A stretch of 61,403 nt of DNA, filler included, from Anaerolineae bacterium (lineage in GTDB: Bacteria; Chloroflexota; Anaerolineae; Epilineales; Epilineaceae), in NCBI GenBank assembly GCA_029262755.1. It is 6 parts of 6 records of this genome, joined end to end, with 100 filler letters (N's around TTAATTAATTAA, not from the genome) between each part and the next. Parts side by side here need not be neighbours in the genome. Positions count along the whole stretch, not along the records: positions 11,454 to 32,673 come from JAJCYU010000113.1; 5 more parts are not named here. One strand, given 5' to 3'. The notes beneath the pieces were generated by a model. That model saw nothing but the letters and a program-made list of their open reading frames with translations, did not search any database and had not been told where the DNA came from. How positions within the stretch are numbered: the stretch's first letter is position 1; every line of letters begins with the position of its first letter. Shown here piece by piece: positions 1 to 61,403 of this stretch. A program made the translations under genes and the position numbers.

Positions 1-1645
1 GGAGCCTGTCACCATGGGCCGCCATGGCCCGCGCGCGAATCGTTTCCAGGGTACGCGCAACACGCGGAGCCTGAGGCGTAGATATATCGACGATTCGCAC
101 GATGCCTTGCGCATCGGCTAGGTAGAGGGTGGTGGCGTCGACGTGCATCATCGCTGCACCCGTGCCGGGCCCGGGAATCTCATCCAGCCATGCCGGATCG
201 CCCACCGGCCGGCCGGTGGCCTGGTCGAGGGCGAGCGATACAAGACCGTTTCGGCGTGTCCACGCTTGAATCGATCGCCCGTCCGGTGCCGCGGCAACGC
301 GCTGGACGTCGGCCGTGACGCCCTGGCGGGTTTGAATGGCCGTCACGTGCGCGACGCGCCAGCCGCGACCTTCGTCACGCAGCCCACCGTCGGGGGGCGC
401 GTTGACGCGTTCCAGCTGATAGACACCAGCGGGCCCTGCCGCAGCCACGATGCCGTGGCCGAGCGCGGACAGGTGATGCAGGGTGGGCACCATGCCGCTG
501 GTCGGCCGCCCGGGCGGGGCGCCGACGGCGCTGCCGCGGAGCCTCGTCAATCCGCCGAGCGCGCTTGCAGCCCAGAGATTGGAGCCATCTTCGTTCCACA
601 TCATCCCGCCCCACGAAGACCGGCTTCCACCGAGCGCGTGGAGTGCGATGAGGCGCGGGGCGTGGGGGTCATGCAAATCGAAGACGAGCAAACGTCGGCC
701 CCCGCGGTCGAGCACCGCAACGTGTTGGGCGCTCATCCCGACAGCCAGCGGGTCCTCGATCGCGGGACCCGTGGTGGGAGCGAATGGCCCCACCGCGGCG
801 CGCCCGACCGACCCGATCGCTTCCGGCGCCAGGGGATTGCGTAGGGACACGATGGTCAACCCGTCGGCGCCGACAACGGCTGCAAACGCTCCACTCGGAT
901 CCATGTCGACATCGACCCCACCGACATGTTCGAGCGTGGAGACGAGACGCGGCGACAACGGATCCGCGGCATCGATCACATGCAAACCCGTCGGGCGCGC
1001 GACGAGCATCAGATCGTGGTGCATGGCGACATCACCGGCCGTGGCATCCTTCACTCTCTCGGGATCACGACCCACGACGTCCAGCGGCAACTCAAGGCGC
1101 AGCACGTGCGCTACGTTGGGGCGCGTGGGTCGCTTTAGATCGATCGTAATCAGACCCGCGTCGCCCAGTACCCAGGCGAACGAGCCATCCGAGACCACGC
1201 CCGATACCGTACGGGTTCCCGGCAGCGCCAGCGTGCCGATTTCCGCAGGCAGCGTTGGATCGGTGGCGTCGACGACACGCAGTCTCGCTGGGCGCCGCGC
1301 GAAGGGATCATCGGCCGCGACGATCACCATGCCGCGGGCATAGCTGAGCGCGCGCGGCACTTCCGTGAACGGCCGGCCCCAACCCACGATCTCCGATTCG
1401 CCTTCGCCGATTGCTGGATCCGTCCAGGCAACGACGCGCGGCCCGATCACGCTCCAGACGACGCCCTCGCCCCGTGCCACAGCGGTCACCGCACCGCCCA
1501 TCTGATCCGCCGGCCTTGCTCGTTCGGCCGGCACCGACTGTGCGTTCACCGCAATCGCAGAGGAGCAAAGCACGGCTACCCCCGCTGCAGCGGCGGCAAG
1601 TCGCGCTCGCATTCCGTTCGGCGTCGTGGACCTAGATCGGCTCAT
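1..1645 (-). CDS. Secreted LVIVD-repeat beta-propeller protein (3' end runs off the window)
   Basis: Not in the ORF track because it has no stop in the window. Read manually: ATG at 1645 after a GAGGGGA RBS, signal peptide MSRSRSTTPNGMRARLAAAAAGVAVLCSSAIAVNAQ, repeated LRVVDATDPTLP / LHVIDAADPLSP / LLVFDLHDPHAP / VRIVDISTPQAP motifs. The + ORFs 143..844 and 926..1138 are its antisense shadows. Confidence 0.85.
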   Translation of the reverse strand, partial: MSRSRSTTPNGMRARLAAAAAGVAVLCSSAIAVNAQSVPAERARPADQMGGAVTAVARGEGVVWSVIGPRVVAWTDPAIGEGESEIVGWGRPFTEVPRALSYARGMVIVAADDPFARRPARLRVVDATDPTLPAEIGTLALPGTRTVSGVVSDGSFAWVLGDAGLITIDLKRPTRPNVAHVLRLELPLDVVGRDPERVKDATAGDVAMHHDLMLVARPTGLHVIDAADPLSPRLVSTLEHVGGVDVDMDPSGAFAAVVGADGLTIVSLRNPLAPEAIGSVGRAAVGPFAPTTGPAIEDPLAVGMSAQHVAVLDRGGRRLLVFDLHDPHAPRLIALHALGGSRSSWGGMMWNEDGSNLWAASALGGLTRLRGSAVGAPPGRPTSGMVPTLHHLSALGHGIVAAAGPAGVYQLERVNAPPDGGLRDEGRGWRVAHVTAIQTRQGVTADVQRVAAAPDGRSIQAWTRRNGLVSLALDQATGRPVGDPAWLDEIPGPGTGAAMMHVDATTLYLADAQGIVRIVDISTPQAPRVARTLETIRARAMAAHGDRL

Positions 1646-1694
1646 GAACGCATCCCCTCGCGCAAGGCGTGCCACGTGAGATCACCTGCCTTCC

Positions 1695-1718
1695 ACGTGC
1701 ACACCCGGGTGTTGTTAC
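1695..1718 (-). promoter_or_regulatory. Candidate ECF-sigma-type promoter (GTAAC-N16-CGT) upstream of the LVIVD gene
   Basis: Minus strand reads GTAAC aacacccgggtgtgca CGT about 50 nt before the ATG, next to an ECF sigma/anti-sigma pair. Short motif, could be chance. Confidence 0.25.
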
Positions 1719-2004
1719 GTATTGACCTCTGCGATGATCCCCGCGCTTCTGAATTCAACACGCGAAGCCTCCGCCGCGGACGGTCTCCCGAAACGGACTC
1801 CCAGACCGATGCCCTGTTCCGCGAGTGCCGCTGTCCGTACTCGTCTTCCCTGCACTCTCAGCCTACGCCACGACCGTTGCACCAGCGTCCCGCGACACGG
1901 TGAACGCATGGAACCTGCTGCGGCGCACCACCGCGGCCGGGTCGTGCGGGCAGCACAGCGGCCTGGGGTCGCCCTTGGTAGACGCCGGCGCTCGTCAACG
2001 CCTT

Positions 2005-3225
2005 TCATGGCGAGGCCTCCAACACGATGCGCGCAAGAGCGCTTCCTTCCGCCACGGAAAGCACCTGTGCGTTACGTCGCTGCGAGGCACCGCGATACCA
2101 TCCGTCGCGCACAGCGATCGGATTGCGCGCAGAGCCGCCCGACGGCGATTCCCAACGCACGCGAAGCTGATAGTCGCCCGGAGGCAGGTCGAGTCGCCAT
2201 GCCCCATCTGCGTCCGAGTCGATGAGCCATGGCCCCACACCGTCCATGCGGTACGCCAAGACGACCGCGTCGGCCAGAGGATTGCCCTGTTCATCCCGAG
2301 CGGTTCCGGAAAGCCCCGTGAAGCCGCTCTCTACGATCCACTCCGGCGTCGGCGTTGCTGGATCCGTCGACGGCGTCGCGCCGCGTCGCCCCGGGGCCGT
2401 CGTAGGCAGTCCGGTCGTTGCCGGGGGGCGTTCCGGCGGCGCATCGGTCGGTGCGCGCAGCGGCGTCGCGGCGCGGCGGTCCGTGCCCGAATCGGCCGCA
2501 CGCCACGGCGTCGGGCTCGCCGACGCGTCTCGGGCGGGCACGCCGGACGTTCCGGCCGGCGAGCGGGCCGCTTGGGCCGCCGGACTCGGGGAGCCGATGG
2601 GCGCGCGATCCGGAGCGGCCGCATCGTCCGGCGACGTCTGGATCAGCTCGTCGCCATTTCGGTCGGCGTCCTCACGGTCGGCTCGTGCGTCCGCGGCAGC
2701 AGTTGCTTCGGCGGGCGCAACGCCGCCGATATCGCTGGGCGAAGCGGTGCCACGTTGAAGCGCATCGTCGCCCGTCCCATTCTCCGCCGGAGCGGGTCGC
2801 ATCGGCGTCGTGGTCGCCGTCTCAGAAACCTGCGGCAGCAAGCCGCCGATAGGGCCGCCGGGTCCGTACTGCAAGAAGCCGTAACCCGCGGCGGCCGTGC
2901 CCAAGGCAAGACCGGTGGCGAGGATGAGCGTCCAAGGACCCGCGCCGCCCGAATCCAGGCCGGACGAGCCCGTCGGCGGAGCGCCCGCGGAGGGACCACC
3001 GTCCAGCTCGCGCGCAAGCGCTTCCAGCTCTTTGCGCATTTGATGACGCAGGCCTTCCGGCATGGTCGGTAGGGTGCGCACCTCGTCGGCCGCCCACAGC
3101 AAGGGCCGAAGCTCGTCCCGTAGATCGGCGAAGGGCTCGAGTGCCTCCTCGGAGGAGGCACCACCCCGTATTGCCTCAAGGCACGCGTGCAGGGCCGCGT
3201 CGAAGCGTCGTTCTTCGCGCTTCAT
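2005..3225 (-). CDS. Putative membrane anti-sigma factor with C-terminal carboxypeptidase-regulatory-like (Ig) domain
   Basis: ATGA-coupled to the ECF sigma. N-terminus FDAALHACLEAIRGGASSEEALEPFADLRDELRPLL resembles that of 20154..21560. One TM helix, a Pro/Thr/Ala linker, then LSGTARDEQGNPLADAVV...GAWRLDLPPGDYQLRV. Confidence 0.75.
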   Translation of the reverse strand: MKREERRFDAALHACLEAIRGGASSEEALEPFADLRDELRPLLWAADEVRTLPTMPEGLRHQMRKELEALARELDGGPSAGAPPTGSSGLDSGGAGPWTLILATGLALGTAAAGYGFLQYGPGGPIGGLLPQVSETATTTPMRPAPAENGTGDDALQRGTASPSDIGGVAPAEATAAADARADREDADRNGDELIQTSPDDAAAPDRAPIGSPSPAAQAARSPAGTSGVPARDASASPTPWRAADSGTDRRAATPLRAPTDAPPERPPATTGLPTTAPGRRGATPSTDPATPTPEWIVESGFTGLSGTARDEQGNPLADAVVLAYRMDGVGPWLIDSDADGAWRLDLPPGDYQLRVRWESPSGGSARNPIAVRDGWYRGASQRRNAQVLSVAEGSALARIVLEASP

Positions 3226-3836
3226 GAGGATGCCTGCCCGTCGAACGCGCGTTGGAGTGCGCGCAGCGCGCGACGCTGCAGCTTCTTCACGGCGTCTTCC
3301 GAGCGGCCGACGATTCCCGCCGTCTCAGCCAGCGAGAGCCCCGAGCCGAAGCGGAGCCCTAACACTTCGACTTGGAGGTCTGTCAGCTGTTCGGAGGCCC
3401 GCCCGATGGATTGCAGCTTCATGCTTCGATCCGCGCGCTCCCACGGGTCGATCTCAGACGAGGCGTCCGCCAAACGCGCCAAGGGATCATCGTGCTCGTC
3501 GTCGGAAGAGCCCGAGCCCGAGATCGTTTGCGGCCGTGCCTTGCTGCGTCGCCAATGGTTGACGACCATGTTGTGCGCAATGCGCATCAGCCAGCCCTCG
3601 AAGCGTTCCAGATCCTGCAATCGTGGCAACCCACGCAGAACGTTGATGAACACGTCCTGCGTAAGGTCATGCGCGGTCGATTCTCGACGGACACGAAACA
3701 GGACATAGCGATAGACTCGATCCACGTACGCCTCGTAGAGCTCGCCGAAAGCGCGCTCCTCCCCCTGTCGAGCCCTTTCGATTAGCTCCCGCGGCGCACC
3801 CGAGTCCTCCTGCGATCTCGTCACGGCCCAATCCAA
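3222..3836 (-). CDS. ECF RNA polymerase sigma-70 factor
   Basis: Region 2 AFGELYEAYVDRVYRYVLFRV..AHDLTQDVF..FEGWLMRIAHN; region 4 LTDLQVEVLGLRFGSGLSLAETAGIVGRSEDAVKKLQRRAL. Start uncertain (TTG 3836). Confidence 0.93.
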   Translation of the reverse strand: MDWAVTRSQEDSGAPRELIERARQGEERAFGELYEAYVDRVYRYVLFRVRRESTAHDLTQDVFINVLRGLPRLQDLERFEGWLMRIAHNMVVNHWRRSKARPQTISGSGSSDDEHDDPLARLADASSEIDPWERADRSMKLQSIGRASEQLTDLQVEVLGLRFGSGLSLAETAGIVGRSEDAVKKLQRRALRALQRAFDGQASS

Positions 3837-3866
3837 CGATGGTCGAAGCTACCCAAATGCGTGGCC

Positions 3867-3896
3867 GTGCACCCAAAAAACAGACTTGGGTGGCAC
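3867..3896. other. Inverted repeat/hairpin between the SDR and ECF sigma genes
   Basis: GTGCACCCAA aaaacagac TTGGGTGGCAC; ACCCAAA also occurs at 3851. Terminator or operator role unresolved. Confidence 0.35.
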
Positions 3897-3960
3897 CGGC
3901 ACGATAGATGGGACGCATGGGCACCCCCGCAGGGGACGGCCGTCCGCGATCCGGTCCGTC

Positions 3961-4704
3961 TCACTCGGCCCGCAGATCGAGACGCTTGTGGACACGCTCC
4001 GGTACCACCTGCGCAATCGCTACGATCCATCGCCACCAGCCGGGCAGGTATGCCACATCCTTGCGCGCCACGATCGCCGCGTGCGCCAAGCGGCCGGCGC
4101 GTTCGGGCTCGATGAAGAGCCGTCCGCCCTTCTTGTGCGCCGTCATGGGCGTGCGCACGGGTCCGGGGCGCAGATCGACGACCGAGACCCCGGCCGCGTG
4201 CATCCGAGCCCGCAAGCCCTGCAAGAAGGTGCTGACGGCCGCCTTCGCCGAGCCATAGACGTAGTTCTCGCGCCGTCCGCGCTGTCCGGCCACGCTCGTG
4301 ATCACAGCGATGGTGCCGCTGCCCTGCGCCGCCAGGGCCGTGGCGGCCGGCATCAATAGCGCCATGATGCTGATCGCGTTGACCGACATCGCCGTACGCA
4401 GGGTCTCACCATCCTGCTCGCAGGCGGCTTGATCGGGAATCATGCCGTGCGCGATAAACACCAGATCGAGGCCGCCCAGCACGCGCTGCGCGTCGCGGAT
4501 AAGCGTGTCGTATCGATCCGTCTCCAGAACGTCGAAGCGCACGCAGGACACGGCTGCCGCGCCGGACTCGCGCACCACGCGCGCGGTGCGAGCCAGCCTC
4601 TCTGAGTCCCGACCCGTGATCACGAACCGCGCACCGTCGCGCGCGAAACAGCGTGCGGTTTCGCGCGCGATCGCGGAGGTCGCGCCGATGATCAGGATGC
4701 GCAT
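3961..4704 (-). CDS. SDR family oxidoreductase, DprE2-like
   Basis: GATSAIA Rossmann motif, ITSVAGQRGRRENYVYGSAKAA (YxxxK), RPGPVRTPMT. Confidence 0.85.
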   Translation of the reverse strand: MRILIIGATSAIARETARCFARDGARFVITGRDSERLARTARVVRESGAAAVSCVRFDVLETDRYDTLIRDAQRVLGGLDLVFIAHGMIPDQAACEQDGETLRTAMSVNAISIMALLMPAATALAAQGSGTIAVITSVAGQRGRRENYVYGSAKAAVSTFLQGLRARMHAAGVSVVDLRPGPVRTPMTAHKKGGRLFIEPERAGRLAHAAIVARKDVAYLPGWWRWIVAIAQVVPERVHKRLDLRAE

Positions 4705-4852
4705 GGAGCCCCGCCCATCCTTCGTCGGCCGAATCTCAGACCCAGTTGCTTCAAACTACGGTACGTTGGCATGTTGGGAGTATGCCACGACGCCAAAAAG
4801 GCAAGCGGCCAACCGGCGCCGACGCGGCCAAGGACACAGGGTGGGGGAGCCC

Positions 4853-7800
4853 TTACTCGCGCGGCGCGTCAGCCGCCCACGGCTGCGGGCACGGTCGAAG
4901 CGAACGGGCCAAGTGGTCATAGAGGTCAACAAGCTGCCCTCCGTCCACGGCGCGCGAGACATGACCGGCGCCGACGACCGCTTCCAGCCAAACGGGGTCC
5001 GGATCGGGGCCGAATGCGACGGCGTGCAGCGTCACTTCGGCGGAGCGAAGTCGGGCGCCCAATTCCGTTGTGGCGTCTGCCGTTCCGGCCTGAGGAACCC
5101 CGTCCGTTAGCAACACCACGACCGCGCGCGTCGTCTCGCTGCGCCATGCGCCCACGGTCCGCAGCTCGCTCTCGGCCGCCGCAAGTGCGCGATCCATCCG
5201 CGTCCCCGGTCGTGGTCCGAGGCGGTCGAGAGCCGCCGCCAGCTCCCGCCGATCCGGTCCTCGAGCCACGAGCTCCGTCTCACCATCAAAACGGAGTACG
5301 CTCAGATCGTCTCGTCCGGATTCCATGGCTCCGGCAAAACGCAGGACGGCACGCCGCGCCGCGCTGAGCTTGTCCTGGGCATCGGGTCCCGCCGCGGCCG
5401 GCCCCGCCATACTGCTCGACGTATCGACGAGCAACACGACGTGCATTCGAAGGGCCGGACAGGTATCGCGTACGGCAACCGGCAACCAGATTCGGTGCGG
5501 CTCGGGACGTGGCGTTGGCGAAGGCGCGCGTACCGCTACGTAGGGAACCGGGTGGACGACGCGACCGGCGTTGCCGAAGCCATCGACGAATTCAGAGACC
5601 GTCTCGACGCTGATCGGCCGGTCGCCGAGCGCGGTCGGGCGGAGTCGGTAGCGAAGGTGCAAACCGGGTTCCGGAACGTTCTGGAAGGTCCAGCTTAGGC
5701 TGTGTGTAGCCGCATCATAGTGCGGCTCGGCCGGACGTCCGCTTCCCGCGACCCATGCCATGTCGGCCGGCAACGAATCGCGGACGCTCACCGTTCGCAT
5801 GAGCTCCACGGCCTCGATCCGACGCGCGATCTCGCGATACACGGAGCGTAGCTCGACCGGCGTCGGGCTGCGGAGGTAGTGCGCTTCATCCGTCGCCAGG
5901 GTGCGCAGCATGGTCGCGTTCGTGTCGTCACCGAGGCCGACCGCGTACACGATGATCCCTTCGGCCCGAAGTTGGTCCGCGATCGCGAGCAGCCCTGGTG
6001 GATCGACGATCTCCCCACGCGCAGGGTCCCAGTGACGGCCATCCGTCAGAAAGAGAATCACGCGGCTTGTGCCCGGCCGAATCTGGCCGTCCACGAGCGC
6101 ATCGCGCGCTGCCGACAGGCCACCGACGATATCGGTCCAGCCCTCGATGTCGAGACCGAGCAGCGCGTCGATGATCCGCACACGTTCGGAGGTCAGATCG
6201 AGCAGTCGCTCGGCTCGCCCAGCGAACGCGACCACCGCGATGCGAGCGAGCAACGGATCGGTGCGCGCCGTGAAGGAGAGGGCGGCCTCCCGAGCCGCAG
6301 CGAGCTTCGCCCCACGCATCGATCCCGAGCGATCGATTGCGAGCACGACGTCGCTGCGCCGCTCCTCGCGGGGGCAGGAGCCGTCGAGGGTCAGGCTCAC
6401 CTCGACCTCTTCGCCGAGCACGATCGCACTCGGCAGCGCACCCTTGTTCGGCAGGACGGAGCAATGGGCTGCTGCGCTCGGGGCGATCGCCGGCGCTGCA
6501 TCGGGGTGCGCCTCATAGACGCGAACCGCACCGCCCCCATCCGCGACGAAGACCCGGCCGGCGTCATCCACCCCGAGGTCAACGGGCACCTCAGCCGGCG
6601 AACCGACCGGCCACGCGGCCACGACCGTGCCATCCGGACGGGCACGCACCACCCAGCCGGCCGAAGAGAGCGTGTACGCGTCGCCCTCCGGGCCGGCGGC
6701 GACGCGGTTGGCGCCCGAAGGAATCGCGATCTCAGCAACCGGGCGTCCGTCCATGTCGCGCACTTCGACGACACCGGCCCCCGCGCGGGCAATGAACACG
6801 TGCCGCTCGGCTAGGGCCACGTCCACGGCACCGCGAAAGCTGCCGTCAGGCGCCAGATCGAGGATCGCTGTGGGGCGAAGGCTGCTGTCCAGCATACGCA
6901 CTTCTTGGGCTCGAAGATCCAGCACGGCAACACGGCGCCCTGCGGCGGACAGGGCCACAACATGATGCTCCGAATCCCGCATGCGTCGCGACGATCCGAC
7001 GCGAGTTCCGCGTTCAAAGCGGTGCACGACGCCATCACCGTCCAGCACGTAGGTTGCTTCGCCCGCGGAGGCAACGTCGACCGTCTCGCGCGCGAGCGGA
7101 GCCTCCCACGCCCATGTGCCGCGCACGTGCCAGCCATGGACCCTGGCATGGCCGCCCACGAGCACGAGCTCTGCTCCAACATCGACCGCCTGCGGCCCGG
7201 CGGGTCCCGTTCGCTGGCTGCGCAGATCGTGCTCGAGCGCGTCGAGCCGGCCGATGTTCATCACTCCCACGCCCTTCACCGCGACGTGCACAAAGGAATC
7301 GTTATCGATCGCAAGGTCGACCACCGAGCCCAACGCGAGGGCGCTGGCGGTTCCCTTGCGCACCGAATCGATCTGCGCCATCGAGACGAGGCCCTCGCCG
7401 TCGAGGTGTACAAGCAGGTTCTCGATCGGTTGGAAGGAAGCACCGCCCAGCGGCGGCGCCGCGAGCGCGCCCACATCGGTCAGGTCAAAACGGCTGGAAC
7501 CGAGATCGTTCACTTGATACACGCCGGCTGTGAACGGCAATGCATCGCCCACATAGAACGTGGCGCCCCCCAGGCCCATCAAGCCGCCCCAAGCCAGGGA
7601 GTCCGGCCTGCCCAACCTGGACAACGAAATCCGCCGCTCGATGCCTCCGTCGGGATCGAGCCCGATGATCTCCCGAGCCGGCCCCGATATGACACCGATG
7701 CGGGGGCCAGCGCCGGTGTCGTAGACGGTCATGCCGCGTGGGCCGTCGATGCGCCACTGTGTCTGCGTCACGCCCTCGTGGTTGAGCAGCAGGACCCGAT

Positions 7801-8233
7801 CGCCACCCACGTCCGCAACCGCAAACCGACCGTCGGGTAGGGCCGCAAGGGCCGCGGGTTCGCCGAGTCCGTTCGCAGCTCCTTGGCGGCCGTCCCAGAC
7901 GGCGATTTCTCGCCCATCCTGGAACACCCGAACCGCACTTACTTCGCGATCCGTGGCATACACACGGCCGCCTTGCGACGCGACGCCGCCGACGGAGTGC
8001 CCGGCGGGCCAAGGAGCCCGTTGCATCGCCGGACCGGCCCACACAGGCGACCACGTGTCCGCCAGGCGATACCCGACGGTCGGTTGGCTTACCGGCGCGG
8101 CCTGAACGGCCCACTTGGGGGCACGCTCGGGGACAGACCAGGGCGGGCTCGTAGCCAGGATGAACCCTGCCGCGCAGCCTAGGGCCAAGCGGCCCAGAAA
8201 GCGCGTGCTTCGCGGTGCAGGTGTCCGGCTCAT
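4853..8233 (-). CDS. Secreted NHL/beta-propeller + two VWA domain protein (1126 aa)
   Basis: Start MSRTPAP at 8233 (ATGA overlap with the upstream gene), signal-like N-terminus, propeller repeats (PAALAALPDGRFAVADVGGDRV; PVDLGVDDAGRVFVAD), MIDAS motifs DRSGSM and DTSSSM with FLTDG/LLTDG. Confidence 0.85.
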   Translation of the reverse strand: MSRTPAPRSTRFLGRLALGCAAGFILATSPPWSVPERAPKWAVQAAPVSQPTVGYRLADTWSPVWAGPAMQRAPWPAGHSVGGVASQGGRVYATDREVSAVRVFQDGREIAVWDGRQGAANGLGEPAALAALPDGRFAVADVGGDRVLLLNHEGVTQTQWRIDGPRGMTVYDTGAGPRIGVISGPAREIIGLDPDGGIERRISLSRLGRPDSLAWGGLMGLGGATFYVGDALPFTAGVYQVNDLGSSRFDLTDVGALAAPPLGGASFQPIENLLVHLDGEGLVSMAQIDSVRKGTASALALGSVVDLAIDNDSFVHVAVKGVGVMNIGRLDALEHDLRSQRTGPAGPQAVDVGAELVLVGGHARVHGWHVRGTWAWEAPLARETVDVASAGEATYVLDGDGVVHRFERGTRVGSSRRMRDSEHHVVALSAAGRRVAVLDLRAQEVRMLDSSLRPTAILDLAPDGSFRGAVDVALAERHVFIARAGAGVVEVRDMDGRPVAEIAIPSGANRVAAGPEGDAYTLSSAGWVVRARPDGTVVAAWPVGSPAEVPVDLGVDDAGRVFVADGGGAVRVYEAHPDAAPAIAPSAAAHCSVLPNKGALPSAIVLGEEVEVSLTLDGSCPREERRSDVVLAIDRSGSMRGAKLAAAREAALSFTARTDPLLARIAVVAFAGRAERLLDLTSERVRIIDALLGLDIEGWTDIVGGLSAARDALVDGQIRPGTSRVILFLTDGRHWDPARGEIVDPPGLLAIADQLRAEGIIVYAVGLGDDTNATMLRTLATDEAHYLRSPTPVELRSVYREIARRIEAVELMRTVSVRDSLPADMAWVAGSGRPAEPHYDAATHSLSWTFQNVPEPGLHLRYRLRPTALGDRPISVETVSEFVDGFGNAGRVVHPVPYVAVRAPSPTPRPEPHRIWLPVAVRDTCPALRMHVVLLVDTSSSMAGPAAAGPDAQDKLSAARRAVLRFAGAMESGRDDLSVLRFDGETELVARGPDRRELAAALDRLGPRPGTRMDRALAAAESELRTVGAWRSETTRAVVVLLTDGVPQAGTADATTELGARLRSAEVTLHAVAFGPDPDPVWLEAVVGAGHVSRAVDGGQLVDLYDHLARSLRPCPQPWAADAPRE

Positions 8234-11200
8234 GGCAGGGTCTCCGCTTGCAGATAGGGCAGGAACAGCCTGTGCGCCTCTGGTTGGACGGGCTTCGGAT
8301 CCGTCGGATCGCCCTCGACCTCGACGGAGGGGATCGGGAGCGGCGCGTTCCCCCACCGGGCACCATACCGATAACGGACGTTCGCCGACCAAGCCATCGG
8401 AACCGATCCGGCCGTTTCGGGCCGGCCCCGTAGCCACGTCTGCAACCGATCACCCACCTCGAGGCGCTCGGCGAACCAACTCCACGCCGCGGCGTCCCCA
8501 CGTGCGCCGGACGCTACCGCCTCGATGGAAAGCGTGCCGGCAGAAGGGGGCGCAATGCGCAGATTCACCGCTTCCGCCGCGCTGGGGGCGAACGTTTCGG
8601 CCAACGCACGGACGACGTCCGGCCACTCCGAGGGCGTAGCGGTATCGAATGCTAGTTCCGGGCGCGAGGCCATTGCGGCAAACGTTGGGTCACAGGGTGC
8701 GGTACAGATCGTCGCCAACGCAACTCCCGTAGCATGCAGCCTGCGTGCCGCAGCCATGGACGCCGCCGCCGTCGCGTGGGACACATCGCCGTCCGAGATC
8801 AGGATGACGGCCGTCGGCACGGAGGGCCTTCGCTCGTCCAATACGATGCGGGCGGCCTCCAGGGCCGCAGGCAAGTCGGTGACGCCCTCCGCGCGCAAAG
8901 CACGGGCGACCCTGCGCAGTTCGTCGCGTTCGACGGTGAGTCCGAGCACCGGTGAGGGTCGGTCCGCGAACGCGACCAGCCCCACGCGAGCATCGACGGA
9001 TTCGCCGCGGGCGTCAAGCGCATCGACGAACGCCAAGGCGGCACTGCGTGCAGCAGCGATGCGACCGAGCGCCCCCATGGATGCGGAACGATCCAGAGCG
9101 AGGACGACGTCGAGCCGGGGCAGGCGGTCGCCGCTCGTGCAGTCGATGGCGACCGACCACGTTGCGGTCACGGCCGCACCTTGCTCCACCCGATCGGGCA
9201 CCGCGGAGGACGTTGCTTCCACTATGCAAGGACCGCTCGCGGCGGGCGGGAGAACCCGCACGAAAGGCGCGGGCACAACCGTCTCTCCTCGTGACCCATC
9301 GAGCCCCGTCCAAGACGCGTGTGCCGTGCCCAATGCCACATCACCCGCCCGCAAGGGCTCCACGCGATAGGTCCAACCTCCGCCACCGGTCGGAAGGGCA
9401 CCCCACGAGATGGTGACGCCCAACGTGGTAGTCACGACCGAGGTCGGGACGGGGTCGATGCTGCCCACGTCGAGCCGCACATCGCTGGGCACATGGTCGG
9501 TGAGCACAAGCGACTCCGGCCGACCGGCGCGCAGCGCAGCCGCCCATCCGGCCAAGCGGTCGGAAAGGGACTCGGGCGTGGGCGCGCGCAGGTGATGCCG
9601 AGGCCTTGTCGCGGCCGCCGCAAGAGCGGGATCGCAGCTACGGGCATAGCACAGCGTCCAAAGGGGCGTCCCGGCGACGCGCATCTGCTCGGCGACCGCC
9701 AATAGGGCCGCAGTTCCGGCCGAATCGCGTCCGTCGCTGAGAAGCAGAGCGCTGCCCGCGCGGTCCGCCGGTGTCGTGTCGAGCATTCGCACGACGTCTT
9801 CCAGCGCACCCGCCAGGTTGGTTCCGCCTTCGGGCTCGATTGCGGCGAGCGCGGCGCGCAGGGTCGCGCGCTGAGTTGTGGGAGCAATCCGGGTTCGCAC
9901 GGCATGGTGGAAGATCACGAGGCCGATCCGAAGATCACCGCCGGCCAAGGCGGGCGCAAGCATATCGAGCACGGCCTCCACCGCGGCCCGCTCCGCTTCC
10001 CATCGCTCCCCCGCCATCGACTCGGATGCATCGAGCGCCAGCACGATATCCATCGGCGCCGCGTGATCGTCGGGGCAATCGAGCCCCATCGCGATATGGA
10101 TATCGGCAGTAGCGCCCAGCTCGATCTCCCCTGGCGCCACACGCTTGGCGGCACGCGGCACGCAGTTCGGTCGCGGGGAGAGCCGGGGACGCACCTCGAT
10201 CGTGCCGAGGGGGAGAGGTGCATGACTGCTTCCTCCGCCCGCGTGGTGGAGCACGACCGCGCCGCCCCCACCGAGTGGCAACACACCGTCCAGCGCGGGA
10301 CGGGCCCGGTACGTGGCCGTGATCGTCCGCCCCTCACCGGTTGCGAGGGCATCCCACCGAACGACCTCTTCCCCGGCGGCACCCCCTGCCGGGCGTGCGG
10401 AGCCCGCCTCGACGTCGAAGAACCCGCCGACGGAATCGTGGATCGACAACGTCTCCGGCACGAGCCGCCGTCCGGACTGCGCATCCCATGTACTGCCGGC
10501 GTCGCGGGCGAGGCTTGCCCAGTCCCGCGGTGCGTCCGCGCCCGGTGCGTCGCTACATCCGCCTCCGACGCAGACGATCTCCACGCCCACGCCGGCAGAG
10601 TCTGCAGCACGGCGCAGAGCCGCAATCGTTCCCGCCTTACGCGCCGGTGCCCCCGCATGCGTGAGCCAGAGAATCTGCCGGTGATGACCCGGCCACGACG
10701 GTAGTTGCTGCAATAGCTCCGGTCCCAGCAACGCCGGCGCCCCGCCCGCTTCGCCCAGCGCGTCACGCACCGCCGCGTCGATTCGAGCCATGTCGCTTGA
10801 CGGTCCGATCATTCGGTTGGGCCCGCTACCCGGAAGCGCTAGCGCCACGATCGCGCGACGTTCATCTGCCGCAGCGACCAACGCGCTCACGGCTGCGCGG
10901 GCGGCCGGCACGTGGCCAGCGTTCGTTGGGGGATCGAGGACGAGCAGGGCCGCCATGCGTTCGGCAAACGGGTCACAGCGTCCGATCGTCACACCCAGCG
11001 CGACCGTCATCGGCTCGCCGACGCGGATCACGGCCGGCTCGATCCTGCGACGACGCGTGATCTCGCAACCAGGCACCGGCGCGTCGGCAGCGATCCGGAG
11101 TGACGCCACATCCGCGGGCACCGTGCTGCGTTCTCCGGTTGGGGACTCCCAGCGCAGGATCGTGGGCCAGCTGACACGCCAAGCACCCGATGGCTCCTGC

Positions 11201-11353
11201 AGGGCACCGGCCGGCGGATCGTCTGCATCGATCGGTCCGGATTGGAGCACATAGCCCACACGCGCGGAGGGCGACGCCGACGGGTCGTTCGGAAGGATCC
11301 ACTTGGCCTCATAGCCGCTGTTGCCACCGGCGTCGGGATCAACGGCCGCGAAT
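8230..11353 (-). CDS. Multi-VWA domain surface protein (5' partial at contig edge)
   Basis: Frame is open to the spacer. Three VWA modules (degenerate DPPTNA, DASESM, DRSASM). Ends in HRLFLPYLQAETLP. Confidence 0.85.
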
Positions 11354-11453
11354 NNNNNNNNNNNNNNNNNNNNNNNNNNNNNNNNNNNNNNNNNNNNTTA
11401 ATTAATTAANNNNNNNNNNNNNNNNNNNNNNNNNNNNNNNNNNNNNNNNNNNN
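11354..11453. other. Artificial contig spacer
   Basis: N44-TTAATTAATTAA-N44, stops in all six frames; identical at five sites. Confidence 0.99.
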
Positions 11454-12383
11454 CTCCGCGTTGAGCTTGGCGGAACGCTCCAACAGGCGCGAGTGCAGGT
11501 AGAAGACGTCACCCGGATAGGCCTCACGGCCCGGCGGGCGGCGCAGCAACAACGACACTTGGCGGTACGCGGTTGCGTGCTTGGAGAGATCATCGTACAC
11601 GATCAGCGCGTGTCCGCCGTTCTCCATGATCTCTTCGCCCATCGCCGTACCGGAGTAGGGGGCGATGTACTGCATGGCGGCCGAGTCGGAAGCGCTAGCG
11701 ACCACGACAATCGTGTGGTCCATGGCTCCGTTCTCTTCGAGCGTCGCGACGATGTTGGCCACCTGCGCGCGCTTCTGACCGATAGCGACGTAGATGCAGC
11801 GGACTTCGCCGCCCTTCTGGTTGATGATCGTATCGACCGCGATGGCCGTCTTACCGGTCTGGCGGTCGCCGATGATCAACTCGCGCTGGCCGCGACCGAT
11901 CGGGATCATGGCGTCGATGGGCTTGATGCCCGTCGAAACCGGCTCGTTCACGTTCTGCCGCTCGGTAACGCCCGGCGCAATGCGCTCGATCGGGCGCGTC
12001 TTGTCCGTTCGGATCGCGCCTTTGCCATCGATCGGCTGACCGAGGGCGTTGACCACGCGGCCGAACAGCTCGTCCCCGACGGGCACGGAGATGACCTCGC
12101 CGGTCGAGCGGGCGATGTCGCCCTCCTCGATCGCGGTAAAGTCGCCGAGCACCACGACACCGACACTGTCTTCTTCGAGGTTGAGCGCGATGCCGAACAC
12201 GGAGCCGCTCTGCTTCGGAAATTCGATTAGCTCGCTGGCCAGCGCGCCGCGCAGACCCTCGACCCGGGCGATACCATCACCAACTTCGATGACGGATCCG
12301 ACGTCCACGGCGCGCGCGCCGAGGGGGACCTCGTCGATCGCCTGTCGGAGACTCTTGATAATGTCCTGGAGTTCTACGGACAC
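11454..12383 (-). CDS. atpA: F0F1 ATP synthase subunit alpha (3' partial)
   Basis: [28 protein letters not shown]alker [28 protein letters not shown]. Confidence 0.99.
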
Positions 12384-12442
12384 GGTCGTTCATCCTTGTT
12401 TCGGGCCCGATGGCAAGCTCGCCCCCGGTACCATTCAATGTG

Positions 12443-12814
12443 CTAGCGAGCGCTGGAGCCACTCAGCTCGTCACGCATCCTTGCCAGGCGAGACGCCACG
12501 CTGCCGTCTAGATAGCGGTCGCCGACACGCACGATCAGGCCGCCGAGAATCGACGGCTCGACGCGATAGCGGATCGGCAATTCATCGCCGTAGCGACCAT
12601 GCAAACGCGTGTCGAGTGCCTCGCGCTCCGCATCCGTCAGCGGAACGGCGCTCGTAACCTCGGCATTGATCTCACGATCGTCATCGCCGCTCGAGACCAT
12701 CTTCTCGAGTGAAGACTTCAAGCCTTCAAGGTCGATTTTGTCCGCCGCGCCACGCAATGCGCCACGCAGGGCATCCTTCATGTCATCCAGCGGACCGCCA
12801 CCCTCGGAACTCAT
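12443..12814 (-). CDS. atpH: ATP synthase subunit delta (short form)
   Basis: AEVTSAVPLTDAE...VEPSILGGLIVRVGDRYLDGSV; lies between atpF and atpA; ATGA overlap with atpF. Confidence 0.92.
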   Translation of the reverse strand: MSSEGGGPLDDMKDALRGALRGAADKIDLEGLKSSLEKMVSSGDDDREINAEVTSAVPLTDAEREALDTRLHGRYGDELPIRYRVEPSILGGLIVRVGDRYLDGSVASRLARMRDELSGSSAR

Positions 12815-13311
12815 GCAAGGTCTCCGAGCTGTTCCTTCAGGAAGTTGTCGATCAGCCCCCGATGCTGCTTCTCATCGATAGACGAGCCGACGACGCGGGC
12901 GGCCGCGGCCAATGCGAGATCGGCCACATCACCCTGCAGGCCGGACAGCGCCTCGTTGCGGGCCTGCGACGCATCGGCGCGCGCTTGCGCAACGATACGC
13001 TCCGCCTCGACCGTGGCTTCTTCCACGCGCTTCTTGGCGGCCTCGTCACCTCGAGCGACCGACTCGGTCAGCTTCTGGTGGCTGGTACGTCGTTCTTCCG
13101 CGATCTGCGCCTCGAGCGTCGCACGCTCGGACGCGGCCATGGTCGAGACACGCTCGGCCTCGGCCAGCGCATCGGCGATCTTCGCCTTGCGCTCTTCCAA
13201 CATATTGCTGAGCGGTCCATACAGCAGCTTCCTCAGAATCCACAACAGTAACAGGAAGTGGATGATCTGGAAGGCGAGCATTGGGCCGTTGATTCCGAAT
13301 TTCGCCAACAC
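12811..13311 (-). CDS. atpF: ATP synthase subunit b
   Basis: N-terminal TM FQIIHFLLLLWILRKLLYGPL followed by coiled coil; operon position. Confidence 0.96.
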   Translation of the reverse strand: MLAKFGINGPMLAFQIIHFLLLLWILRKLLYGPLSNMLEERKAKIADALAEAERVSTMAASERATLEAQIAEERRTSHQKLTESVARGDEAAKKRVEEATVEAERIVAQARADASQARNEALSGLQGDVADLALAAAARVVGSSIDEKQHRGLIDNFLKEQLGDLA

Positions 13312-13368
13312 GGGTTATTCCCCTTCGCTCTCGAAGTCGTAGTGCCTCTGAAACCGTGTCACGTCGGC

Positions 13369-14758
<1,390 letters not shown>

Positions 14759-14762
<4 letters not shown>

Positions 14763-14989
14763 TGGATATCCTCACTGGGCTCGTGCGGAGCGATGCGATC
14801 GTAGCGCCTCGACAACGCTCGCGTGACGACGACCGTGGCGCAGATCGATCCGAGGAGAACCCCGGTCAAGGTGAGCCACGGGAAACGTTCTAGTTGCCGG
14901 TCGAGGAACAACCCGACGACAGCCGGGCCGATCAAAAGGGGCAAAAACACCGCAAGGAGTCGAAGGGTGTAGCGGGCCGTGCCAGCCAA
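14759..14989 (-). CDS. AtpZ/AtpI family protein
   Basis: TTG at 14989, 8 nt after AGGAGG. Two TM segments with VGLFLDRQLERFPWLTLTGVLLG. First gene of the atp operon; GTGA overlap with atpB. Confidence 0.85.
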
Positions 14990-15033
14990 CGCCCTCACCT
15001 CCTGGCGTAAATACCGTCTAAAAAAGCCGCGCG

Positions 15034-15062
15034 AGTATAACACAGGCCCAGCGGAGGGTAAA
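15034..15062 (-). promoter_or_regulatory. sigma70 promoter of the atp operon
   Basis: TTTACC-N17-TATACT with TG extended -10. Confidence 0.65.
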
Positions 15063-15104
15063 CCGTTTTGACCGTCTCCTGACCTTTGCGGCGCTTGAAG
15101 ACGA

Positions 15105-16214
15105 TCAAACCATGGGGGATACCAGTTCTCGCCAGGCCAACCAGCCCATCGAGGACGCGCTGCTTGGCGCACGCAGCGTATGGGCCGTCGCGCGTTCGAG
15201 CAACTCCGTCGCGACATCGATGGGTGCGTCCTCGATACGCGCCCCTGCTTCGGTCAACGTTGACTCCACTTCGTCGATCGACGCCTGAGCAACCCGCTCC
15301 AACACGGCGGACTCTGCGATGATCTCGCCGGGCGCTAGATGCAAGGTGATCAGCTCGCGTACTCCCGATTGGTCATGGTTCGGCGCGCTGATCAGCAGGA
15401 CACTGCGACCGTCCTCCCAACGCGCATGCCGGATGGCGAGACCATCCAGAGGCGGCCGCGCTGCGGTAGCGGATGGGCGAGCCGCGTCGAGCCGCCGCGC
15501 CGTCAACGCGGCTTGGGTGCGCACGCCCTCGTCCGGGTGATTCGTCGCGACGGCCGCAATCGCCGGCCCGGCACGCCATGCGGCGAGTTGGTCGAGCGCC
15601 GCGACCGCGGAGACGGCTATCTCCGGATCGACGTGATGTGCGAGGGGTGCGAGCAACCGAGCGCCCATGGGTTCACCCAGCGCCGCCAGATCATCGATGA
15701 GCGGAAGCAAGTCTTCGGCCTCACGCTCGGCAAGGTGGTCGATCGTGTTCACGATCGCCAGCCGGCCTTGACGCGGATCGAGCACGCGGCGGAGGGCGGC
15801 CTTCTTCACGGCCCCCGGGTCTTGGACGTACGCCGCGAGGTCTGCGTCGTGCAGCGGTTCTCCGAAGACGGCAAGCAAGCCGGCCGCGGCGATCTTGTTC
15901 AAATCGCCGACCTCCGCCTCGCCCACCATGGCGCGCAGCACGCGTGGCAGGACGCGCCCTGCGTCCGTATCGCGCCAGCGCAGCAGCAGCCTGGTGACGG
16001 CATGAATTTCGTCCTCGGCGACGGCGTCGTGCAGCCATGCGAACGCGGTGGGCAGGGCTTCGAGCTCTCGCCCGTCCCATGCCGCCATCAGCGTCTCGGC
16101 ACGTTCCAGGGAGACGGAGGGATCGCTCAATGCCGAGAGCAACGCGTGTACGTCGGCATTGGTGGAGGCGGGCAACGACGAGGATCGGGGTGGTGCACCG
16201 TTCGTATTGGTCAT
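15105..16214 (-). CDS. HEAT-repeat hypothetical protein
   Basis: LAPLAHHVDPEIAVSAVAALDQL and ATNHPDEGVRTQAALTARRL repeats. ATG 16214 lies 6 nt after TATACT. Confidence 0.75.
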   Translation of the reverse strand: MTNTNGAPPRSSSLPASTNADVHALLSALSDPSVSLERAETLMAAWDGRELEALPTAFAWLHDAVAEDEIHAVTRLLLRWRDTDAGRVLPRVLRAMVGEAEVGDLNKIAAAGLLAVFGEPLHDADLAAYVQDPGAVKKAALRRVLDPRQGRLAIVNTIDHLAEREAEDLLPLIDDLAALGEPMGARLLAPLAHHVDPEIAVSAVAALDQLAAWRAGPAIAAVATNHPDEGVRTQAALTARRLDAARPSATAARPPLDGLAIRHARWEDGRSVLLISAPNHDQSGVRELITLHLAPGEIIAESAVLERVAQASIDEVESTLTEAGARIEDAPIDVATELLERATAHTLRAPSSASSMGWLAWRELVSPMV

Positions 16215-16220
16215 GTTGGA

Positions 16221-16226
16221 AGTATA
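16221..16226 (-). promoter_or_regulatory. -10 element, probably leaderless transcript
   Basis: TATACT tccaac ATG, no SD. Confidence 0.55.
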
Positions 16227-16402
16227 TCGCGCGTTGTCGTCTTCGGTCCGCTCGAAGCCGGCCCGGATTCCAATGGCCCGGCTTCTCGGCGTCGTGCTAT
16301 GCTGCCTCGCTTCACACGCCTCCTTGGGCCGCCCGTGCGGAAGCGCGAGCGCTTGCGCATTCATCCACCGGACGGATCCGGAGCCCGATCAGGAGAATCC
16401 AC

Positions 16403-17128
16403 ATGCTGATCGCCGCGTCCATCGTCGCCGTCGTTGCAGGCTATCTCCTGGGCTCGATCCCGTTCGGAATCGTGATCTGTCGCCCGCTCGGCAAGGACCC
16501 GCGCGAGCATGGCAGCGGTCGCACGGGGATGAGTAACGTGTACCGCACGGCCGGCGCGTGGCCCGCTGCGGGCACGCTAGCCGGAGACGTGCTGAAGGCG
16601 ACGGCCGCCGTCTGGCTGGCCCGTTCGCTCGTTGCAGACCCGTCCTGGCAGGCGTGGGTAGTCGCCGCAACGGCCCTAGCCGCCATCCTCGGCCACAACT
16701 ACTCGCTCTACCTCGGATTCCGCGGTGGGGCGGGCGCGAGCCCGAACGCGGGCGCCATGTTGGCCATCGATCCGCTCACCTTCCTCGTCGGCGGCATCGT
16801 CGCGCTCGGCATCTGGTTCGGGCTGCGCATCGCGGCGTTGGCCACGCTGTCGCTCTCGGCGATCGTGTTGGGAGGCTTGCTCTGGCGTGTGTTCGGTCAG
16901 GGTTGGGCGTCCGGCTTCCTGCTCTACGGTGTCGGACAATTACTCATCGTCCTCTGGGCGCTGCGCCCGAACATCGCCCGCTTGCTACGCGGCGAGGAGC
17001 GTGTCATCGATCTGGCCGCCACCCGCGGCGCAGCCGATGGCCCGACGCCCACCACACGCGGCGCGATCGCGCGGTCCGAATCACCCGCAGGTTCCGATAC
17101 GCACGCGCACGACCAAGAGGAAGCCTAA
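16403..17128 (+). CDS. plsY: Glycerol-3-phosphate acyltransferase
   Basis: AGGAG RBS; GYLLGSIPFG, DPREHGSGRTGMSNVYR, GDVLKA, ILGHNYSLYLGFRGGAG, LRPNIARL. Confidence 0.95.
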   Translation: MLIAASIVAVVAGYLLGSIPFGIVICRPLGKDPREHGSGRTGMSNVYRTAGAWPAAGTLAGDVLKATAAVWLARSLVADPSWQAWVVAATALAAILGHNYSLYLGFRGGAGASPNAGAMLAIDPLTFLVGGIVALGIWFGLRIAALATLSLSAIVLGGLLWRVFGQGWASGFLLYGVGQLLIVLWALRPNIARLLRGEERVIDLAATRGAADGPTPTTRGAIARSESPAGSDTHAHDQEEA

Positions 17129-17131
17129 ACC

Positions 17132-17488
17132 GTGTCCACGACCACCTTCCAACGCTGGACGATCGCCACCCTCGCTTTGCTCGGCATCCTGTGGCTCGAT
17201 CTGCGCTTCGGCCATGCGATCGCGCTCAGCACGATGCTCGGCCTGATGTTGGTCGTAGCGGTTTACGGCGGATCGGGACGCGGCTATGGCCGGCGATCCG
17301 GCGCGGCAGCCCCGGAGACGGCAGGACCGGAAGGAGTGGTTTCGGACGCCGCGGTGTCGGATGCAGCGAATTCGGAGACCGCGGGCACGCGTCCGACGGC
17401 CGCCGGCGCAACGGGACCCGAGGCCGAAGGCTCTCCATCGACTCGCGCGGGCGGACCCGCTACCGGCGATGCGGAGTCCGGTCGCTGA
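17132..17488 (+). CDS. Hypothetical small membrane protein
   Basis: GAGGA RBS, two hydrophobic helices and a disordered tail; 3-nt gap to plsY, overlaps panE. Confidence 0.65.
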   Translation: MSTTTFQRWTIATLALLGILWLDLRFGHAIALSTMLGLMLVVAVYGGSGRGYGRRSGAAAPETAGPEGVVSDAAVSDAANSETAGTRPTAAGATGPEAEGSPSTRAGGPATGDAESGR

Positions 17489-18636
17489 GGGTCCTAGTTG
17501 CGGGTGCCGGAGCGTTGGGCTCCTGGCTCGGCGGCGCGCTGGCGCTCGGCGGTGCGGAGGTCACGTTGGTCGCCCGAGGTGCACATGGCGTGGCCCTGGC
17601 CTCCGATGGCCTGCGCGTACTACGTGACGCCGGCACAGGTGGGAACGATGAGACCGATGGAGCCGTGCTCGATCCAGCCAAGGACGGTGTTGCCGCCCCG
17701 ACCCGCGTCGTCGGCTCGATCGCCGACGCGTGGCGCGACGAGGATTCGACGCCGTTCGACATCGGCCTGATCGCCGTCAAGAGCTATGACGCCCCCGGTG
17801 TCGCGCGAGAGATCGTGGATGCCATGGCCGAGGGCGCGGCCGGATGCCGTGCGTTGGCGACGTTCCAGAACGGGGTCGGCAGCGAGGCGCATGTCGCGGC
17901 GGTCACGGCGGGCGTCATTGATGGTCCCGTCATCGCGGGCACGCTCACCACGTCCGTGCGACTTGCCGCGCCGGGTGTCGTGGCTGGGCGGGCGAAGGGC
18001 GGTGTCGGGGTCGCCGGCGGGCATCCGGCCGCGGATGCGCTCGCGCGAACGCTGGTCGCAGGCGGTCTGCGTGCACGACGCTACGAGGACGAGGCGTCCA
18101 TGAAGTGGTCGAAGCTGCTGTTGAACATGCTCGGCAGCGCGACCTCGGCCATCGTGGGCCGGCCACCGGCGGAGCTGTTCCGGCACCGCGGGGTTTTCGA
18201 TCTCGAGGTCGATGCGTGGCGCGAGGCCGTGGCCGTCATGCGTGCGGTTGGCCTGCGCCCCGTCGCCCTGCCGGGCTATCCGGTACCCGCCTACGCTACC
18301 GTGGTGGCTGTCTTGCCGCCTGCGATGCGCTACCCCGTGCTCTCCAAGCTCCTCGCCGGTAGTCGGGGTTCACGCTTGCCCGGCGTTGCGGCCGACATCC
18401 AGGCGGGCCGCACGAAGAGCGAGGCGCGATCCATGGGCGGTGCGGTCGCTGAACTCGGCGCGGCCATCGGCCGACCGGCACCGGTCAACCGTGCGCTCAC
18501 GGACCTCCTGGTCGGTATCGCGGAAGGACGTATCGACCGCGAGCCGTTTGTCGCTCGCCCGGATTCGCTCGTAGCAGCCGTGCGGTCTCCACACGAGTTC
18601 GACAGCCCCTCAATCAGTGCAGGAAAGGCGCGATGA
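17485..18636 (+). CDS. panE: Ketopantoate reductase family protein (probable CTG start)
   Basis: RVLVAGAGALG, VARGAH, IAVKSYD, FQNGVG, KWSKLLLN, SE..MGGAV. The track ORF from 16558 is an over-extension. Confidence 0.85.
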   Translation: MRVLVAGAGALGSWLGGALALGGAEVTLVARGAHGVALASDGLRVLRDAGTGGNDETDGAVLDPAKDGVAAPTRVVGSIADAWRDEDSTPFDIGLIAVKSYDAPGVAREIVDAMAEGAAGCRALATFQNGVGSEAHVAAVTAGVIDGPVIAGTLTTSVRLAAPGVVAGRAKGGVGVAGGHPAADALARTLVAGGLRARRYEDEASMKWSKLLLNMLGSATSAIVGRPPAELFRHRGVFDLEVDAWREAVAVMRAVGLRPVALPGYPVPAYATVVAVLPPAMRYPVLSKLLAGSRGSRLPGVAADIQAGRTKSEARSMGGAVAELGAAIGRPAPVNRALTDLLVGIAEGRIDREPFVARPDSLVAAVRSPHEFDSPSISAGKAR

Positions 18637-19709
18637 CCAACCAACCAACGTTCGTATTGCGCAACCCAGCCGGGGTCTTGTGGATGTCCGGCGCGGACCG
18701 GCTCGATTTTCTCGAGCGCATGTCCACGAATCGACTGGCCGATCTGAACCCCGGGTCGGGCCGCGCAACCGCCGTGTTGGACGACATCGGCCGCGTCGTT
18801 GATCTCGTCCAATGCTATGCGGGCGCGGAAGGTGCGGTGTTGACGACGAGCGCCCCGGAGTCCGGAGACGTCGTGGCGACGCATCTGCGCCGCTACGTTC
18901 TCTTTCGCGACGCGGTGCGCATCACCGACGCCGGCGCCCAGGTCACCGTGCTGCGGGTGTTCGGTCCGGACGCGGAAGGAATCGCGCGCGAGGCGACGGC
19001 GTTGCAGGAGGGAGCGACGGATCCGGGAACCTGGATCGAGCACGGCGAGGACGACGAAACGGTGTGGCTACTCCGGCAACCGGAGGCTCGGGCCGGCGGC
19101 CTCGGCGCGTGGGACATCGTGGTGCCGGCCGGCGCGGCAAGCGATCGCATGACCGGGCGTCTCCACGAACTCGGCGTGCGCGAACCATTGCACGACGAGG
19201 CGCTGCTCGCTCGGGTGCGCGCGGGGCAACCCGCCTTTGGGGCGGAGATCGATGGCGGCGCCAACCCGTTGGAGCTTGGATTGCGGCCGATCGTCGACTT
19301 CGCGAAGGGTTGCTACATCGGCCAGGAGGTGGTGGCCAGGCTGGACACGTACGACAAGGTGCAACGGCGTCTGGTCACGGTGGCCGCCGACGCTCCCATC
19401 GCCGTGGGCGACGTGGTGACCGATGATCCGGCAACCGACAGGAGCGATGGCCTTCGCGCGGCCATTGCGGCACGGGGGCGAAAGCGCGTCGGCCGCATCA
19501 CGACCGTGGCTCGCGATCATTCCGTGCCGGACGACGCTGCGCTCTATATGGCCTTGGCGTTGCTACCAAAGGCCATCGCGGACCGAAATTCAGCCCTATT
19601 CGCGCACTCTTTAGCGGGAGGCGACCAAACGTCGGGCGCGCCGGGAGGGTCCGTGGCGCTTGATACGTACGCCATGGATGGGCGCGCGATCGAGCCGGCG
19701 GGCGGGTAG
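18633..19709 (+). CDS. ygfZ: YgfZ/GcvT family folate-binding Fe-S maturation protein
   Basis: SGADRLDFLERMSTN, KGCYIGQEVVARL signature. Confidence 0.92.
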   Translation: MTNQPTFVLRNPAGVLWMSGADRLDFLERMSTNRLADLNPGSGRATAVLDDIGRVVDLVQCYAGAEGAVLTTSAPESGDVVATHLRRYVLFRDAVRITDAGAQVTVLRVFGPDAEGIAREATALQEGATDPGTWIEHGEDDETVWLLRQPEARAGGLGAWDIVVPAGAASDRMTGRLHELGVREPLHDEALLARVRAGQPAFGAEIDGGANPLELGLRPIVDFAKGCYIGQEVVARLDTYDKVQRRLVTVAADAPIAVGDVVTDDPATDRSDGLRAAIAARGRKRVGRITTVARDHSVPDDAALYMALALLPKAIADRNSALFAHSLAGGDQTSGAPGGSVALDTYAMDGRAIEPAGG

Positions 19710-19732
19710 ACGAGCCCCGTCAACGGGCCGTG

Positions 19733-19765
19733 AAAAAGCGCCGCGGACCCGTGGGGTCGCGGCGC
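19733..19765. terminator. Intrinsic terminator hairpin (U-tract on minus strand) after ygfZ
   Basis: AAAAA-GCGCCGCgGACCC gtg GGGTCGCGGCGC, 12 bp with one bulge. Confidence 0.65.
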
Positions 19766-19771
19766 GGTGGC

Positions 19772-19801
19772 TTGACACAATTTCCGGCGGTCGGGTACAA
19801 T
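19772..19801 (+). promoter_or_regulatory. Near-consensus sigma70 promoter with no downstream CDS
   Basis: TTGACA-N18-TACAAT; predicted +1 about 19808. Confidence 0.8.
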
Positions 19802-19807
19802 GCGCGT

Positions 19808-19875
19808 GGAAAGGAGAGCCGCGTCCTACCCTTCCCCCCCTGTCCCTCGGGCGGACGCGGCTCTCTTTTCCTTTT
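19808..19875 (+). ncRNA. Candidate small RNA: 19-bp hairpin, C-rich loop, U-tract
   Basis: Stem 19808-19826/19853-19871 (18 WC pairs + 1 GU), loop UACCCUUCCCCCCCUGUCCCUCGGGC, followed by UUUU. Begins 7 nt after the -10. Confidence 0.65.
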
Positions 19876-20049
19876 CCCCCCAAACGGCACTGCGTACGGT
19901 GCCGCCGGATGAGCTTCCCCGATCGTCCCGTAGGTCACGATTGCGGATTCTCGCCCTACATAACGGGTTCTCGGCGGACGAAGATACGGGTGCCTGACGA
20001 AATTAATATTGCGCGGTACCGCAGCACCGAGAAGTCGACTCCAACAGAC

Positions 20050-20076
20050 AAAACGCCCGTCTTCGCGACGGGCGTT
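20050..20076 (-). terminator. Rho-independent terminator of the ECF/anti-sigma operon
   Basis: Minus strand AACGCCCGTC gcgaa GACGGGCGTTTT. Confidence 0.8.
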
Positions 20077-20153
20077 CGTGCGTCTTTGATCCATTGTGTC
20101 TGCGTAGGTGGTGGGGTGCCATGCCTTGGACGTAGCGTGCCGCGCGGTGAAGG

Positions 20154-21560
20154 CTACGGCAGCTGGGGATCTTCCATCGGCGGCGGCCCGACGATGGGCG
20201 GCGGCTGACTGCCCGGACCCTCGGCCCCACCCGGATCGGGCGCGACCACCGGCGGCGGCTGATCGCCACCACCTGCGCCCGGCTGCGTGGGCTCACCCGG
20301 CGACGGAGCGCCGACCGCAGGCTCGCCGCCACCGACAGCAGGCCCCGGTGCACTAGCCGTGCTTGGCTCGGGCGACGGCTCGTCGTCGACCTCGCGTTGC
20401 ACGACCGGCGGCGGAGGCGGCGCGTTGCCGGGCTCCGGCGCGGGCTCGGGCACGGAAACCTCTGCAGGCGCACCAGGCGTCGGCGCTTCGCTGATCGGCG
20501 AGCGAACCGGCTCGATATCAAGCTCGACAACCGGACCCGGCGATTCCTCGACCGGTAGCGGTCGCGGGGCGCTGCTCGGCGACCAATCCAAGGGGATCGG
20601 CAGCTTCGCAGGCATGTCCGGGACGATGTCTTCGGGAACGCTCGGCAACAGGACGTCGCGCACAGCCGGGTCCAATCGGCGCGATGCGTCCTCGTCAGCC
20701 TCCAACGCAGCCGCGAGCATCGCCCGCTGATCGTGGCTCAGCCGCGCAATCTCATCGACCGATGCGGCACCTTGATCGAGGAATTCACGCATCAAGTCCT
20801 CAGGTACGGTGCGGCCGTTGTCGAGCAACGCGCGCATTTCGAGCAAACGACGGGCATCGAAACGTGCCCGCAACGTGGTCTTCAGATCGGGGTCAAAGGC
20901 GAAGAGCATCTGCGCATCTTCACCGAATCGCTTCATCGAGTACAGGCTGTCACCCGGCAGGCTGCTGGCCGCGGCCGTACCGACCTGGGCGACACCGGCG
21001 AGTCCGACGGCCAGGCTGAGTGCAGCGGCCATGGCTCCCGTAGCAAGGCGACGTCCCCATGTTGGTCGCGGGACGAGGCCACCAAGGACGCCGCGTGCCG
21101 TGACGTTCGAGCGCGTTTCCGCGCGCAACGCGGCACGCCGCTCGGTAGCCAGAGCCATCAAACGCGCCTTGCCCTGCGCGAACGTTTCCGCGGCGGGCAT
21201 GGGCGTTGGGGTGGTTTCCATTCTGTGGGCGGCCAAGATGGCCGGGTGAAGCGCGACGGGCAATCGCGTGAGCAGATCGTCCAGCGGAACGCCGGCTCGA
21301 ACCTCGACCACAACGCCTTCGACCGTCTCGACCTCGCGTCGCCGACGGGCGACCGTGGCCATCAACTCCGCCTTGTTCTCTAGGCGGCGTCGGGGCGGCG
21401 GCGCGATCTCGCGCATCCAGGCGGAAGCGGCCAGCGCAGGCCGAAGCTCGTCGGCATGCGCCGGGAAACCAGCCAAGACCTCTTCGAGGTCGGCTCCCTC
21501 ATTAAGTTGGGAGAGGCACTTGTCCAACAAGTGCTCAAGCTGGAACCTCACCGCGTTCAC
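20154..21560 (-). CDS. DUF5667-domain putative anti-sigma factor with Pro-rich tail
   Basis: Overlaps the ECF sigma 3' end. LDKCLSQLNEGADLEEVLAGFPAHADELRPAL N-domain (loosely duplicated), TM helix, AASSLPGDSLYSMKRFGEDAQMLF motif. Confidence 0.82.
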   Translation of the reverse strand: MNAVRFQLEHLLDKCLSQLNEGADLEEVLAGFPAHADELRPALAASAWMREIAPPPRRRLENKAELMATVARRRREVETVEGVVVEVRAGVPLDDLLTRLPVALHPAILAAHRMETTPTPMPAAETFAQGKARLMALATERRAALRAETRSNVTARGVLGGLVPRPTWGRRLATGAMAAALSLAVGLAGVAQVGTAAASSLPGDSLYSMKRFGEDAQMLFAFDPDLKTTLRARFDARRLLEMRALLDNGRTVPEDLMREFLDQGAASVDEIARLSHDQRAMLAAALEADEDASRRLDPAVRDVLLPSVPEDIVPDMPAKLPIPLDWSPSSAPRPLPVEESPGPVVELDIEPVRSPISEAPTPGAPAEVSVPEPAPEPGNAPPPPPVVQREVDDEPSPEPSTASAPGPAVGGGEPAVGAPSPGEPTQPGAGGGDQPPPVVAPDPGGAEGPGSQPPPIVGPPPMEDPQLP

Positions 21561-22083
21561 CTAATACCCTTCCTAGGCTTGCGAGCGCGCGGTGCTGCAA
21601 CGACTTTACCGCGCCCTCTGTTTTCCCAAGGATCTGAGCAACCTCAAGATTGCTCAGCCCGTCTACGAACTTCAGGATGACCACTTGCTGCTGGTCGTCC
21701 GTGAGCTCCGATAGCGCCCTGCGGAGTTGATGATGCGCAAACTCCGATTCCAGCACGCCCGTCGGGTGCTCGAGTGATGCGACCAACTTCTCTTCGAGCG
21801 AAACCGCCGACTGCGACGGTTGGCGCCGGAAATGGTCGACCACCAAGTTGCTGGCGATCCGATACAGCCAAGCCGAGAAGGGTACGCCGCGGAAGCTATA
21901 GGTGTCGATCGCTTCCATCGCCTTGACGAAGACCTCCATCGTGAGGTCCTCGGCAAGCGACTGCTCGCCCACTCGATAAAAGATGTATCGGTATACACCG
22001 TTGTAAAACCGCTCGTAGATCTCGCCAAATGCGTCAGGGTCGTAGCCCTGCGCCTTGCGGATCAAGTCATGCTCTTCCTGCAC
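21535..22083 (-). CDS. ECF RNA polymerase sigma-70 factor
   Basis: GTG at 22083 after GAGGA. AFGEIYERFYNGVYRYIFYRV, AEDLTMEVF, FSAWLYRIASN, LTDDQQQVVILKFVDGLSNLEVAQILGKTEGAVKSLQHRAL. Confidence 0.95.
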   Translation of the reverse strand: MQEEHDLIRKAQGYDPDAFGEIYERFYNGVYRYIFYRVGEQSLAEDLTMEVFVKAMEAIDTYSFRGVPFSAWLYRIASNLVVDHFRRQPSQSAVSLEEKLVASLEHPTGVLESEFAHHQLRRALSELTDDQQQVVILKFVDGLSNLEVAQILGKTEGAVKSLQHRALASLGRVLGERGEVPA

Positions 22084-22180
22084 AGGCGGCTTCCTCGTGA
22101 TGTTTAACGGGGGGGATAGGGGTCGAGATACGGCCTCGTGTGAGGAAAAGATTAAGGCGTGGGAGGCCGCAGCCGCGCCT

Positions 22181-22209
22181 ATCCTACCGAATTCCCCGAG
22201 AGGGGTCAA
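22181..22209 (-). promoter_or_regulatory. sigma70 promoter of the ECF sigma gene
   Basis: TTGACC-N17-TAGGAT; the TAG is also the stop codon of the upstream methyltransferase. Confidence 0.65.
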
Positions 22210-23170
22210 CGCTTCGCGAGGGCTTCGACTTAATGTGCTCATCGAGCTTGTGAGCAACGGCAAACACGTCGTTCCCGACCAAGACACGCACCGGTGTGCG
22301 CATCGCTGCAGCGGCGATCCAACGCACCGCCGGCCTTCGAAGGACCGGATATCCTCGGGCTCGTTGCGGATCGGGATACGCCCGCTCCGCACCGCGCATC
22401 GCATGTCGGGTCGACCACTCTTCCACCCACACACGACCGATCAATCCCGCCCGCCGCAGCGCCAAGTGTAAGGAGCGCGGCGACTGTTCGTTGACGTGGA
22501 CCTTGTGCTCGTATTCCGACCGGGGGCTGGTTGGAATGTCCGGACTGAGCATCCGCAACAGTGGGTATGCCACCGTCAAGGCCCAGCGATTGGGCAATGT
22601 ATGGACGACGACGCGACCCCGGCTACTTAAGATACGGTGAACCTCGTTCAAGCACTGGCTAAGCTGCCACGGATGCAGATGCTCCACGACGTCCAGCAAC
22701 AGCACCCGGTCGGCCGAGCCATCCGCTAACGGGATTCGGCCGGCGTCGGCGGCCAGACAGTGGACGCTGCCGATACTGTGGTCGCTGCCGACACGGTGGT
22801 CGCTTCCGACACGGTGGTCGCTGCCGACAGCGGACGCCGCGCTCCCGGCCCCGGCCCGATCGCGCGCCGCTGACAGCACCCGCTCGCATGTTCCGCGCGT
22901 CAAGGTCAGCGCGTCCGGGCTGTAATCGACCGCCGTCACGCGTGCTCCGGCCAATGCGGCGTGTGACGCTGCTTCACCGCGCCCGCAGCCGATGTCCACC
23001 ACGTGTTGTCCCGCTTCGATGCCGGCCAGCGCCAAGGAGCGCGCGAGCCGCGGCCGGAGCGTCCGTCCCTGCTGCGCGAGAAAGTCCTCGTGCTCTCCGG
23101 CAGCGAACATCTGCAAGAGTTCGGCGCGATAGAGTTGGGCGGGCACGGGCACGGGACGCGCCGCCGTCAC
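22184..23170 (-). CDS. Class I SAM-dependent methyltransferase
   Basis: VVDIGCGRGE, AVDYS, ADAGRIPLADGSADRVLLLDVVEHL. GTGA overlap with the upstream gene. Confidence 0.88.
   Translation of the reverse strand: MTAARPVPVPAQLYRAELLQMFAAGEHEDFLAQQGRTLRPRLARSLALAGIEAGQHVVDIGCGRGEAASHAALAGARVTAVDYSPDALTLTRGTCERVLSAARDRAGAGSAASAVGSDHRVGSDHRVGSDHSIGSVHCLAADAGRIPLADGSADRVLLLDVVEHLHPWQLSQCLNEVHRILSSRGRVVVHTLPNRWALTVAYPLLRMLSPDIPTSPRSEYEHKVHVNEQSPRSLHLALRRAGLIGRVWVEEWSTRHAMRGAERAYPDPQRARGYPVLRRPAVRWIAAAAMRTPVRVLVGNDVFAVAHKLDEHIKSKPSRSVDPSRGIR
22760..22831. repeat. 18-bp tandem repeat x4 (VGSDHR) in the methyltransferase
   Basis: GTGGTCGCTGCCGACACG units with minor variants. Confidence 0.9.
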
Positions 23171-26100
23171 GGCGTCTCGGCCTCCGCGGCCTGCAACAGG
23201 GTGCGCGGAAGATAGATCTCGTCCCGCGCGCGCCCGCACACGTCGAAGGTGACGTCGTCGAGCACGAGGGCCGTTACGTCGCCGCGGGCCCCTACCTCGT
23301 CCCGATTGAGGACCGCAAGGTAGAGCGTGACGTCGTGCGCGGCCGTCGGCGCGTTGGGGGCGTCGAGTCCGAAGGCGGCTAGGATCGCTTCGTCGATCGG
23401 CAGGGCCAGGCGCGACCAGAGCCCCGGTCGTCCGGGCGGAGGCCCGGCATACAGCACGTGCCGGGCGCCATCCGTTTCGCGTCGGATCTCCGCGACGAAC
23501 ACATCGCCTTCCGCGATCGAGCGCGGCTGCATCCACAGTGAAAGCGTGCCCGAGACGACCTCCCGCGGCAGGCGCATCGTGCGCCGAGCCCCCGCATACC
23601 CGAAGCCGTCCTCGGCCGCCTCGAGCAGGCCGAGCTGTAGCGCGGCCGCGCCGCCGTGGTTCGGCTCGTCGATGCGGACGGCCGGTTGATCGCCGACGAC
23701 GCGCCACGCACCGAGCTCGGACGCCTCAAAGCCGCCCCCTTCCAATGCCGCGACGCAAGCGAGTGGACGTTCACCGCTTCCCACCGTGGAGGTCGGTCGA
23801 GGCGTCGGCACGGCGTCCGGCGTCCGGGGCGGCGGGTAGCCGGAGGGGTCGGGTGTAGCGGTTGGCTCCGTGTCGGGCGTCTCGGTGCCCGCCGGCGGCT
23901 CGCGCAGCGGTGTGCAGGCCTCGAGGCTGACCTCATCCACCCGCAGATAGCTCTTGCGTCCGTCGCCGTCGTTGATGACCCCGAAGTACAAGGTGAGCGC
24001 TTCACCGCCCCGAGCTTGCAGGATGTCCGTCACGTCGAAGGCGTGGGTCGTCCACGCGCTATTGGCCGGCAGGGCGACGCCGCCGAGGCCGACGACCTTC
24101 CCGTCGGCGTCGAATACGCGGACCATCCGGGTGTCGCTGCTCTGACCCGCGGTCTTCGCCTGGAACCGCAGCTGCGCACGGCTCACACCCGAGGGCACCG
24201 CGACGGACTGGGAGGCCGAGGCAAAGCTACGTACGTCATCGGGGTCGGCGTCACGCAGGCCGACGAACATGGCCTGCACGCCGGACCGAACGTCCCAGCG
24301 GGTGAAGAAGGCCCGGTTGAGGCGCCACGCCTGGTCGTCCCCGTCCTCGAAGCCGCCGTCCGTGACCAGGTCACGGCAACCCACGGGCAGCGCCGTTGGC
24401 GTCGGTCCTGCCGTCGCCGTGGGCCGCGGCGTCGCGGTCGGCGGCGCGGTCGGTCGCGGATCCGGCGAGCCGGCACGAAGCTCCGCCATGCGCGCGACGA
24501 CGCCGGTGCGCAGCCCCGAGAGCTGAGCGTGGAGACCCTCGCCCGGGCACACCGTGTGGCCCGGCAGGGCATCCCGGTGGCCCATGATGCGGTGCGCGAA
24601 CCGTGTGCCCGCAAGCTCGACCGTAGCCTGGGGATCGATGTCGTAGCGCACGGCTCGCCTGGCCAGCAGCTCGACCAGCGAACCGTAGGCCGTCGCGCGG
24701 GGTTCTTGCTCAGCCGCCGTGAACGTGCCGAGCATGGCCACGCCGATCGTGTTGGGGTTGTACTGTCTTGCGTGGCCGCCCTGCACGACCAAATCGCCGC
24801 GTTCACCGCCGAAGCGTCCTTCATAGATGTTGCCGCGGTCGTCGATCAGCACGTTGTAGCCGATGTCGCCCCAGCCACGGGTGATGGCATGGAAGTGATA
24901 GATGGAACGGACGACCGCGGCCGGATCCACCGGATCGTTCGACGTGACCGTATGGTGGACGATCAACGCGCGCGGCTGGGTGTAGCGCGGCGGCCACACG
25001 ACGTCGCCGTCGTCATCGAGACGGAGCGACTCGTCCGCGCCCCACGCGGCGCGCGTGATGACCGGGGGCCCATCGTCCTCGCCCGCGGCCGTGACCTCGC
25101 CCGCGACCGATAGCGCACCGACGCCGCCTGCGCCGCGCCCCGTTCCTGTCGGCGCTCGGCTGGCGGAGGCCGCGATACGCGGAGCACGCGGACCTTCATC
25201 CGCATCGAGATAGTGGATGGTCAGCGCGCCGATGCGGGGCGCGTCGTCGGACAGGGCGATCACGCGCACCTGCGCGAAGCGACCGCGTGCGATCCACAGC
25301 CGCGTCCAATGCTCGGCCTCGGGCCCGCGGCGCAACCCGTCGTCATCGGTGACGAGTTCTTCCCACGCGGACCAGATGTCGCCATCTCGGCTGACGCGCG
25401 CCTCCAGACGCAAGCCCGCGCCATCGGGGCGTACGGCGAGCGGCGTGGCATCTACGGCTTCGTCGATCCCGTCGGCCGAAGCATTGGTCGAGGCCGCGTT
25501 ATCATCCGCATCTTCGACCCCCTCGGCTTCATCTGAAGCGGGAGCGGGCGTAGCATCCCGTTCGCCTTCCGATGCGTCGTCGTCCGTTTGCGGCGCCGGC
25601 TCCTCGAGCCAGCGAACAGCCAGAGCCATGAAGGGGAAATCGGCCTCGACAACCGGGCCCTCGAAAACGAGATTCGGTCCCGTGTCCCCATCGGCCGCCG
25701 CGGCCAGCGCCGCGATCTCCGGCTCATCGTCCTCCGTGGCGGCGGGAGCCGTCAGGTCCAGCTCGTGGGAACCGGATTGCACGGGCGCGGGGGTGGGTCC
25801 GCGAGCGGGGCCGGGGCCGAAACCTGGCCCGGGATCCGAAGGTCGCGCAGCACGACCCGCGATCTCGGCGGAAGGTCCAGCGGACGAAGCGCCGTCTGCG
25901 TCGGAGGTAGGGCGATCTTCCGTGCGATCACCGCTGCGATCTTCGTCCGCGGTCGCGCCTGCGACCGCCGGGCCGTCCGGCGTCGAGGCGCCCGAGTCCG
26001 GCCCGCTTGGCTCGTCGAGTCCCCGTTCGTCGTTCGCGGCCCCTTCATCCGCACCGTCCGCTACATCTTCCGTTACATCTTCCGGTGCATCTTCCGCCGT

Positions 26101-27666
26101 TTCGTCCGATCGTCCCTCCGACTCGGACTGGGCGGCAACGTCCACTTCTCCGCCCTCCACGGTCACGACCGGCGTGAAACCGTCGGAGAAGCGGAACGCG
26201 AACGCGTGGAATCCCGCCTCGAGGGTCGACGTGAAGCGCCATGTGCTGCCCAGGCGATGATCGGTCCGGCCGTCGTCCTCCTCCGCCGCGAGGAGCATCG
26301 GCTGGGCTTGGCCGTCCAGGACGAGCTCCGCGACGGAGGGCGGGTCACCGTCGCCGTCTTGGTAGCGCACCGTGAACGTATGCACGGCGTCGCCGTCACC
26401 CGCGGTGTTCACGCCGACGCCTGCTTCGGATAGCCGCGGCGACTCCGGTAGCCGGACCCGCGCGCCCGTGTAGTAGTGATCGACGATCTCCGCGGCCGTC
26501 GCACCCCAGTCGGCCAAGACCGCTGCGCCCTCCTGGCTCATGCCTGCGCCATGGCCCCATCGACGCGCGAAGGGGTCCGGTGAGGCCACGCTGCGAAGGT
26601 GACCGACCTGCCGCCCGCCGCAACAGGGACTCTCTTCGCTGTCGAGCGTGCGCTCGGCGGCTCGGGCGAAGAAGAGTGCCTCGACGAGGCCGAGGCCCGG
26701 CGCCGACGTTCCGTCGATGCCGCGCACGACCTGGCCGGAGGTCGATTCCACGGCAGCGTCGCTGATGTCGTAGTGCACGGGCCGCCACACCTGAGTCCGC
26801 GTCGTCGTATCTACGTTGGCGTCCAAGCCGCGTTCGCAGCGCGTGGGATCCCCGGCCGTTTCGGGCAAGCATCGCGTAGCGGCATAGGTGCGCGACGCGA
26901 TGGCCTGGGCCTGCAACGCGCTGAACGCGCGACGGAAGACGTAGCCCATCTCGGTCGGCACCACACCCTTCAGGTACTCGTCCATATCCATCGCCATGAT
27001 TCGGCCGTCCGGCATCAAGACCCGCACGGAACGTGGAGTGTCGGTGATCACGGCGGCGGCCAGCAATGACAGGGCGGGCGGGTCCTCGCTCGCGGCGCTC
27101 AGCGGGGGGTCTTGTTCCGGGTCTTGGTCCTGGTCGACGCCGTCTTCGGTACCGGTGGAGGGCGGGCTATCCGCACGTGCGCGAACGGCGGCAGCGATCG
27201 CTGCCGCGGCGGCCGCGTCCGCCGCGACCGGCGGCAGCGCGATATCGAGTCTTGATGCGCCGTCGGCCCGCAGCGGGTCGAGCTCGTGGTCGATGGCCGT
27301 AGCGCCATGAAAACCGGGCGCCGTCACGCGAACGCGATAGTGCCCCGGCGGCAACGAGATGCGGTAGGTGCCCCGTGCGTCCGTCAGCCCGAGCGCGTCG
27401 CCGGCCCTTACCTGGGCCCCTGCGATTGGTTCGCCCGTGGCCAAGTCCGTGACCGTACCAACCAAGCGGCCGCTTCCGCGCGCATCGAGTGCGACGGAGC
27501 CGCTTGCAGTTGAAGACGGCGGAATACCTGCTTGGGCCCTGGCCGGATCAAGCGCGTAATAGCGCGCGCCCGCCACCAGCATCGCGGCAAGGATCGCCGG
27601 CGCGAGCAGCTGGGCGGCCGCCCTCCGGGCTAAGCCGCGACGCCGGTCGTACCGGCGCGGGATCAC
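23167..27666 (-). CDS. Secreted SpoIID/LytB lytic-transglycosylase + Amidase_2 multidomain peptidoglycan hydrolase (1499 aa)
   Basis: GTG 27666 (GTGA overlap), signal peptide, Ig domain; SpoIID motifs EYLKGVVPTEM, ALQAQAIASRTYA, GHGAGMSQEGA; amidase motifs IVHHT, GWGDIGYN, GHRD...CPG; two GGFE CBM-like domains; IYLP tail. Confidence 0.9.
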   Translation of the reverse strand: MIPRRYDRRRGLARRAAAQLLAPAILAAMLVAGARYYALDPARAQAGIPPSSTASGSVALDARGSGRLVGTVTDLATGEPIAGAQVRAGDALGLTDARGTYRISLPPGHYRVRVTAPGFHGATAIDHELDPLRADGASRLDIALPPVAADAAAAAAIAAAVRARADSPPSTGTEDGVDQDQDPEQDPPLSAASEDPPALSLLAAAVITDTPRSVRVLMPDGRIMAMDMDEYLKGVVPTEMGYVFRRAFSALQAQAIASRTYAATRCLPETAGDPTRCERGLDANVDTTTRTQVWRPVHYDISDAAVESTSGQVVRGIDGTSAPGLGLVEALFFARAAERTLDSEESPCCGGRQVGHLRSVASPDPFARRWGHGAGMSQEGAAVLADWGATAAEIVDHYYTGARVRLPESPRLSEAGVGVNTAGDGDAVHTFTVRYQDGDGDPPSVAELVLDGQAQPMLLAAEEDDGRTDHRLGSTWRFTSTLEAGFHAFAFRFSDGFTPVVTVEGGEVDVAAQSESEGRSDETAEDAPEDVTEDVADGADEGAANDERGLDEPSGPDSGASTPDGPAVAGATADEDRSGDRTEDRPTSDADGASSAGPSAEIAGRAARPSDPGPGFGPGPARGPTPAPVQSGSHELDLTAPAATEDDEPEIAALAAAADGDTGPNLVFEGPVVEADFPFMALAVRWLEEPAPQTDDDASEGERDATPAPASDEAEGVEDADDNAASTNASADGIDEAVDATPLAVRPDGAGLRLEARVSRDGDIWSAWEELVTDDDGLRRGPEAEHWTRLWIARGRFAQVRVIALSDDAPRIGALTIHYLDADEGPRAPRIAASASRAPTGTGRGAGGVGALSVAGEVTAAGEDDGPPVITRAAWGADESLRLDDDGDVVWPPRYTQPRALIVHHTVTSNDPVDPAAVVRSIYHFHAITRGWGDIGYNVLIDDRGNIYEGRFGGERGDLVVQGGHARQYNPNTIGVAMLGTFTAAEQEPRATAYGSLVELLARRAVRYDIDPQATVELAGTRFAHRIMGHRDALPGHTVCPGEGLHAQLSGLRTGVVARMAELRAGSPDPRPTAPPTATPRPTATAGPTPTALPVGCRDLVTDGGFEDGDDQAWRLNRAFFTRWDVRSGVQAMFVGLRDADPDDVRSFASASQSVAVPSGVSRAQLRFQAKTAGQSSDTRMVRVFDADGKVVGLGGVALPANSAWTTHAFDVTDILQARGGEALTLYFGVINDGDGRKSYLRVDEVSLEACTPLREPPAGTETPDTEPTATPDPSGYPPPRTPDAVPTPRPTSTVGSGERPLACVAALEGGGFEASELGAWRVVGDQPAVRIDEPNHGGAAALQLGLLEAAEDGFGYAGARRTMRLPREVVSGTLSLWMQPRSIAEGDVFVAEIRRETDGARHVLYAGPPPGRPGLWSRLALPIDEAILAAFGLDAPNAPTAAHDVTLYLAVLNRDEVGARGDVTALVLDDVTFDVCGRARDEIYLPRTLLQAAEAETP

Positions 27667-28043
27667 GACTCGTCCGGCTCCGAGCCGAACAACCCGCGGA
27701 AATCCCCGTCGAAGCCGGAGAGGAATGACGCGACATCGAGCACATCGTCCTCCACGAGCGGCGTCAAGCGCCGGAATCGCCGCGCCTCGGCGTCCGTGAG
27801 TTCGTGCAACGAGCGACGTGCGGTCGCCGTGGCTGCGACCTCGTGATCGCGGGGCTTGATGACGGCGCGGATGAGGCTGAGGGTGTAGCAGTTGTGACAG
27901 ACCGCGGCCAACTCCCACACGCGTTCATCGCGGTGGGCAAGCACATGCACGTCCTCGGAGTGATACGCGGACGCACAATCCGTACACGAGGCATGATCGA
28001 TCAGGAACCGAACCACACGTTCGGAAGTGTCTTCCTTCGTCAT
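27663..28043 (-). CDS. Hypothetical Zn-ribbon protein
   Basis: CTDC...CHNC pairs; C-terminal DDVLDVASFLSGFDGDFRGLF; co-oriented between rplI and the hydrolase. Confidence 0.75.
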   Translation of the reverse strand: MTKEDTSERVVRFLIDHASCTDCASAYHSEDVHVLAHRDERVWELAAVCHNCYTLSLIRAVIKPRDHEVAATATARRSLHELTDAEARRFRRLTPLVEDDVLDVASFLSGFDGDFRGLFGSEPDES

Positions 28044-28085
28044 GCCGGCCAGCCTTTCGGAGCAATGCTCCTCAGTCCGAGGCCC

Positions 28086-28682
28086 CTAGGCCTCGTCGGC
28101 CCCCTCGTCCTGATCGCCCTGATCCCACTCGGAGTCCGAGTCCGACGGCGCGGACTCACTCGCGACGAGATCTGCGATCGGGTTGCCGTCCTCGTCGAGA
28201 CCGAGATCCACCGGCGTGTCGATGACGAGGTTCTCCTCATCGCCTTCGACGTGCACGATGGCCTTGGCGACGACACCGGGCATCAAATGGATCGGCACCT
28301 CGTGAGCACCCAAGGTTCGCAGGGTCTCATCGAGCACGACCTTGCGGCGGTCGACCTCGATGCCGAGCTGCTCCTCGATGGCGCTCGCGATGTCGCTGGA
28401 CGTGATCGAGCCGTAGAGACGACCCGTCTCTCCGACACGCGCCTCGAAGCGGATGTCGAGTGCCTCGATCTGCTTGGCGACGCCCATCATCTCGCCGCGC
28501 AAACGATCTTGGCGCTTCGACTCGGTGCGCTTCAGATCGTCGATCTGCTTGGTCGCGCCGGCCGTCGCCAACACGGCGATGCCCTGCGGGAGCAGATAGT
28601 TGCGGCCGTAGCCATCGGCGACCTTGCACAGGTCGCCCACTTGCCCGAGCTTGGGCATGTTTTGCTTCAGAATGACCTTCAT
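28086..28682 (-). CDS. rplI: 50S ribosomal protein L9 with acidic C-terminal tail
   Basis: MKVILKQ..LGQVGD..KVADGYGRNYLLPQG, GRLYGSIT. Confidence 0.98.
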   Translation of the reverse strand: MKVILKQNMPKLGQVGDLCKVADGYGRNYLLPQGIAVLATAGATKQIDDLKRTESKRQDRLRGEMMGVAKQIEALDIRFEARVGETGRLYGSITSSDIASAIEEQLGIEVDRRKVVLDETLRTLGAHEVPIHLMPGVVAKAIVHVEGDEENLVIDTPVDLGLDEDGNPIADLVASESAPSDSDSEWDQGDQDEGADEA

Positions 28683-28713
28683 TGGATGTCTATCCCCTTG
28701 CTAAGAGACGGGG

Positions 28714-31504
<2,791 letters not shown>

Positions 31505-31511
31505 GGCGCGG

Positions 31512-31520
31512 ATTCTAGCA
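31512..31520 (-). promoter_or_regulatory. Extended -10, probably leaderless mazG transcript
   Basis: TGcTAGAAT ccgcgcc ATG. Confidence 0.6.
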
Positions 31521-31607
31521 GAGGGGCTCAGCGGGAACGGGTGCCCGCCGGATGCCGGTGGCGCAACGTGCGTGAACCGCGAGCGGATCGACGCGAGCTC
31601 GGACGTG

Positions 31608-31997
31608 TCAGCTGGCGAGCCCGGGGTCGGCCGCAGCCGCAGCCGCGGCCAACGTCTCCGCGACCGTGCGTGTCAGGGCGCGGGGGCTGAACGGCTTTTC
31701 GATCATGCCGTGCCCCCGAGTCCGGATGTGCTCCATCATGTCGATACGCGCCGACAGGACGATCACGGGCGGACGCTTGTCCACGGGCCGACGCTCGAGT
31801 TCCTCGAGAAAGGTCAGGCCGTCCATGCGTGGCATCATCAGATCTAGGACGATCAGGTCCGGCACCAACTCGTCCATCGCCTCGATCGCCGCGACCCCCT
31901 CGCCGGCCAGCGCGACCCGATGCCCGGCCATCTCCAACGTGAAGCGAACGACCGTACGAATCGCTCCATCGTCGTCGACCACCAGGATACGCGCCAT
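31608..31997 (-). CDS. Single-domain response regulator (CheY-like receiver)
   Basis: ILVVDDD, PDLIVLDLMMPRMDG, VLSA, KPF. Confidence 0.93.
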   Translation of the reverse strand: MARILVVDDDGAIRTVVRFTLEMAGHRVALAGEGVAAIEAMDELVPDLIVLDLMMPRMDGLTFLEELERRPVDKRPPVIVLSARIDMMEHIRTRGHGMIEKPFSPRALTRTVAETLAAAAAAADPGLAS

Positions 31998-32009
31998 GCA
32001 AGGCTCCGT

Positions 32010-32024
32010 GGGGGGGGGGGGGGG
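32010..32024. repeat. G15 homopolymer in the 5' leader of the response regulator
   Basis: 15 consecutive G within a CCGTG/CACGG inverted repeat. Confidence 0.9.
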
Positions 32025-32208
32025 CACGGCCCACCGCAGGCTGCGCGGCGGCCGAAGGGGCCAGCATCCCATTGTATCGTCCGGCCTCCTGCCCAACGCG
32101 CGGTCATGTCTCGATCCCGTTACAGCCAACGCCGTGACGAGAGCATCGTGACGGGTGCTCCGCGGGAAGCCGACGGCTCGGGTCTTTCGTGGCTCCTGCG
32201 GCGCGGCC

Positions 32209-32214
32209 TATAAT
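32209..32214 (+). promoter_or_regulatory. Consensus -10, probably leaderless PBP transcript
   Basis: TATAAT ccgcgccc ATG, no SD. Confidence 0.6.
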
Positions 32215-32222
32215 CCGCGCCC

Positions 32223-32673
32223 ATGTCCCTTACACCTACCGAACGACTCTTGCTGCAACGTCGCCTTGCGCGTGTCGAGCGCCGCCAGCCATGGCTGCTC
32301 GTCGCCGTCCTTGCGACGTTGGCGTTTGTCGTTGGTCTCCCGCTGCTGACCGCGGGTGGAGCGGTCATCGGTGCCGGGGTCGCCTATGCGAGCCTGGAGA
32401 AGGAACTCGAGGAGGGCCTCGCGCGCATCCAAAATCTGGACGAGCGTGAAACATTCGAGACGACGCGGATCACGGATCGCAACGGCACGTTGCTTCGGCT
32501 CGTTATCCACGAAGGCAAGCGCACCTACGTGCCGCTTTCGGACATCTCGCGCCCACTGATCGAGGCCACCATCGCGGTGGAGGACGCGAACTTCTACGCA
32601 AACCCCGGCATCGACGTCGAGGGCATCGGCCGCGCGGTGATCGGCGATGTGCTCGCCCTGACGCGACGGCTGC
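32223..32673 (+). CDS. Class A penicillin-binding protein (transglycosylase N-terminus; 3' partial)
   Basis: TM anchor, TRITDRNGTLL, RTYVPLSDIS, ATIAVEDANFYANPGID. Confidence 0.9.
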
Positions 32674-32773
32674 NNNNNNNNNNNNNNNNNNNNNNNNNNN
32701 NNNNNNNNNNNNNNNNNTTAATTAATTAANNNNNNNNNNNNNNNNNNNNNNNNNNNNNNNNNNNNNNNNNNNN
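32674..32773. other. Artificial contig spacer
   Basis: N44-TTAATTAATTAA-N44. Confidence 0.99.
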
Positions 32774-32785
32774 CATCTCCGGTGC

Positions 32786-33745
32786 TCATTCGTACACCTC
32801 GCGGAAGCGCGCAACGATGCGGCTGCTGATGAAGTTGAGGGCGAAGGTCATAAGGAACAACAACAGGCCGATCGCGAAGAGGCTGTTGTAGTCGACCGAG
32901 TCGTAGCTGAGATCACCGCCGGAGATGCGGACGATATGGCCGGTCATGGTCTCCGCGGCCTCGAAGGGGTTGAAGGTGAAGTTGGGGCCGGCGCCGGCGG
33001 CGATGGCCACGATCATCGTCTCGCCGACGGCACGCGAGATCGCCACGATGAACGCGGCCGTGACGCCCGATAGCGCCGCAGGGAGCACCACGCGCATGGA
33101 GGTCTCCAGGCGGGTCGCGCCGAGCCCGAACGCGGCCTGACGCAGTCCGTCCGGTACCGCATGCAGAGCATCCTCGCTCATAGACGAGACGAGCGGGATG
33201 ATCAAGATGCCGATGACGATGCCCGCCGAGGCCGTGTTGTAGATCTGGACCACGTCTTCCCCGAAGAGCATGCGTAGGATCGGGGTCATGAACGTAAGGG
33301 CAAAGTAGCCGTACACCACGGTGGGGATGCCGGCCAGGACCTCGAGTACGGGCTTGAGCACGCCACGCATCTTCGGCGTGGCGTACTCGCTCAAGTAGAT
33401 CGCGACGCCAAGGCCAGTGGGAAGCGCCACGAGCATGCCGATGGCCGTCACGGTGAGGGTGGCGTTGACGAGTGGCCAGATTCCGAATCGTCCGATGGCC
33501 GGCTGCCATTGGGTCCCACCGAAGAACGCGGCCAAGCTCACCCCGCTGGTCTGGAAGAAGAGCAAGGCTTCCTTCCCGAGTACGAACACGATCCCGAGGG
33601 TCGTCAGGATCGAGATCGCACCGCATGCGAACAGGCCGGCCTCGATGGCCGTCTCCAATCCATTGCGCCGCCGACGCAGATCGAGCAGCACCTCTGCGTG
33701 GGAGGCGGCTCCATCGTGGTCCGCCACCGTACTGGATGTCGTCAT
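32786..33745 (-). CDS. pstC: Phosphate ABC transporter permease PstC
   Basis: [39 protein letters not shown]. An overlapping ATG at 32789 is probably the pstA start, cut by the contig edge. Confidence 0.96.
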
Positions 33746-33901
33746 GGTCGCATCGTCATGGTTAGGGTGAGATGTTCCTTCTGGCGGTCGGCAAACGCCG
33801 CTATGTCGTATGCGCAGCTCGCTCAAGTTTCTTGCCGGCTTGTCCCGCTGACGTGGTTTACGCAAGGCGCGTGCTGATTCCGTGCCCAAGAGCGCGCAAC
33901 C

Positions 33902-33938
33902 CCGCGGGCGGGACGATAGTACACCGTCCCGCCCGCGG
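33902..33938. terminator. 14-bp hairpin between pstS and pstC (mRNA stabiliser or partial terminator)
   Basis: CCGCGGGCGGGACG / CGTCCCGCCCGCGG perfect inverted repeat, no U-tract. Confidence 0.65.
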
Positions 33939-33961
33939 CCCGTCTACGACGAGGACCGGCG

Positions 33962-35089
33962 CTACCGGCCCAATGCGTCCACGAAGCTCAGGCGCGCGCT
34001 GTCCAGCACGTCGTCGGCCGCCGGGAAGTAGCCCACATCGACGACCTCGTCGTTGACGTAGGTCAAGAAGAAGTTCACGAAGGCGGCTACCTGCGGCTTC
34101 TCCCGCAGAATGCCGGCCGTCGTGTAGAGGTAGAGCGGACGGGCGAGCGGATAGGTGCCGGCGTCGACACTCGCCGCCGTCGCCTCGACACCATCGATCG
34201 CCAGCACGCGCAGGCGATCGGAGTTTTCAGCGTAGTAGGCATAGCCGAAGAAGCCGACGGCATAGGGGCTGCCCTCGATGCCCTGCACCAGGACGTTGTC
34301 GTCCTCCGACATCTGCGGGTTCGCGGCCAGGATGGGTTCCTTGTCCTCATCGAAGACCTCTTCCACGAAGTAGTCGAAGGTGCCCGAGTCCGTACCGGGA
34401 ATGAAGCGCTCGATGGGCTCGTCCGGCCACCCTGCGCGCACCTCCGACCAGGTCTCCGCCGTGGAGAACAGCGCGACAAGATCCTCCATCGTCACGTCCT
34501 CCGCAAAGTCGTTCGCCGTGCTTACGCTGACGGCGAGAGCGTCGGTTCCCACGCGGAACTCAAGCGGCTCGCGACCGATCTCGCGGCAGCTCTCGACCTC
34601 GGAGTCCTTGATGGGCCGGCTGGCATTGGCTATGTCGGTCTCGCCGGCTACGCAGAAGCGATCGAAGCCGGCGCCGCTGCCGATGGAGTCCACCGTAATG
34701 TTGCCTTCGTAGCCCTCGTTCTTGAATCGCTCCGCCATCCTCTCCGACAGCGGGAAGACCGTGGAGCTTCCCGCCGACACAATGTCGCCGGTCACGGAGA
34801 GCGGGTCGACGATCGGCATGGAGCCGTCGTCAGCAGGGGTGTCCATCGAGGATGAAGCTGAATCCGGGGCGACCGAACTCTCCGCCGCGTTCGAAGCCGG
34901 TTGCTTCGACTGGGTGTTGTTCATGCTGGTGCTCTCGGACGTGGTACGGCAGCCGGTCAGCGCGAGAGTGCCGACGAGTAGCAACGAGGCGAGCCGCAGG
35001 GTACCCAACTTCGATGTACCCATCTGCGGTGTACGAGAGTGCGATGGATCAAACTGCGGTGGCCCAAACTGCGATGGGTCGCTGTTCAA
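33962..35089 (-). CDS. pstS: Phosphate ABC transporter substrate-binding lipoprotein PstS
   Basis: TTG 35089 after AAGGAGG, lipobox LTGC, AGSSTVFPL, GSGAGF, ANASRPIK, DSGTFDYF, YPLARPLY. Confidence 0.95.
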   Translation of the reverse strand: MNSDPSQFGPPQFDPSHSRTPQMGTSKLGTLRLASLLLVGTLALTGCRTTSESTSMNNTQSKQPASNAAESSVAPDSASSSMDTPADDGSMPIVDPLSVTGDIVSAGSSTVFPLSERMAERFKNEGYEGNITVDSIGSGAGFDRFCVAGETDIANASRPIKDSEVESCREIGREPLEFRVGTDALAVSVSTANDFAEDVTMEDLVALFSTAETWSEVRAGWPDEPIERFIPGTDSGTFDYFVEEVFDEDKEPILAANPQMSEDDNVLVQGIEGSPYAVGFFGYAYYAENSDRLRVLAIDGVEATAASVDAGTYPLARPLYLYTTAGILREKPQVAAFVNFFLTYVNDEVVDVGYFPAADDVLDSARLSFVDALGR

Positions 35090-35205
35090 GGTGCCCTCCT
35101 TCTGGTGAATTGATCGTGGTTGTTGGCTGTAGGAATGCAGCGCGGCGCGCGCGGCCGACGGTTCGCACGCAACGTCTTGGCAGCCGCGCACGTCGTTCGG
35201 CGCGA

Positions 35206-36873
35206 TTAGTTGCAGCCGCATTGGTAGACGACGCTGTTGAAGAGCGGGTTGTAGGGCGTGCCGGGGTTGCGCAGGCTGAGCTGCCGCCGCGTGTGGTTCC
35301 ACTGACTGGCCGGCACACCTGGGTTGCACAGCTCGCCCCAGCCGGCGACCCGATCCGGTGACGCGAGCGCCAGCGCGATCACGACGGTCGGGACCTTGGC
35401 TTCCAGCCCCGGGCAGGCCTCGGCATTGGGGTTGGCCGGCGCGACAGGGGTTCGTGGTGTCGCGGTTGCCGGCGGGGCCGGCGTGCCGGGGACCGGCGTC
35501 GCGCTGGGTGGCGCCGTGGTTGGCTCGGGCGCGGTGGGACCCGAGAAGGGCGCGTAGGGATCGAGGGTGGCGCACGCGTCGCCCGTGACGCCTGGGTAGA
35601 GGGCCCAGACGTCCGCCAGTTCGTCGAGGTCGTTACGACCGCCGATGACGAAGAAGCGCTTGTTCACCTCGTCCCAAACGTTCGGGATCAGGCGGCGGCC
35701 TCGGATCACGGTCGCGTCTTGCTTATCCTTCGCCAGCCGCTCCCAACTCAGGCTGGCGTCCGGATCACCGAGTTGCGAGAGGTCGGTCCGCCAGAAGCCG
35801 GCGGAGCGCTTGTCGCCGTCCGGCACTGCGGAATCCGCACGGCCCATGACGGAGTAAAACATGTGTGTCTCCGTATCGTAGGCGCAGGCGCCTTCGCGGC
35901 GCGCTCCTAAGTCAACTAGGTTGGAAAAGCGCTCGCTAATGTTCGTCCATTCGCCTGCGTTTGCGTTCTTCGACAGGTCGAACCACCAGACCTCCTTCCG
36001 CTGCGGGCCCGCGTCGCCGCCGGTCTTGCCGCCAAGGACGACAACGCCGTCCACGTTCTTGGCCGGATCGGCTTCGTTCTCGATGTTGACGTATTGCGCA
36101 CACGTGCCCAGCCGCCGCGAGGGCACAGCGCCCGCGGGGCGAAACTCACTAATGCTCCACTTCGAGCCGGCAGCCGTCGCGTAGTAGATCTCGTCCTGCG
36201 ATTCGCGATCGAAGGCGTCGTCGAAGGTGCCCTGGCCGAAGATCAGCCGGTTACGCTTGGAATCCCATGTCGCCATCAAGCGATGCAGCTTGCCCTTCTC
36301 CGCGGCCAAGTCGGGCGGGAGCCGGTTCGCGCCACTGTTGGTGCGCCACCGGACACTGGACCGGCTGGCGTCGGAGCCGATCTGCAATTCCTTGATATCG
36401 CCGCCCTTCTTCGAGCTCGTGTCGAAGCTGCCGTTGTCGCAGCCGTCCTTGCCAAAGACGGACAGGTGTCGCTGCGGGCTGATCTGAACCGACGCCATCT
36501 CGCGACAGCCCTTGTCGTCCGCATCGCTGGTGTAGCCGACCCTGCTGCTGTAGGGAATCTTGGTCCAGCTCTTCGCGGAGCCGTCCAGCTTGATCGCGTA
36601 GAGTTCTTCGTGGGCCTCCGTGTTCTCTTCGCTTAGCTTCTCGCCACCGCCGGCGTAGGTCAGGACGCCAGTCTCCGCGTTGTAGGCGCCGAAGCCACCG
36701 TAGCGTGCGTCCGGAAGGTCCGGCAGCCGCACGTAGCACGCGTTCTGCGTCTGCAGGTTCTCGCCCTGGGCGGGCGCTTGGGCAAACGCATCTCGTGACG
36801 CCATCCCACCGACCACGGCCATCGCCGCGACGAGGCCGACGACCCGGATACCTCGCTCCATACCACCGTGCAT
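35206..36873 (-). CDS. Secreted Kelch-like beta-propeller protein with Cys-containing C-terminal domain
   Basis: AGGAGG RBS, signal peptide ending AFAQ, Kelch-like blades (YAGGG, VFGK, VLGGK, VIGGR), PT linker, terminal ~70-aa domain ending YQCGCN. Confidence 0.85.
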   Translation of the reverse strand: MHGGMERGIRVVGLVAAMAVVGGMASRDAFAQAPAQGENLQTQNACYVRLPDLPDARYGGFGAYNAETGVLTYAGGGEKLSEENTEAHEELYAIKLDGSAKSWTKIPYSSRVGYTSDADDKGCREMASVQISPQRHLSVFGKDGCDNGSFDTSSKKGGDIKELQIGSDASRSSVRWRTNSGANRLPPDLAAEKGKLHRLMATWDSKRNRLIFGQGTFDDAFDRESQDEIYYATAAGSKWSISEFRPAGAVPSRRLGTCAQYVNIENEADPAKNVDGVVVLGGKTGGDAGPQRKEVWWFDLSKNANAGEWTNISERFSNLVDLGARREGACAYDTETHMFYSVMGRADSAVPDGDKRSAGFWRTDLSQLGDPDASLSWERLAKDKQDATVIRGRRLIPNVWDEVNKRFFVIGGRNDLDELADVWALYPGVTGDACATLDPYAPFSGPTAPEPTTAPPSATPVPGTPAPPATATPRTPVAPANPNAEACPGLEAKVPTVVIALALASPDRVAGWGELCNPGVPASQWNHTRRQLSLRNPGTPYNPLFNSVVYQCGCN

Positions 36874-37354
36874 GCACTTCCTCCTGGAAGGATTCCAACC
36901 GTAGATGCGGGAGGCGGACGCCCCGCCGTTCCCGAACTCCTAGTGAGATCAGTTCGTGTTCGGGACGGAGCGTAGCCGCGTGGCGGCAACCCGCGCTTAA
37001 GGCGCCGGCATGGGTGGGTTAAGGCTGTGTGTTGGGCGCTTAATCTTCGGGGGTGGGTGGGAATCGCCTGCGGATGGCCGAAATCCGCATTGCGTGGGAT
37101 CCCCGCACAAGATTCGCCATCGCTGCCAAGGACGGCGGACACGGCTACCTTGCGGCCCGAACACGACTACCCAGCGATGGCAGTGCGGACGCTCGGGGTG
37201 GAGGGGGGCGCAGAGTGTAGCGAGGCGCCTCGGCCGTCCAACGGAGCGACGGCGGAAGGGGTCGGGCGATCAATTGTTAGAGCGTTCCGTCCGCACAACC
37301 CTCGTTCGGGATGAGTCAGCCGCGGCCCTACGCTCCTCTTGCGCCCACTTGCCC

Positions 37355-39097
37355 CTACCGCACGCCGATCGCGTTGTACGTGGCCGCGTCGACCGCGCCG
37401 GTGAGCGGGTAGTCGTTCACGATCACGGCGACGGGTTGCGGGCTCTCGATCACGGCCGCGCCGAAGGTGCCACGCGGGATGCCGAGAGCCGGGTCGCCTG
37501 GCCAGAAGGTGTGGCTGCCAGCCGCCGGAATGTCCACGACACACGCCGCACCGCAGGGGATCTCCGTCGATCCGCCGCCGGGGTCCGTGCTGCGGAAGGT
37601 GATGCGCACGCCGAGCGCCGGTTCGTCGCCCACGTTCATGACCTGGATGCCCGTGGTCAGGCGCAACGCGCTGTGGTCGTTGCGGAAGAGGGGCACGGCG
37701 ACGCGCTCGGCCGCTTGCGCCAACGGCACGGCGTTGTAGGCCGACAGCAGCTCCGTGCCGTTCTGCCCGTCCTGCACGATGGCCAGTACGCCGCCGGTGG
37801 CGCGGATCGTCGCAGAGCCGAAGCAAGGTTCGGGCATCGCCGGCGCCATGTCGATACGTCCGCCGGCGCCCTGGTAGAAGACGTGGCTCGAGCCTGCCGC
37901 GACCGTTGCACGTTGTATGTAGCGCGGGGCGGACTGGCAGGCCGCGAGACGTGGATCGGCGGCGGCGCTTGGGCGGAAGTCGATCGCAACGTCGACGTCC
38001 TCGTCGCCCGGGTTGACCACCGAGATGCCCGTATCGAGCCGGTCACCGGGGCGCAGGCCGGGCTGGCCGGCTCGAAAGAGGGGCACGGAGAGCGAGGTGG
38101 CGGCCGCGTCTGAAGGAACGCCCTCGAATCCGGAGACCGAGCGCGTGCCGGCGCCGATCAGCGCCTGCGCGCCGATGAGGCTGTCGGACGTAATGCTCAT
38201 TGAGCCGACGAAGTCATCGCCCAACTTCGTGAAGGCCGGGTGAACGCTGCCCAGATCGACGGTCACGCTCTGGCCCTTGCGCAGCGCGATGTGCCGCTCG
38301 GCGGCCACGGCGGTGCTGCCGGCGGCGAAGATTCGCAGCCGGGCGTTGGCCAAGAGCTTGGCCTTGGATTCGGGCGGGCTGAGGTTCTGGATCGTGATCA
38401 CCGAGTTCTGGCCCGAGAAGTTGCGCAGCACCAGCGGCACGACGAGCTCGTCCGAGGGCGCCACGTTGCTGTAGATCGCCGCGCCGCCGGTGGAGGGCCA
38501 GTCGGCGCGGTAGATCGCGGCCAGTGCGGCACCGGCTCCGTCGATCAATGCCGAGTAGGAAGTGGGGAAGGGCAGGTCGCTGAGGGGGAGGTAGATGTTG
38601 GCCGCGGCGCCGGGGGCGGTGCTGCGGCGCTCGACGTGGGCAGCGGCCGGTTGCTGCGAGAAGAGCTGGCCGGGGTCATAGGGGTCGTATTGCTCGTAGA
38701 AGGAGGCGGTGATCGAGGCCTCGCCGCCGCTCGTGGCGAGGTTCTGTACTTGGATGCCGGTGGCGCCTGGACCAGCGATGGGCGCGGGGCGGCCGATGTA
38801 CTCCCCGCCGACCACGGCGCCGGACTGGCGCAGCAGCTCAACGAGCATGCCGGGGGTGTGCTGGTTCATGGCGAGGGGCAGGCCGAGGGGGGCGGACGCT
38901 TCGGACTGCGCCGCGACGCCGGCGCCGGAGTCGAGGAAGAGCAGCTCCGCGGGTGGCGTGCCCGCGGAGGTGGGCAGGGGCACTCGCATCGTGGGTCGTG
39001 GAACCGTGGGGCCGGGCCCCAGCGCGACGAGTCCGCGGTTCGCGCTCAGACCGACGCCGCCCGGCACGAGGGTCGGGGGGAAGCCGTCGCCGCCTCC
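37355..39097 (-). CDS. Secreted or surface repeat protein (5' partial)
   Basis: Frame is open to the contig edge. Four ~110-aa repeats beginning TGIQVQNL / SVITIQNL / TGISVVNP / TGIQVMNV. Confidence 0.8.
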   Translation of the reverse strand, partial: GGGDGFPPTLVPGGVGLSANRGLVALGPGPTVPRPTMRVPLPTSAGTPPAELLFLDSGAGVAAQSEASAPLGLPLAMNQHTPGMLVELLRQSGAVVGGEYIGRPAPIAGPGATGIQVQNLATSGGEASITASFYEQYDPYDPGQLFSQQPAAAHVERRSTAPGAAANIYLPLSDLPFPTSYSALIDGAGAALAAIYRADWPSTGGAAIYSNVAPSDELVVPLVLRNFSGQNSVITIQNLSPPESKAKLLANARLRIFAAGSTAVAAERHIALRKGQSVTVDLGSVHPAFTKLGDDFVGSMSITSDSLIGAQALIGAGTRSVSGFEGVPSDAAATSLSVPLFRAGQPGLRPGDRLDTGISVVNPGDEDVDVAIDFRPSAAADPRLAACQSAPRYIQRATVAAGSSHVFYQGAGGRIDMAPAMPEPCFGSATIRATGGVLAIVQDGQNGTELLSAYNAVPLAQAAERVAVPLFRNDHSALRLTTGIQVMNVGDEPALGVRITFRSTDPGGGSTEIPCGAACVVDIPAAGSHTFWPGDPALGIPRGTFGAAVIESPQPVAVIVNDYPLTGAVDAATYNAIGVR

Positions 39098-39197
39098 NNN
39101 NNNNNNNNNNNNNNNNNNNNNNNNNNNNNNNNNNNNNNNNNTTAATTAATTAANNNNNNNNNNNNNNNNNNNNNNNNNNNNNNNNNNNNNNNNNNNN
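39098..39197. other. Artificial contig spacer
   Basis: N44-TTAATTAATTAA-N44. Confidence 0.99.
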
Positions 39198-40218
39198 CGC
39201 CGCCGAGCTCGCCGGCGCCGCGGACGCATCGCTCGACTACCGCACGGATGGCGCTCTCTTGGTGGCGCTCGACCGCGACGACGCCGAGGCCCTGCGCTTC
39301 CGGTTGGGCCTGATGCGCGATCTCGGGTTGCCGGTGGAGTGGCTCACCGGCCGCGCTGCGCGCCGCCTCGAGCCCCACCTGGCCCGCGGCGTCGTGGCGG
39401 CCATCCATAGCCCGCAAGACCATCACGTCGACAACCGCGCCGTGGCCGACGCGCTCATCCGGGCGCTGCGCGCCGCCGGTGGCGTGCTGCGCGAGCACAC
39501 GCCCGCGATCGGCGTCGAGACGGCCGGCGGGCGGGTCGTCGGGGTGCGCGTCGCCGTGGGCGGTCACGATAGCCGCAGCCACGGGGGTGACGGAGGTGAC
39601 GTCGATCGCGATGTCGCCTGGGATCGCGACCTACATGGTGTTCGCGATGTCGACCGTGACACCGAGCTGCTCCCGTGCGAGACGGTCGTGCTTGCGGCCG
39701 GTGCCTGGTCCGCCGAGATTCCGGGGCTGCCCGCCGACGTGCGGCCGCCGGTGCGCCCCGTCAAGGGCCAGATGCTGGCCCTTGCCATGGATCCGGCGGC
39801 GCCGCTCATCAAACGCATGGTCTGGGCGCCCGATGCCTATCTCGTTCCACGCGGAGACGGGCGCTTGCTCGTAGGCGCGACGGTCGAGGAGCAGGGCTTC
39901 GATACGACCCTGACCGGCGGCGCGCTCCTCGATCTACTGCGCGGCGCATGGGAGGCGCTACCTGGCGTCTACGACCTAGGGTTCGTGGAAGCCTGGGCCG
40001 GCCTACGACCAACCAGCCGTGACGACGCACCGATTTTGGGCGCGAGCACGCTTCCTGGTCTCGTCCTCGCCACCGGCCACCACCGTAACGGCATCCTCTT
40101 GGCGCCGATCACCGCCGATCTCGTGTCCGGGCTGATCCTAGAGGGCCGTTGGCCCGCGCTGGCACAGCCCTTTGGACCGGAGCGCTTCGCGCGAGCGGCG
40201 GATCTGTCGGGGCGCTAG
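39198..40218 (+). CDS. thiO: Glycine oxidase (5' partial)
   Basis: VLAAGAWS, VRPVKGQ, YLVPR, WAGLRP, ATGHHRNGILLAP; followed by thiS-thiG. Confidence 0.93.
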
Positions 40219-40317
40219 CGTTGCCGCCGGCTACCGGCCGCTGCGGACCGCTATCCTTGCGCGGCACGAGGCCGGCGCCCTCCTGACCCGTATATGCCGC
40301 CCGCCCAGGAGGAACCC

Positions 40318-40581
40318 ATGACCGCTCGGACGCCCGACCCCACCCTTGCACAAACCGATGCGCCAGAAGCGACTTGTGCCGTTTCCGTCAACGGCGAAGC
40401 CATGGACCTCGCCGCCGGTGCCGGCATCCTCGATGTCCTCCGCGCGCTCGCGATCGAGCCGGATGCGCGTGGCATCGCCGTCGCGGTCGACGGCCGCGTG
40501 GTTTCGCGCGGCGCCTGGGCCGAGACGGCCGTGGCACCGGGATCTCGCATCGAGGTCATCCACGCCATCGGGGGCGGTTGA
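40318..40581 (+). CDS. thiS: Sulfur carrier protein ThiS
   Basis: AGGAGG RBS, VNGE, IAVAVDG, C-terminal IGGG. Confidence 0.93.
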
Positions 40582-41450
40582 TGGACGGCGTACCGAACGA
40601 CCGCGTGACTATGCCGCGCGACGACACCTCGGCGCGTAACGACACCGCGGCGCGCAACGGATCGTCCAACGACGACCCGCTCGTCATCGCCGGCAAGACC
40701 TTCGGCTCGCGCCTTCTGCTCGGCACGGCGCACTACCCCAACCAACAGGTCATGCTCGACGCGCTCGAGGCCGGCGGTACGGAGATCGTCACGATGTCGA
40801 TCCGGCGCGTGAACCCGGCGGCGGGCGGCGAGAGCCTCTACGGGTTGATCGGCGAGCGCTTTCACCTGCTGCCCAACACGGCCGGTTGCTACACGGCGGC
40901 CGATGCGGTGCTCACCGCGCAGTTGGCGCGCGAGGCCCTCGGCACGAATTGGATCAAGCTCGAGGTGATCGGCGACGACGAAACGCTCTTCCCCGACGTC
41001 GAGCACCTGCTGGACGCGGCCGAACAGCTCGTCGAGGACGGCTTCGTCGTCCTGCCCTACTGCAACGACGATCCCGTAACCTGCAAGAAGTTGGCCGATC
41101 TGGGATGCGCGGCCGTCATGCCGCTCGGTGCGCCCATCGGCTCCGGAATGGGCATCCGCAACCCCTACAACCTGCGCATCATCCGTGAGCAGCTCGACAT
41201 CCCGCTGATCGTCGACGCCGGTGTCGGCACCGCATCGGCCGCCGCGCTCGCGATGGAGCTCGGCTACGACGGCGTCTTGCTTCAGAGCGCCGTGGCCCGC
41301 GCGCGCGATCCCGTGAAGATGGCGCGCGCCATGCGCCTCGGAGTCGAGGCGGGCCGGCTGGCCTACCGCGCCGGCCGCATTCCCCGCAAGCTCTACGCAA
41401 AGGCCAGCTCGCCGCTGGAAGGGCTGATCGACGCGGCATCGCCCGGATGA
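40581..41450 (+). CDS. thiG: Thiazole synthase
   Basis: [45 protein letters not shown]. Confidence 0.98.
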
Positions 41451-42298
41451 CGCCCCCGCGATCGCCTCGCCGCGCTCCACCGCGCGCGAAGCGCTCGTTG
41501 CCGGACCCACCGCTGCTGTTCATCACGGACCGACATGCCGCGCGTGCGCCTCTGATAAGCGTCGTCGCCGAAGCGCTAGCCGGCGGAGCGCGTTGGATCC
41601 TCGTGCGCGAGAAGGATCTGCCGGACGCGGAATTCACGCTGCTGCTCGCCACGATCCAAGCGCTCGCCGCCCCCTTCGGCGCGCTCGTCGCAACGAGCGG
41701 CCGCCGCGAGCTCGCGGCGCCGCTCGGCATCCGGGCGATCCACCTACCCACGTCGGAGACCGGGTTCCCGCGCCGCGGGCCCGAGGACGTGTGGGAGGGG
41801 GCGAGGATCGACGACGTCCATGGGACGCGCGCGGAGGTTGTCGCCAAATCCGACGTAGGCGGACCCTACGTCCCCGTATCGCCGCTCGCCGACGACGAGC
41901 TTTGGCCGGCCACCGAAGCCGTCGCCGCGGCCCGTTCTGCGTTGGGCGCCAACGCCCTCGTCGGCTGTTCCTGCCATGCGCCGCGCGACGTGCGCATCGC
42001 AGCGGCGGCGGGGGCGGACTACGCCACGCTCAGCATCATCTATCCCACGACCGGCAAGGACCACCACGGCCCGCTGCAGGGTATCGAAGGCCTGGCACGC
42101 GTCTGCCGGAGCACGTCCATGCCGGTCCTCGCGCTTGGCGGCGTGCGCCCGGACCGTGTCGCGGCATGCCGCGGCGCCGGCGCCGCGGGCGTCGCCGTGC
42201 TCGGCGCCGTCCAACGCGCCGAACGACCGGCGGACGCGACACGAGCGCTGATCGCCGCGTGGCACGCGGACGCTGGGGGGCGCGGCTCGGACGGCTAG
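41447..42298 (+). CDS. Thiamine phosphate synthase / TenI family protein (divergent)
   Basis: [42 protein letters not shown]-coupled to thiG. Confidence 0.85.
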
Positions 42299-42515
42299 GC
42301 GTGCGTGCAGGACGTATCGCGGCACAGCGCAGTGCCAAGGATCGCGGATCGGTTCGATTGCGTCTCGACGTCGCCGATCGTCATGCCGGACGCGTGGCCC
42401 CGCTACGCCGAAGGAGCGTGCCTACCCATCGGCGCCCTTCGTATCGGTCGCATCCGACGCGACCTCCACGCCCGCTCGGTGCAGCGTCCACCGCACGACG
42501 TATGCTCTCGCTCGG

Positions 42516-43553
42516 TCAGAACTCCTCGCCCGTATCGAACTCGCCGTCCACGTCCAGCGCGTCATCGTCGTCGGGCTCGACGTCGACGTCCTGCTCGCCG
42601 TCCATGTCCAACTCGTCCTCCTCGTCCGGCGCGTCCTCGACGTCCAACTCACCGTCCACGTCCGGCACGCCCTCCTCGTCGGGCGCGTCCTTGACGTCCA
42701 GCACGTCGTCCTCTTCGGTCACGGCATCGACGTCCAACTCGTCATCCTCGTCCAGCACGTCGTCTTCGTCGGAGGCGTCGTCAGCGACCATCTCGTCTTC
42801 CACACCCAGCGCGCCATCCTCGTCCAGTGCGCTCTTGACGTCCAACTCGTTGTCTTCGTCGGCGGCGACGTCACTGTCGAGAGCGCCACCATCGTCGCGC
42901 GCGCTACCTTCGCCGAGTGCGGCCGTCACGTTCAACGCGTCGTCCTCGCCCGACGCTCCGGCCTCATCGGGCGCGAGGTTGACGTCCAACTCGCTGCCGT
43001 CGTCCGGTGCGAGGTTGACGTCCAGTTCGCCGCCGTCGTCAGGCGCGACGTCGACGTCCAACGCGCCGCCGTCGTCGGGCGCGACATCGACGTCCAACGC
43101 GCCGCCCTCGTCCTCCGCAACATCGACCTCGTCCGCGCCCACATCGTCCGCGCCGCCGTCACCGCGACGTTGTGCGGCGCCCAGCGGACCGTCCTGCGTC
43201 GCGTCCTCCTCCTCCTCGGGCCACGCGCCGCGCGGTCCCACGCGCAGGCGGTAGATGCCGCGGAAGTCGTCCGGGTCGGCAGGCTTGCCCTTGCGCAGGA
43301 TGGTCACGCGCTCCTCGTGGGCCAGATGGGTGGCCGTCAGGCGGATGCGCTTGAGCAGCGACTGCCAGTCGATATCGAGGATGGCGCGGGCCACGTCTTC
43401 CGGGCGGACTCGGCCTTCGGGGCCGGCGGCATCCACCATCGTCAGGAGCTTTTCCTCCACGGCTTGGTCGCTCACCCGCGGTCTGCGCCGCTTGGGGGAC
43501 CCACCGACGCGTCCCGCCGACCCGCTGTTGTTCGCGCCTCGCGCATTGCTCAT
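42516..43553 (-). CDS. DUF3253-domain protein with long acidic repeat tail
   Basis: PEDVARAI..WQSLLKRIR..ILRKGKPADPDDFRGIYRLR; ATGA overlap with argJ. Confidence 0.8.
   Translation of the reverse strand: MSNARGANNSGSAGRVGGSPKRRRPRVSDQAVEEKLLTMVDAAGPEGRVRPEDVARAILDIDWQSLLKRIRLTATHLAHEERVTILRKGKPADPDDFRGIYRLRVGPRGAWPEEEEDATQDGPLGAAQRRGDGGADDVGADEVDVAEDEGGALDVDVAPDDGGALDVDVAPDDGGELDVNLAPDDGSELDVNLAPDEAGASGEDDALNVTAALGEGSARDDGGALDSDVAADEDNELDVKSALDEDGALGVEDEMVADDASDEDDVLDEDDELDVDAVTEEDDVLDVKDAPDEEGVPDVDGELDVEDAPDEEDELDMDGEQDVDVEPDDDDALDVDGEFDTGEEF
42520..43150. repeat. Degenerate 36-bp (12-aa LDVDVAPDDGGA) tandem repeat
   Basis: Recurrent GACGTCCAAC/GACGTCCAG cores at a mostly 36-bp period, more than a dozen copies. 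Confidence 0.85.
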
Positions 43554-44833
43554 GTTGTGTACTCCGCGTTGATCGTGATGTAGTCGTGCGTCAGGTCCGT
43601 GGTCCAGACCGTGGCGCTGCCGCTTCCATCAGCGAGATCGAGTAGAAGGCGAAAGGAATCGCCCGCCATGATGTCCGCCGCAGCCCGCACATCGAAGCCG
43701 GAGGCTGCACCGTCGGCGGCAAGTTGGAGCGCGTCGGGGTCTTCGTCCGCGTTCGGAGCGGCCGAATCGGGGGCGAGCCACAGCGAAAGGCGCGCGGCGT
43801 CGAGCGGCACACCGGCGCGCCCGGCAGCGGCCAGCACGCGGCCCCAGTTCGGATCCCCGCCCGCGAAGGCCGTCTTGACCAACGGCGACGTCGCGATGGT
43901 GCGGGCGATGGTGCGGGCCGCCGCGTCGCTAGGTGCGCCGCGCACCTGCAGCGTCACGAAGCGGCTTGCGCCCTCGCCGTCACGTACGATCGCACGAGCG
44001 AGGTGCTCGCACAACTGGGCGAGCGCCGCCGCGAACAGAGCTTCGTCGTCCGCGCCTTCGACGAGCACGTCGGAAGCGCCGGAGGCCAGCAAGAGCACGC
44101 TGTCGTTCGTGCTTGTGTCGCCGTCGACGCTGATCGCATGGAAGCTGCGATCGACCGCGCGGGCCAGGTGGTCGGAGGCCTGCGCGGGCGATACCTGCGC
44201 GTCGGTCGTCAGCACGGCCAGCATGGTTGCCATGTCCGGATGGATCATGCCCGAACCCTTCGCGATCCCGCCGATGGTCACGCGACCGCCGGCGAGCGCG
44301 ACGGACACCGCGCCGTGCTTCACGCACGTATCGGTGGTCAGGATCGCCCGGGCTGCGGCCAGACCTGCCTCGGCACTCGACCCAAGCGCGGTGGTGGCCT
44401 TCTCAATACCGGCGAGCACACGCTCGGTGTCCAGCGGTACGCCGATCACACCGGTGGATAGCACGAGCACCTGCTCCGCCGGGCAGCCGATGCGACGCGC
44501 GACATCCGCCTGCATCGCGGCGGCCGCCGCGTCGCCGGCGGGGCCGGTGCAGGCGTTCGCGTTGCCGCTGTTGGCGATTACGGCCCGCGCCCGTCCGCCG
44601 CTTGCGGCCAGCGCGGCGCGGTCGAGCGTCACGGGCGCCGCCGCGACCTGGTTGCGCGTGAACACGCCGGCCGCGGCGCACACAGCATCGGCCAGAATCA
44701 ACGCGATGTCGGGCGCGCCCGAGCGCTTCAGACCTGCCGTTGCGGCGCCGGCCTGGAATCCGGCCGGCGTGATCACCGACCCGTCCTCGATCCAGCGCAC
44801 AGTGCCTGGCGCGCCCGTTGCGTGCTCAGTCAC
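43550..44833 (-). CDS. argJ: Ornithine acetyltransferase ArgJ
   Basis: [60 protein letters not shown]. Confidence 0.97.
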
Positions 44834-46862
44834 GCTTGAACTTCGAGAAGTCTGGCGCGGCGTAGCGGGTCTTCCCGCCACCCGAGACGTCCATCATGGC
44901 TTGCACCTTCATCTGCAGGCCGAAGAGCCGAATGAAACCGGCCGCGTCGGACTGATCGTAGACATCGTCCTCGCCGAAGGTCGCGAAGTCCTCGCGGTAC
45001 AGGCTGTTGGGGCTGTAGCGCCCGTCGATGATGACGGAGCCCTTGTAGAGCTTGAGCTTCACCCAACCGGTGACCGTGTGCTGGGTCTCGCCGATGAAGG
45101 CCTGCAGGCTCTCACGCAGTGTGTGGTACCACTGGCCGAAGTAGACCAGCTCCGCGTAGCGCAGGGCCATCTGCTCCTTGAAGTGCATCGTTTCCCGGTC
45201 CAGGCAAAGGGACTCGAGCTCGCGGTGCGCTGCGTAGAGCAGGGTGCCGCCGGGCGTCTCATACACACCGCGCGACTTCATGCCGACGAGCCGGTTCTCG
45301 ACGATGTCGATGCGCCCGACACCGTGGCGAGCGGCGATTTCGTTCAGCGTCTCGATCAGCGCCGCCGGGCCGAGGTCGACGCCGTTCACACTGACCGGTG
45401 AACCCTGGCGGAAGCCAAGCTCCACGATCTCCGGCTCGTCGGGCGCATCCTGCGGATCGACGGTCCACAAGAACATGTCGGGATCGGGCGCGTTGGCCGG
45501 ATTCTCGAGAATGCCGCCCTCGTGGCTGATGTGCCACAGATTGCGGTCGCGGCTGTAGATCGACTTCTCGCGGCTCTCGATGGGCACCCCGTACAGCTCG
45601 GCGTAGTCCAACGCGTCTTCGCGCGAGCGAATGTGCCACTCCCGCCACGGCGCGATCACCTGCAAGGTCGGATCGAGCGCCTGGAACGTCAACTCGAAGC
45701 GGACCTGGTCGTTGCCCTTGCCCGTGCAGCCGTGCGCCACGGCGTCCGCGCCGTACTCCTGCGCGATCGCCACCTGCCACTTCGCGATCAGCGGCCGCGC
45801 GATCGAGGTCCCCAGCAAGTACTGACGCTCGTAGACGGCCCCCGAATGCATCATGGGGAAGAGGAAATCGGATGCGAACTCGTCGCGCAGATCCTGGACG
45901 ATGACCTCGCTTGCACCGCTGGCGAGCGCCTTCTCGCGCAGGCCCTCCAGCTCGCTGCCTTGGCCGAGATCGGCGCAGAAGCAAATAACCTTGCAGCCGT
46001 AGTTCTCACGCAACCAAGGCACGATGACGGAGGTGTCGAGCCCGCCGGAATAGGCGAGCACCACCTTGGATGCACTCTTGGCTTCCGATGACATGGGGCG
46101 ATTCCTTTGCAGGGCGAAACCGGAGCGGCCGAGCACCGCCGGTGGAGGATAGGCCGGCAACGGGGGCACGATGCCCGCCGGCGGGAGGTTGGGACCGACG
46201 TGCGGCCGCGCGCCAGTGGCGGTGGTCGTGGCCGGGCGTGTGTCATCCACTGGCAATTTCGAGGTCGCGGCCGGATCGCTGACATCCGTCATTCGGCCGC
46301 CGTGTGCGAGATCCTCGACGTCGTCGGACACCGTCTTCGCGAGGTCGGCGAGGAAGGCCGCGACCTCTAGCCGAAGCGCGGTCTCGTCGCAGGCGTCGAT
46401 CAGCGGGCAGTTGAGGCAGTCCTTCCACACCTTCTCGGGAAAGTCCTCCCGTGCGGCGAGCTGGAAGCCGAGCCGCTCGAAGAAGGGCGTAGCGCGGGTC
46501 AGCGTGAAGAGCGTTGGAATGCCGCGCGCGTCCGCAAGCTCCGCCAGCGCAACGACGATGCGCCGCCCGACCCCATGACCCTGGAGCTCGTCGCGCACGA
46601 TGGTGGTGCGCACCTCCGCGAGCGAAGAGCTATAGGGCGCGATCGCGCCGCACGCAACCACCGCCTCTTCGCGCTCCGCCACGACCCAATCCGCGATCGT
46701 GATGCGGATCGCGGCCGCCGGACGCGGCAACACGTCGCCACGCGCCGCGTACTGCGCGACGAGCGCAGCCACGGCCGGCACGTCCTCGACGCGCGCGGGA
46801 CGCACCGTGATAGGTGCAGCAAAAACGCCAGGCCGGTGGCCTGACGGTCGACGATCGCTCAC
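44826..46862 (-). CDS. argG: GNAT N-acetylglutamate synthase (short ArgA) fused in frame to argininosuccinate synthase
   Basis: [35 protein letters not shown]. Arg[43 protein letters not shown]. No stop between them; alternative ATG at 46094 with AAAGGA. Confidence 0.93.
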
Positions 46863-46891
46863 GCTGTACCGCGCTCCTGCGCAAAGGCGCG

Positions 46892-46975
46892 TTAGCCGGG
46901 CACCGCTGGGAAGCGTCCGCCGACCGCGAGGGGCCGGCGGCACAAACGGATGCGGTGCGCCTGATGCTCGAACAT
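46892..46975 (-). CDS. Candidate leaderless 27-aa leader peptide [27 protein letters not shown]
   Basis: TAGAAT (46989-46984)-N8-ATG. The stop is followed directly by a hairpin covering the argA SD. Confidence 0.35.
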
Positions 46976-46986
46976 GGCCGCAGATT

Positions 46987-49296
46987 CTAGGGGCGGCGGG
47001 CCGGAGGGGCCAACCGCGGGGGCGACGCCACGCCGTCCACTCGGTCCGGCGATGCGACATCGGACCGCGACGGATTTTCGATCGTCGTCACGGGCTCTGC
47101 ACGATACGCCGGCACGGCGACGCCGAACAAGCCCCACGCGTTGACCACGAGCGCGAGCACGACGGACAGCACGACAGCGGCTGGAGCCGCCCACTGGCGT
47201 ACCCGTTCGGCCCCCGCAGAGCGCCCGCGAATGGAGTCGACCAGTTGCGCAAGCGCGCTCCACCCTGCAACAACGAGGATGGCGATGGCGGGCAGCGCGT
47301 GGAACAGGTAGCGCCCCTGTTGCTGGTTGAAGGTCATGTTGTAGGCAACCAGAGCCGCGAAGGAGGCGCCGGTGAAGGCAAGGCAAGCGATGGTCGTCCG
47401 GATGTCGGGTAGCGGCGAGCGTGCGTTGTGCGTCGGCGGACCACCCGTACTGGTGCCGACGTCGGCAACTCGCGCACGGCGCGCGTGGTCGTGCGACCCA
47501 TCGCACGGTGCGTTGGCCAACGGGCCTCGCGACGTGCCGTGCGGCAAGCCAATCGACGTGCCTTGCGGCGTTCCTCGCGACGTTCCTCGCGACGTGCTGT
47601 GCGGCGTGACACGCGACGTGCCTGGTGATGCTCGATTCGACGTGCCTCGCGACGCGCTGTACGTCCCGCTCTGCGACGTTTCTTGCAACGTGTCTCGCGA
47701 CGCGCTGTGCGCCGTGCCTTGCGCGAACGATGGTCCATCGCCGTTACGTTCGGAGGCGAAAGCGCCCAAGCCTGCGGCGAGCGGGATGGAGCGATGGCCG
47801 ACGGGCACAGCGCGCAGCCCCGGGTCGAGCCGCCCATCCCGCGTCGCGGTCGCGCGTTCATTGGAGCCCGTGCGCAACCAGGGGTACGTCGCCGCGCGGG
47901 TCCGTCCCACCGCCGCTCGCACAAGCGCAACGGCCCAGCCCGCCGCCGCGAGGGCGACGGCGATCGTGGCGAGCCGGTACATTCCTTGCGGCAGCCACAG
48001 GTTCACGAAGCCGAAGGACGCGAGCCCGGTCTCCCAGGAATTGCGCCAGAATATGGGGCTCGCGAGGACTTCCATCACGCCTCGTTCAAGCATCCACGCC
48101 GTGCAGCAGTTTGGATCGATCCGCTCCTGGCGGCCGAGCGGATCGCCGTACAACATCGCATTGCGCGCCAACCACGGCCCCCAAAGGAGCAAGATCGGCG
48201 CGAACCAGGCCGCCATCGCGGTCGCCCAGCGGCGCAGCGGCATCCGTCCGATCCCTAGCAGCACCAGCGGCAGAGCGGTCACGAGGGTCAGCTTCGTGAG
48301 CAGCCCAAGGCCCATGGTGAATCCGAGCAGCGCGTACGCCCCGGCGCCGGCCTCGCCGGTCCTTTCGCCCGCACCGCCTATCTCTCGACTGGCACCAGCA
48401 TTCAGGCCGGTCCTATCGCCCGCGGCACCCTTGCCCCGACGCCTATCGACACTTCTGCCTTCCCAGATGCCTCGTGCGCGCTTCCCGTCGACCGCCACAT
48501 CGTCGCCACCGCGCGTGCCACTGCGTCCACGCGCAATCGCGAGAGCTTGACGAAGCGCGAGCGCACCGAAGAGCCACGTCAGCGCATCGTTGTTGACCGC
48601 GGAGCTGAGCATCGCCCGCGTCGGCACGCTCGTCGCCACGACGGCCGTGACCCAGGCCGCCGTTGGGCGACCGGCAAAGACGTCGACCGCGAGCCCGGCC
48701 GTCACCCAGGCGGCCGCGCACGCGATGGCCAACGTGAAGAGGCGCAGCACCAGGAGTCCGGCCGGGAAATCGCGATCACGAAACCAGCCGACCTCCGCAT
48801 GCTCGAAGAAGCCCACCTCGCGCGGGGCCCCATCGGGCGGCGGGCGCCCGCCGACAAACTCCTCGTTATGTCGTTTGACCCATGGATCGAGGCTGAGGTG
48901 TGGGGCACCGAGCGTCTCCGCGGCGACGAGCACCGCGGCGGCTCCCACGTAGTAGAGCGGCGGCTGGTGCGCCTCCATGCGAACGAACGGTCCGTTCACA
49001 GCCAAGGGGTCGGGCAACTGACGTGTGCGCGCCAGGTGCACAACCATGCCCACGTGATGGATCTCGTCCGGCTTCTCGAACGGCGGCGCCCACAGCGCCC
49101 ACGGCAGCCCGAGCACGAAGGCGAGCAGCGTGATGGACGTGGGGATGAGCAGGCCAGGACGGCAAGATTGTTGGCGGAGACCGGCCATTGCCGGCCCAAC
49201 CGGCTCAGTCAGGCGTGAGGATCCTGGTGGCGAAACTGCCATCGGCGACGCGTCCTCTCGGGCAGGGGGAGTCCCCCGTCCGACGAGACGTCGCAC
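46987..49296 (-). CDS. GT-C fold membrane glycosyltransferase (DUF2142/ArnT-PMT-like)
   Basis: [50 protein letters not shown]; many TM helices. Start uncertain (49296 or 49242). Confidence 0.85.
47520..47725. repeat. Degenerate 12-bp repeats (SRGT-type) in a loop of the glycosyltransferase
   Basis: Recurrent CCTCGCGACGTG/TT units encoding ASRGTS/TSRG. Confidence 0.75.
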
Positions 49297-49532
49297 CGAT
49301 GCCTTGCACCAGGTTCACAGCGACAATGAGTTTGGCGGTCCAGCACGGGCTTGGAGCTCAGCTTGCGGCGCACGCTCCTCCAATTGACGAACACACGTGC
49401 AGCCTTCCGGCGCGAGCACGAAGCACATCGGAGAATTCGGACACGTCGCTCTGGCTACACCCTGGATCCGCCCCTGCGCGCGCGACGCGCGGTTTGAGCA
49501 CCGCGTGCTCCGAGCCGAGCAACGTCTCGCCC

Positions 49533-51776
49533 CTACTCCGCCGCCCCATCGCCCAACACCCCCTCCGCCAGACAGGCCGCAAGCGTGTCCACGAAGTGCC
49601 GGATCTGGTCGTCGCTGACGATCAGCGGCGGGCAGAGGCGCAGCGTGTGCGTACCGGCGCCGAGCGTGAGCACGCCGCGCTCGCGCATCGCGGCCACGAG
49701 TGGCGCGATCGGGGCGTCGAGCTCTGCGCCGATCATGAGGCCGCTGCCGCGTACGTCGACCAGGTGGTCGCTTTCCATGGCGTGCAGGGCTTCGACCAGC
49801 AGCTCGCCCTTTCGTTGGACTTCCGCCAAGAACGCCGGCTGTGCGACGCGGCCGAACACGTGCTCCGCCGCGCGGCAGACCAGCGGGCCGCCCGCGAAGG
49901 TGCTGCCGTGGTCGCCGGGAACGATGGCGTCGGCGACGTGCTGCGTCATGAGGATCGCGCCGATCGGCAGGCCGTTGGCCAAGGGCTTGGCCACGCACAG
50001 GATGTCCGGCGTGATGCCGTAGCGCTCGTAGGCCCACAGATCGCCCGTCCGGCCCATGCCGCATTGGATCTCGTCCAGCACCAGGAGCGCGCCGTGCTCG
50101 TCGCACAGGCTGCGCAGCCCCGCCATGAATTCGGGTGTCGCCGGGTGGTAACCGCCCTCGCCTTGCACGGGCTCGACGAAGACCGCGCCGGTGTCGGGGC
50201 CGATGGCCGCCTCCGCCGCGGCGAGATCGTTGAAGGGCGTAAACACGATGCCCGGCAGCAGCGGTGCGAAGGGCTCGCGATACGCCGCCTTGTGCGTGAG
50301 GGAAAGCGCGCCGGCCGAGCGCCCGTGGAAGGCACGCTCGAAGGCCACGAGTCCGGTCTTCGCGAACGGGACCGCGGTGTCGCTCGCGCCACCCGCATCC
50401 CACGTGGCGCGCACACGCTTGCGAGCGAACTTGAGCGCGCCCTCGACGGCCTCGCCGCCGGCGTTGGTGAAGAAGACGCGATCGGCGAACGAATGCTCGC
50501 AGAGCTGCGCTGCGAGGCGGATGTAGGGCTCCGTGTAATGCAGGTTTGACACGTGCGTCAACCGTCCGGCCTGCTCGGCGAGGACGGCGGCCAGCTCCGG
50601 ATCGGCGTGACCGAGCGCTGCGACCGCGATGCCGGCGTGGAAGTCGAGGAAGCGGCGGCCTTCCGTGTCGAAGAGCCAGGCGCCATCGCCGTGGGTGAAG
50701 ACCAGCGGCGGACGGCCGTAGTTCTGCAGCACGTACTCGCCGTCGAGCGCGATGAGCGCGGCGGCGTCTGGGGTCGTGGTCATGGCAGGCACCGGGTCCG
50801 GGTGGGGGATGGGGATGGGCGATGGCGAGGGCGAGGATGGTGGAATTCGTAGTGTTGGTGTTGGCGGTATTGGCGGTGTTGGTGGCGGTGGTGGCGCCGA
50901 CGGTGTTGTCGACTTGGAAGGCGCTGTCGACGCTGCAGAAGGATCGGCGGCCGAAGCGGGAGTTGTGCCCATGCCGGTGCCCGCCTCCCGATCCGACCCG
51001 CTCCGCCTCGCGGCCGCGCGCTGGGACGGCAGCGGTGCGATGAGCGTGCCCGCGCCGGGCGTGCGCAGCGAGGCGAGATCCGTGATGCGGGTGGGGATGC
51101 CGCGCTCGGCCGTGCGTAGCGCGGCGCGGACCTTAGGCACCATGCCGCCGCGGATGACGCGGATGTCGATCAAGCGCTCGACCTCGGCCGTGCGTAGGGT
51201 GCTCATGACCCCGCCCTCCACGAGCACTCCCGGTACGTCGGTCAGCAGCACGAGCTCCGTGTCGAGCGCGGCGGCAACGGCCGCCGCGGCGTCATCGGCG
51301 TTTACGTTGTAGGCCTCGCCGTCGAGACCGAGGGAGACGGGGCTGATCACGGGCACGACGCCCGCCGCGAGCGTTTCGCGCAGCACCTCGGCGCGCACGT
51401 GGACGATCTCGCCCACGCGGCCCAGGTCGCCATCCGGATGGATGCGCGGCGTGCAGCGCAGCAGGCCGCGGTCGATCCCGGACAGGCCGAGCGCTTCCAC
51501 GCCGCCGGCGAGCAGGGCGCGCACCAGGCGTTTGTTCGCATCGCCCGAGAGCGCCATCTCCACCGCCGGCATCGCCTGCGGCGGTGTGACGCGCAGGCCG
51601 TCGATCTTGTGGGCCTCGTGGCCCAAGGCGGCCTGGAGCGCGGCGATCCCGTCGCCGCCGCCGTGAACCAGTACCGGACGTTCGGCCTCGGGGAGTGCGG
51701 CGATCCACGCGGCCAGCTCTGCGAGCAGCGCCGGCTCGTCCAGCAACCGGCCGCCGAGCTTGAGCACGCGGGTCAT
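49533..51776 (-). CDS. argD: Acetylglutamate kinase (ArgB) fused in frame to acetylornithine aminotransferase (ArgD)
   Basis: ArgB: VLKLGG, VHGGG, GLRVT, NVNAD, GGMVPK. Pro-rich linker. ArgD: ALGH, FHGRS, EPVQGEGG, DEIQCGMGRTG, AKPLANG. ATG 51776 overlaps the argC stop. Confidence 0.93.
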   Translation of the reverse strand: MTRVLKLGGRLLDEPALLAELAAWIAALPEAERPVLVHGGGDGIAALQAALGHEAHKIDGLRVTPPQAMPAVEMALSGDANKRLVRALLAGGVEALGLSGIDRGLLRCTPRIHPDGDLGRVGEIVHVRAEVLRETLAAGVVPVISPVSLGLDGEAYNVNADDAAAAVAAALDTELVLLTDVPGVLVEGGVMSTLRTAEVERLIDIRVIRGGMVPKVRAALRTAERGIPTRITDLASLRTPGAGTLIAPLPSQRAAARRSGSDREAGTGMGTTPASAADPSAASTAPSKSTTPSAPPPPPTPPIPPTPTLRIPPSSPSPSPIPIPHPDPVPAMTTTPDAAALIALDGEYVLQNYGRPPLVFTHGDGAWLFDTEGRRFLDFHAGIAVAALGHADPELAAVLAEQAGRLTHVSNLHYTEPYIRLAAQLCEHSFADRVFFTNAGGEAVEGALKFARKRVRATWDAGGASDTAVPFAKTGLVAFERAFHGRSAGALSLTHKAAYREPFAPLLPGIVFTPFNDLAAAEAAIGPDTGAVFVEPVQGEGGYHPATPEFMAGLRSLCDEHGALLVLDEIQCGMGRTGDLWAYERYGITPDILCVAKPLANGLPIGAILMTQHVADAIVPGDHGSTFAGGPLVCRAAEHVFGRVAQPAFLAEVQRKGELLVEALHAMESDHLVDVRGSGLMIGAELDAPIAPLVAAMRERGVLTLGAGTHTLRLCPPLIVSDDQIRHFVDTLAACLAEGVLGDGAAE

Positions 51777-52846
51777 CGTAGGCCCTCGGTCTCGGCCAGG
51801 CCGCACATCACGTTCATGTTCTGCACCGCCTGACCGGCGGCACCCTTGACGAGGTTGTCGATCGCCGAGCGCAGGAGGATCGTCGCGCCGTCCGGCGAGG
51901 GCACGAGATCGAGCGCGATCACGCAGCGGTTCGTGCCGACGACGTGGTTCAGGCTCGGCTCGACGCCGGGCGGCAACAGCCGCACGAAGGGCTCGTCCGC
52001 ATAGGCGCGAGCGTAGCGTGCACGGAGCCGATCGGCGTCCGCTTCCCCGGCCAGCGGCACGTAAATCGTGGACAGGATGCCGCGGCGCACCGGCAGTAGA
52101 TGGGGTGTGAAGAGCACCGAGGGTGCGCGCACGCCCACGCGATCCCTTGCCGCGACGTTGTCGCCGTCGACGTCCCTCACGATGCCCCCGTCGTTTGCGA
52201 CACCCTCGCCCCCGTCCGCCATCCCGCCCGGCGCAACGTGCTCGCCCCACCAGCGGGTGACGAGCTGTTCGATCTCCGGCAGGTGGCGGTGGCTGCGTCC
52301 GACGGCGTATGCGTTGAAGTTGTCCGCGACCTCGACGAAGTGGGTGTGCTGCTTCGGCGCGCGCCCCGCACCGGACACGCCGGATTTGCTGTCCGCGATG
52401 AAGGGGCCCCGCAGCAGGTGGTTGATCTCGGGATCGAGCAGCAGCGGGCCGAGGGCCAGCAGGATGCTCGTGGGGTAGCAGCCGGGGTTGGCCACCAGCC
52501 GCGCGCCGGGCAGCTGGTCGCGCGCATACTCGGTGAGGCCGTAGACGGCCTCGTCCAAGAGCGCGGGCACGGGATGCGCGACGCCGTACCACGCGGCGTA
52601 GCGGTCCGCGTCGCGGAGGCGGAAGTCAGCGCTGAGATCGACGACCTTGGCCCCGGCCTCCAGCGCCCGCGCGGCGGTCGGGGCGGCCGCGGCGTGCGGG
52701 AGGCACAGGAAGGCCACGTCCAGCCCGTCCAACGGCGCCTCGTCGTGCGGCACGAGGGCCAGCGGGGGAGCGCCGGGTATCACATCGTCCAACGTCCGGC
52801 CGGCGTAGGTGCGCGACGTCGCGAAGACCGTCTCCGCCCCGGGATG
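51773..52846 (-). CDS. argC: N-acetyl-gamma-glutamyl-phosphate reductase (5' partial)
   Basis: FLCLPH, VDLSADFRL, VANPGCYPT, KSGVSGAGR, HRHLPEI, IDNLVKGAAGQAVQNMN. Confidence 0.97.
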   Translation of the reverse strand, partial: HPGAETVFATSRTYAGRTLDDVIPGAPPLALVPHDEAPLDGLDVAFLCLPHAAAAPTAARALEAGAKVVDLSADFRLRDADRYAAWYGVAHPVPALLDEAVYGLTEYARDQLPGARLVANPGCYPTSILLALGPLLLDPEINHLLRGPFIADSKSGVSGAGRAPKQHTHFVEVADNFNAYAVGRSHRHLPEIEQLVTRWWGEHVAPGGMADGGEGVANDGGIVRDVDGDNVAARDRVGVRAPSVLFTPHLLPVRRGILSTIYVPLAGEADADRLRARYARAYADEPFVRLLPPGVEPSLNHVVGTNRCVIALDLVPSPDGATILLRSAIDNLVKGAAGQAVQNMNVMCGLAETEGLR

Positions 52847-52946
52847 NNNNNNNNNNNNNNNNNNNNNNNNNNNNNNNNNNNNNNNNNNNNTTAATTAATT
52901 AANNNNNNNNNNNNNNNNNNNNNNNNNNNNNNNNNNNNNNNNNNNN
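52847..52946. other. Artificial contig spacer
   Basis: N44-TTAATTAATTAA-N44. Confidence 0.99.
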
Positions 52947-53071
52947 AGGCCGTTGTCGCCCACCTGCTCGCACTGACGGCACGTTGGCCGGACGACCTGA
53001 CCACGAATGGTGGCGACGCGCCGTGTGGCAGCGAGAGCAGCGACCCGGGTGACAGCGCGGGGCTCGCGTGA
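52947..53071 (+). CDS. 3' end of an unidentified gene
   Basis: Open frame AVVAHLLALTARW...DSAGLA* whose TGA overlaps the next GTG (GTGA). Confidence 0.45.
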
Positions 53072-53760
53072 TCCGCGGGACGGCGACGTTCCTGTTGGCC
53101 GTAGGCGTGCCGCTCGCGCTCGCGGCCGCTGTGGTATCGATCCTGGCCACCCCCGCCGCCGTACGCATGGAGTACGAGCGGCCGGGCTTCCCGCCGTCCG
53201 TAGGCATGTCGCACGAGCAACGCGCGGAGCTCGCCGTGGTCTCCACCCGCTACGTGGTCGGCAACGCGACGACGGCCGAGCTGGAGGCGCTGCGACGGCC
53301 CCTGCCCGACGGCGGTGACGCACGCGATGCGCTCTACGCGGCCGACGAGGTCGAGCATCTGCGGGACGTGCGGGTGCGGATCACGTGGCTCCGACGAGCC
53401 GGGTTGCTCGCGGGGCTGGCGCTGGCCGCCGCGTGGCTCGTGCCCGCCTGGCGCCCGACGGCCGCACGCGCGAGCGTGTGGGGCGGCGGGATGACGGTGG
53501 GCCTCATCGCCCTGCTCGGGGCCGGGATTGCGGTCGCCTGGTCGTGGCTCTTCACCACGTTTCACGTCCTGCTCTTTCCGGAGGGCACCTGGCAGTTCGC
53601 GGCCGATAGCGGCCTGATCCGGCTCTTCCCCGACGTCTTCTGGTCGGACGCCGCGGTCGCGCTTGTCGGCGGCGTTGCGCTCGGCGGCCTCGGGATCGCG
53701 CTCATCGGTAGGGCCCATGCACGACGTCGGTTCGTTCCTACGCGCAGGAGAAGACGATGA
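53068..53760 (+). CDS. DUF1461/TIGR01906 membrane protein, lipoprotein intramolecular transacylase (Lit)-like
   Basis: EVEHLRDVR and FTTFHVLLFP (two conserved His), LIRLFP..FW, four TM helices. Confidence 0.82.
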   Translation: MIRGTATFLLAVGVPLALAAAVVSILATPAAVRMEYERPGFPPSVGMSHEQRAELAVVSTRYVVGNATTAELEALRRPLPDGGDARDALYAADEVEHLRDVRVRITWLRRAGLLAGLALAAAWLVPAWRPTAARASVWGGGMTVGLIALLGAGIAVAWSWLFTTFHVLLFPEGTWQFAADSGLIRLFPDVFWSDAAVALVGGVALGGLGIALIGRAHARRRFVPTRRRRR

Positions 53761-54494
53761 GCGACGGCCTGCCCGACACCAGCCCCCTTGCCTACCGGAT
53801 CGCCCTCGGGGCGCTGCGCGCCTTTTTCGACGGCGGCTACATTACTACCCACATCCAAGGTCGCGAGCACATGCCGCCGGCCGGCGTTGCGGCCATCATG
53901 CCCATCAACCATTCCAGCGCCTTGGACATTGTGGCCGGCCACGTCGTGGGTCGGCCGGGATTCTTTGCGATCAAGCGCGAGTCGGTGGAGGTTCCGCTCG
54001 TCGGCCGCTTCCTACGGTCGATCGGCGGGATACCCATCCAACGGGACGAGCAGGACGTAGCGGCGCTGCGCGAGATGAGCGCCGCTCTACGTACGGGCCA
54101 CATTCTGGGCATCGCGCCCGAAGGGACGCGCAGCAAGACGGGCCGGCTCGGCCACTTCGATCCCGGCTTCATCTGGCTGGCTGCGCGGACCGGCGCCGTC
54201 GTCGTGCCCACCGCGGTCCACGGTACGGCGCGCCTGCTGCCCAAGGGCGCGCGCTTCCCGAAACGCGGTGAGATCTGGGTACGCGTCGGGGAGCCGATCT
54301 CCTTCGAGGCGGAGGGCCGCCGCATCACACGGGAACGGATGCAGGAACTGGCCGACGACGTGCGCACCCGACTGCTTGCCCTCTTGGCCGAGTTGGTGGA
54401 GGAAAGCGGTGTGTCGAGCCCGGCCCTCAACCCGGACGGCAGTGACGCCGGCACCGAGACCGGCAGCGCCGCGAAGCCGCACGTTGCGGGTTGA
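53757..54494 (+). CDS. plsC: 1-acyl-sn-glycerol-3-phosphate acyltransferase
   Basis: NHSSALD (HX4D), APEGTRS, VVPTAVHG. Confidence 0.92.
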   Translation: MSDGLPDTSPLAYRIALGALRAFFDGGYITTHIQGREHMPPAGVAAIMPINHSSALDIVAGHVVGRPGFFAIKRESVEVPLVGRFLRSIGGIPIQRDEQDVAALREMSAALRTGHILGIAPEGTRSKTGRLGHFDPGFIWLAARTGAVVVPTAVHGTARLLPKGARFPKRGEIWVRVGEPISFEAEGRRITRERMQELADDVRTRLLALLAELVEESGVSSPALNPDGSDAGTETGSAAKPHVAG

Positions 54495-54650
54495 GCCGTT
54501 GTACGGTGCGGGGAAGGTTGGCACCGGGTTCCAACGTCACGCTCGCTCCACGAACCGACACGCGCCGACACGCCCGCACGCCGCACAGGCCGCACGGCGG
54601 ACAGTCGGCGGGCAGCGGCTGGAACTCGACGTTTGCGCTGCGTCCGGACG

Positions 54651-54659
54651 TGGTACTAT
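54651..54659 (+). promoter_or_regulatory. Extended -10 promoter for the glmS leader
   Basis: TGgTACTAT about 110 nt upstream of the ribozyme. Confidence 0.5.
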
Positions 54660-54764
54660 GGTCGCGAATCCACGGGATCGTGGAATCAAGACTCGGCGAA
54701 GTACACACTGGAGGTGTCACTAGGAACCGCGATTCACGCGCGCCCGGAGCGCGCCACAACCGAG

Positions 54765-55012
54765 CAGGCAAGCACCAGGGCTCACGGCAGGGCGTCATCG
54801 TGCGACGGGTAGCGGCCGTCGTCGCGGGCCGATGAGTTGACGAGGAGGAGGTTCCCGGACGCGCCGGGTGAAGGGCGCAAGATCGCATTCGCGCCCCAAG
54901 ATTCGAAAGATCGGTGGATGCCTCCAGGGCTGGCACGGCCCTCGGCCTGCTCTCCCGAGCCGAGAAAGCGGCTCCCAAAACCGTCGGGCGACCGACGGGA
55001 CAACGGAGCCCG
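54765..55012 (+). ncRNA. glmS ribozyme (GlcN6P-activated self-cleaving riboswitch)
   Basis: A|GCACCAGGG cleavage motif at 54771/54772, GTTGACGAGGAGGAGGTT, TCGAAAGATCGGTGGATGCCTCC, AAAACCGTCG-GGCGAC-CGACGG-GACAA; directly upstream of glmS. Confidence 0.9.
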
Positions 55013-55151
55013 CGGTGCGGGGCCGCGCGCATGCGCGCACGGCCTTCTACCACCGCGCGCCCATCCATGACCGTTGCGACACGCTCGCGACACGTCGTGA
55101 ACCCGTTGCACACTTCGCGGATGGAGCGCCCGACTTCGGGAGGGACACCCC

Positions 55152-56729
55152 ATGTGTGGGATCGTAGGCTATACCGGCACGCGCGACGCGCTGCCGGTCC
55201 TGATGGATGGACTCCGCCGCCTCGAGTACCGCGGCTATGACTCGGCGGGCGTCGCCGTGATCGATGGCAATGGCGCCATCGATATCCGCAAGACGGAAGG
55301 CAAGCTCGCCGCCCTATCCGCCTTGGTTGAGGCCCGACCGCCGCAGGGCAACGTCGGCATCGGGCATACCCGTTGGGCGACCCACGGCGCGCCGATTACG
55401 CGCAACGCCCACCCGCACCCCGACCGCAGCGGGCGGATCGTCGTGGTGCACAACGGGATCATCGAGAACCACAACGCGCTGCGCGCCGAGCTGGCGGAAG
55501 CGGGCGTCGCCTTCGACTCGGACACCGATACGGAAGTGGTCGCGCGCTTGATCGGCCGCGAGTGGGAGCAGCAGCGACACGCCAACGGCACGACGGACGT
55601 GCACGCCCGCTTCGAGGCGGCCGTCCGCGCCGCGCTGGCGCGGGTCGAGGGCTCCTTCGCCCTGGCCGCCGTTTCGGTGGATGCTCCGGGCACGTTGATC
55701 GCCGCGCGCCACTTCAGCCCCTTGGTCGTGGGGCTTGGCGAGGGCGAGCAGTTCCTGGCCAGCGACATCCCCGCGCTGCTGGCCTATACGCGTGACGTGC
55801 TCATCTTGGAAGACGGCGAGCTCGCCGTGATCACGCCTTCGGGCGTCGTGCTCTCCGACCTGGCCGGCAGCGTGATCGACCGGGCGCCCACCCACATCAC
55901 GTGGGATGCGGCCGCGGCGGAGAAGGGCGGCTACCCGCACTTCGTCCGCAAGGAGATCGACGAGCAGCCCACGGCATTGGTGGAGACGATGCGCGGCCGC
56001 GTGACGGGGGATCGCGCACACCTGCCCGAGCTGGACGGCCTTCCCGTGGCCGGTGCGCGCCGCGCGCTGGTCGTGGCGGCGGGCACGTCGCTCTACGCGG
56101 GGCTGTACGGCAAGCGCTTGCTCGAACGCTGGGCGCGCATGCCGGTAGAGGTCGCCACCGCGAGCGAGATGCGCTACGGCGATCCGGTCGTCGGGCCCGA
56201 GACCCTCGTGCTTGCGATCAGCCAATCGGGCGAGACCGCGGACACCCTGGCGGCGCTACGCCGCGCGAAGGACGCCGGCGCCGTGACCGTGGCGTTGACC
56301 AACGTCGTGGGCAGCAGCATCACGCGCGTGGCGGACGCCTGCCTACAGCTGCAGGTGGGCCCCGAGATCGGCGTGGTCGCCACCAAGACCTTCACGGGCC
56401 AGCTCGCCTTGCTCGCGCTCGTCGCCGCATACGTGGCCCAGCGCCGCGAAGCCGAGGGCGCGGCGCACGGCGGCTCCGCCGCGGACGTACGCGAGCACGC
56501 GGCGGTGATCGCCGCATCCGCGGAACGCGCGCGCGCGGTGCGCACCTTGGTGGAGCTGCCCGCGACGCTGGAGGGGATGCTCACCGAAGCCTGGGAAGAC
56601 CACATCGCGGAGGTCGCCCGGGCGCTCGCCGACGTACGCTCGATGTTCTACGTCGGGCGCGGCTTCGGGCACATCGTGGCCTTGGAAGGGGCGCTCAAGC
56701 TCAAGGAGATCAGCTACATTCACGCGGAG
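55152..56729 (+). CDS. glmS: Glutamine--fructose-6-phosphate transaminase (3' partial)
   Basis: MCGIVG, LEYRGYDSAG, GHTRWATHG, HNGIIEN, SQSGETADT, EGALKLKEISYIHAE. Confidence 0.99.
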
Positions 56730-56829
56730 NNNNNNNNNNNNNNNNNNNNNNNNNNNNNNNNNNNNNNNNNNNNTTAATTAATTAANNNNNNNNNNNNNNN
56801 NNNNNNNNNNNNNNNNNNNNNNNNNNNNN
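56730..56829. other. Artificial contig spacer
   Basis: N44-TTAATTAATTAA-N44. Confidence 0.99.
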
Positions 56830-59115
56830 GCTGCCGCGCACGACGAGCACGGTTGCCTCGATCTGCGGCTCCAGCGAGCCGGTCAGCCGGAGCGATCCCA
56901 AGTCCAGCCGCAGACCGGGTGCAACGATCGTGCGCACCACGGCGTGGCGGTCTACGGCCAGGTGCAGCGAGACACGGTCGTTGTAGAGCACGTCTCGCTC
57001 TCCCGACAGCTCGAAGGCGAACGTGCCGGATGCGTCCACGATCAACGGACGCTCGATGGCAGTTCCTCCGTCCGCCGCCGCGCCCGCTACGCGCAGCAGG
57101 AGCGCGGAATCGGGCGGCGCTTCGCCCGCGACGAGGTCCTCGGCGACATGGATCACACCGTCGAGCAGCGGTACGCGCAGCTCGATGCCCAACTCGTCCC
57201 CGATGTCGGCCAGCACAAGGTCATTGGCCCGTACGGTCACGGGATCGCCGAGCCGATCGACCCACACCGCGCGCCAGCTTCCGTCGGCGCCGGCAACGGA
57301 CAGCGCCGAAGCCACCGCGACCCCGTCCTCCGCCCGCAGCGTCAAGGCCACCCGGCGATGCGGGGGCGCGTTGCCCGTGATCACGGATCCACCGAGCTCG
57401 GCTTCGAGTCCGACCACCGCCCACGCGAGGCGAACCTCGTGTCCATCCGTGCGGGTGAACGTGAGGTGGCCGCCGTCGCGCGGCAGGAGTTCGCGGAAAC
57501 CCGCCAAGGAAAGTTGCCAATCGCCCGCCGCGCTCGCGGTGACCGAGCGCGTGCTCGTGCTTCCATCCTCCGTGGGCACCGACACCACCAGCTCTGCGGC
57601 GGGCGGCGCCACCCCCGATAAGGTGCCGTTGGCCGGATCGGCCACGGCGCTCAGCGACGGCAACGATAGGATGACCGGATCGCCGCCACGGCCATTGGGA
57701 TCGACGAAGTCCACCAGGACCAGATCGTCCGCACCGGGCAGCGTCACGGTCTCCAGACCATCCGCGAGACCCTGCAACGCGGCCGCGAAGCGACCGTCGT
57801 CGTCCACCGGGGCCTGCCAGGGCCCGTGGAGCACGCCGTCCGCGCCGCGGACGCTCACCAACGCGGTGTGGCCGGGGCGACCGACACCCTCCACGACCGG
57901 CGCGTGCAGGTGAACCCGAACACGGGGGATCGCGCCGACAGCTCGCAGGCGAATGGCGGGGTGGAGCGAAATGGTGGCCGACGCCCACCAGCCGGGACCC
58001 AGGCCGCTTGCGCTCAGCTCATGCTCCCACCGTCCGGACGCATCGGCGACGGTCGTGGCCTCGAGTTCCGTCCCGTCGGGGCCGACCAACAGCAGATCCA
58101 GCGATGCGCCCATGGGCGCCGTTCCGCCGATCCGGTCACGGGCTTCGAATGCTAACGTCAGCGTGGGCACGCGGACCGGCAGCGGCAGCGGGGTGAGCCA
58201 TGCCGAACTGCGCGTGATGGTGATCTCGTCGCCCGGCAGCACCGTATCGCGCAGCAGCATGGCGAAGCCCCCGGGATTGGACAACGGTCCCGTCCCTGCG
58301 ACCGTGATCCCACCGCCCGGCGTGAGACGCACGGTGGGGACGCGCGTTCCTTCCTCGCTACGCCAGGTCGTTCTAGCGACGAGCGCGTCGATCCGATCGC
58401 CGGGCGATGCGCTGCCCTCGACTCGCCGGGAGCCGAGGGTGATCGTTGCCGTGAGTGCGGAGAACGGCGCCTCGAACGCGAGGTCGCTCTCCACGAAGCG
58501 CACCGTTCCGGACGCACCGGCCGCCGCGGGCCCGACGGTGGCCGTGAATCGTCCGGCTGCCGTCGCCCGAGCGGGGTGGCTTGGACCGCCCGACCCCAGA
58601 TGCACCGTGACCTCGGCATCGGGCGGTGCGGCGCCCGCGACGATGCCGCGCACGCCGTCAATGGTGGATGCCAGCGTCGGCAGCACAATCTCGCGCACGG
58701 CGCCGCCGTCCGTGGTGAGCACAAGCATGTCCCCCGCTTCCATGGAGACGGCGGAGACAGCGCCCCCGAAGCCGGCGAGGCGTAGTCGCGCTTCACCACC
58801 CGCATTCGCCGTCGCCTCCGCAAACGCGATCTCGCGTCCCGCGCGACGCAGTCGCACGGATACGCGACTGCCTGCCGGAGCCGCCGCGAGCATCCAGGGC
58901 GTGCCCAAATTGATCGTCGCGATGCGTGCCTGCGCGTTGGGGCTTGCGGCATGCGCATCGCGCTGGTTGCTCCGCGCGCCAAGCATGAGGCCGACGCAGC
59001 CTGCCGCCAGAAACGACGCAGCAATCACCAACGCGGCGCGCGTTCGCCACGCGTGCGGACGACCGACGGCTTGACCGGCCACCAGGGACCGCGGCGCGCA
59101 GGGTAGTTTCTTCAT
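56830..59115 (-). CDS. Secreted protein with tandem Ig-like beta-sandwich repeats (3' partial)
   Basis: ATG 59115 after GGAG, signal/TM segment, repeated xGxAPPxxxVxV...ADxxGxW/F...GDxVxV units. Confidence 0.78.
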
Positions 59116-59189
59116 GGTTCTCCGTCCGCTGGCTCGCCACCCTTCCGGGCCGCGTCCTACCGTTTCATGATACACCGCGTGAGAGGTCT

Positions 59190-61403
59190 TCAGCGCGTCG
59201 ACCAGGGCAGGAAAATTGCTCCGTCGACGGGCTCGGGGTCCGGCGGAGCAAGCACGAGCTCCGTGACCAGCAGGTGGACTCCGTCGACCGGCACCGTGAG
59301 CCGAACGGACACGACGTCGTCCAGACTCCAATCGGAACGCGGAGGCACCGTTTCGATCCCGAAGCGGCCGTTCTCGTCCGCGACAAGGCTGAGCTGCACG
59401 GCCGTTCGAAATCGCTCCGGGCTACTACGCAGGCGAAGCGTGACGTCCACGGTTTCGCCCGGCGTCGCGGTGCCTGCGAGCCCGCCCTGCGCGCTGAAGT
59501 CGAAGGCGAGCGGTCGTACGAGAATGCGCGCCGCCGCCGGGCCTTCCCCGATGATCAACGTATCACCCGCCGCTATCCGGACCTCCGCGCCGCCGGAATC
59601 GACGAGGCGCGCCTCAAACGCTCCAAACGTATCCACGGACACGCTTGCCGAACCCTTGGCCGCCCCGTCCTGCGCCTGGAGGCGCATCGACAAGGTCGCA
59701 AGGGGCGTCGCGGCGCCGGCTACCCTGGCCGTGCCCACATGCACCTCAGCCCGCACGGGAAGCCGGTTCACGTAAAAGCGGTGACCGCTCTGCTCCGTGA
59801 AGGAGATCTCCACTCCTCGCCCTACCGAATCAATGAACTCGCGGAACCACGGCGGTACTTCTACGCTGAAGGTTCCGTCCTCCGCAACTTGGCCCGACAC
59901 AGACGGTCCGCTAAACCCGCCGAGAAGGTCGTCGGCCCGGTAGCAGCTGCGGCCGGGCAGTGCGACCAAGAAGGAGCGGTTCGCCGGACCGGTCCCGGAT
60001 ATCGTCCACGTCTCCCAGTCCACGAACAGCGTCACCGGCACAGTGGGTAGACGGAGCGATGCCGCCTCGCCGCCGAGATCACCGCGCACGATATCGCCGG
60101 GCGCCGTGACACGGGGTTGTCCCTCGCTGTCTGCCAGGGCGAGCGCAAACCGGCCGTCCGTGGCCGCGATCGCCGCGCCGCCACCACCGACAGGGGAAAG
60201 CGTGATGCCGACGGCAGCCGCGGCGTCCGCATACCCGCAAACGGCGGCACCACCGAATTGGACGTTCAAGACCGGCATGACCTTGGTCCGAAAGACCTGA
60301 TGCCCGGACGCGAGCTGAAGGAGGGCCTCGAATCGGGAGCCTGCTCGTGTGGCGAAGGCGGGATTGTCGACGGAGCCGGACCACGTGTTGTCCCCGTTGA
60401 CGACGACCGCGACCTCGCCGCCGGCCGATGCGGGATCCGGCGCCGGGTAGACGCTGCCGGCGTAGACGCGTAGGCGGCCGTCCGAGGGGCTGCGGCCCGA
60501 GACGTCGGCGGTGCCGACCTCGGGGTCGATGGTCAGCGGCGGAATGACCATGCGGACGCTTCGGTCATTCGTGACGGCTTCGGGCACATCGAGGATCAGC
60601 TCATCGCCCGCGAGAAGCGGCAGCGGAGCGCGCATCGCGTCGAGCAGAGCGAGACTAAACGCCCCGTTTGCCGGCGCCCGGAATCGCTCCTCGGCCAACA
60701 CGCGGCCGGCTCGGGTGACATAGAGGCGAACGGCACGGCCTGCCTCCGCCGAACCGAAGACCTCGCCCGTATCGAGGTTGACCGAAAGCCCAGGGGCGCG
60801 AATCACGCGTGCCGCGCTATGACGGCCCAGATCCATCGTGAGCTCGGCGATCCAGTTGTAGGCGATATCCACTTCTTGCGCGCCCAGATCGAAGCGGAAC
60901 GTGCCGTCGGCTGCGAGGTCCTGCGACATCTGGACCTGCTCGCCCAGGGGTGAATAGGTCTGCAGCCGTAGTCGATTCCCGGCCAAGCCTTGTCCGGAGA
61001 TCAAGTCGTCCGCGACGTGCAAGACACCGCCCAGTGGCGGCACGGTGAGGACGGCTGCGTCGTCGCCGACCGTCACGTGCAGGGTGTCGCCGGAAACCGG
61101 GGTCACGAGTTGCCCGAGGGCGTCTTGCAGAACGGCGAACCACTGCGCGGAATCTGAATTGTCGCCGAATAGATCGCCCTGCCCTTGGCGGCCAAGCACA
61201 GTGCCGTCCGCGGCACGTAGTTCCACCAGAACGCGGCGGCCACCCGGGCCAGACCCGCTTAGAACGCCGCCGTCCAGACGCACCTGAACCGAGAGCGGCG
61301 CCCAACGCAAGAGGAATTGGTGCCCGTCGTCGCGCGTGATCACGAGCGAACCGAACATGGGTGGTTCCAGATCGATGGGCTGCCCGTCCGGGCCGCTCTG
61401 CGC
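59190..61403 (-). CDS. Paralogous secreted Ig-like repeat protein (5' partial)
   Basis: Frame is open to the window end. Aligns by eye with the neighbour (VPPLGGVLHVADDLISG vs VPLLDGVIHVAEDLVAG; DIAYNW vs DVLYND; APGLSVNL vs APGLRLDL). Ends IFLPWSTR. Confidence 0.8.
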   Translation of the reverse strand, partial: AQSGPDGQPIDLEPPMFGSLVITRDDGHQFLLRWAPLSVQVRLDGGVLSGSGPGGRRVLVELRAADGTVLGRQGQGDLFGDNSDSAQWFAVLQDALGQLVTPVSGDTLHVTVGDDAAVLTVPPLGGVLHVADDLISGQGLAGNRLRLQTYSPLGEQVQMSQDLAADGTFRFDLGAQEVDIAYNWIAELTMDLGRHSAARVIRAPGLSVNLDTGEVFGSAEAGRAVRLYVTRAGRVLAEERFRAPANGAFSLALLDAMRAPLPLLAGDELILDVPEAVTNDRSVRMVIPPLTIDPEVGTADVSGRSPSDGRLRVYAGSVYPAPDPASAGGEVAVVVNGDNTWSGSVDNPAFATRAGSRFEALLQLASGHQVFRTKVMPVLNVQFGGAAVCGYADAAAAVGITLSPVGGGGAAIAATDGRFALALADSEGQPRVTAPGDIVRGDLGGEAASLRLPTVPVTLFVDWETWTISGTGPANRSFLVALPGRSCYRADDLLGGFSGPSVSGQVAEDGTFSVEVPPWFREFIDSVGRGVEISFTEQSGHRFYVNRLPVRAEVHVGTARVAGAATPLATLSMRLQAQDGAAKGSASVSVDTFGAFEARLVDSGGAEVRIAAGDTLIIGEGPAAARILVRPLAFDFSAQGGLAGTATPGETVDVTLRLRSSPERFRTAVQLSLVADENGRFGIETVPPRSDWSLDDVVSVRLTVPVDGVHLLVTELVLAPPDPEPVDGAIFLPWSTR

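Follow-up and report, generated by a model that had tools for sequence, protein, structure and literature searches.

Genes and features at the locus

The window, meaning the whole stretch of DNA analysed, comprises 61,403 nucleotides from the 5.06 Mb genome of an Anaerolineae bacterium (GCA_029262755.1, here G000). Other genomes are numbered with G, loci with L, families with f and genera with g. It is stitched together from several contigs, with N runs at 11354-11453 and 32674-32773 and three further N pairs, and only positions 11454-32673 form a single contig. On this contig a gene for a BldN-like ECF sigma factor overlaps a gene for a DUF5667 protein, which we take to be its anti-sigma factor from its position and an earlier label. 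Behind these genes lies what looks, from its sequence, like an undescribed small regulatory RNA (RNA-A) of one group of uncultured bacteria. The features of the locus are:

19731-19955, minus strand: predicted antisense RNA (RNA-B), about 225 nt, spanning RNA-A and its promoter, placed from a promoter and a terminator; no conserved ORF was seen
19733-19765, minus strand: intrinsic terminator that would end RNA-B
19772-19801, plus strand: sigmaA-type promoter of RNA-A, TTGACA-N18-TACAAT, strictly matched at 22 of the 24 homologous loci
19808-19871, plus strand: hairpin 1 of RNA-A, a long covarying stem with a CCC/GGG top helix and an open C-rich loop
19872-19881, plus strand: UUUU and a C6 linker, a possible first 3' end and, in the present clade, a second C-rich single strand
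19885-19904, plus strand: hairpin 2, variable in f1 and of the CAGGUGGGU...ACCCACCUG type in f2, f4 and f5
19907-19955, strand not assigned: hairpin 3, beginning where the antisense transcript is predicted to start
19962-19989, minus strand: BldN-like ECF promoter, CCGTATCT-N16-CGTT, facing RNA-A and found in 19 of 24 loci
20051-20077, minus strand: terminator of the ECF/anti-sigma operon, which sets the operon apart from RNA-B and may in addition halt read-through on the plus strand
20154-21551, minus strand: DUF5667 protein with a Pro-rich tail, the presumed anti-sigma factor; start GTG at 21551, with 21560 as an in-frame alternative
21535-22083, minus strand: BldN-like ECF sigma factor, for which TIGR02952 is by far the best family
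21565-21573, minus strand: GGAAGGGUA, the target proposed earlier for RNA-A, in the Gly-Arg-Val codons of the sigma C-terminus; not conserved
22106-22133, minus strand: presumed autoregulatory ECF promoter with the motif of 19962-19989, 22 nt before the ECF start

Promoter, fold and extent of RNA-A

An earlier, sequence-only reading of this DNA had named the promoter at 19772-19801 the best sigma70 promoter in the window, and it proved to be the sole sigma70-type site there with at least 10 of 12 matching positions. Genome-wide, 26 sites reach 11 of 12, this promoter among them. The 19-bp stem that the same reading drew from 19808 (19808-19826 with 19853-19871, one G-U pair, then UUUU) was likewise confirmed, with a folding z-score of -6.8. 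The 26-nt loop is present as drawn, but it is not open throughout, as a CCC/GGG helix (19829-19831 with 19849-19851) pairs three of the nine bases of the proposed seed. The part that remains open is 17 nt long (19832-19848), with the core CCCCCCUGUCCC at 19835-19846.

The RNA had also been described as a discrete unit of about 65 nt. The UUUU is present here, but the U-tract after hairpin 1 is kept only in genera g1, g8 and g10, so a length of 65 nt is tentative; RNA-A probably measures about 110-160 nt and forms two or three hairpins. A second hairpin was present on the 3' side in the loci folded, and hairpin 2, whose loop is not C-rich, is U-tailed in f2 and f4. No small ORF was conserved on either strand in alignments judged by eye, and a 182-aa plus-strand ORF gave no Pfam match.

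Conservation of RNA-A across the order

Of the 35 genomes of the order, 24, including G000, carry the promoter and the hairpin with its C-rich loop, in a single copy each. BLAST alignments against 40 relatives begin exactly at 19808, the best at 82-89% identity. A pattern made from the loop had one match per genome in 15 of the 35 genomes and none in reversed controls, and diverged copies in f4 and f5 were found in the DNA behind ECF orthologues. A model built from 20 copies matched 25 of the 35 genomes, of which G030 was discarded as a perfect palindrome with no promoter. The 24 that remained were distributed as 15 of 17 genomes in f1, 1 of 1 in f2, 3 of 6 in f4, 5 of 10 in f5 and 0 of 1 in f3; G002 and G021 were new matches outside the training set, and both were checked. 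Many genomes with no match are incomplete or contig-truncated, and in G029 (91% complete) the ECF gene is present and RNA-A was not detected. In two samples of 151 class genomes no convincing RNA-A was found outside the order (one weak 30-bit match to the first model), and a model match in G104 was rejected. The close ECF orthologue is equally confined to the order.

Across the 24 loci the sigmaA-type promoter was a strict match in 22, a variant in one (L036) and absent from one (L301), the genome that lacks it being G002. Its distance from the hairpin is near-fixed in 22-23 of the 24. Eleven of 16 stem pairs are altered on both sides, a number reached in 0 of 500 shuffles and compared with 3-6 pairs in slid controls, a figure that can be inflated by relatedness since related genomes are not independent. 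The loop is nearly invariant while the stem varies, and reads C5-6-xx-GUY, with five C, GU and the closing G as the letters invariant across the order. Several of the loop changes are C to U, which is tolerated opposite G. We regard it as very probable that RNA-A is a functional RNA.

At several RNA-A loci ygfZ is inverted or missing, and RNA-A is therefore not part of that gene; the element travels with the ECF operon or alone, and not with ygfZ. Linkage to the ECF operon in 22 of 24 loci bears out the earlier suggestion of an RNA gene tied to an ECF/anti-sigma locus.

Several pattern scans were also run. A back-translated anti-sigma pattern had 601 matches in genome contigs, none of them confirmed. 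The loop-pattern scan of contigs returned mostly unrelated taxa among the matches listed; L044, L066 and L097 were rejected as lacking the hairpin. A loose two-promoter pattern was positive in 253 of 401 genomes and in controls too, and was uninformative. One further pattern recovered three f5 loci and L233 and missed f1. L233 (G252:C30:6631-6711, from another order) combines a sigmaA promoter with a CCCCCCCGUGUCCCC stretch, both located ahead of a different ECF gene (33% identity) and on its strand; the fold differs from the RNA-A hairpin, and model R1 gave no match.

Comparison with known RNA families

6C and cuckoo RNAs use an accessible C-rich loop as a targeting device, and RNA-A similarly carries an open, conserved C-rich loop on a covarying stem, the feature by which C-rich-loop sRNAs are recognised. 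Rfam 15 gave no matches at the gathering threshold in the window and 16 further loci, and E-value scans gave sub-threshold matches only. The 6C family (RF01066) had no match in G000, with a control that matched 1 of 14 genomes only, below the cut-off. CcsR1 scored 12.2 bits against 65.3, and the repeated CCUCCUCCC loops of cuckoo/CcsR RNAs are absent from alignments A1-A3. RNA-A did not match 6S RNA (RF00013). The sole 6S-like match in the genome lies elsewhere, on the minus strand at L237 (G000:C264:1101-1282; 35.7 bits, E 2.4e-5, under the Rfam cut-off). We found no literature account of RNA-A or of an ECF-linked sRNA in Anaerolineae; supplementary motif catalogues could list RNA-A. The suggestion that this is a new, unrecognised sRNA family thus held, with no Rfam match and with promoter, stem and loop conserved.

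The ECF sigma factor and its predicted regulon

The ECF protein scored 186.4 bits against TIGR02952, under the cut-off of 206.45, and is thus BldN-like and not a formal member. In a structure search 6dxo_A was the only PDB match at E<=1e-20. The DUF5667 protein had no significant PDB match. BldN is described as recognising CGTAAC-N16-CGTTGA (PMC2375139). Of 30 genomes examined, 28 carry the related motif ahead of the ECF gene; in G000 it occurs at 18 sites with a spacer of 16 versus 0-4 sites at other spacers, and in the window three times against 0.41 expected. From these sequence patterns we infer that the motif is the promoter of this ECF sigma factor. The third match in the window (22610-22637) lies inside a methyltransferase CDS, points toward the ECF gene and recurs in relatives; it is probably a by-product of conserved codons.

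Twenty of 22 motif sites in G000 have a downstream ORF; by a crude criterion, 13 of these 20 encode a hydrophobic N-terminus, compared with a background of 28%. DUF11 repeats were present in 6 of the 15 downstream ORFs scanned. The predicted regulon (about 22 sites; e.g. L316, L318, L321, L326, L327 and L330) consists mostly of huge secreted proteins of up to about 4800 aa, and also includes a UvrA-like ABC protein and a BTAD regulator. At L331 (G000:C84:16300-16900, minus strand) about 200 nt of structured sequence lie downstream of a motif site and close with a long hairpin; they contain no clear ORF, gave no Rfam match and are a candidate for a second ECF-dependent ncRNA.

Other observations concern related genes. 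In f5 (L217-L226) the anti-sigma protein is much longer (above 800 aa where the locus is complete) and has a repeated module at its N-terminus; about 200 nt upstream of the first ECF-type motif lies a second one. A paralogous ECF gene (52% identity) at G000:C65:263-4362 is followed by the gene of a 1161-aa protein with a similar N-terminus, whose G-rich start region ranked 22nd for the RNA-A loop. Upstream of the ECF locus, at 23167-27465, the window encodes a very large protein with SpoIID, amidase and carboxypeptidase-regulatory domains. RNase III is present in the genome; Hfq was not found in this 84% complete assembly.

A predicted antisense promoter facing RNA-A

The ECF-type promoter at 19962-19989 was overlooked in the sequence-only reading, which had proposed that the RNA could release the sigma factor. 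Lying antisense to RNA-A, it suggests that the sigma factor acts on RNA-A, which reverses the likely direction of control. In all f1 homologues the opposite strand reads CGTATC-N16/17-CGTT some 95-130 nt beyond the loop. By family, the antisense motif was present in 15 of 15 loci in f1, 1 of 1 in f2, 3 of 3 in f4 and 0 of 5 in f5, and both motifs, sigmaA and facing ECF, occur together in 18 of 24 loci (17 strict and the L036 variant). The predicted promoters are convergent and independently regulated around a non-coding overlap, the arrangement of an sRNA and its antagonist. The cassettes of G017 and G021 are found apart from the ECF operon, still with both promoters. We consider it likely that the antisense promoter is used. 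Because a promoter of this type, matching the stress sigma factor encoded nearby, is directed at RNA-A in most loci, stress may switch RNA-A off.

The two terminator hairpins that had been drawn around the RNA are present, but the U-tracts of both lie on the minus strand, so that they bracket the antisense unit and not RNA-A. A minus-strand terminator candidate was found within 55 nt of the -35 element in 9 of 15 loci tested. All five f5 loci retain the sigmaA promoter and both hairpins and lack the antisense promoter, which argues that RNA-A is primary and stands alone. G002 has the ECF promoter only, with a degenerate loop. Folding energies and counts of G-U and A-C positions favoured neither strand in f1. 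The invariant loop is not explicable by pairing in cis, which would imply a partner in trans.

Search for targets of RNA-A

The sequence-only reading had proposed that the loop pairs with the RBS of the anti-sigma gene, 4 nt before its GTG. The identity between the loop 9-mer at 19827-19835 and 21565-21573 is exact and does not extend further. The conserved GTG, however, is at 21551 in 14 of 14 family loci examined, not at 21560, so that the 9-mer site lies within the sigma CDS, 14-22 nt ahead of the start. Genome-wide there are 19 copies of the 9-mer. A complement of any loop 9-mer is found in just 9 of 3224 called start regions (about 0.3% per gene), and the match is therefore unusual within G000 alone. 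The 9-mer is conserved on neither side and is unique to this genome, cognate pairs performed no better than non-cognate ones, and the proposed seed and target are not supported. Loop/RBS co-conservation was thus not found, in contrast to the expected conservation and covariation of promoter, stem and loop, which were.

Ranking by the 9-mer puts the anti-sigma gene first (tied) by construction. With the conserved loop its start ranked 925-1031 of 3192, and 437-485 of 3138 when accessibility was included, so it did not emerge as the top target. These ranks cover one whole genome (G000) and are approximate, since its genes come from a rough caller. In relatives the anti-sigma start region is G-rich and lies in the top 0.4-10% for the loop in 11 of 14 family loci, with f5 reaching the top 22-48% only. 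The G-richness is forced by the peptide Leu-Gly-Arg-x-Leu-Gly-Glu, and the region beat a synonymous-codon null (p<0.05) in two of nine genera (g8 and g4).

No orthologous trans target shared among relatives was found, and in 47 loci the perfect complements lying ahead of start codons had no orthologue in common. A Crp-like candidate was rejected as it was found in only one of five relatives. Among 18 leaders of the ECF regulon, loop complements were only marginally and non-significantly enriched (Fisher p = 0.066).

Discussion

The reading that we prefer, with moderate confidence, is that RNA-A is a housekeeping C-loop sRNA and that antisense transcription driven by the ECF factor silences it. 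RNA-A would be non-coding and made constitutively from its sigmaA promoter, and its open C-rich loop would pair in trans with G-rich stretches of mRNAs and repress them, probably independently of Hfq. Once released, the BldN-like ECF factor would fire its own operon, the surface-protein regulon and the promoter at 19989-19962. The last would yield RNA-B, fully complementary to RNA-A and running through it and its promoter, which could lower RNA-A through duplex formation and RNase III decay and/or transcriptional interference. The proposed lowering of RNA-A would in turn lift the repression. This model builds on the conservation of both promoters, stem covariation, the invariant loop, linkage and motif enrichment; from these we infer the transcription and the ends of either RNA, the reading of the motif by this sigma factor, function by base-pairing and the antagonism.

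More doubtful is the extension to a self-contained switch, in which the C-loop sRNA holds down G-rich mRNAs, possibly those of the anti-sigma factor and of the ECF factor's own surface-protein regulon, and the ECF factor removes the sRNA by antisense transcription. If true, de-repression and a feedback loop would be added to the action of a pure activator, and the loop would govern development of the surface coat or of filaments in an uncultured order of Chloroflexota.

An explanation that stays nearer to the first proposal is that RNA-A binds the G-rich stretch where the sigma CDS ends, together with the anti-sigma start, and so lowers anti-sigma synthesis, with RNA-B closing a negative feedback (the ECF factor induces RNA-B, which represses RNA-A, which represses the anti-sigma factor). 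The perfect 9-bp match, rare as it is among start regions (9/3224), the linkage in 22/24 loci, the bipartite pairing in the top 0.4-10% in 11/14 family loci, and, in 6 of the 19 loci that contain the ECF gene, a top helix of at least 9 bp within this operon region all point that way. We nevertheless think it unlikely, because the seed is unconserved, partly paired and without cognate preference, and because the site lies within translated, overlapping CDS, ranks at 437-485/3138 here and fares poorly in f5; the codon null was beaten only in g8 and g4, and other Gly codons of the ECF genes are also GGG-biased. The absence of a conserved mRNA complement from our searches would suit a C-rich loop that serves as a protein-binding or decoy site (e.g. 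for a KH-domain or Rho-type partner), the antisense control being unchanged, as would the invariant GU core and the lack of the canonical anti-SD CCUCC in the loop. The C-to-U variation, compatible with pairing to G, and the documented use of C/U-rich loops as pairing devices (PMC8687705) speak for pairing, and we rate a protein site as improbable.

Equally improbable, in our view, is a reading in which the main effector is RNA-B, acting as an ECF-dependent sRNA as MicA and RybB do for sigmaE, with its G-rich loop or its 5' end as the seed, and in which RNA-A is its constitutive buffer. Both flanking terminators face the minus strand, G002 retains the ECF promoter alone, and a GACUAGGGUGAG-like 5' single strand is conserved in one f1 subgroup; the loop of G002 is degenerate, however, five f5 genomes have RNA-A without an ECF promoter, and the f5 minus strand folds inconsistently. 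That the locus holds no functional RNA, only a terminator or repeat that is conserved and has promoters by chance, we regard as highly improbable. Hairpins are common in GC-rich DNA, but this one is single-copy, has a 17-nt open loop and a covarying stem, keeps its promoter at a near-fixed distance in 22-23/24 loci, and moves with the ECF operon or alone and not with ygfZ.

For the preferred reading, antisense silencing of a housekeeping sRNA, the nearest parallel is Campylobacter jejuni CJnc190, described as repressing a G-rich RBS through a C/U-rich loop, with CJnc180 as its cis-antisense antagonist, RNase III and no Hfq (PMC8687705). The pair predicted here from sequence shares the C-rich-loop sRNA, the cis-antisense partner, RNase III and, so far as the 84% complete assembly shows, the lack of Hfq. 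It differs in that the antagonist's promoter matches an ECF sigma factor encoded next to it, and in that our searches yielded no target here; a relationship in sequence is not expected. In E. coli the overlapping sRNAs SdsR and RyeA are described as having sigma70 and alternative-sigma promoters and as acting through mutual decay and transcriptional interference (PMC6610125). Our predicted RNAs likewise overlap and have one sigma70-type and one alternative-sigma promoter, but the effector there is the sigmaS RNA SdsR, whereas here the sigmaA RNA appears to be the effector and the alternative sigma is an ECF factor. An accessible C-rich loop as the likely targeting device is shared with H. pylori RepG and S. 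aureus RsaE/RNAIII, as described in the cited accounts (PMC8687705, PMC11188477). Unlike these and the 6C and cuckoo RNAs, RNA-A has one C-loop hairpin and no CCUCC/UCCC repeats.

The ECF-linked sRNAs MicA, RybB and MicL are described as giving their sigma factor a repression arm (PMC8103513); here, by contrast, the ECF factor would remove an sRNA. The circuit is apparently richer than first proposed and its logic of a known kind, and the locus offers an apparently undescribed, conserved RNA family whose structure is defined, whose two promoters are predicted and whose regulator can be named. For the sigma factor itself the closest match in family and structure is Streptomyces BldN/RsbN, with a near-identical promoter motif (PMC6101532, PMC2375139). 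The ECF factor here falls under the TIGR02952 cut-off, and the cited passages on BldN/RsbN mention no comparable RNA pair. Surface proteins figure in both regulons, chaplins and rodlins being described under Streptomyces BldN and DUF11 giants being predicted here. The BldN-like motif and the giant surface-protein regulon hint that filamentous Chloroflexota and Streptomyces share a related sigma factor for their surface coats.
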